A DNA stretch of 62,857 nt, the filler included, from Collodictyon triciliatum (Eukaryota): the NCBI GenBank assembly GCA_043381765.1. It is 20 parts of 20 records of this genome, joined end to end, with 100 filler letters (N's around TTAATTAATTAA, not from the genome) between each part and the next. Parts side by side here need not be neighbours in the genome. Positions count along the whole stretch, not along the records: positions 18,920 to 21,968 come from JBHJMP010007861.1; 19 more parts are not named here. One strand, given 5' to 3'. The position numbers and the translations under genes are program-made. The notes beneath the pieces are model-generated. The model had not been told where the DNA came from. It did not search any database and saw only the letters and a list, made by a program, of their open reading frames with translations. This document shows, piece by piece, positions 1-62,857 of the stretch (positions are counted from its first letter, which is position 1; each line of letters starts with the position of its first letter).

Positions 1-192
1 GAGACTGAGACTGAGACTGAGACTGAGACTGAGACTGAGACTGAGACTGAGACTGAGACTGAGACTGAGACTGAGACTGAGACTGAGACTGAGACTGAGA
101 CTGAGACTGAGACTGAGACTGGGACTGAGACTGAGACTGAAATTGAGACTGAGACTGAGACTGAAATTGAGACTGAGACTGAGACTGAGACT
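1..192 (+). repeat. (GAGACT)n microsatellite at contig start
   Basis: Direct hexamer tandem array with a few GAAATT/GGGACT variant units. Confidence 0.97.
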
Positions 193-423
193 GGCCCGAG
201 CTTCGATTCCTCTTCCGTGAGGAGGCAGGAATCAGGCTTGGCTTCAGAGCTATATGAAAATTATACAAAACATGAATAATACACCACCTCGCCCTGACAA
301 ACAGGTCGGTAATTTGAAGAAAAAGATTGTCCCAGTGTGTACTTAATAACTTATTAATGACAAAAAATTTTATTTATTTGATTTTAGAATAATTTGAAAA
401 AAAAGACAAATGTGTTTAGGAAA

Positions 424-1866
424 TCATGTAAATATGATGTTACTAGGGGTAATCGAAGTGCCGTATATCCAAGCCATCCCGGCTGCGACTTCGCCATTCA
501 GTGTTTTCCCAGGAACTCCAACAATAATAGTACCCGCATCGACAGAAAGAGCGGAGCCGAATATATCCCCGGCCATTGGACTTGATTGCGTCAGAGTAGC
601 CGAAAGATTCGGATAATTGCTTGGAGTCGGAATGGTGAACATGAAAACAACACCGGCGTTCTGCACACCTAAGCTTCGGTTTGGAGCCGATATTATCACA
701 GAAGGTGATGGACCTCCTAGCATGATCGCCACCGCTAAGCCAAAGGTATCTGATGCACTTAAGGAGGACACGATAGATGAATCTGCACCGATATCAGATA
801 ACAGAGACCAATCTGTCGGGACTGCATTGTACCCAAAGGCATAGGCTGCCCCGGCTCCGTTGGACTTTCCAGGGGCACCAACAATTAACAACTTGAGTGA
901 GATTGAAAGGGACACAGAGAAGCCTACCTTGGAGTCAACAGTAGCCGTGACTGGAACCAGTGAGGTGGTGCTGATCCATTTAGAGCCGTTAAAGGAGAAA
1001 ACAAAGACGGCACCGGATTCAATAGTTTTGCTAGTTCCAGTGCGTGCGTAGGGAGCACCGATGGCTGCAACCCCCACATCTAAGGCCACGGAAAAGCCAA
1101 ATTGCTCGTTACCTTTGTATGCAGAGGACATCGTCAGACGCTGGTTCATATTCCATAACTTTCCACCTCCACCACTTCGTGTAAAGATATAAGCAGCACC
1201 ACCGCCCAAATTCTCGTCTGATTTGTCATCCGAACCATCACCAATATCCTCACCGAATGCACCGATCAGTAGAGTCAGTACTTGGGTAGACGAGACTGTA
1301 GTGGAGCCCATGGCCAGAGCGTGACCAAAGAACGCATTTTTCTTGACGTATGAACTCGGAGCAGCGAGTATATCCCTTTCCATCCAATTATCGCTCGATC
1401 CACTGCGAGAAAAGATCGAAACACGTCCTTGATTGTCCTTACTATCACCTCCTCTATCCGACGCTTCTGAATATGGCATTCCCACCGCTGCAAAACCCTG
1501 GAACGAGGATGTGCATGCGACACTTTCACCAAAGCGATCACCTGATTGTGGCTTCTGAGAAAAAATCTGCGTCTGCTCAGCCCATGAACCGCCGGATGAT
1601 CGAGTGAACACATATGCAGAGCCGCTCTTGGATGAGCCTGATTTTGCATAGGGTGCGCCGATGACTGCTATGTCGTTGCAGACACATACACTTGTTCCTA
1701 AGTTGTCACCAGCCACGGTGTTGGCGCCTTTCACGCCAATCGCAACATCATTTGGCCATGTTTGTCCGCCTACGAGCGCGATAGACACGAAGATAATGAC
1801 CCCCAGCAATAGCAACACAGCTGTCCGTGTGAACGAAGCGTGCTTCTCGGACGATGTAGCACTCAT
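424..1866 (-). CDS. Secreted/membrane-anchored FG-GAP repeat (integrin-alpha-like 7-bladed beta-propeller) protein, single exon
   Basis: Hydrophobic N-terminal segment (TAVLLLLGVIIFVSIALVGG) followed by seven FG..GAP..G.AY/VF repeats (LGTSV, FGESV, FGHAL, FGFSV, VGFSV, FGLAV, FGSAL). The first ATG is at 1866; the ORF track starts at a TTG at 1872. Confidence 0.88.
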   Translation of the reverse strand: MSATSSEKHASFTRTAVLLLLGVIIFVSIALVGGQTWPNDVAIGVKGANTVAGDNLGTSVCVCNDIAVIGAPYAKSGSSKSGSAYVFTRSSGGSWAEQTQIFSQKPQSGDRFGESVACTSSFQGFAAVGMPYSEASDRGGDSKDNQGRVSIFSRSGSSDNWMERDILAAPSSYVKKNAFFGHALAMGSTTVSSTQVLTLLIGAFGEDIGDGSDDKSDENLGGGAAYIFTRSGGGGKLWNMNQRLTMSSAYKGNEQFGFSVALDVGVAAIGAPYARTGTSKTIESGAVFVFSFNGSKWISTTSLVPVTATVDSKVGFSVSLSISLKLLIVGAPGKSNGAGAAYAFGYNAVPTDWSLLSDIGADSSIVSSLSASDTFGLAVAIMLGGPSPSVIISAPNRSLGVQNAGVVFMFTIPTPSNYPNLSATLTQSSPMAGDIFGSALSVDAGTIIVGVPGKTLNGEVAAGMAWIYGTSITPSNIIFT

Positions 1867-3056
1867 TGACAATCGCTACTACAGCTGTTTTGGCAAACTT
1901 CTCGGATCTTTCGCTGCTTTGAGTGCGCTGCTGGCTGTGCGTCAAATGCGATTAGTATCGCTTTTTTTTTATTTTTTTTTTTTAATGAAAACAAAATAAA
2001 TGTAAGTTAACAAAACTATAGTGTTCTTGTTTTATGGGATGGAGGTGCGCTTGGTGTTGAAGGGCTCTTCATTTGTTAATGTTTATCATTTATGTATATA
2101 TTTTTTTTTGATTAAGTTTATTCGATAGAATCGCTGGAAATATGGTCGCGTGAGTGATTGTATGAGGTTGCTAATGGACAGGGTTACACATCCTAGAAGT
2201 AGGTGCCTGCTACATAAAATATGCTATGACACTCAATGATTTGGTAAGCTGCACAGCGCAACCAGCTGATTTTTCTTGGTGTTTATTCACTGTATTATCG
2301 TCGCACGTGACAGACTGGCCTATTCAACGGGCTTTGCATAATTTCTGTTCCGAGCTTTCGAGAGGTGGGTCATTCCAAAACCCTGGTGTTGTGTGAAAAG
2401 GATGCGAGCATAATGCAATTATTCCACTTCTGTCGCCGCTTCATGTCAAAAGACATTTGTCCTTTGTTTGACGGGCTCGGCTTGGAGAGAAGAAGAGATA
2501 AATTGCGAAAGCCACATTGTTTACACTGTTGGGTTCTCCTGATTCGAAGACATTAAGATGAGAATTCAATGAATAAAGACAATATCTTACCAATTTTATT
2601 GAATGTTCATTTCTGTGTTTATTTACTGAATAGTTCATTAAGTATTCTTGAAATAGATATGTTTTTGTACAAAATATTGAAATTTGCTTTACGACAGAAT
2701 ATTCAAGAAGTGTATCCTGAAACGATTTATTTATGTGGAAAATTAAAATATTTAATGAGAAGCCCCGAAATCAGATGAAAAAATCAAAATTTGTTTGTTT
2801 GACATAATGGTTTTTATAATACCCTTTCTAACCATCCATTCAATTCGCAGTGCTTGCGCCTTTGCCACAAGGGTTTGGTGATTTGCCCGCCTCTGAAGGC
2901 GATAATCTCGGCGCGCCCCAAACGCATCCAGAAACAATCCCCTTTTTTCTTCTTCGTTTCCTAGTAATGTGTTTCTTTCCTGTGAGCTCTTTATGTGGAT
3001 TCAAGGGTTATCGAATGAGTAAGACTTCAGTGACCGCACATGCTTAAAAATTCGAA

Positions 3057-3156
3057 NNNNNNNNNNNNNNNNNNNNNNNNNNNNNNNNNNNNNNNNNNNN
3101 TTAATTAATTAANNNNNNNNNNNNNNNNNNNNNNNNNNNNNNNNNNNNNNNNNNNN
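3057..3156. other. Artificial contig linker N44-TTAATTAATTAA-N44 (first of 19)
   Basis: Six-frame stop 12-mer at 3101, 6255, 9408, 12560, 15712, 18864, 22013, 25162, 28311, 31458, 34605, 37751, 40896, 44040, 47184, 50328, 53471, 56614 and 59759, each flanked by Ns. Confidence 0.98.
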
Positions 3157-5593
3157 TCCGTCAATCAGACAATATCCCTTCAATATCCGCATATTTTGTT
3201 ATTCCCACCCCTACTAAATAATGACAACATCCTCCCGATACTCTCGCTTCTGTCAACCACCCATTGCTACCTCGATTAGTTGGAGCGAATCACCATGGCA
3301 AAATGTATTGCAGATTTATTTGTCCTTACTCTTGTTATTGGTGGTGTCTTAAACGCTCCTCTACCCTAACCCACAACGATGACTCTTTCAGCAATCCATT
3401 TTCATCGCAATTTCAAATGTGATGTCTCTTCTTGAGCTCCTTTGTTAATTTACTTTATGCGCTGCTATGCCAAATATATTGATGAATCCAGACATATTCC
3501 GACAGGGCCTATCTCATTCAACCTCTATATTACTGGTTTTCCATCATTCATCTCCATTCACCCTCATGTGTATTCGGTCTCTTACGCAATCCTTGGCCAC
3601 ACCCATCATCCCTCACAATACTTTGAGTAGGATAAATTCTTTTCCTGTATGAAGAGATTATACTGTGATTTAATTATGAGAAAAAAAAACATAGTGCGCA
3701 TAAGTAATGAAGAAAGGTTCAGAAGAGACCTAAATGTGTTTGCTGATTGAAAATTGTCGTCGACCTCTCCTCCCCTCATTTTCTTCCTCAAATCTCACCT
3801 GTCATTTTATATTGTCCCATTCCATTATCTATTCTCTCTCCCCTTTCACTTTTAAGAAGGACTTGGTAGATTTACTTTTGGAGTATTTTTGATAAGGAAG
3901 TGACTATGATACTATGACGGGAAATTGAGATGACGTGATAGTATATCTGAGCCTTGTAACAGAGCCTGCATTTTTTTTAATTCAGTAAGGAGCTGGCGAG
4001 GAATACTCTTAATGGATTTATTAGTCGAAGCATTATCTCAGGCTTTGAAATTAGTCTTGACCTCAAAGGCAGATAAAACAGAAGGTGTTTGGTTAATTCC
4101 CATTGACAGAAGAGAACGCAATTCGATTCTCGTCAACGAGGATTTCGGCACTACTTTTCAATACATGTTTTGGTTTCCAGTTAGATTGGATTCTGATTTT
4201 GAGGGTTTGTCCTAGACTAACTTATTCCAATACTCTCACTCACTCATCCATCAATTTCCCAGTCAAGTATTATATTTCTCTGATTCGAGAAGCCTCCTTG
4301 TATTATCAGTCCAGAGGTGCAATTTGGGTGGTTATGAGTAAAGTGTGCTGCTTTTTTTCGACTGAGGAAATAAGTTGCTGGTCGAAGGTGCTGTGGTTCT
4401 ATCCCTTGGTTTTGAAACATCCCATTCATGCATGCTTATAAGACATTCCTTATCTTTTGGGAATATACATTCGTCCAGTATTTTCCTCCTGCTTTATCCT
4501 CCATGCCAAAAAACAAAAACAAAAACAAAACAACTCACTTAACAACAATCTCGATGCCAATTATCTTGACACTTTTGACTTGGAGACAATGCTTTCTACC
4601 ACTATATTTTTTCTCACTTATGCATCTGTATCATGACGCATGGTAATTACCAGAAAAGAATCAACCCAGAGCCTATAAGTGTGAGCTTCGCTCCGAGGTG
4701 ACCATGAACCTTTAGTGCCAAGGGACATGGCTTACCACTTTGCTACCGAGAAATGATATCACATTGAAGCAAGCTTGCTCGCATCATACTTTATCATTTC
4801 GATGACGAAAAACTTTATATTCAGGAGCTAATCATATCTGTGATGGTCTCTTCCTAAGTCAAAGATATGATAGTCCTTAAGCAGCATTTAGATGTCAAGG
4901 TAATTTGTCATGATACGCTGGGGTGTGGAAATGCTTGTCTCCTTTCACATTGGGTCATTGATTGATATCTTTCTTACCTCTTCTGTTTTCATATCTTTTC
5001 TTTTTATTTACGATGAAAGAGAAAGAATGGGATGAAATAGAAACGTGATGGGATAGAACAAGTAGTATCTTAGAGGTTTGTCCTCGACTCCGAACCAGTA
5101 ATAAGTTTTCTTATTGTTTCCTGCAGGAAATCATTCTGTCGAATAAACTCACACGAGCGATACACAAATTGAAAGGAAAAATTGAAAAAAAAAACACTAA
5201 CAATGAAGGGGTGGCATCAACTTATTCATTTCATTACACCTCTAGTTGGCATGGATATTTACTCATTATACAAACCAATATAATTTGAGTATCCCGTTAT
5301 TCCAACAGAAAGAACATCCCCATCAAGAATCCCTCCATTGCCTACTAAACCCTTGCACTCTACTCTCGGATGTTCGAATACTTTCCACATCTTTATCACG
5401 ATATAATATTTTATTATTACTCATTTCGCTTCCCGTCCTTCCTAATCTACTACGTCAGTCTAAGGTTTTCGAAGAGTCATCTCACCAGTCGTTGGCCTGC
5501 CTGTTGTGAGCAGCATAACCTCGTATCAATACCAGCGAATGAATATCCACTAAGAAACAAAAAAACAAAAAACAAAAAGCACTGTGAAGCAGC

Positions 5594-5956
5594 CTACCTT
5601 TCATACTCCTTTTTGAGCGCGGCATATTCCTCACAGGCCTTATCATACAAGTCCCATACACAAACCGCACAGCCATTCCCACAGCAGTCATCTGGCTCCG
5701 GTTTTTGTGGCTCCACTGGTTTGGACAGACGTTTTCTTTGCAACTTCTGCGTCTCCAGTGTTTCAGCCTCGCAAGCAGGGTTGTACTGGTCTTTGTGAGT
5801 GGCCGCTGACTTTGCTGCCTCGCCTTGGCTTTGTGACTCGCCGCTTTGTTCCATGCAGAGACGCGTGTCTGTTGAAAGGCTTTGGTGAATCCGCCCTCCG
5901 TTCTTGGATGCTGCTGCTGCTGCCTGGGCGATTCGAAGGCCTGCACGAGCGATCAT
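5594..5956 (-). CDS. Oxidoreductase-like domain protein (OXLD1-like)
   Basis: Signature P.KPEPDDCCGNGCAVCVWDLY and a basic Ala/Arg-rich N-terminus resembling a mitochondrial presequence. Confidence 0.85.
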   Translation of the reverse strand: MIARAGLRIAQAAAAASKNGGRIHQSLSTDTRLCMEQSGESQSQGEAAKSAATHKDQYNPACEAETLETQKLQRKRLSKPVEPQKPEPDDCCGNGCAVCVWDLYDKACEEYAALKKEYER

Positions 5957-6374
5957 CCCACGTGTGTGTATAATTGAGAGCGTTTGAGTCTGGCCAGATG
6001 GTTTGGGAAAAGCTGTGCGCGTGTCTGATTTATTCGGAAGGACAGGCTTTCGGCCTCAAAGAGAGTCTGTGCAATCATAGACAGGCTGATTGAGTCTGCT
6101 GTGGATAGCTTTGGAAGCGTTGCACAGGAGTGAAAACAAAAAACAAAAAACAAAAAACAAAAAACAAAAAACAAAAAACAAAAAACAAAAAACAAAAAAC
6201 AAAAAAAAAANNNNNNNNNNNNNNNNNNNNNNNNNNNNNNNNNNNNNNNNNNNNTTAATTAATTAANNNNNNNNNNNNNNNNNNNNNNNNNNNNNNNNNN
6301 NNNNNNNNNNGTTACACAAAGTATGAATTGAAGTTTAGAATATGAGTATATTAATATGCCCCAAGATTTAACTA

Positions 6375-9062
6375 CCATAGCATCGGACAATCGGGCATTG
6401 CCCTTCGGGGTCCATTATATTCAACCTTCTGAGGATTTTGAACTCGTCAAAGGTTTGATCGATGAAACTCTTGTTGTTTCGAATTACTTTTAAGCAGACC
6501 TATTTTGTATCAACAAATTAGAAGCCAACCTTGGTTTTTCCCCCTCTCATGGAGTATCATTACATGATTCCACTCCTTTTCACATCATTATTCCTTTTTT
6601 TTTATTTACCAAATATCCATTGCTAAGGTCCAAGCACTTTATCGCTCGACTGAATGCAGCAGAGCCGATATACTCGAGAATTTGATATCTAGCGGCGATA
6701 ACTCTTCCAATGCTGATGTCAAAATCCTCTGTAGGCTCGAATCCAGTCTTATCTACCTCGTAAATAACCTACATAAAGGCATAGTGGCCACCAATAAGAA
6801 AATGAACTCTACTGCCTAGATATATGATATAGTTGATCAATTTGGGCGACTAAATAGCATATCTGTTCAAGGTGAATGCAGATGTACATTAATTGCCATG
6901 CTCTCTATAACGGTGAATTGGAGCTGATATAAGTTGCGCAGATATTCTGGATCCTCATCTGACAGATCCGGAGAGATAATGGACCTTTCGATGAGTTCTT
7001 TGTTTCGGCGCTTTTCGATGGTCACACCACTGATGGGGTCTTCACAGGCAATTTGAGCAGAATAAAGCTCGCGAGTCTCATTCTCATCTTTCTCCTCTTC
7101 ATCAGTATCTTTGTCATCCATGTCGCGGATGGAAAAAGGTCCATTTACACTGGAAGGATTTCGCGCTGTGATTATAGAATTATCAGTGTTGATTTTATTT
7201 TAGCGCAAGTATATCATCATGGGAGAATTTGTGGTATAAAACATAACATAGTAATCGATATCCTTTCATTAGCTTACTTGTGTCGTGATACCGCAGAACA
7301 CGATAGCCACAATCGTTATCGTCGTCCCATTCATCCAGAATTTTTTCTGTCAAATTTAGACACAAATCAATATGAAACCGAGTTTATGAACCGTGAAATA
7401 AATGATATTGAGAAATATGCCTTTTCGGAAATCTCACCGCCATCAGGAACGAAGTAAGGATATGTCACTGATGGGTCAGTGGCTAAAAAATTCGTAAAAA
7501 TGAATGTATGAAAATGAAAGGTTAGACAAAATTTAATCATGATATTATTTGGTATATTTATAAATATGATTTAGCGATGCATGATATATAGTCGAACAGA
7601 ACATCATGCCTGAATGTCTTTACGATCGGTAGAAGACATATACCGCATATGCATACATAGGGTGAGAGAAAAAAATTCATTGAGGATTCACATAATTTTA
7701 ATAATGCAGAATCGGTGTGCAGTTAAAAATTAACATTTCCGAACAGCCCAAAGACAAAGTCGGACGTTGAACTTACGTCGAAGAAGCTTGTTGTTGTTCA
7801 TATCCAATGGTCCCTGTGCTGTCATTCACCTGCTCAAGTGATGTCTCCTTACCAAATGGGTCAGCGAGGCGGGAAGGGAATACACTACCAGATGGCCTGT
7901 CGAGTGATGCAGTTAGTGGTGCCTGGGGACCAAATGGATCATCATCCAGAGGATTTTCCGGCAAGGCATTTTCATACTCATCGCCAAAGTCGCTATTGAA
8001 TTCCTCCTCAATGGCTCTAGAGGCGGTTGAGAGGTACTGATTTGCAAGGGCGGGTTCTGGTATTTTTGGGTCGATGGTTTGAGGCAAGTCTGAAGGAGGG
8101 CCAGGATAGCCGGTTTGAGAGGAAAGGTGCTGGTCTGCTTGTGGTGGGTAAAATAGATACGGCGGAGTTTTTGTCCGTTTCAAGACTGACTTAGCAGGCG
8201 AGGCCGGGTCAGGGGTTTCTAAATCCTCCTGTGTGGCTTCGGAGAAACCGTTTTCGTCTAGACTTAGTTTGCTGAAGGCAATATCTATACCGAAAATATG
8301 TTAATATTGTATTATATAATCAATTTTTGTTGATCTGGTAGATCTAGACGAATCTTTTTGTTTCGGGGAGGAGAAAGATTCGGTTAGTAATACAAACCAA
8401 CAGGCGAGTCTTTTCCACTTGACATACTGAACATGGATCGCTCAACAAGTCCTATCAGTGTTTTGTTTTTGTATATATTATAAATTCTTCTCGGTTGGAA
8501 ATCGACAAATAATAAATAAAGATAGCGAGCATTTGCATGAAATCCAAAGCATGAGAGAACAGAATTGAACAGAAAAATCAAGAGGATCCAAATCGAGGGA
8601 CGTACGATGAATTGATGTCTTGGGTAGTTTGGAGCCAGGGTCGCCTGCGGAATATTTGGTTATTATACCATAGCACATATGTATTTATGGAAGAGTTCAT
8701 ATTCAAGAATAATACAATACTCATACACTCAACATAGCTCAGAGGGAATAGTGATGAGATGATGATGATGATAAAGTGGAATTATTTGCCATCATTTGAA
8801 ACCGCCCATAGGAAATTTAAATACACCGTAAAATAAAATAATAAGATGGACATTCTAATATATAATATAATGAAGGATGTATTAGTAAAATAAATGATAG
8901 AAAAAATAGTGAAATAAATATACGGGGTTTTTGCTCCAGCATGTTTGACAAAGTAGCGAGCCCATTGACAGCAAAAAACTCCTGAATTAAGTTACGCACG
9001 CTGTCCTCGTTATTTGGTCCACCAACCGCCAAACTATCCTCGAGGTTTTCGACCTTGCTCAT
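6375..9062 (-). CDS. DYRKP-type (GSAAFS) DYRK-related Ser/Thr kinase, multi-exon, 3' truncated by the contig end
   Basis: Exons encode KTGFEPTEDFDISIGRVIAARYQILEYIGSAAFSRAIKCLDL (~6610-6770) and VCLKVIRNNKSFIDQTFDEFKILRRLN (~6375-6498). There is an N-terminal LisH-like segment (VRNLIQEFFAVNGLATLSNMLEQ) and acidic linker exons, with GT-AG introns. Confidence 0.85.
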
Positions 9063-9627
9063 GGGGGTCTGCTAGGGTGAATATGGCTCCTGATTGAAAG
9101 GAAGGATGAAATAGCTCTACAAACGTAAAGCCTTCAATTTATGAATGTACAGGAATGAATCGCAGCTGCAGCTGCAAAGGATACGTAGTGAAAGAGAGCG
9201 AAGAAGAGTATAGGAACTAAAAATGGGGTAGAAAGAAAAGAAAGAAAAAAAGAAAGAAAAGAAAAGAAAAGAAAGAAAAGAAAAGAAAAGAAAAGAAAAG
9301 AAAAGAAAAGAAAAGAAAAGAAAAGAAAAGAAAAGAAAAGAAAAGAAAAGAAAAGAAAAGAAANNNNNNNNNNNNNNNNNNNNNNNNNNNNNNNNNNNNN
9401 NNNNNNNTTAATTAATTAANNNNNNNNNNNNNNNNNNNNNNNNNNNNNNNNNNNNNNNNNNNNTTTTTTTTTTTTAAAAAAATTTTAAACACAAACTGTT
9501 TTTTTTTCTTAAAAAAAAAAAAAAAGAAGAAAAGAAAAGAAAGCGACAAGGTGGTCTCTAGCTACAAAACGCCCTGGAAGACTAAGAAAAAAAACAAAAC
9601 AGGCTTGAAGGAAACGCACGCATTCCG

Positions 9628-11740
9628 ATGGCCACTTCAGAACATGACACAATCTTCGAAGATGAAGGTTGGTATTCTAGCGGAAAGTTTTCCTATTTTA
9701 TTTTCTGTTTTTTTTTTTCACTTTTGCTCTTAACCTTTGCTTCATAATTTATTTATTTATTTTTATTTTTTTGCATTTTCTTCCATGTAACTAAGTGAAG
9801 CAATAGAAAAGTGAGGACTTCATTTTGCGGCATGTTGAGAAAGTTTTTCATTCCTGACTATTTCTTCTCCTTCCTCATTTTAACCTTGCTTCCTCCCTTC
9901 AGAAGTCGATGACACACCCTCTACAACGTCGGGTCATTTGCGTGAGTCCATGGACAGCGTTGGCAGCTCTCGATCTAGCATGCAAAGTGTTGGTGGATGC
10001 TCACCTGTCTCTCGTAAGCAAACTCATCCAATTCCCACATATCTTCTGGGAACATGCACTTAATATAGTGAATACTCGTTTGTCATTCATTCAAGATTTG
10101 TTTCTGTTCATTCTTTTCAAAGTGACCAAACACCCTGTTCTCTAGTTCTTTATCCTAAATTGTTTCTTTACCATGGAATGGTGCTTATAAATTTGTCTAT
10201 TGTGTCGTATTGTATTGCATGGTATCATCGCATATAGCCAATGAATTATAATGCTATTAGCTGGTGCGTTGAGGCACAACCAATCCCACGCACCATCGGC
10301 CCGCAAGCGACGCAGCTGGAGCAAAGAAGAGGACGAGAAACTGTTCGCCGCTGTTAACCTCTTCGGTGTGGAAAATTGGCAGAAGGTCTCTGACCACTTC
10401 GGACACTCGCGGACCAGAGACCAGTGCTATCAACGATGGATACGCGCTCTGAAGCCGGGCATCCGCAAGGGTGCATGGACCGAGCATGAAGACCGCATCT
10501 TGAGAGAACGCGTAGGACAACTTGGAGAAGGCTCCTGGTGTGAAGTTGCTCGTGCATTAGACGGCCGCACGGATCAGCAGTGCCGCCGGCATTGGACTTT
10601 GCTCCGCGCAAAGGATACTCAACGCGGCCTGATCCCACCGATTGGCTCTCAGTTTCACGACCACACAAACCAATACTACAACCCCCCGGCTTCACGTCCA
10701 GCAAGCGAACCTTCTTTGAACCTTAGTTGGGTCGACTTTTCATCAAAAGGTGCATCACAAGCGCACGGTTCGCCTACATTTCCCCCCTTAATATCCTTTG
10801 CTTTCCCTTTTAATATTTTGTGTTGGCTTCAGATTTATCGTTAACTTTATTTTTAAATGAATATTGAAAGTATTTAAAATCGATCCATGAATCCAAACAA
10901 AAAAAATTTTGAAAACAAAACTAATAATATGGTATATGCATTAGCTTCCCCTCACCAACAGCAATCCGTCATGATGCCTTTGGAAGTGACCCCAGCTTCA
11001 TCCGCTCCGGTTCTTTCATCGATGGATACTTTTGTCAATGAAGACCAAGATTGTTGGGATGTATCTCAGAGAGCTCAGCAAATCGGAAGATATCCACCCA
11101 GTCAAGAAGCGAACTCCTCCCCAATCATCGAGTCGGCGATGCCAAACCAGCGTACTAGCCAATTTCAACCTGCATGGAGCTCTGGTAGCGTGCCGATACC
11201 GCAGTCACAGCAATTCTACTTCAACTCTCCCTCTTCAAACCCAAAGCTTCCGGTGATCGATAGCTCAAAATCAAAGACAAACACCTTTGCGAACGCACCC
11301 ACCAAGTTAGAAGACGAGGTCATGGATGACGGGTTTGTCTGTGTGAGTAAGCCCGTGACAACTGATGCTGAAATTCAAGAGGTCACAGCCAATTGGAAGA
11401 AGGACTGTCACCGGAATCCGTTTTCTCTCCACTCATTCCGACGATCGCAATCACCCAGGAACCACGCAAAAGGCCCTGTAAATGAGGTGATGTATGCAAA
11501 ACAACACCATTCTAATTCTGAAAAAGACCTTATAGAAACGGCGTGCGCCGGAGCTGGTCACCATCAAAAGCCCAGCCTTTCCTCAAATCCTCACCAGACA
11601 GATCACCAAGGGAGCTCAAACTGGCGCATTTCAATCAAATCTTTGTTAAATTGGTGCTTCTCTTCTTTTCTTTCTTTCTTTCTATTTTTCCCATTTTCTT
11701 TTTCTTTTCTCTTATTCACTCACTCTCATACTCATTCAGA
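9628..11740 (+). CDS. Myb (R2R3-type, two-repeat) transcription factor, multi-exon
   Basis: Repeats WSKEEDEKL..NWQKVS..RTRDQCYQRW and KGAWTEHEDRIL..SWCEVA..RTDQQCRRHW. Phase-compatible exons are 9628-9667, 9903-10013, 10261-10767 and 10945-~11653. The exact 3' end is uncertain. Confidence 0.88.
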
Positions 11741-12417
11741 TGTTTTCTTTTTTTTTTAAAAAAAAAAAGGAAGAAAGAAAGAAAGTTACAATCCAATCAT
11801 CCCTTTGCTCTTCTCTTGGATTTTCACATACACCAGATTTTATTCAGATACAAAATATTTCTTGCCTTGAATGTCCTATTCCCTTTTTTCTGAAAAAGCC
11901 ATTCCTCTCACAAAGATATGCATTCTTGTCTTAACAAAAATAAAATGCTATTTTTTAAAAAGAAATAAATAATGCATTAAATCACACGGGTGTAAAGCTT
12001 CTTCATCTACTCAGAAAAATCATCCGATAACAACGCGTCGACACAATTGAAAAACTTCTCATATGTCCCTCCATAATCTTAATCTACCTTGCTGCTTAAA
12101 AACCACCGTTCTAAGTTTTTTTTTTTTTAACTGTCTGTTTTCTTTTCTTTTCTTTTATCCACGAACCTTGCCGCATCATTTTATATAATTTTATTGCTGA
12201 AATAATTGATCTTGCTGCTTGGACGTGAAAGCACTCGGTCGCGCGCCCGCGGCGATGAAAATGAGGGTGATGTGACGAGAGACTGGAGAGGAGAAAGCTA
12301 ATCATCAGTTGCAAATGCATGGTATGTGATGCCCCTCCTTCCTTCTTTTTGGACGAACATGCATAGGCGCAGGAAAATATTGGTTGTTTCGATTCGTTAC
12401 GTTGTAGCATCCAGTCG

Positions 12418-12420
<3 letters not shown>

Positions 12421-12515
<95 letters not shown>
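12421..12515 (+). repeat. (TTA)n microsatellite at contig end
   Basis: Direct trinucleotide array running into the linker. Confidence 0.95.
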
Positions 12516-12811
12516 NNNNNNNNNNNNNNNNNNNNNNNNNNNNNNNNNNNNNNNNNNNNTTAATTAATTAANNNNNNNNNNNNNNNNNNNNNNNNNNNNN
12601 NNNNNNNNNNNNNNNTTCTTTTCTTTTCATTTTTCCGTTTTATTTTTTTTTATTTTTTTATTTTTTTTATTTTTTTTATTTTTTGTCATGTTTTTACCTT
12701 TTTCTTTGAGTGTGCTCTTTTCATCGTAGCATCGGTGTTTCTCTTTTCTGTTGACTGTAACTGATCTTTTTGTCCCCTCTTAAATCGGTCATGTTCAATA
12801 ATATCTCTCAG

Positions 12812-15356
12812 GCCAGTCTACTTGGAGCTCTCTGACAGAGCAGATATCAGCATTTCGACTTTTGGATGGCTTTTTACATCAAGGTCGATAGCTTATCTGA
12901 CTGGATCTGTTGCAGCTGGTCCACTTTATGATAAATATACAGGTATGACATTATCTCTTGATCATATCCGATGGCTGAAAAAAGCAAAGGATCCTCTTGA
13001 TCACCAAAACACACTTAGGAAACACATTGATCTTCTGGTCTTTGATATTTATGGCGGTCGGGAATGCAATAATTCCTATAGCAAGGAGCTTCCTTGTGTT
13101 GATGGCAGGTGTCGTTTTAGAGGTAAACGAAAAGTATAACACTCCTATTTTGATATGTATAATTACATTAACATCTTTTGATTTCGCCTGCTCTTCATGA
13201 TTTTGTCTGATTCTTGCGAAGCTAATGACATCTGCTTCTTTTTTCCCCAGAGTATTGCCACAGGGTTTCTTGATACTGGAGGAAATGTCTTGCTGATTCG
13301 TGTTCACGGTGTGTAAATCAGTTCGTTTATGTGATCTCTGGAATACATGTATACTAACTCTCTTTTTTGGATAGTTTTATCATTTTATTGAAGATTTAAT
13401 TTATTTACGAAATAATAAAATAGAGGGACAGAGCGGCTCGTTTATGCACATTCTTCACTTATGCTTTGGAATAGGAGCATTAGTAGCGCCACTCTTTATT
13501 CGTGCGTCGATGGCTGAAGCAGATGTTAATTTAATTATTTTTAAAATACATATTCATTAAATCTCCATCACTTACATAGTTAGCATTCATACATAGATAT
13601 ATTGCTGTGATTCACTCATAATGCATATGTGCATATCATAATAAATGAATCTCGTCCTTGCTACCTACAACATTAGGGGGCATTTGATTGGTCATTTTAT
13701 GGAATATCCTTATTTAGTGTCGCTACTGCGTTTGTTCTTCTGAAGCTTCCGTCTCCAGAGCTACCCAAACCACAAAATGGGCAGCATTCAGAGGAAGCTC
13801 AGGCAGAGGTTTGATATTGGCTCCCTTTCAATTTGGACAAATTTTCATTTATATCAATAATCCATTATTGAATCGAATAAAGGAAAAAAAAGTATCAATA
13901 ATCCATTATTCAGGTATTCGTGAATACTTTTTTTTTAAATGTTTAACCTTTTAGGGAATATTTGGCTTACCTAGACTAGTTCTTACTTTATGCTTGAACT
14001 CTTCGGCTCTCTTATTTGTGGTACGTTGCATTTTTTCAACGCTAAACTTAACAGATTACCTAGCTGTCGTGTTGTTGTGGTATCTAATGCTCTCGTTATT
14101 GATTAAAATTAACTCACATCTTACAGTACGTTGGATTTGAAGTGAGTTATGGTGCTTTCCTTCTTGCATATGGAGTTGAGAGTGTTGGGATTAGTGAGGC
14201 AGAAGGACAATACATGACATCTCTTTATTGGGGTATGTTCTCTACTATTCTCGAGATTTTTTATGTAGTACTGGTGAATCGGTCCACGAGGCGATTAATT
14301 TTGTCAGTGAGTAAACAAACACTTTACATTAAATTAGGTGCTCTCTCATTTGGACGATTTATGGCTATTTTCATAGCTATGAGGGTGACACCGAAACGTA
14401 TGCTCATAGCTGACTTTATTGGTTGTACGTTGGGCGGAATCATCATTTGGGCATTTAAAAGTTCTGAAGCATCTCTATGGGTGGGAAGGTGATATTTTCA
14501 AATCATCCATTAATTTTCTGGTATATCTTGAATAATAATGTTCTCATATTCTATTTCTCTTGTATAATTATCAGTTCATAATGAAGAGAGAGAGAGAAAA
14601 TGGAGAATTTTCATATGTGTCTCGACCCATGAACGATTTTAATAGTTTGGAAATAAACATCGTGATTAATTGTATTTCATTTGACCCATCAGCTTTATAG
14701 TTGGCACGTCTATGGGCTCTATTTTCCCTTCTACCATAAGTTTAGGAGAAACCTATGTCACCGTAACCATTCTCTTCTCTATCTTATTGATGATGAAATA
14801 CATCGGTCTTATTGCTCTTCAGTCCCTTCTTTCCATTTTTTGTGTCTGAATTATTGAGAGGGCGTAATTATTTCCAACGCGAAAATAACACATATGCGAT
14901 GAGTTGTTTACTTGCTATTCATCGCTGTTGTTTGTTATGGGTTTATAAGTGTTCTTTTTTCTTTTCCTTTTAATTTTTTCAGGTGTCTGGTCGCATAGCT
15001 AGTTTCTTTGTAATTGGCGCAGCCTTTGGAGAAACATTCATCCCGATGATGCTCGGCCAACTACTAGGAAATGTCTCATACAATGCGTTCCCCATCATAA
15101 CAGTTAGTATCTCTGATACATTTATCACATATCGCTGTATTTTTTGTGTTTGTGGAGCTTGTTCCGCAAGAATAGGTCTTAACTAAACCCGCTCATCACT
15201 GGGGTACAGACAATATCACCAATTGCGATGGCAATGACACTCGCGTCTCTCGTAAGGGCCGCCTCCAACCTGGAAGCATCGACCCACAAGAAGCTGAATG
15301 AAGTAGAGTTGACCCCACAAGCTTCATTCGCTGGGGACGACAATGCCGAAGTTTAG
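12812..15356 (+). CDS. Major facilitator superfamily transporter (MFSD4/NAGLT1/fucose-permease-like), multi-exon, 5' partial
   Basis: Exons encode FGWLFTSRSIAYLTGS, GFLDTGGNVLLIRVHG, FMHILHLCFGIGALVAPLF, YVGFEVSYGAFL, TSLYWGALSFGRFMAI, MGSIFPS and GAAFGETFIP. Stop TAG at 15354-15356. Confidence 0.9.
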
Positions 15357-15857
15357 CCAATTAAAAGAAATCACCCACAATCCCTCTTTTTCGCCTCGCC
15401 TTGTGCATGACTAGATTGCAGGGAAGTTTTCCCTCCCAGTGCGGTCTAGTGTCGTGTGCCATTCCCTCAACTCCTTCACTCTTCAGCAGAATGTTGGCTC
15501 CTTGGAAAAAATAGGGAGCACAAAGGCAAACACTCAAGTGCCACTATGCCTTTCTTTTTTCTTTCTTTTTTCTTTTTTCTTTTTTCTTTTTTCTTTTTTC
15601 TTTTTTCTTTTTTCTTTTTTCTTTTTTCTTTTTTCTTTTTTCTTTTTTCTTTTTTCTTTTTTCTTTTNNNNNNNNNNNNNNNNNNNNNNNNNNNNNNNNN
15701 NNNNNNNNNNNTTAATTAATTAANNNNNNNNNNNNNNNNNNNNNNNNNNNNNNNNNNNNNNNNNNNNGCTTGGAAGAAGATATAATTCAGAGACAGAAAG
15801 ATGTAAGGTTTATAACCCAATGCAAATTAGACGACTTCAACAATAAGGGTATGTAAG

Positions 15858-15919
<62 letters not shown>

Positions 15920-15936
15920 ATGAAAGTTATTTGACT

Positions 15937-16667
15937 AACAAGATTCTCGCTCAAGTCAACGGCTGTGAGAGGGAGCTTCGTAATTGACGGGTGAACTTTC
16001 GTCATGGCGCATTTTGACAAGTTGAGAAATCCAGGAGAAATAAACCGACTCATGATGAATGACTCTTCTGCTCCCAGTTCGTATTGAATGTTGAAATCGA
16101 GGAGATTCCGAAAGTTAGAAATATCCGGGATTTTACCAATCTAGGACGAGTTCAATTTTTGGCATTTAACAACACAAGACACTTATTTGCAAGTGGAGCT
16201 AATGTAGGAATGAGGTAAAGCATTGTGTATCTGAAAAGGATAAATTCATTGAAACCATTAACGTGCGAATGTGGTTCATTAAAATAGTATATTTCATATA
16301 AGGATCGGATATTATTTCTTTTTTAGCAGATGAAGGAGAGAGTTAAGTATAAAAATGGGTCCGTCAAGAGCTTGTGTTATGTTTTGAATTATGTGTATGA
16401 TTACAGTTGTTTTTCCAATACGCAAACATCTTAAGAAAGTCATTTGGTACAAGGATTGCGGAATAGAGTGATTCTATTGCAAAACATGTGGTGTCAGACG
16501 CTTTGAATTCTTGCACGTCTCCATGGCATTCTCCATGATAAATTGAATATTTGAATATGCTGATGTAAGTATGAGCTTAAGTTCCTCAAAATATACCAAA
16601 TTATCTCTGAAATCTAAGAAGGACAATCCAACAAGGCTTGAAATGGACTCTGGGATAAGCTGTATCT

Positions 16668-16743
<76 letters not shown>

Positions 16744-18626
16744 TATTCTCAGTTCGGCATTAGTTAAGTGGGAAGAACTTTAGATTTCTCAGAAGTAAGA
16801 ACAATATCATCGAAGGAGAGTTGTTTATCGATGACTGTATAAGTTGGATATATATGTTTGAATTGTATTGGGACAGAAATTAAATTTAAGAATATGATAA
16901 CACAAAAAAAAAAAAGTCAAGCTTGATATCCTGAAACAACTGTACAAAGTGTCGGAATTCGGTGCATTAATTTCATCATCGATATATATTAATATTAATA
17001 CATAGATGATGACAATCAAGTGAGAAAATGAATCTGAGAAAACCTGACAACGAGCCAGATTTAAGTTATTTAAGTTGGTCAAGGACTCCAAGATGGCTGG
17101 AAACGATGATATCTGTGAAGCATACATAGAAATGAGCATATTGGATGATTCGGTCAATATGAGGCTGTAACTAACAGAGGGAAATTTTTCGCAGGGGTAT
17201 CTAAAAATAAATTAACGCACTTTGTTATTGCACAGATTCAAATATTGTATCTTTTGCAGTCTTTTAAATGACTTTGGAAGAGATGATATCTAAGTGAACA
17301 AGATGTTTTGATTATGCATTATATCCAAAATGATAGGGTAATATCGATTACGATAAAAGAATTCAAAAAAAAACCTCGTTTTTTTCAAAATCGACATGGA
17401 CTAACTTCATTAGACGAGCAAAATATTCTGGGACATCAGCTACCTACGTTGATTAGTAATAATAGATATGGTTATAAACAAAAATCAAGCGACGAATGAA
17501 TTGGCATGTAGAGACCCAAATATAAATAAGAAAACTCCTTTCCGACAGGATTTACAGAGATATTTCATAAACAAACTTTATTTCCATAAATCAAAAATGT
17601 CGAAAGATTCTTCATATGCGTAATATCCTCTGGGATTGTTGATATCTAGAAGACCATGAAATCAAGAAACTCAATATTATGGACAAATGTATGATTCTTT
17701 GTTGGAGTATCGATGAATTCCAGAATTCAGTTAAAAAAAGAAAGGTAAAATAAAAACCTTGTTTATACCCAAATCGAAATAATTAAGATTTTTCAGTCCA
17801 GACACTTCTTGGGGAATGTAAGAGAGCTATGCATAGAGAGTATTATTAAATGTATGAGTTTGATAACATGTTTTAGGAGTAATATAGGGCCTTTAAAAAA
17901 AATGGTAGTACACAGAACCATGAATACGTAAATGCAAAGATTGCTTACATTATTTCGCATGGCGTTAAGATACGTGAGACCAGACAAATTTGATAGATGA
18001 CTTGGTAATGATGTAAGCTGTTGATTTACAAAATTGAAAACAAGAATAAGGGGCCACGCGATATGAAAGTACATGGTATTCATAGTCAATTTAAAAAAAT
18101 CATCATATTTCAAGCTACAAAAAAAAATTCCATATTATTTCACTTTGTAACATCATTTTCTCTCCTATTTATAAATAAGTTCGATATTAGTGAATATGTT
18201 AGATCTATTGGCCCACCGACTGAATTTTCCGGGATGCTCAAGATTCTCAAATTAGTGAATGAACCAACTATTGCTGGAATGGACAGTAACTGGATAATGA
18301 ATTAATATGAGAAGAGAAAAAAAAAGAGGGGTATGTTGATGTGTGCCGAGTAATCGTAGAAAGATGAAAAATACATATAAAGTAATTTCCTTTTGGACAT
18401 AAGGTATACCTTAGTGTCTTTAATTTGAAAGCATTCGATATGTTTGGAATATTCAGGGGCAGATTGCAAAAATTGTCTGACAGATTTCATTTGAGGGACA
18501 GAATCGAGGCATATGGATGATTTTGGGATGCGAAAAAGTGACCAGAATATATGAGCTTGTGGGTGGAGAGGGTTCCCCTCCAATTGGACAGTGTGTAAAG
18601 ATGTCATTTGGAAAATATTTGGCATG
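15937..18626 (-). CDS. Leucine-rich repeat protein, multi-exon, partial
   Basis: Many short exons each carry an LxxLxxLxLxxN repeat (LESLTNLNNLNLARCQ, LSNLSGLTYLNAMRNN, LVGLSFLDFRDN, MTSLHTVQLEGNPL, LTAVDLSEN). Confidence 0.85.
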
Positions 18627-18681
18627 ACAGATATCTATATTCATGTAATGTGATTAATCAATTTTATTGTTATTGTTATTA

Positions 18682-18819
18682 TTATTATTGGTATTATTGG
18701 TATTATTGGTATTATTGGTATTATTGGTATTATTGGTATTATTGGTATTATTGGTATTATTGGTATTATTGGTATTATTGGTATTATTGGTATTATTGGT
18801 ATTATTGGTATTATTGGTA
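18682..18819 (+). repeat. (TATTGGTAT)n 9-mer tandem repeat
   Basis: Direct tandem array that grows out of a (TAT)n tract, at the contig end. Confidence 0.93.
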
Positions 18820-19724
18820 NNNNNNNNNNNNNNNNNNNNNNNNNNNNNNNNNNNNNNNNNNNNTTAATTAATTAANNNNNNNNNNNNNNNNNNNNNNNNN
18901 NNNNNNNNNNNNNNNNNNNTTCTTTTTCTTTTTCTTTTTCTTTTTCTTTTTCTTTTTCTTTTTCTTTTTCTTTTTCTTTTTCTTTTTCTTTTTCTTTTTC
19001 TTTTTCTTTTTCTTCGGTCTCATTCGGCCTGTAAACGGATATACTTCATTACAAAGGTTTTGACAAACTCGATTTTATCCTTTTCATGGCACAACACTTT
19101 CTATACAACGAAAGTAAAGCCATACATACCATTTTATTGCACAGACAGCCATCGAATTAAATCTGGATTGACAAAAGCAGGAGCTTTGATGAATCCAAGA
19201 AACTACCTGAATAATACAATAGTATACTTAGTTTATATATTTAAAAGATTAAAAATACTTAACAATCTCATTCTATTCATATAATCAACTTATACTTTAT
19301 TTTTCATTTATGTAATATTATGGCATTAAAATTCAAAAAAAGTACAAACAAGCCCTTGCCTTTGCCCAGACAGAACCCACCCCATAAACCTGCCACCAAA
19401 CATGCATTCCAAAAAAGCATACTATCCACGCTTGCAGTGGTAATCATGTCGTTTGGGGCCGATACATCGACTTTCAGCCGCAATGGCTATACGGCCGTCC
19501 TTTCGAACTCGCCGAGTCGGCACTTAGTATTTCGTCTCAACTCTCTTATAAAAAAAAAACTTTGTGTGTCTGTTTGCCGCAATGCGCACATTTTGAGGGT
19601 CTTGGTAGATGCTTAATTTTACATTAGTTAATTTTTTTTAATTAAATGACTGTTTGACTAAAGTTTTATTAAAATTGAAAAATCGGCAGTTTTCAAAAGG
19701 AAAAAGTAAAACAAAGACTTTCAC

Positions 19725-21656
19725 ATGAAGAAAAGAAAATGTCTTGAGTTTGAGAGTCTAAAGTCTGTAAACCACACTATCGAAATGTGAAAACATCTCT
19801 CAAGTCGATTGTAAAGAATCTGGATGACTTTTACAAAATCAACGGTACGTTTTATTATTGTCATAATTTGGTTGCCGACACTTATCTGCTTTCAAGATGG
19901 TACATACTGAAATCACAACAACTTCCAACAGTAGATGAAATGTTTTATTTTATTTTATTGTACGCTTTAAAGACAGTCGGAATAGTTTCACAAGAAAGTC
20001 TCACAAGATTAAAAAAAATAAGTATCGACATGATGACTTTTTATCTCAATGATTTTCGATATCTTTTGTCCCAAGAAGAACGCTTTCCGTTGGTTTGACT
20101 GTCTCATGTATTACCGTGCTTGGCGAAGCAAATGCTAACAGCTTATCATAATAACATTAAGGAGCACTTTGTAAAGAGGTTACTGAGCTTTATAAATCAA
20201 ACAGTTCCTAACGATGAGAATATTACGGAAGCTGTTAAAAAGGATAGTTACGAAAGTTAGAAAAAAGCCATCTTCAGGAATCTCGAAATACCAGAACAAT
20301 ATAAAGAATGGACTAAAACGCATTTGAATTATATCATTCCCAGCGATATTGTAAATGGTATCGAATATGACGCCAAAGTCCATCCAAATAAGTACATACC
20401 ATGTCTGATATACATGAATCGCATTTTTGAGGACATTGGAACCAAACTATTTCAATCAATCTCTATAAGAACTAACAATATAACATGTCATATAACTCTA
20501 GATACTGTATGTTTGATAGATATATTAGTATTATCTGGAAAACATTATTAATGAAGAAAATATCAGGATGCAAAGAGACACTATGGGACGAGTTCTTTGA
20601 AATGAAGAAGAGGGTCTTTCATCAAAGAGACTACAATTTTAAATACATGATACAAACAGACGGCTTGGCGGTGTCTTTACTGTTTGAAAAGAAAGGTCTT
20701 TCAAATTCAAAATTCAAATATAATCAAAACCCAAGAGTATGTCGATTTAGATGAACTTCCCGAGGAGCAAGCATCTTTATTAGCGAAAAAAATAGATAGT
20801 TGGAGTGGACGCAGGCAAGTTTAATTTGGTTTACATGGTGGATGAGGTAGGTAAGAAATTGCGTTACACAACACAGCAAAGAATACATGATAGCAAATCT
20901 TTTTTAAATCAAAAAAATCTAGCACGAGAAAAAAAGTACAAGGATTTTAGGGATATACATGGCAACATGTTTACAAAGTGCTGTTTCTTTTAGTCCCATG
21001 TCTTTTGAAGAGAATCAGCAGTTTGAAACATCAAGAGTGTCTTTAATTGTTTTAGAGAGACATGACTGAGTAAACATAATACATGCTCGGTCGATTATGA
21101 TAAATTTCGAAACATGTATCTATGAAATCAAGATACCAGACAAAACTTTCCAGATTTTATGAACAAGTTTTCGAAAGATGAGGTGTAGACAGTATGATAA
21201 TACAAAAAGAAGTGAACAATTGTTTATGGACCGAATCGAAAAGACATTTTAGCAAGGATGTTGTACTTGTGTATGGAAACTGGAGCAGAAAATCCCAGAT
21301 GAACCATTTTATGCCAACAATCGGAAGAGGATTACGAAAAATACTATCCAAACGTTTTGAAATAGTAAGTGTAAATGAATTTAGAACCTCCAAGATGTGT
21401 TGCAACTGCGAAAAAGAACTGGGATATATGAAACTGAAAGGAAACTCAAAAAAAAGTATATAGATGTCTCATATGCAAAGAGTGGAATCGGTCAGAAAGC
21501 AAACAAACTGTATTCTTGACAAGGGACTTTAACAGCGCTAAAAATATACTCAAGAAAGTTTTTTTAACTCTTCAAAATATGCATACACCTTCCTTTAAAA
21601 AAAACTAGGCTGTCGGGTCTTTCCTGGCAGCGTTCACCACTACACGGTCATAGTGA
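19725..21656 (+). pseudogene. Fanzor1-type (TnpB-derived) RNA-guided endonuclease, disrupted by stops and frameshifts
   Basis: Fragments in order: KTSLKSIVK, MIQTDGLAVSLLF, RuvC-I IVGVDAGKFNLVYM, YGNWS..MPTIGRGLRKIL, RuvC-II VNEFRTSKMCCNC, RCLICK and RuvC-III LTRDFNSAKNI. About 640 codons, no introns. Confidence 0.9.
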
Positions 21657-21724
21657 AGAAAGTGGTGAGACCTTAGATACTAGCGCACCAGGTTCACCGA
21701 TCTTTTGGAGGTATGACCTTCTAG
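21610..21724 (+). ncRNA. Putative Fanzor omegaRNA scaffold, copy 1
   Basis: Overlaps the ORF end. Stems GGTC(21616-19)/GACC(21669-72), TCACCACT(21634-41)/AGTGGTGA(21661-68) and ACTAG(21679-83)/CTAGT(21721-25) are all kept in copy 2. The position matches known TnpB/Fanzor omegaRNAs. Boundaries are inferred. Confidence 0.6.
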
Positions 21725-22068
21725 TTTCATCTATGAATATTCCAATTTTTCACCAAGTCATATCGAACCAATTTCTTCCCAAACAACCAAACAAGAAATT
21801 GCGCACGCGACTAATTCCAATATTGCTATGGAATGGTTGAAATCAAAAGAAAAACAAAAAACTAAAAACAAAAAACTAAAAACAAAAAACTAAAAACAAA
21901 AAACTAAAAACAAAAAACAAAAAACAAAAAACAAAAAACAAAAAACAAAAAACAAAAAACAAAAAACANNNNNNNNNNNNNNNNNNNNNNNNNNNNNNNN
22001 NNNNNNNNNNNNTTAATTAATTAANNNNNNNNNNNNNNNNNNNNNNNNNNNNNNNNNNNNNNNNNNNN

Positions 22069-22194
22069 ATAATGATAATGATAATGATAATGATAATGAT
22101 AATGATAATGATAATGATAATGATAATGATAATGATAATGATAATGATAATGATAATGATAATGATAATGATAATGATAATGATAATGATAATG
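22069..22194 (+). repeat. (ATAATG)n microsatellite
   Basis: Direct hexamer array at contig start. Confidence 0.95.
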
Positions 22195-22318
22195 ACAATT
22201 AAAATAATAATAAATCATATTGAGTGTCCGGGAAATGGAATGTTATCTAGGGTTAAGGACACTTCAGCATTGGCTAGATAATAATTTTGGTTTCGTCTCA
22301 TTTTCCTTATGCGCTTAC

Positions 22319-24904
22319 CGCCGGTTTTCCCTGCGAAGATAGTTGTTTATTACGAAGAGCGTCCATGCATCTTCCCAATATAACCAATGAATTATTAATA
22401 TTTGAGGCCTCTTTTAGTCGTGCTCCAGTATTTTGAGTTCGGACAACTCTCTCTGAACCAGCCAAATCCACAATAGAGAATCGTGCACATCGATTCTCGG
22501 ATACTTTAAAGAGCTACGAATGAATTGGTTGGTGAGAAATCATGTCGATGCGTGAGAAAGCTCGTTGTTTGTGATTATTTTGTATAATCGCTCTCGTTTC
22601 TTTCATTTGACCGGGAAATTATTTGTATGTTAATATATACTTATAACTATTTTGAAGTACACCTTTTTTTAAAAAAAAAAAAATTAATGATGGGCATCAA
22701 ACCTTTCCCAATGAATAGAGTTTCAGTGTAAATACACTGTGACTTCTGCTGCTATCATGATTAACCATAGTCTCGGCCCTCTGGCGATTTAACTGCCCTA
22801 TCCGAAGAACCTCCACTGCGTCCTATGAATCGAGAAAAATTAATGTAGATGATTAGTATTATAGATTTATCGACCAGTGGCCTATCATAAATTCACGTAG
22901 ACTCGAATAGGTTTAAAACAAATAATGTGCGATATTAAAAGTGAGATATGCTTCAAATGGGTAACTTAAGTAATGATTTCAAGAGTATGCAGGACATATA
23001 TATACTAGTTAGGGAAAAAAAGGAATATCCGTGAGTGGAAAATGAAAGAAAACCTCGAACGACGCGACACACACTTCCTTCAGATCAGGAATGATACTTC
23101 TCCCATTGTTTTCTCTAATGTTCAAATCCTTCTTCTCCTTACCCGAGTCATTTAGCAAGTCGAAAACTTGCTCGTTATAAATCTCCAAGTAAGATACTGT
23201 AACAACAACGTTGGATTTTGTTTTGCCTTCAAAAAAATGAGAAGAGGAATAGTCAGAGGTGTCATGATTCGAAACATGAAAGAGAGGTAATTGGTACTTC
23301 AAGTTTGTATCATAAACGGATGGTGTGGCATGTTTGTCGTAATAAAAATAAAAAGGGAAGGCCGTATCCTTACGACTGAGGTTTTTGCTTCCTTAATCGT
23401 TTAGTATATTACTAACGTCTCGGGTTATAATGCATTTTTTTTAAGCTAGGGAGAAGTGACAAAAAAAAAAAAAGTGATACTAACCATGGTATGAAGTGAA
23501 TCCGGGCTTATACATGGTTTCGCGAGGCTATAGTTCATTGTGTGAGTCAATATATAACTCGTGCAGTGGTTGTGCACGAAACGTTTTTCAGGAATCAAAA
23601 CAATGATATGAGACTTTCGTTTCCTTCCTTCAAAACTGACTGTCGATGCCAATCATTTAATCTTCATCAAAGAATGTACCGTTGATTTCTGGAGGAAGTC
23701 GGACACAATATTGGTTGGAATGGGGTGTGAGATTGACGGATGCTTCACAGTCATGGGTTTGACGAGAGAAAACAAGTGAGAAACAGCTCGTGGAATTAAC
23801 CCCGGATGCTCTCGACTACCCTGAATTGTAAAAGTTTTTCCTATTCGAATAAACCCAAGTTATACTCAGAGCTTATCACTTATTCATGATTGAATTTGAA
23901 TTCATAATGACGAATATTTATTAATGTAAATACAGAATGTGCGAAAGGCTTCAAGACAAGAAAGTCAGTATCATATACGTATCGAGGGAATTAATTTATG
24001 AAAGAAGATGGGAGAGATATAATAAGACATAATAAGGAACTGACCAGCATTCGTAACTCCGTAAGTAAAGATAAGTCCGTTTTGACCATTTACTAGTCCC
24101 TGTTCGTGAGTATGAAACATAGCGATGACAGAGACGGAGATTGAAATGATGTTAAGATTATTATCATTTATTCAATAGAGTTAACCAGGTGCCGTTAAGA
24201 ACAAGTAGGGATGAGAAATATGAAGCGTATGTTAGGTACTGGGACATTCTGGAGAATGTCGACAAGACCATGTCATACTGTTACAATAATCTCCATACTT
24301 CATAGCTCAACTGCAGTGAAACAAGAAACGACGAGAATTCGAAAAATGAATAAAAGAAGTTAAAAGCTTAGTGTACCTCTGTGAGCGGTGCTGATGTATC
24401 AGTATACACATCTTCCTGGGAACTTTCGGCCGAAAAAACACGAGTAAACATGAAACGACCCTCAGTTTCTCCTTTAATCTTTGCTGTGTGAGAATCCTGC
24501 ATTGATGAAGAATTATGAGGGTAGGACCGATTCTATGCCGCGGATAGACGCAGAGTTGACTGGACATTATATGGCCCTAGTCGGGCCAACGAAATAAACA
24601 AATAAAATAACAATAAAAGAAGCAGGACATGTGAATGAGGTTAAAGAATAAAGAATATTCTGCATAGATAGTTTGGTCAGCTATAATCATTTTTGTCTGA
24701 TTAAAATACGAAAAAAAAATGTGTTCATGTGTTTTCGTTTGTGACGGGGTAAATCTTTTTTTTTATGATTCTCGCGGCTATATTGAGTCGGAAACATACT
24801 TTGGGAGCGTGAATCGCTACCGAGTTTGAACCAAGAGTTCGCATGCAATTTGTTTCACTGCGAAGTAACTCACCTCCAGTCAACGGGCGAAGGCGAAGGT
24901 ATAC
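22319..24904 (-). CDS. Kinesin motor domain, kinesin-6 (KIF20/KIF23)-like, multi-exon, partial
   Basis: Exons encode VYLRLRPL, P-loop FTYGVTNA-GKTFTIQG, VTVSYLEIYNEQVFDLL, switch I NHDSSRSHSVFT and switch II VDLAGSERV. YGVTN-x-GKT is typical of kinesin-6. Confidence 0.88.
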
Positions 24905-25016
24905 CTGTTATGAGCGATGATAGTATATTTCGGTTACAACTCTAAGTAGGCAGCACGTCAGGCAAAAAAATGAAAAAACTGACCAACACGTGTTGTAGAC
25001 TTTCAAAATACAAAAG

Positions 25017-25117
<101 letters not shown>

Positions 25118-25217
25118 NNNNNNNNNNNNNNNNNNNNNNNNNNNNNNNNNNNNNNNNNNNNTTAATTAATTAANNNNNNNNNNNNNNNNNNNNNNNNNNN
25201 NNNNNNNNNNNNNNNNN

Positions 25218-25312
<95 letters not shown>

Positions 25313-41222: not shown

Positions 41223-43120
41223 CTGTTTTTTTTTAGGAAGGGCGTATGCAAATATTTTAAGGATTAAAAGAACTTTGTCGAGTTTATTTTGGGTGCTGTT
41301 AAAGTCCCTTGTCAAGAATACACTTTGTTTGCTTTCTGAGTGATTGCATTTTTTACATATGAGACATCTATACACCGTTTTTTTGGGGTTTCCTTTCAGT
41401 TTCATACATTCCGGTTCCTTTTCGCAGTTGCAGCACATCTTGGAAGTTCTAAAGTCATCTACACTAACTGGTTCAAAACGTTTGGATACTATTTTTCGTA
41501 ATCCTCTTCCGATTGTTGCTATAAGACGTTTCATCGGAGATTTTCTGCTCCAGTCTCCATACGCCAGTACAACATCCTCGCCAAATGTCTTTTCGATTCG
41601 GTCCATAAACAATGCTTCACTTATTTTTGTATTAACATACTGTCTCCATCTCATCTTTCGAAAAGTAACGTGTTCATAAAATCTGGATAATTCTATCTGG
41701 TATCTTGATTTCATAGATACATATTTTCGAAATTTTTCATAATCGACCGCGCATGAATTATGTTTACTCAGTTCTGTCTCTAAATCGATTAAATATACTC
41801 TTGATGTCTCAAACCACTGATTCTCTTCAAAGGTTACATGACCAAAAGAAATGGCACTTTGTAAACCTATTGTCATGCATGTCCCTAAAGCATTGTACAT
41901 TTCTTTCTTTTTCTCGCGCAAGAGTATTTTGTGATTTTTAAGAGATTTGCTATCACGCCTTCTTTGATGAGCCGTATAATGTAATTTCTTACTGTCACAT
42001 CCACCATGTAAACCAAATTAAACTTGGCTGCATTCACTCCAGCTATATTTTTTTTCCGCTAATAAAGATAGCTGCTCTTCTGAAAGTTCATCTATATAAA
42101 CATGTATTTGAGTATCTTGATTATATTTGAATTTTGAATTTGAAATACCTTTCTTTTCAAATAATAATGACACCGCCAAGCCGTCTGTTTGTATCATGCA
42201 TTTAAAATTGTAGTCTATTTGATGAAAGACCCTCTTCTTCATTTCAAAGAACTCATCCATAGGTCTCTTTGCATCCTAATAATTCTTCATTAATAATGTT
42301 TTTCCAGTTGATACTAATATATATCAAACGTGCAGTATCTAGAGTAATATAATATGGTAAATTGTTAGTTCTTATAGAGATTGATTGAAGCAGTTTGGTT
42401 ACAGTGTCCTCGAAAATGCAATTCATGTAAATCAGATATGGAGTGTACTTATTTGGATTGACTTTGGCGTCATATTCGATACCTTTTACAATATCGCTGG
42501 GAATGATACGATTCAAATGCATTCTAGCCCAATCTTTATATTGTTCCGGTATTTCGAGATTCTTGAAGATGGCTTTTTTTTTTAACTTTCGTAACTCTGC
42601 CTTTTTTTTTTTAATAGGTTCCGTAACGTACTCATCTTTAGGAACTGTTTGATTTATAAAGCGCAGTAACCTCTACAAAAGTGCTACTTAATATTTTTAT
42701 GATAAGCTGTTAACATTTGCTTTGCCAAGTACGATAATACACGAGACAGTCCAACCAACGGAAAGCGTTCTTCTTGGGACAAAAGGAATCGAAAATCATT
42801 GAGATAAAAAGTCATCATTTCGATACTCATATCTGGATGTTTTAAACTTGCAGGTCTATCTTGTGAAACTATTCCGACTGTCTTTAAAGAGTACAAAAAA
42901 AGTTTTCATCGGTTGTTGAGAGTTGTTGTGATTTCAATACGTAACATCTTGCAAATATATAAGTGTCGGTAACCAAATTATGACACAATAAAAGCGTGTC
43001 GTTGATTTTTTCATAGTCATCCGCATTCTTTACAATCGACTTTAGAGATGTTTTCACATTTCGATAGTCTGGTTTTACAGACTTTAGACTCTCAGGCTCA
43101 AGACGGTTTCTCTTCTTCAT
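41175..43120 (-). pseudogene. Fanzor1-type RNA-guided endonuclease, disrupted
   Basis: Fragments 42884-43120, 42684-42896, 42253-42522, 42018-42260 and 41175-41921 carry KTSLKSIVK, IQTDGLAVSLLF, IAGVNAAKFNLVYM, YGDWS..TIGRGLRK, VDDFRTSKMCCNC, CLICKKC and LTRDFNS. Confidence 0.9.
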
Positions 43121-44095
43121 CTGAAATTCTTTGCTTTACATTTTCCTTTAAATAACTACCAAGTTTTCGATTTTAGCAAAACTTTATTCAATCAGTCAAT
43201 TTGATTATATAAAATAAAAAACTGTATTAAATCAAATGTAAAATTAAGCATCTACCGAGACTCTCAAAATGTGCGCATTGTGGCAAACAAACACACAATT
43301 TTTTTTTTAAGTGATTTGAGAGAAAACGCTGAGAGCCGACTCGGCGAGTTCGAAAGGACGGCCGTATAGCCATGGCGACTGAAAGTTAAGATATCGGCCC
43401 CAAACGACATGATTATCGCCGCAAGTGTGGATAGTATGCTTTTTTGAAATGCATGCTTGGTGGCGGATTTATAGGCTGGGTTCTGTCTGGGCCAAGACAA
43501 GGGCTTGTTTGTCATTTTTAATTAATATTGCATAAACGGAAAATAAAATATAAATTGATTACAGGAACACAATGAGATTATTAAGTATTTTAAACCTTAT
43601 CATATAAACTAATCATACTATTATATTGTTCAGGTTGTTTCTTGGATTCATCAAAGCTCCTGCTTTCGTCAACCCAGATTTAATTTAATGGTTGTCTGTG
43701 CAATAAACTGCTATATATGGGTACACTTTCGTTGTGTAATGAGTGTTGTGCCTTGGAAGGATAAAACCAAGCTCGTCACAATCTTTGTAATAAGTTTATC
43801 CATTTACGGACTGAATGAGACTGAAGAAGAAAAGAAAAGAAAAAGAAAAAGAAAAAGAAAAGGAAAAAGGAAAAAGAAAAAAAAGAAAAAAAGAAAAAAA
43901 GAAAAAAAGAGAAAAAGAGAAAAAGAGAAAAAGAGAAAAAGAGAAAAAGAGAAAAAGAGAAAAAGAGAAAAAGAGAAAAAGAGAAAAAGAGAAAANNNNN
44001 NNNNNNNNNNNNNNNNNNNNNNNNNNNNNNNNNNNNNNNTTAATTAATTAANNNNNNNNNNNNNNNNNNNNNNNNNNNNNNNNNNNNNNNNNNNN

Positions 44096-44190
<95 letters not shown>

Positions 44191-45055
44191 GAGGCTGGTC
44201 AACAAAAAAACGCGCGGTTGGGTAGATTGAACTTACGAAGTTGTGCCCTGCATCGAGACCAGCGAGAGCCCTGCAATAAAATAAAAAGTCAAAAAAAGGG
44301 TAGCAAAATGCTTTTTATTTGTTTTTTGGCCTCAGAGCGAAGGGTTTTCGTTTTTATGTACTGCGTTTTATTCGGGCTCGAACGAGATAGGAGCTCCCAA
44401 ACCCTCCGTGGGGAAGGAAGCTAGCTAAGGCCAAAAGCAACAATAAACAACAAAGAAAAGGAAAGAGTGGATGTATGTGCCTTTGTTCCTTGGTTCCATA
44501 ACGGTATGAAGCCCCGTGGCTGACACTTGGCTCTTTAACTAACCCGTGCTTCGCCGGGAGCTTGCTTGACATGAGGAAAAGAAGCCAATACCAAAAGATT
44601 GTTTCCGCTTGCTTGTGAGAATTACCCAAGGATGTTTAGCACAGCTGCGGACGTATTTGAGCCGCGGGCGACCCTTGGGCAGGTAATGCCTCTGCATCAC
44701 ATCACATCACATCACATCTCATCTCATCTCACCACATCACATCACATCACATCACATCTTATCACATCTTCTCACATCTCATCTCATCTCATCTCATCTC
44801 ATCTCATCTCATCTCATCTCATCTCATCTCATCTCATCTCATCTCATCTCATCACAAAGAATTTGATTAAAAAAGAAGCAAAGTTTTTTGTTTGAATAAT
44901 AGTGGCAATAAGGCTTGTGCTCGCCTAAATAAAAGTAGAATTATGGCAGGGTTGAAGCCAGCGAGGTGGGAGCCGGCTTATATGGTAGCGTCTTGATTTT
45001 CCCTAAACTTCAAAATATGCTTTTTCCACCTGCGTGGCGACGTTTATGCGAACTC

Positions 45056-46726
45056 TTACTTAGGAGCGAAGCAGTGTAGTTGTGATAGAATCTTACTGAC
45101 AACATAAAAATGGTTGGAGGGACCAAACCCTATTCCTCGGGCATCCTTTACTTTCAGTTCGTGGATAAGTCCGCCTTGACGAGTGTAGAAAAAAACACGA
45201 CCATTTTCTCTGTCGCTAACCACAAATCCATTATCTGGGCCGCGACACATCTGGCTGCTATCTCCCACGCGTTTGATGTTCATTATTTCCACAACATCTC
45301 CCGATTCTGACAAAGAATGCACGTGCTGCCCACTGTCTGCGAGCACAAGGAGCATGGAATCATATGACATAACAAGAGAAAAAGGCTTAAACTTTTCCTT
45401 GCCGCCAGGTGGTGTTAGTTGAAACTCCTGAAGAATGGTCCAATCGTCCGATGTCTTGTAAACACGTGACTCTCCGTAATCTGGTATGTATATGTAATCA
45501 TCTGCGCCCAACGTAAAATTCTGGATGTTGGTGATTCGTTTGGTGACAAGGTCATCAATATAGAGCCTATTTACATAGTCCCCCTCGGTTGAATATTTGT
45601 GCAGACATCTGTCACTTGAGCTCAAAGCATAAAGATACTCCCCGTTCTTTGTTACTTGGATGTCCCAAGGCGTAAATTTATCCTGTGATATCCCTGGAGG
45701 TGGAGGGAAACAAAATAAGGGAGCCAGAGTCGGAGAAAAAACTTGAATTCGACTATTCATCCGGTCAGCAACGTACACTCTCCCATCGAGTGGATGTATT
45801 GCAAGGCCAACGGGATTGTTCATACAGCCCAGGCTATCACCTTTTGTTCCGACCACAATATCGGGTAGGTCAAGGCTTTTTACGTCACATCTTGGCATAA
45901 AGAAGCTAGTGAAAACCCAATTGCATGTATCAGCAACGGACAAACCAAGTGAAAATGATGTTTTTGGGTTCCACATTATCAAGGAAGGCTTTGGGGTTTT
46001 TGGGATTTTGGTATCGGCTATGCGGACGAGATTAAAGTTGGAGTGAACTGATTTCGTTCTGGTGAGAAGGCCTGTTGACTTTCCTGCTTCTTTATTTGTG
46101 GTAATTTCCTTAAACTTGCATGAGAGAAGTAGCACCTGCGGCTCAATCGTTGATACCTCCTTCATCTGGGACGAACGGTTTCGCTCCAGCTTTTATTTTA
46201 AAAGGATCAAACCAATCGTTTTAGTCAAATGTCTGCAATTGTTTTCCTGATATATTTGATTCAGCTATGTGATTTTTATTTTTGGAATACATTCATTTTT
46301 GTCAAAAAGATTTACTTTATTTTATTAAATGCACCAACAGCATCCTCACCTTTTGTAGGTTGAACGTCTCTCCTTCTTCGATACGCCCTGTAAAATTCAC
46401 AGTTCTACCAATGATTTGTTTGTCTATCTCTTCAAAAAAATCAGCCATCTACATGATTTAATGCGGTGTTTAGATTATGCTGGTGTAATCGGGTGTTAAA
46501 TCACTACTATGGATCGAAAGGAAATGACATGTCCTAGTGATTAGAGAAACAAAGGTTATTTTAAGAGGGCATATAATTTGTAAGGGTTGGTTCGAGGTTG
46601 GAACCTCATAAGTTGAGGGAAACATGCACTAAATGAGAAACTCACTTTATCGCACAAACTCTCGAAGGCTGCGCTGTGTTCTTTGACCTCTTTCAGCCTG
46701 CCGACCACAAGTTCCTTGTCTGCCAT
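45056..46726 (-). CDS. NHL-repeat beta-propeller protein, multi-exon
   Basis: GTKGDSLGCMNNPVGLAIHPLDGRVYVADRMNSRIQVF, YIYIPDYGESRVY and FVVSDRENGRVFFY. Upstream exons are MADKELVVGRLKEVKEHSAAFESLCDK|gt and ~46350-46450. Confidence 0.85.
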
Positions 46727-47051
46727 CTTTCCTGTGTAAGATGGACGCGATCTTGCTTTTGTGTTTCTTCTTCTTCTTATTATTATTATTATCATTCCTC
46801 CTTTCAGTTTTGTGCAACATGGTGGGTTTGTGTTTCTTTTATTATCTTTTGGAAGAGAATAAAGGCTAGCTTTTGGGCTATTGCGATCAACAACAACAAA
46901 AAAAAAAAAAAAAAAAAAAAGAGGGAGAGAGAAAAGAGAAAAAGAAGGCCATCGAATGAAAGAGAAAAATCCTACTTGAAGGGAATGGCTAGATTTTGCT
47001 TCGAAGCAAAGAAAACGTTGCGGGCTTTTGGCGAACTTAAGATTTTTTGTT

Positions 47052-47139
<88 letters not shown>

Positions 47140-47239
47140 NNNNNNNNNNNNNNNNNNNNNNNNNNNNNNNNNNNNNNNNNNNNTTAATTAATTAANNNNN
47201 NNNNNNNNNNNNNNNNNNNNNNNNNNNNNNNNNNNNNNN

Positions 47240-47935
47240 CAGCTGGAGGAAAGCCAGCATCTCCGAAGCGTATCGATTGGAGAGCATACAACGACCCGGA
47301 AGCTGTAGAAGAAATCAGCCACAGTCTGAGGTCTCACTTTAACACACCAGAGGATGAACCGATAGACGCCGACTGGAAGGCTGTCAAAGAGAAGCTCATC
47401 TTCTTGCTCAACGAAAAATCCAGCGAATTCAAGAAAAAAAAGCAACATAGAGAGAAGGACAATCGAAAGAGAAAGAGATGTTCTCATTTCAACCTCTATA
47501 AAACCCTCATCGTGGAGAGAAGGGCGTAAAAATAAAATCGTATCGGTTGAAGATAAACTGATCGCACAGCTATCGGAGGACATCGAAGCTGAAAGACAAA
47601 AATGGGAATCACGACACATCAGGTGCTACGAGCAAATCGACCGATGGTTCTTCGGACTCGGCAAAGAAAAAGAAATGGCGCTCTACCCTCCACTGCCATA
47701 GTCAGACGAGAACGAACCACTGCTACCTGAAGAGATTGGCAAAACCAACATTCAAAACTTCTACGCCGATGTGTGGAAGAAACGAGACTTTCACCGTGCA
47801 ACCCTCGAGCTGGTAACAAACAACTGCTCTGTGGCGAACGAAAAGGAGGCAGAATCCATGGTCAAAAATATTGATGACAGCGAGCTGTGGAGCGCAATCA
47901 AGTCCATGCCGAACCCAAAGCACCAGGCCCTGACC
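47240..47935 (+). mobile_element. Non-LTR retrotransposon (L1/Tx1-type) ORF2 fragment, endonuclease-to-RT linker, degenerate
   Basis: My translation reads RIDWRAYNDPEAVEEI..WKAVKEKL..CYEQIDRWFFGLGK..*..IQNFYADVW..ELWSAIKSMPNP, then (frameshift) KAPGPD. There is one in-frame stop and the fragment ends before the RT core. Confidence 0.75.
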
Positions 47936-50383
47936 TCACAGTAACATGTACTTGCTGATAGGAATGCAGTAAAACACATATCATGGGCTGTAACTTTCTT
48001 GTTGGATAATATTACTTTAATTGTTGGACATGGCCAGGACATATCCGATGGTTGAACCACAAAAATTGAAAAACATGAAAAAACAAAATAAAATGCATTG
48101 GAAATGGTGGCAGCAAAACCTGAAATTTGAACCAGAAGGATGATGCAAAACACTGGACTCTGTGTAGTTCGAATAGAGGAGAAAAGGAGGAAAAGGGGAT
48201 ATACCAAAATGAGCCTTCGCAATGAACGAAACATGGATAGCGGTTCCATTTGGAATAGTAGTTTTTCGCCTTTCAATCCCCAAACTCTTGCTTTCTTCCA
48301 ACCAATCCTTTTTCTGATAGGCTACCAGCCGCTGCAGGTTCGTTACTGTCGGTGCAAAGCAAGATGAAGCTGTTCTCTTCTAAATACCCGAGGTAAATCT
48401 ACTTGCCATATCATTTTCTATTAGAATACGACCGCAGCATCATTTTGCGCAAAATCATATATCTATGCGGTATTTTTTGTAATAATCAGTGAAACATCAG
48501 GTTACCGCTTATTTTGGTCGCTTGTATAAATACGAAGAAATTTTTTTGTAATTGCCGATAGATAAATGTGTGAGATAGTTCAAAGCAGCTTTCGACTTCC
48601 AGCAACGAAAAATGAGCAGTACATCACATAATTGCCTCTTCATCATTATTCTGTTTGGAATTGTTTTTTTTTCATTTATGCTTATAAAAATATAATCATG
48701 AAATAAACCCGACATATTCTCAACATTTGTAGACGTGCTGGGTTATAATGCAATATAGATTATGCAAAGTTACTTGGGATATTCTCAAGACTGTTGTTCG
48801 TAGTGCACCCAACGTGGATTAATATTGGTTTTGAAGAATGTTTCTAATGGTATGTAATATACTGCTAAAAATTTGAATAATTTGCAATCAGAGCTTGTGG
48901 AGCAAAAGATACAGAACTGTTATCTGTATAATTTTTGGTATTGTTGTTCATCTTTCTGGTTGTTGAAACTAATCACACCGGAATTCAAATGATTTAAAAG
49001 AGTACAAACCAAATTCCAGACCTGAACATAACTCAGCTGTCAACCTTATGAGTGAGATATTTAAACATGATGAATCAAGTCCAGAGAGACTCTATTCATC
49101 ATACTTTCTATTCTGGTGTGTATGATTCTATCTAATCATTGAGGTACAGAACATAAAAAAAACTGTCTGAGACACCTGTATTTTTCTTTTGAGGCATAAA
49201 AGCAACCTGCACCGTAGCATGCGCTGTAGCAAGTAGATGTCGACATTTTGATTGAATATAATAAATTTGAAACTTCATTTTAATCTAAAAATGCGATTTA
49301 ATGTATGTTATTGACAAATGATTTAATCACCCACTCGTACGGCACTAATTATTCTACAAAATCTGAAGATTAGATATCAACCACTGAGGAAATAGAAATA
49401 AATAATTTGGCTTCAAACAATATATCCTCTTATGAGACAACCTGCCTGCCCAACTCCTTACTGTTTTGTTTGGGACTACTACTATAAATAAATAAATTTC
49501 CGCATCGAATTTACTGTCATGAAGTGGATGGTAGCATGGAGATGACCCTGAGAAAAAGATTATACATAATACAGGAAAGATACACTACAATACTGCAACC
49601 ATCATAGGCTCCATCGATGAATAAATGAAAAATGTGAATACACTGGCTGAGATTTTAAATAAAACCCCAGAGTCAGTTATGTGTCCTATTTTTTATTTGG
49701 ATAAGTCATAATCGAAAATAATAAAACAGTCATCCTTATGATTGGCAAGAAAAGAATTTCTAAAGCATCCAACTAAATTAAATTTTTAGCAATAAAATAT
49801 CAATGCCTGGCGTTGAGAAATACAGCAACCAAGACATACAGACAGCTAGAATTGTACTCTAATCATATCGATAGTAAAATACATGTCTTTCAATTTCAGC
49901 TAACTTCAAAAAATCACACAATAGAAGCATTATGGCGATGCAGGAATCTGACGCAAACAAGGCCATGAGGAAGTGGGTAAGTATGTGAAATCAAAAAGTT
50001 CTTTCCCCAAAATTATAAAAAGCATGAAAATATATGAGTATCCTCATTTACCGGGATTAGGTACGTAATTATTTTGAAAATAATCATAGACATTAAATAC
50101 ATATGCCTGTATTCGGATGTGCGAATAGTCTATGGGAAAATCTGAACAAAAAACAGCACATGGTAAGGTGTACAACCTAGAATATAAGCATCCGTGAGTC
50201 ATGGGATATGTAAAGCTGTAAAAAAAGAATCAACCACAGAGTATACAAAACATTTTTAGATTACAAATACAAGTTTGCGATATNNNNNNNNNNNNNNNNN
50301 NNNNNNNNNNNNNNNNNNNNNNNNNNNTTAATTAATTAANNNNNNNNNNNNNNNNNNNNNNNNNNNNNNNNNNNNNNNNNNNN

Positions 50384-50416
<33 letters not shown>

Positions 50417-50462
50417 GATGTGCTGCTTCATTTAGTCTAGTCTAAGCTGTTTTGATGCTTTA

Positions 50463-53350
50463 CCGATTCGCTCTCAAGTCCCGTAGCTTCACACAATTAT
50501 TTGTGGCCGTAGTTAAAAAGAGTTCATAAGACTCCTGTGGATGTGATACATATTAAGAGTTTTCACACATCCTAGTACTGAAGATTAAAGGAATAATCAA
50601 CGCTACAGTTATTTTTTTTTACAATAATGATTATAGATAAAAAGAGCAGAAAAGAAACAAGGAATCCGTGATGGCCGAATATTAGAAATCATGCGTATCA
50701 TAAGATTGTCGAGACATAGGACGTTCTACGAGTATGTATAGATATAATGATATGGAAACCTATGTATGGGGCGAGCATGTGCATCAGGTATTTTCTGTAG
50801 TATCGATTTTATGACCATATCGAATACGGTGAGACTCTTATCTGATGGTGAACAAATGACAATATCTTGACGTAGAAAAAAAAACAATCGATTAGTTAAA
50901 AAAAATATGAATGTATAAATAATATGATTAATCATGTTATACAATGCCATACAAGTGCAAGGAATAATAAATAAGTTTTTTTTTCAGCGAAAGTGACCTA
51001 AATGGAAATTTCCTTACGTGATAAAAAGGAATTTATGCATGCAAAGTCTGTGATACTTTGTGCCTCTGATGATAATTTCACAGCTGATATATACTTATTG
51101 TTATTCCGGAACCTGTTTTTATATTTTTATTACATTTATTTCATCGATTTGAGGTATTGTTATATACAAGGATATTAGAGCAAAAACATCCTTTGAAAGG
51201 TGCCATTTAAGATTGCAAGGCTTTCTTTCGCCATTACCGAAGGAGGTCGTCCTTAGGGGTTTCCTCAATCACGTGTTTGTACCCAATCAACTTACTGCCA
51301 CAACTAAGAACACATTTATCCATATAATAGAACTTTGATTGCCGAATTAGGCCTGAAAACTCTGGACTCTCCTTCATTTAATTTTTTAAAGAGTGTAAAT
51401 AAGATTGATAATTAAAAAATATATATAAATAGCTATATTTATGGCCGTACTTGGAGAGTCCGTTTATGTATATGAACATGAGCATTATGTTTTTAAAAGA
51501 AAAGACGGAGAATTCCAATACCCTTGCATCATCTTTTATGTTTTTGGCAACGTATCGAAAAATGACAAATGTGTTAGGATTTCCACTGCCCCAGAGCCGA
51601 ACCGTTCTATCAGCAGAAAATGTCAACAAATAATCATTCTTGAGACTATACGCAACTGAAAGAACCGGGGCATTGCGTCCTATCCATTAAGTTAACAGGT
51701 AGATTATGGACAAGTGGTATAATGAGTAACTTGCTTCGTCCACAATCCAGTGCCACTATATATTGTTGGATACACAAGCAAAAACTGATGAGCTGAATGT
51801 TACTTTATAAAATACCTCAATAATCTGTTCCTTCTCCTTTAAACTTTGTTAAAGGGAGCTTTATTTCACGAGTGACTTTATCAGACCCACAGCTGGTTAT
51901 TCTCTCTGCATTGCCTTGATTGATACAAATCGACAGTATTAAGATTAACTTTCTCTTCCTTTTCTTTTAAAAATCATCATCACACAGAAACATCCAAGTG
52001 AAAGGGAAATAAAAAAGAAAGAAGGCAGTAATATTGGAAAATTTTTCACTTGAATGAATCAGGCGTAGAACGGCGCCGGATTGTGGCAGAATAACAGATG
52101 CCCGAGGTTGAGGGATATGAGGAGGCTCACGATTTATGGGGTACTATTTTCCAGTAAGTTCATTGAATGTCAGATGAAAGAACGCAATATCAAAACATAT
52201 CTCAAAAATCTCATCTTTCTCCAATACATACGATTTTTTTTTCAATTTGAAAATCAGCTATTATTCATTCAGTCGTTGACTTTCCTTTTAAAACAATTTA
52301 AAGAAAAAAGAAAAGATGATTATTATGTATATAAGCCAGGTGTATGTATGTGTGATTAACTCTTTTTTTTTAAAATTTTTTATGTTATTTACTATACATA
52401 ATTAAGTGCTGGTTATAAATGCAAAACCCTGATAAGCCTAATCTCTTTAAAGTTGTCTTTGGTTTCGTTGAGTCGACTGAAGCAGCTACGTATTCTGACG
52501 ACTTCATCCTTGAGTGAAATGTGACCAGGTCTTAACAATCTTTGGAACTTTTTCCTTCATAGTTGAGGAGGTTGAAGCCATACATGCAAAAAGGAGGGAA
52601 AAACAGGTTGAGATTGGGTTATAACACATGTGACTTCTTTGTGTCAATCAGCCAACATGTAAAGAAATATTGCACAATACCCTTATGAATTTACCTCCAT
52701 TTTAATCGTCTTGTAAACGAAATAGGTCATGGGAAATGGAATGAAGAAAAACATAATCATAATGAGTGAGATTAAATAAAATATACACAAGCTCTCCCAA
52801 TGTTACGAAGGGTTATCTTCCGCTTTGGGTCCTGGTTTGACTACAAAATCCGTCATAGGGTAGGAATTGACCTGAAGTGGCTTTGAAGGAAACACTGAAA
52901 TGACTTCGTCACTTTGCTAGATATTACAAGGAGTGTTGAAGTTTTTGTTTATAGTATAGATACAACTAATTTTTTTCTTCACATAGATGCGTTTTTAATA
53001 GATTATTTATGATAATATATTTGTTTAATCGTAAGAAAAAGTAAATATATGAATATACAGTTTGAATAGGATTTGTAGTCACGACGAAGCTAAATAATTT
53101 TGGAAGAAAAGGATTGGCCATGCAGCAAACGCACTTTATTTTAAAAAGAAAAAGACGAATTCATTTTCTTACCACTTTCGAATCCCAGTTATTAATATTA
53201 GTAAACGAGAAAAATGAGTTCCGATCAATATTATCATGACAAACCGACGTGTCAGTGAAGGGACAAACGACATGATTCGATGCAGTAAACCCGACACTGG
53301 GAGATGCTAAAGATGCCGATGATGGTGCTATGGTGATTGAAAGGACGCTT
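50463..53350 (-). CDS. WD40 protein, WDR27-like, multi-exon, partial
   Basis: Exons encode VTFHSRMKSS.Y, LLTFSADRTVRLW, AQSITDFACINSFLS, SDKSLTVFDM..IPDAHARPIH and YELFLTTATNNCVKL.DLRA. The order matches the WDR27 C-terminal half as I recall it. Confidence 0.65.
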
Positions 53351-53834
53351 AAAAACAAAAAAACAAAAAAACAAAAAAACAAAAAAACAAAAAAACAAAA
53401 AAACAAAAAAACAAAAAAACAAAAAANNNNNNNNNNNNNNNNNNNNNNNNNNNNNNNNNNNNNNNNNNNNTTAATTAATTAANNNNNNNNNNNNNNNNNN
53501 NNNNNNNNNNNNNNNNNNNNNNNNNNTTTTTAACACCTTTCCCTTTCTTTTTTTTTTTTTTTTTTTTAGTTTCGATTCTTTTGTTTTGAATTCGACAGTG
53601 AACCATCACACGATTTGAACAGAACCGCCGCCATGAAAACAACAAAGGAGAGCAGCCAAGTACAAAAGGGAAAGAGAAAAGCAGAAGGGCAAGCAGGTAT
53701 GGAGAACCCAGTCTCGCCCATTCCAGCGAGGCAACCTTTATCCTCATGGCCACCCCAAAGCAGAGGCGCGCATCTGCCTGCCTGCCTGCCTGCCTGCCTG
53801 CGTGTGTGCAGCTCCACGCATGATGCGAACCCGA

Positions 53835-54118
53835 CTAGGAGGAAGTGAGGATCACAGCATCTACGGCCACAGAAAAGGCATTGCCGATCGCGTCCTTGAA
53901 ACAAAAACACACCTGTCAACAAGAACCAAACAAGGAAACAAAGAAACAAAGAACGAACCCCAACTCTTGACAGCTTCGATGTTTCAGACTTCGGCTTCCT
54001 GGGTGACTTAGAAGAGGACGACTTGAAGAACGACGAAGATGATATTTTTGGGTCGCTGGGCTTTGGGGCTTGTGGAGCAGGCAGAGAGCTGCTAAACTGA
54101 AGCTGCTGTGCTGCCAGA

Positions 54119-54170
<52 letters not shown>

Positions 54171-54411
54171 GATAAGCATAGTAAGCTTGTTGTTGAGGCG
54201 ATTGCAGATAAGCTTGCGGCTGTTGTTGCTGTTGCTGCTGTGGATAAGCATAGTACGCTTGTTGTTGAGGCGATTGCAGATAAGCTTGCGGCTGTTGTTG
54301 GAGTTGCTGCTGTGGATAAGCGTAGTACGCTTGTTGGGGCGCAGACGGATAAGCGTACGGGGTTTGTGCTGGCATGTATTGCGGCGGTTGGTTGGGTGGG
54401 AAGTGCGACAT
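53835..54411 (-). CDS. Gln/Tyr/Pro-rich low-complexity protein
   Basis: ATG at 54411. A 24-aa unit QQAYYAYPQQQxQQQPQAYLQSPQ occurs about 2.3 times, followed by polyQ and a Ser/Lys-rich segment. A likely intron (~53895-53965) would give the end DAIGNAFSVAVDAVILTSS*. Confidence 0.6.
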
Positions 54412-54949
54412 CCTTGTGGATCTGCGTGTGTGTCGTTTGCTTTGTGAACTTTCTTTTAAGCGCCTTTGTTATTTGTTTATGTTTCTACTTCGTTGATTGA
54501 ATCTACAGTTTGTTGGCGATAAGCTCACGCTGCCTCTGCTGTTCCTGCTCGTCATCCCGATTTTGTTTTGTCTTTTCGTTTGTGGTGACAAAGAAAAAGG
54601 GACACTATATTTGACAGGTTGGATTTCGCAAACGAAGCCTTTGTGGGTGCATTGTTTTGAATTATTCTATTTTCAATGCACACACTAATTATTGTATATA
54701 TTTTGTGTTCCTCTGGTAATGAGTTCCAAAGATTGGAGTTTGATTATCACAGCAGGTGTAAGATTTTAGTTTGACTATTAGTCAATAAGCTGTGTGACTG
54801 GCTGAACGGACAAAATTACTCTGTTTCTCTCTCTTTTTATTTTTATTTATCATGCGAACGAAGAAAAGCTCGCAAACATTGTCATCATATCAGGGAGCAC
54901 ACAAACAGACAATAGAATGTTCATTTATTCCTCTCTCTCATATCTTTAG

Positions 54950-56400
54950 CGCATATTGCTAGGCCGCATCATTTGAAAGGTTACGTTGTTTCGGAGTAAG
55001 AGGGTAATGTGCTGAACAAACTCCAGAACAGGCTTATCGTTTCTACGTTGTGAAAATAATTATGCGGTTTGTAGATAGTCTCCAATAAGTACCAAGAGGA
55101 GAAATATAAAAGGCTCTGACGATGAAAAACATTGTAAAAGAAGATACAGATGGTATCCGATAATCGTTGCTAAAATGAATGAATGAGACAAACCCGAAAC
55201 AATTTATGTACAAGCAAATTATGTTCTTTTCTACTTCGATGATGAGACTTACCGTTTCTTCCCGTCTGAAGACAACACAACAAGGGTTAGCCGTGATTCC
55301 ACAGGGCGTACATAATAAGTTGTCGACAACTTCCTATCAAAAAATGGGGGTGGGTTGACCTGTCGTGTCATGAAGAATTAAGCGTGATTCAAATTCCCAG
55401 AGCATATTTATCAGCCTTATGTTACAGCACACGATATATTCGCTTCCTTTCCATTTTTTTTTAAAATCCATTAAAGTTTCACTCACGTTTGCGCCAGGGT
55501 CCACCGGGTCACTCTCAGAAATCAGACTGATAAGACTAGGAAGGTATTTCTGGATAGTATAGTCCTGTGTATTACGAGCACTGATTGTTAAAATAAACAA
55601 CGACAATCTACATTCGAAAGATGTACTTGCATAGAAAATGAAAAACTCGTTCGTTATGTTCATTTCTAGTAATTGACCAAAATCGATAGATTTATGAATA
55701 TTTGAGATATGAGTATGATTTGATACAAGCACAAACATGCGGGTGCTGAAAGACAACAGGATACGACTTTATCCCAGTGAGAGCTTCGTAAGGTTCTAAA
55801 GGGTCAGGACATTTGTAGCCACTACATATTCATAACATTGCCGCATACGAATAGAAAGGTTATATGAACATCAAGATGTATAATTAAAAAATAAATTATA
55901 TAAAATTGTACTCCTCATGATATTCGATTCCGTCCGTTTTGAGAATGAAACAGATACACGATACATCATTTTTCTCCACAAAAGAGGTAACCCTAGGGAT
56001 TCATATTGGGTTTATATTTTCATGAATAACGCAACAAGGACAGTCAGAGTCGTAATCATAGATTTGTAGTTTATTTATAGTAAAACTGTTTGAACAAATG
56101 AGACTTTCTGTATGTACGCACATTTCGTGGTAATCAAGCGGTGATTTGTGGGAGAGTAATCGGTGTTCTGGGCTTAAAGTGTCATTTCTTTTCTTTAAAT
56201 TCACGTAGTAGTACAGCGACTAAAAAAAATAATGTAAAATGTTATAATGCAAAATTACATGAATAATCAATCAATAAACGAAAGTACGAAAGATTTGATC
56301 ACAGCACAAACCAATTTTGAAAATAGAGCATGATAAAAGAAGTCCAGCCAATTAACAACATGATTGGAACTAAGAGTCTTTTCGTCAATTTTCTATGAAA
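54950..56400 (-). CDS. 3' exons of an unidentified multi-exon gene
   Basis: Open exon-like segments between AT-rich introns (NHVVNWLDFFYHALFSK; DYTIQKYLPSLISLISESDPVDPG; EVVDNLLCTPCGITANPCCVVFRREE). Confidence 0.35.
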
Positions 56401-56685
56401 ATCAAAATGTATTTTCTTACTACCGGTCAATTTAAAAATTAGACTTGAGTGTAGCAGGCAAATAAAAAAATAAAAAAATAAAATAAAAAAATAAAATAAA
56501 AAAATAAAATAAAAAAATAAAATAAAAAAATAAAATAAAAAAATAAAATAAAAAAATAAAATAAAAAAANNNNNNNNNNNNNNNNNNNNNNNNNNNNNNN
56601 NNNNNNNNNNNNNTTAATTAATTAANNNNNNNNNNNNNNNNNNNNNNNNNNNNNNNNNNNNNNNNNNNNAAAGATAAAGATAAAT

Positions 56686-56806
56686 GTGAAGGGTGAAGGG
56701 TGAAGGGTGAAGGGTGAAGGGTGAAGGGTGAAGGGTGAAGGGTGAAGGGTGAAGGGTGAAGGGTGAAGGGTGAAAGGTGAAGGGTGAAGGGTGAAGGGTG
56801 AAGGTG
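56686..56806 (+). repeat. (TGAAGGG)n heptamer repeat
   Basis: About 17 near-perfect units, inside an intron of the cyclase gene. Confidence 0.93.
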
Positions 56807-56879
56807 AATGGATGAATAGAGTCTACTATACACTTTATCTTTTGTTTCCTGTTTCAACACAAAAGGAAAGAAAAGCTTA

Positions 56880-57843
56880 CGATGTTATGGACGCAAACAT
56901 GAAGGAGGCGTTCTCATATTGCTTGACAGATGAGTAATATCTGGACACATGATTGGTATCTCCGACCTACAAACAAAAGTATCAATCATCCGCCATTGAA
57001 ACGGGGCATTTTTATCAGAGGATGTCAGCCGATTGGAAGAGTTTTTTCTTCTCTTTCGTGCGTGTACAGACCTCTCGTGCCACCAAATCGCAAAGCTCGT
57101 CAACCATAGAAGCAGGGACAATACAGCTAAAGATTGAGAGTCAGTTGGGTCTAAAAGAAATAGAGATGCAAATCTGAGACTCGGGTATAGATAGAGGATT
57201 ACTTTGCGATCTTCTTAATCCTTTTGTGCTCTTCGTTTGCCCTCTGTCTCTCAAATAACAATGCCATTTTCTTTGCGAAGGACACTCGCATGTCGCGAAT
57301 AAAATATCTAGACAGGACAAGCATGCAGAATCCATGGACAAGGAGAATCAACGAACCAGCAAAAGCATCAAATAGGTTGGTAAAGAGAGAAGACAACACA
57401 AACAAGCTGAGGTCAAACATGACTATTTGTGATAAGCACTGAATGAAGCTTAGCCTTTGGACACCAGTAACATATATGTTGACCGCTATGAAACTCATTG
57501 GAGGTAAAGTAAACTTCAACCGATATCGATTTATCAAGAGGTATGCAGTGGCAATAAATACAAATCCAGAGAGAAGTATTCTTTTGACTATCAAGGACTT
57601 GACAACTTTGTGAGGCAATAATGTGATCAATACCATAAGAACGGTGAGCAGGACATTTGGAATAGCATATGATTGCATATCACTGAGCTGCGACAGGAGA
57701 CTGAATATAAAGAATAATATACAGAGGCTATTTGCCTGTCTGATACGTTTGTAAGCGGACTCTATGTCATAATGGTAGTATTGCATCTCTTCTTGAGGAT
57801 TTTCAAATTGAAGCTTCCAAGTGAACTTGGGTGTTTGGAATCT
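56880..57843 (-). CDS. Membrane adenylyl/guanylyl cyclase (class III): TM block plus start of a catalytic domain; partial
   Basis: KLQFENPQEEMQY, about 6 hydrophobic segments, coiled-coil RVSFAKKMALLFERQRANEEHKRIKKI, then IVPASMVDEL and KQYENASFMFASI. This is the M2-C2 junction layout. Confidence 0.7.
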
Positions 57844-59814
57844 ATTGCGAGATTAATGCATTTTTTAGAGACATTTTAATTGGGGATGATAACAAGCAGC
57901 ATTTAGTCATTTTTATTGCCTTTTTTAAAATGATTTCTTGATTAATATGAAGACCCACTCTGGCAACGAATATTTAGCCCAAGAAGCAAACTTTGCAGAA
58001 AACAGAAAGGCGCTATCGTTCTCGCTATTTTGCATCAAACATAAGAATGTGGTTACTTGTTTATGCATCTAATCGAAAAGATCGAAGTGGGGTTGGATGA
58101 CNNNNNNNNNNNNNNNNNNNNNNNNNNNNNNNNNNNNNNNNNNNNNNNNNNNNNNNNNNNNNNNNNNNNNNNNNNNNNNNNNNNNNNNNNNNNNNNNNNN
58201 NNNNNNNNNNNNNNNNNNNNNNNNNNNNNNNNNNNNNNNNNNNNNNNNNNNNNNNNNNNNNNNNNNNNNNNNNNNNNNNNNNNNNNNNNNNNNNNNNNNN
58301 NNNNNNNNNNNNNNNNNNNNNNNNNNNNNNNNNNNNNNNNNNNNNNNNNNNNNNNNNNNNNNNNNNNNNNNNNNNNNNNNNNNNNNAAGAAAAAAAGAAA
58401 AGAAAATATCAGTAACGGCAGCGCACAGTTTCCGCAACCACTCACATGCGAATTGAATTGATGTCCAGCAACTCCTTCTCCTCCGTCCTGTACTGCTGCA
58501 GCTGAAGGCGTTGGCCGTGCGCAACCGACCTGATTATAGAGGCTCTTTCTTGGGACGCTGGACTCTCGCCTCACACGTCCGCCGCAACCTGAGTGGGGGC
58601 GCCTGAGCAAAGAAAACACATGTCTTTTGGGGGGGTGCGAATAATTTCGTGTTTTTCTGTTCCGAAAGGTTTCCTTTTAAAATTAACCTCCGGTTTGGCA
58701 CAAATGCGTCCCAAAATACTTTCAACCGTGTGTTTGTGGATTTGTTTGTTTGCACAAGACAGAGTCCTCGAAGGTTGTTCCATTGCCATACCGCACAATG
58801 TGAATAGATGTAGTGATCGCACTGGGAGGGACAGAGTTGTGAGGAACAATAAAAAAAAAACACACACAATGAACAAGAAAAAAAATCTGTTTTGTTGAGA
58901 AACAATGAATATACTGAGAGACAATAAGGACGCATTCTCCAGATAATCATAGTATTACACTGCGTTCTTTCCTTCCTTCTTCTCCCAGCTCACCACATTC
59001 TTAGGCCGGAAAAAAAAACACGCAAGCGACCGGAAAGAGGGATCCTGAGACGGACGAGACCGCCTACCACAGAATGCCTCGTGGAAGGCCTGCTGACTGA
59101 ACGTAGACAGGGAAGGCTGACGCAACTAACCCAGAGAGCAAAAAGGTCACTTGACCGCATCCCTTACAACACAGGTTATTCACCGAGACACACCGACGAT
59201 CAAGACGCCAGCTCCCACCGACCTGTGAGTACAACAACCTACTAATAAGACAGAGTGAGCTATTTGAAACGAATAATTATAATTATAATGATAATGATAA
59301 TGATAATGTTAATGATAATGTTAATGATAATGTTAATGATAATGATAATGATAATAAAGGTGATAAAAATACCTATCGAGCTCTAGCCATCGATCCACTT
59401 GTAGCAAGATAATTATGAATATAGTGTCCAGTATTGGTTGCTCTGATTAATATATATTTAGCTTTTTCTTTAGCTTTTTCTTTTTCTTTTCTTTTTCTTT
59501 CCCTTTTTCTTTCCCTTTTTCTTTCCCTTTTTCTTTCCCTTTTTCTTTCCCTTTTTCTTTCCCTTTTTCTTTCCCCTTTTCTTTTTTCTTCCCCTTTTCT
59601 TTTCTTTTCTTTTCTTTTCTTTTCTTTTCTTTTCTTTTCTTTTCTTTTCTTTTCTTTTCTTTTTTCTTCCCCTTTTCTTTTCTTTTCTTTTCTTTTCTTT
59701 TCTTTTCTTTTCTTNNNNNNNNNNNNNNNNNNNNNNNNNNNNNNNNNNNNNNNNNNNNTTAATTAATTAANNNNNNNNNNNNNNNNNNNNNNNNNNNNNN
59801 NNNNNNNNNNNNNN

Positions 59815-60096
59815 TATGCAGCGGCCAGGAATAATCTCTCTGAAGCGAGGATTGAGTTTGGCTATCCATTTCTTGCATAAAAACGCTACACCTGCATGTC
59901 TCTGTTGATTATCATCACAGGAATACATTTGTGGACCTTTCCATATTTCATCATTGGTTAGATTGTCAGGGCTGAGCCATGTTTCTTGGAGGCAAATGAT
60001 ATCTGCGTGAGAGAAAAGAGCAGTGTTTAGGGCCTCTTTTCTTTTTTGGGGGTCGTTAATCCCCCTAAAGTTCCACGACAGAACGTTAAAACGCAT
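59815..60096 (-). CDS. LINE ORF2 N-terminus, apurinic-like (EEP) endonuclease, partial
   Basis: VLSWNFRGIND..KR, ADIICLQETWL, AGVAFL and IIPGRCI are the canonical L1 endonuclease motifs. Confidence 0.9.
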
Positions 60097-60103
60097 ATAA
60101 AAT

Positions 60104-62086
60104 CTATTGGCTTTTGGAGGCCGTAGCCTCCGGTGGTTTGCCCTCTTCGCTGGAGCTGGGTTGCTCAGGGTGGGATGGTTTACTCGGGGTGTCCTTCATT
60201 TGGCCGGTGTTATGATTGCTCGCGGCTCGGCCAGGATTTGTCGTATGGTCTTGGGCTTCGGGCTACAGCCCCTTTGTAGCTGGCGTGTTGGGAGATGCAC
60301 TCTGTCGGTCACAAGTACCCCTCGGTTCCAATTTTTCCCCCTCACCCACGCGGCAGGCAGGGCTAACCATGTTTCCGCTTTCATTCTGGCTTGCTTTCTG
60401 GCTCGCTATATTCGGTGGTGTGCTTGACTGATTCATTCTCTTTTCATCGGACGAGGCTTTATCTTCGACGGTTTCGTTCTTTTTTGGTGCGCCAGTGATT
60501 GTAGGATGAATAACCGGTGTTTTATATTCGTCTACGTTTCTTTTTCTTGGATATGAAGGTGATTCCAGCTGGGGAGTCGCAAAAGTTTCGACAGTAGGTC
60601 TGTTTTCATAAAAAGTACTTGAGGAGTAATTTGTTGTTCCCGAAGCTTCGAGGTGCTCACTTTCTTCTTCAGCAGAACCTTCTATGATGACGACAGGTTG
60701 GATGGACTGATGTTCCTCCAATCCCGAGTCTGGGATGTCGCTTCTTATGGATTGCGCAATAATTGCTGAAGAAAGAGTCTCTTGGGTGGTTCCAGGAGCC
60801 ATGACCTCTAAGGAGGCAGGCGGGTGTGGTTTGCTGGGTGTCATTATGCTGTTTCCCGATTCTGTTACCGAGTTGGCTTGGGCTTCCCTTTCTTCTGCGT
60901 CCTCTCCATGGTTTAAAGTAGAGCTTGGTGAGATATCATCGGCTTGAGGTGGTTGGTAATCTCGGAGACTAGCGATGTTTCCTCCACTTCCTCGAAGCCA
61001 TTCCACGATTGATATTGCTTCCTCCGTGTTCATCGGTGAACTTGACGCACTTTCGGGAAGATCGCCTGATGATTCGTCCATTATTTCGATATTCATTTCT
61101 TGATTTTGGGGCCGCTCCTGAACCTTTGTCTTGATTAAGACTTCGAGCACATCATCCACGGACGTCTTGTCGCGATTTCTCCCTCTGACATTTGAGGACG
61201 ACGCGCCTTGATTTTGGCCTTGTTGTTGGGTTCTGGGCTTGTTTTGCACAGACGATTCCTGCACGGTTGGCCAGTCTTTAGCGCTGAAGTCGGCTACTTC
61301 TTTGTTGAAGCCCGAGAAGCGAGTGGTGGCGTTTTGTTTTTTGGTGGCCGCCTGATTGGTGGTGATTTTTTGTGGTTTGACCTTGTGTGTCATACCCTTC
61401 TTTGTTGGGGAGGGTTTTTTTTCCCTTTATTCGATTCAAAGTTTGTTGGGGAGAGTTGATGGGATGTCAGACTCTTTGAGGGCGCGTATCTCCACGCGAC
61501 AGCGTTTGCCATGAATGACGACAAAGTGAGGTATTTTCCCCAATTCTTCCTGTACTTTGTCATAAGTAACGAGTGCATCATTCACGCGTATTCCTCCAAT
61601 CTTTGTCCAGTTAACTTTGATTTATGATGAAGTATTCGCTGCAGGCCTTAAAAATGTCAGTCCAGCTGACCCCCAGCGGTATGTTAGACAGGTGCGCAAC
61701 CTTTGTGACGGTTTTTGCTGGCATGGGAGTGTATTGGAGATTGAAGAGCTGGAAAGATCTCCTCTTTAATGTAGGCGGCTGCGTTTTCTTTTCTTGGGAA
61801 GGCGATCCTGAGTCCGAGGGCAGGGCTGTCCACCATTAGAGTCACGTCCTTCTCGAAGCACTTTCGGGCTTCCATAACCTCCCGCAGTTGCTTGCATATA
61901 TTACTACGGTTTGCGAAAGAGAGAACCGGCCATTGCTTGCCCCGAAGGCGGACAAAGCAGTCTTCATCTTTGAAGAGTTCGTTCTCAATCGCACTTTTTG
62001 ATCGCGGCATGTCAGCCACGATGGTCGATCGGGAGGTTCTGCTTCCCGATTCAAGCTCGACCCTGCACGAGGCTGACTGTCGCCAT
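60104..62086 (-). pseudogene. LINE ORF1 (gag-like), with stops and frameshifts
   Basis: EPPDRPSW(A)DM near the N-terminus, then KIGGIRVNDALVTYDKV.EELGKIPHFVVIHGKRCRVEI and a long disordered tail. Premature TAG at 60263-60265 is in frame with the terminal TAG at 60104-60106. Confidence 0.7.
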
Positions 62087-62857
62087 TACAGTTCTGGTCT
62101 CACTGAAGTCCATCGATGGTTGAATTAAGCCAGCCGAGATCGAAGAGCTCTCTTTGATTAGGTAGTGTTAGCTACTTGATCGGTTTAAACAACTTTTGAA
62201 GGCTTGAAAGCATCTTGCAATACAGCTTCCTGAACAGCCTGTTGAAACACGCCGGCATTCCTCGCTGCTCTGACCGCAAGCGAAGAGAGATGTGGGAATG
62301 TGTCGTGAGATATCTCCCACAGGATATCCAACCACTGCTACCCACGCAGCCAATCAACCAGTTAGTACTCTATCCCACTTCCGACCGCACAACCCTAAGT
62401 CCACCCTAATGCAGCTGAGGAGGGTATCGCAAGGCGTATCGCGAAGAGATTCAGGGCGAGCAGCAGGGTTGAATCGGATTGTGCCCTGAAGCCCTGGCTG
62501 CTTTTGTGTGTTTCCTTTCTTCCAAGAAAGAGCCTGTCGGCGCAATGTCAGTTACCATTCGGTTTGGCAACAAAGGGATATAGCCGAGTGGAGATGAGGC
62601 CACAAACACATCCTCCTATAAAGTCAGCTTAACCCGCAAACCGACCGCCAACACAAACAGGTGTCAATGAAATACGGAGGAGAGAAGGAAGAAACAGGGG
62701 AAGGAGCTCGAAAAGCATTGAACGAACAAATGTAAGGCAGCGACGAAGGAAAAAAAAAAAATAACAAAAGAGAATCAAAGAAAAAGGAGCGAGGTATTCC
62801 TAACTTTTCTCGCCCTCAATCGAAAGGAATTCTTGTCATGGAAATCGAAAGTTTGAC

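Follow-up and report, generated by a model that had tools for sequence, protein, structure and literature searches.

Two decayed copies of a repeat unit with a Fanzor1-type gene in the genome of Collodictyon triciliatum

Fanzor nucleases, small RNA-guided DNA cutters of eukaryotes, are relevant both to genome editing and to transposon biology. Fanzor1, the eukaryotic and giant-virus relative of TnpB, is an RNA-guided RuvC endonuclease with a glutamate just before its zinc finger. A preliminary description of 62,857 nucleotides from Collodictyon triciliatum (GCA_043381765.1; the window) proposed a multi-copy Fanzor1-type element there. Is this a working nuclease gene or the remains of one, and how did it come to be present twice? 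The window consists of 20 contigs of about 3.05 kb each with N spacers between them; copy 1 is carried by contig 7 (18920-21968) and copy 2 by contig 14 (40952-43995).

Comparison with blastn paired 18921-21697 with 43918-41134 on the reverse strand, at 83.9% identity over 2833 columns with 40 gap openings, so that two separate contigs do carry the same unit of about 2.7 kb, as had been proposed. Global alignment of copy 1 and copy 2 gave 2281 matches, 385 mismatches and 97 gap columns, and identity was similar in the coding and non-coding parts of the unit. Copies 1 and 2 are homologous; a third copy of the 2.7-kb repeat was not found by blastn among the 20 contigs of the window. In copy 1 the unit starts at 19012, directly after a (CTTTTT)n microsatellite (18920-19011) that opens the contig and hides the left end; in copy 2 the counterpart microsatellite (43831-43995) follows the 5′ non-coding part. 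The left flank is thus cut off by microsatellite at both contig ends, and the left end of the unit lies beyond both contigs. On the right, clear homology runs to about 21705 in copy 1, with weaker similarity to about 21735 that makes the boundary fuzzy, and stops at about 41127 in copy 2. This is about 40-70 bp past the stop codon; A-rich sequence follows the boundary in both copies, and the sequences and microsatellites beyond differ. The limits first given for copy 1, 19011-21724, were therefore about right. A search of the unit for terminal inverted repeats found only microsatellite or low-complexity pairs. No Pfam family was detected in any of the 10 upstream reading frames tested, in agreement with the earlier remark that the visible unit holds no transposase.

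Each copy comprises a 5′ non-coding part, a Fanzor1 pseudogene and a 3′ tail. In copy 1, on the plus strand, these occupy 19012-19724 (713 bp, of which about 19358-19560 form a G+C-richer island), 19725-21665 and 21666-21735; in copy 2, on the minus strand, they occupy 43121-43830, 41166-43120 and 41100-41165. The 5′ part of copy 1 is about 85% identical to that of copy 2 and has no counterpart in viral relatives. Aligned with P0001, an intact relative of 648 aa, the pseudogenes were 59.4% (copy 1, 635 codons) and 58.4% (copy 2, 640 codons) identical. All the motifs named in the preliminary description were located, but VGVDAG occurs in copy 1 only. Copy 1 contains TDGLAVS (20656-20676), RuvC-I GVDAGK with its aspartate kept (20802-20819), GNWS (21275-21286), VNEFRTSKMCCNC (21371-21409), which comprises the RuvC-II glutamate (VNEF), then TS and the first zinc-finger cysteine pair, CLIC with the second cysteine pair (21465-21476), and RuvC-III TRDFN (21519-21533). 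It thereby retains the catalytic D, E and RD and all four zinc-finger cysteines, with the motifs spread over three reading frames. The corresponding elements of copy 2 are TDGLAVS (42188-42168), GVNAAK at RuvC-I, where N replaces the catalytic D (42040-42023), GDWS (41558-41547), VDDFRTSKMCCNC in the RuvC-II region, with D for E in VDDF (41462-41424), and TRDFN (41312-41298).

To what family did the gene belong? No open stretch is longer than the 280 aa at 41178-42017 (minus strand, within copy 2); when compared with solved structures, this piece matched below E 0.001 only the Fanzor1 proteins PpFz1 (6e-10), SpuFz1 (1e-7) and GtFz1 (1e-6). P0001 matched the three solved Fanzor1 proteins at 2e-28, 3e-24 and 4e-23. 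A profile of 64 relatives matched the three structures at 4e-93, 3e-87 and 8e-63, and spanned SpuFz1 end to end (profile positions 3-610). In each of these searches three of the five matches listed fell below E 0.05, all of them Fanzor1; with the profile, the next match among the solved structures had an E-value of 0.06, and no Fanzor2, TnpB or Cas12 appeared up to E 1. When the 280-aa piece of copy 2 was modelled with AlphaFold (pLDDT 79.9), Foldseek placed SpuFz, PpFz and GtFz at ranks 1-7, with E-values of 1e-7 to 8e-6 and query-normalised TM-scores of 0.33-0.46; these scores are modest because neither the N-terminal half nor the first RuvC strand is part of the piece. Cas12, TnpB and Fanzor2 followed only from E 7e-4 upward, with ApmFz2 at rank 16 (E 0.011). 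Pfam searches of eight window pieces, with a library that does not include PF26935 (DUF8286), returned only sub-threshold matches to Cas12f1-like_TNB in two of them (E 0.009 and 0.027).

Conserved residues gave the same assignment. D364, E555 and R603-D604 of P0001 are invariant across the 64 relatives, as is G521, and the four cysteines show conservation of 90% or more. The published Fanzor/TnpB motif, D-X(125,275)-[TS]-[TS]-X-X-[C4 zinc finger]-X(5,50)-RD (Bao & Jurka 2013, PMC3627910), is fitted by P0001 with D364, T558-S559, C562/C565/C587/C590 and R603-D604. Copy 1 has all its elements in order, over three frames; in copy 2 the first D is replaced by N. Two further residues, G500 and E536 in the Bao & Jurka numbering, are described as conserved in Fanzor1, the glutamate being shifted beside the zinc finger (Jiang 2023). 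Judging from spacing and context, G521 and E555 of P0001 probably correspond to them; at these sites copy 1 has GNWS and VNEF, and copy 2 has GDWS and VDDF. Sequence, profile, fold and the conserved catalytic and zinc-finger residues together solidly place the gene in Fanzor1, as first proposed.

The state of the two genes was assessed by frameshift-aware alignment to P0001. Copy 1 has 10 frameshifts (19768, 20550, 20725, 20795, 20946, 21065, 21109, 21168, 21247 and 21449) and three premature stops (20096-20098, 20258-20260 and 21606-21608). Copy 2 has five frameshifts (42894, 42673, 42321, 42047 and 41997) and two premature stops (42686-42684 and 42278-42276). Neither copy has an intact frame with a complete catalytic triad, and copy 2 has the D-to-N change at RuvC-I in addition. 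The intronless gene of about 640 codons, and with it the nuclease gene, of the preliminary description were thus not borne out: both copies are broken and are pseudogenes. Breaks were read through as X, in the trees only.

Between the copies there are 28 indels of 1-14 bases each. Copy against copy, dN/dS was 0.62 over 608 codons (dN 0.131, dS 0.212), as against a non-coding divergence of 0.167. Both copies are today inert DNA in near-neutral drift. One frameshift, in an A run at 20795 in copy 1 and 42047 in copy 2, is common to both, with no indel between the copies there. The last common ancestor of the two was therefore probably already broken, which is equally compatible with mobilisation in trans and with plain duplication.

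We consider it likely that a single repeat unit, at least 2.7 kb long and once carrying a Fanzor1 gene, has left two old copies here, each of which decayed separately. From what is established for TnpB and Fanzor (Saito 2023; Jiang 2023), one would expect the ancestral protein to have bound a guide RNA encoded by the 3′ end of the same element and to have cut DNA beside a short adjacent motif. The element itself would have been moved by a transposase supplied from elsewhere, and this would explain the duplication of a copy with a dead nuclease gene. A mobile character is suggested by the stop in homology shortly past the stop codon, and by the occurrence of the viral relatives as compact repeated units. 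Counting against this explanation, the left end is not visible, the right boundary is fuzzy, the common frameshift fits plain duplication equally well, and the visible unit shows no transposase and, low-complexity pairs aside, no terminal inverted repeats. Only two copies were seen as well, and it is on these that the earlier suggestion of a sizeable, multi-copy family is based.

A covariance model (R1) was built from 36 viral 3′ regions, and the whole window was scanned with filters off. The best-scoring of the 21 matches at E≤10 (E 0.05) fell on an unrelated contig, and the 3′ ends of the copies had no match; the best match in either copy (E 0.64) lay away from the 3′ end. Thus a guide RNA was not shown in the window copies, and a likeness noted by eye between the copies' 3′ tail and the beginning of the viral RNA was not supported by the scan. 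Two hairpins were predicted at about 21609-21680 in both copies, with z-scores against shuffles of only -1.45 and -1.20, which are not significant. The G+C-richer upstream island was no more stable than shuffles (z +0.15), and Rfam gave no matches on contig 7 up to E 1. An upstream open frame at 19263-19613 had no Pfam family, and a pN/pS of 0.59 over 73 codons from only 29 differences.

Ordinary segmental duplication would produce two such copies in another way: a Fanzor1 gene arrived once and died, and the surrounding DNA was then copied without transposition. The common frameshift fits this explanation, as do the 713-bp upstream part, which is as similar between copies as the gene and is absent from viral units, the similar microsatellite that both copies enter on the left, and the weak similarity over some 30 bp beyond the clear right boundary. 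However, past about 21735 and 41100 the sequences cannot be aligned, and the terminal microsatellites are (AAAAAC)n in one and (GA)n in the other; the boundary lies shortly past the stop codon, at the place where elements of the relatives terminate; and two hits in 20 size-neighbouring contigs seem, on an unquantified estimate, more than a single duplication would yield. We regard a segmental duplication as improbable.

The relatives of the gene bear on a second alternative, in which the copies are relics of endogenised giant-virus DNA, lying in decayed viral insertions rather than in a host transposon. A pattern search of IMG/VR gave 597 matches, of which 534 encode relatives; many of these lie on contigs of giant-virus MAGs, which measure up to 267 kb. 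Among Atlas clusters, the nearest are 92-100% viral (Nucleocytoviricota). The trees covered the window copies, P0001 and its companion P0107, and viral and metagenome relatives. The window copies grouped with P0001/P0107 with a support of 100, and this group was sister to a clade that includes IMG/VR loci (support 95 in FastTree and 94 in IQ-TREE). In these trees the lineage arises within a radiation in which giant-virus contigs abound, nested among viral loci, and an integrated giant virus of Chlamydomonas that is described as carrying Fanzor1 elements provides a precedent (bioRxiv 10.1101/2024.09.03.611062). Against a viral insertion, neither 3-kb contig has another viral gene, the frames of at least 80 aa being Fanzor pieces or unassigned; base composition is as in the rest of the non-coding DNA of the window; and the group is set apart from the viral loci by a long stem of 0.69-0.73 changes per site. 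This origin appears very improbable. That the gene is live, its breaks being assembly or sequencing errors or programmed frameshifts, can practically be dismissed: the assembly is very fragmented and some frameshifts lie in homopolymer runs, but there are five substitution-type premature stops, indels of up to 14 bases between the copies, N for D at RuvC-I of copy 2, and nearly equal coding and non-coding divergence.

P0001 and P0107 are known here only from metagenome contigs some 2.6 kb long, and the protein databases searched contained no relative more than 67% identical to the window copies. When metagenome contigs were scanned with P0001, one of 184 pattern matches was confirmed, at 21% identity, and so was not the contig of P0001. 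Eleven sequencing runs were listed, with shares of 0.05-0.08; they were mostly freshwater or lake metagenomes, with no RNA run among them, and nothing was concluded from them.

We return to the reading of two decayed copies of one repeat unit. A further, tentative suggestion, which we hold as possible though rather doubtful, is that the window copies and P0001/P0107 form a separate, host-genome-resident offshoot of the giant-virus Fanzor1 radiation, that giant virus-eukaryote transfer took place, and that live copies persist with a guide RNA of their own, non-viral type. If so, the window would record the passage of an RNA-guided nuclease element between giant viruses and eukaryotes of a lineage with no catalogued example. 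A catalogue of 3655 Fanzors, with up to 122 copies per genome, has been reported (Jiang 2023), and with thousands already listed two dead copies by themselves add little. Both window copies belong to an already known kind of element and are genuine but unremarkable decayed remains. They are of modest use as a marker that a lineage otherwise found almost only in giant-virus contigs has long been resident in a eukaryotic genome, long enough for about 15% divergence between copies, which fits the published idea that giant viruses and hosts exchange such elements. The viral side is the more useful by-product: it yields hundreds of intact relatives in which the 3′ RNA structure is well supported and the right end sharply defined.

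Among known systems, the solved Fanzor1 proteins are SpuFz1 (8GKH, 9CEU-9CEZ), PpFz1 (9CF0-9CF3) and GtFz1 (9CER-9CET). The window lineage has the same order of RuvC-I D, G(D/N)WS, glutamate directly before TS, C4 zinc finger and RD, and the C-terminal-half fold of the window piece matches their chains first, with only 15-25% identity in the fold alignments. The metal ligands of SpuFz1 are reported as D383, E541, D606 and N385 (Saito 2023, PMC10432273). The window NEF/DDF aligns with DEY of SpuFz1, whose glutamate, from the chain numbering, is probably E541. Unlike the solved proteins, the window copies are pseudogenes with no guide RNA shown, and nothing like the 30-nt inverted repeats around SpuFz1 loci was found in the window unit.

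CMe-1A of Cyanidioschyzon merolae is presented by Bao & Jurka (2013, PMC3627910) as an unclassified Fanzor1 element without inverted repeats. By that description, rather than by sequence comparison, it resembles the window unit in its length of about 3 kb, in having Fanzor1 as sole gene, in the lack of terminal inverted repeats and of determinable target duplications, and in copies about 80% identical to their own consensus; it has some 150 copies, compared with two seen in the window. The Chlamydomonas giant virus, a punuivirus, is described as having Fanzor1 elements that include forms with a Fanzor gene plus right-end guide, and a related Fanzor1 fragment of 80% identity is reported on host chromosome 17 (bioRxiv 10.1101/2024.09.03.611062). 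As in our case, a Fanzor1 lineage is common to giant viruses and a eukaryotic genome, and Fanzor-only and decayed forms occur. The punuivirus elements are stated to be expressed and more than 99% identical within each family, the full-length ones also carrying a Tc1/mariner-type transposase, whereas the window copies are about 15% diverged, dead and have no visible transposase.

Another known system is the giant-virus Fanzor1 clade with DUF8286 (PF26935), represented by IMG/VR loci L001-L080 and metagenome proteins P0006-P0105. Its units are compact, 2.0-2.1 kb long and repeated within single contigs, with an ORF, about 60-110 bp of 5′ and about 75-105 bp of 3′ sequence. The window unit differs in its 5′ part of at least 713 bp, unknown in viral units. 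The viral units end in a conserved structured RNA of 29 predicted pairs, 10 of them with compensatory changes, and have a conserved AAAGGTGTAAA block at which the RNA may end; the window 3′ tail, in contrast, fails to match the viral RNA model. Members of the clade are 37-47% identical in protein sequence to P0001, share the length class of about 620-660 aa with the window lineage, and show nucleotide similarity of 68-82% in the RuvC-II and zinc-finger stretch.

The window, 62,857 bases in all, comprises 20 contigs of about 3.05 kb each, longest first, with spacers of the form N44-TTAATTAATTAA-N44. The preliminary description reported one repeat unit on two of them, contig 7 (18920-21968) and contig 14 (40952-43995), and this was borne out by blastn. 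Positions 18921-21697 (copy 1, + strand) aligned with 43918-41134 on the opposite strand (copy 2) at 83.9% identity over 2833 columns, with 40 gap openings, and no other match to the unit was found within the window. When 19012-21720 was aligned globally to its counterpart, there were 2281 matches, 385 mismatches (226 transitions and 159 transversions) and 97 gap columns. In each 100-base stretch of the copy alignment 66 to 94 columns matched, and in this respect the 5′ non-coding part and the gene did not clearly differ. In neither copy can the unit's left end be seen, because a (CTTTTT)n-type microsatellite meets the unit there and terminates the contig. On the right, clear homology stops at about 21705 in copy 1 and 41127 in copy 2, and weaker similarity extends to about 21735 and 41100 respectively; past these points the copies could not be aligned, and their terminal microsatellites differ.

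The 713-bp upstream part of the unit gave no Pfam family in any of the 10 frames tested, had no counterpart in the viral loci by nucleotide comparison, and yielded no significant structure on folding. Both copies retain an open frame in a G+C-richer island of this upstream stretch, 117 aa long in copy 1 (19263-19613, + strand) and 85 aa long in copy 2 (43267-43521, - strand). A Pfam search with the frame gave no family, and its pN/pS of 0.59 over 73 codons comes from too few differences to judge coding status. Other contigs carry fragments of ordinary eukaryotic genes (Myb, SET+MYND, an isocitrate-dehydrogenase family exon, NHL repeats and a LINE-type endonuclease), and microsatellites were present at most of the contig ends inspected. 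The endonuclease fragment (Exo_endo_phos; 59770-60195, - strand; Pfam E 1.3e-8) opens the last contig. The isocitrate/isopropylmalate dehydrogenase exon (32391-33035, - strand; Pfam E 1.3e-21) adjoins a long microsatellite whose in-frame translation is a TSHHI repeat, and the junction probably reflects an intron or a join made in assembly.

The unit had also been said to carry a Fanzor1 gene with a series of nuclease motifs. Every motif named was present in the window, and the identification as Fanzor1 was upheld by structure matches, profile, residues and fold. Against solved structures, a 280-aa open piece (41178-42017, minus strand) matched the Fanzor1 proteins of Parasitella (6e-10), Spizellomyces (1e-7) and Guillardia (1e-6), with only two further rows, at E 0.47 and 2.8. 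In Pfam, the window's own pieces matched only Cas12f1-like_TNB, always below threshold. In protein databases the 280-aa piece was 59% identical to P0001, an intact metagenome protein of 648 aa. Of 8000 candidates scored against P0001, 104 were relatives at E ≤1e-3, almost all of them carrying the PF26935 (DUF8286) flag. P0001 itself aligned over both halves with the three solved Fanzor1 proteins (2e-28, 3e-24 and 4e-23). A profile of 64 relatives matched the same three at 4e-93, 3e-87 and 8e-63, the following row having E 0.06, and its positions 3-610 covered the Spizellomyces protein SpuFz1. D364, G521, E555, R603 and D604 were invariant across the 64 relatives, with conservation of at least 90% at the four zinc-finger cysteines. 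These residues conform to the Fanzor/TnpB motif as defined by Bao & Jurka (PMC3627910), and the conserved glutamate agrees with the one next to the zinc finger of Fanzors, as described by Jiang et al. (PMC10530073). In the comparison of the 280-aa piece with solved structures, the window's DDF/NEF aligned with DEY of SpuFz1, for which Saito et al. (PMC10432273) give the metal ligands as D383, E541 and D606; on our reading of the chain numbering, the glutamate position of DDF/NEF would be E541. The 280-aa piece was modelled in AlphaFold2 together with 55 relatives (pLDDT 79.9, pTM 0.71), and the model retrieved Fanzor1 chains at Foldseek ranks 1-7, with Cas12 variants, TnpB and mimivirus Fanzor2 ranked lower. 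Sequence, profile, conserved residues and fold thus agree that the window gene was a Fanzor1.

An intact gene was not found. Homologous coding pieces are dispersed across all three frames in a six-frame reading, and each copy was aligned to P0001 by a frameshift-aware dynamic programme. The gene of copy 1 (19725-21665) contains 10 frameshifts and 3 premature stops, with 377 of 635 matched codons identical to P0001, and that of copy 2 (43120-41166) contains 5 frameshifts and 2 premature stops, with 374 of 640 identical. The two copies are separated by 28 indels of 1-14 bases, and differ at RuvC-I (GVDAGK in copy 1, GVNAAK in copy 2) and RuvC-II (VNEF and VDDF respectively). Assembly error as the main cause of the breaks is excluded by the multi-base indels, the substitution-type stops and the catalytic substitution. 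A single break is common to both copies, a frameshift at 20795 in copy 1 and 42047 in copy 2, in an A run directly upstream of the RuvC-I motif (20788-20800; 42054-42042). As the frameshift is in the same place and no indel separates the copies there, their last common ancestor was probably out of frame already, although the A run may instead have slipped independently in each copy. Over 608 gap-free codons, dS was 0.212, dN 0.131 and dN/dS 0.62 (Nei-Gojobori), a ratio that correction for transition bias would raise, and the 5′ non-coding part had diverged by 0.167. Judged from these substitutions, divergence of the gene is close to neutral. The window holds two dead copies of a Fanzor1-bearing unit, about 15% diverged, and no working gene in either. 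On the basis of the two 3-kb contigs, a decayed mobile element is the likely reading, and duplication of a single insertion, considered on the same two contigs, is less favoured.

No database protein was closer than about 67% to the window copies, and those at about 67% were fragments. The closest intact relative, P0001/P0107 (648 aa), retains every catalytic residue. Its only records are on contigs of 2610 and 2597 bp, close in length to the unit described here; these sizes would fit a repeat assembling on its own. Comparison of P0001 with 1.84 billion cluster representatives gave 3147 proteins at E ≤1e-3, 1703 at ≤1e-10 and 537 at ≤1e-30. The Atlas protein clusters nearest to the lineage are 92-100% viral, mainly Nucleocytoviricota. 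Scanning IMG/VR with the family alignment produced at least 597 pattern matches, at least 534 of them encoding relatives, and the best 80 of those listed included many contigs from giant-virus MAGs, some reaching as much as 267 kb. Trees were made with FastTree (100 rows) and IQ-TREE quick (LG+G4, 54 rows), an X being written at each break of the two window copies. In both trees copies 1 and 2 paired with support 100, and the pair joined P0001/P0107, also with support 100, in a group on a long stem (0.69-0.73). The sister clade of this group included IMG/VR loci L001-L004 (support 95 in FastTree, 94 in IQ-TREE), and a larger enclosing group took in all viral loci used (86 and 87 respectively). 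Because most of the metagenome proteins are of no known origin and the root was set by outgroup choice, we read the trees as suggesting that the window lineage is nested in a virus-rich radiation, and as carrying no direction of transfer.

What pairs of viral loci have in common is limited to a compact 2.0-2.1 kb unit, in which the ORF is flanked by about 60-110 bp on its 5′ side and about 75-105 bp on its 3′ side. Strong conservation marks the 3′ part of this unit, which begins some 60 bases ahead of the stop codon and extends to a sharply conserved AAAGGTGTAAA block. The consensus structure from a 36-locus alignment (A5) has 29 predicted pairs, 10 of them with two-sided compensatory changes, and is located at L007:7759-7911, L013:2159-2309 and in 34 further IMG/VR loci. 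Some 60 bases at the end of the Fanzor1 ORF lie within the structured RNA, which terminates at the AAAGGTGTAAA block. These features are as expected for an omega-type guide RNA scaffold whose end coincides with the right end of the element. The RNA is probably both the guide-RNA scaffold and the right end of the compact element. Solo 3′-end copies of 39-53 bases, 91-97% identical, occur in inverted orientation elsewhere in viral contigs (L013:2267-2319 with L018:5155-5105, and L011:2992-3030 with L020:1924-1886), and may represent solitary ends or 'ghost' guide loci. In one viral locus (L021:3691-3941), the first stem of this 3′ RNA contains a G+C-rich palindromic insertion. A covariance model from the 36 viral loci gave no significant match at the 3′ ends of the window copies, hairpins predicted in both copies were no better than shuffles, and nucleotide similarity to the viral loci was limited to the part of the gene that encodes RuvC-II and the zinc finger. 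That the unit in the window had a guide RNA is thus inferred from membership of the family and not from observation.

A giant-virus relic is a further reading of the two 3-kb contigs, again less favoured than a decayed mobile element. Precedent for the place of the lineage among viral loci has been published: viral and cellular Fanzor1 proteins are intermingled in the account of Bao & Jurka (PMC3627910). An integrated giant virus of Chlamydomonas is described as carrying three Fanzor1 element families, and a host chromosome as carrying a related fragment at 80% identity (bioRxiv 10.1101/2024.09.03.611062; also review PMC13359090). The window element adds a member to this already known Fanzor1 kind.
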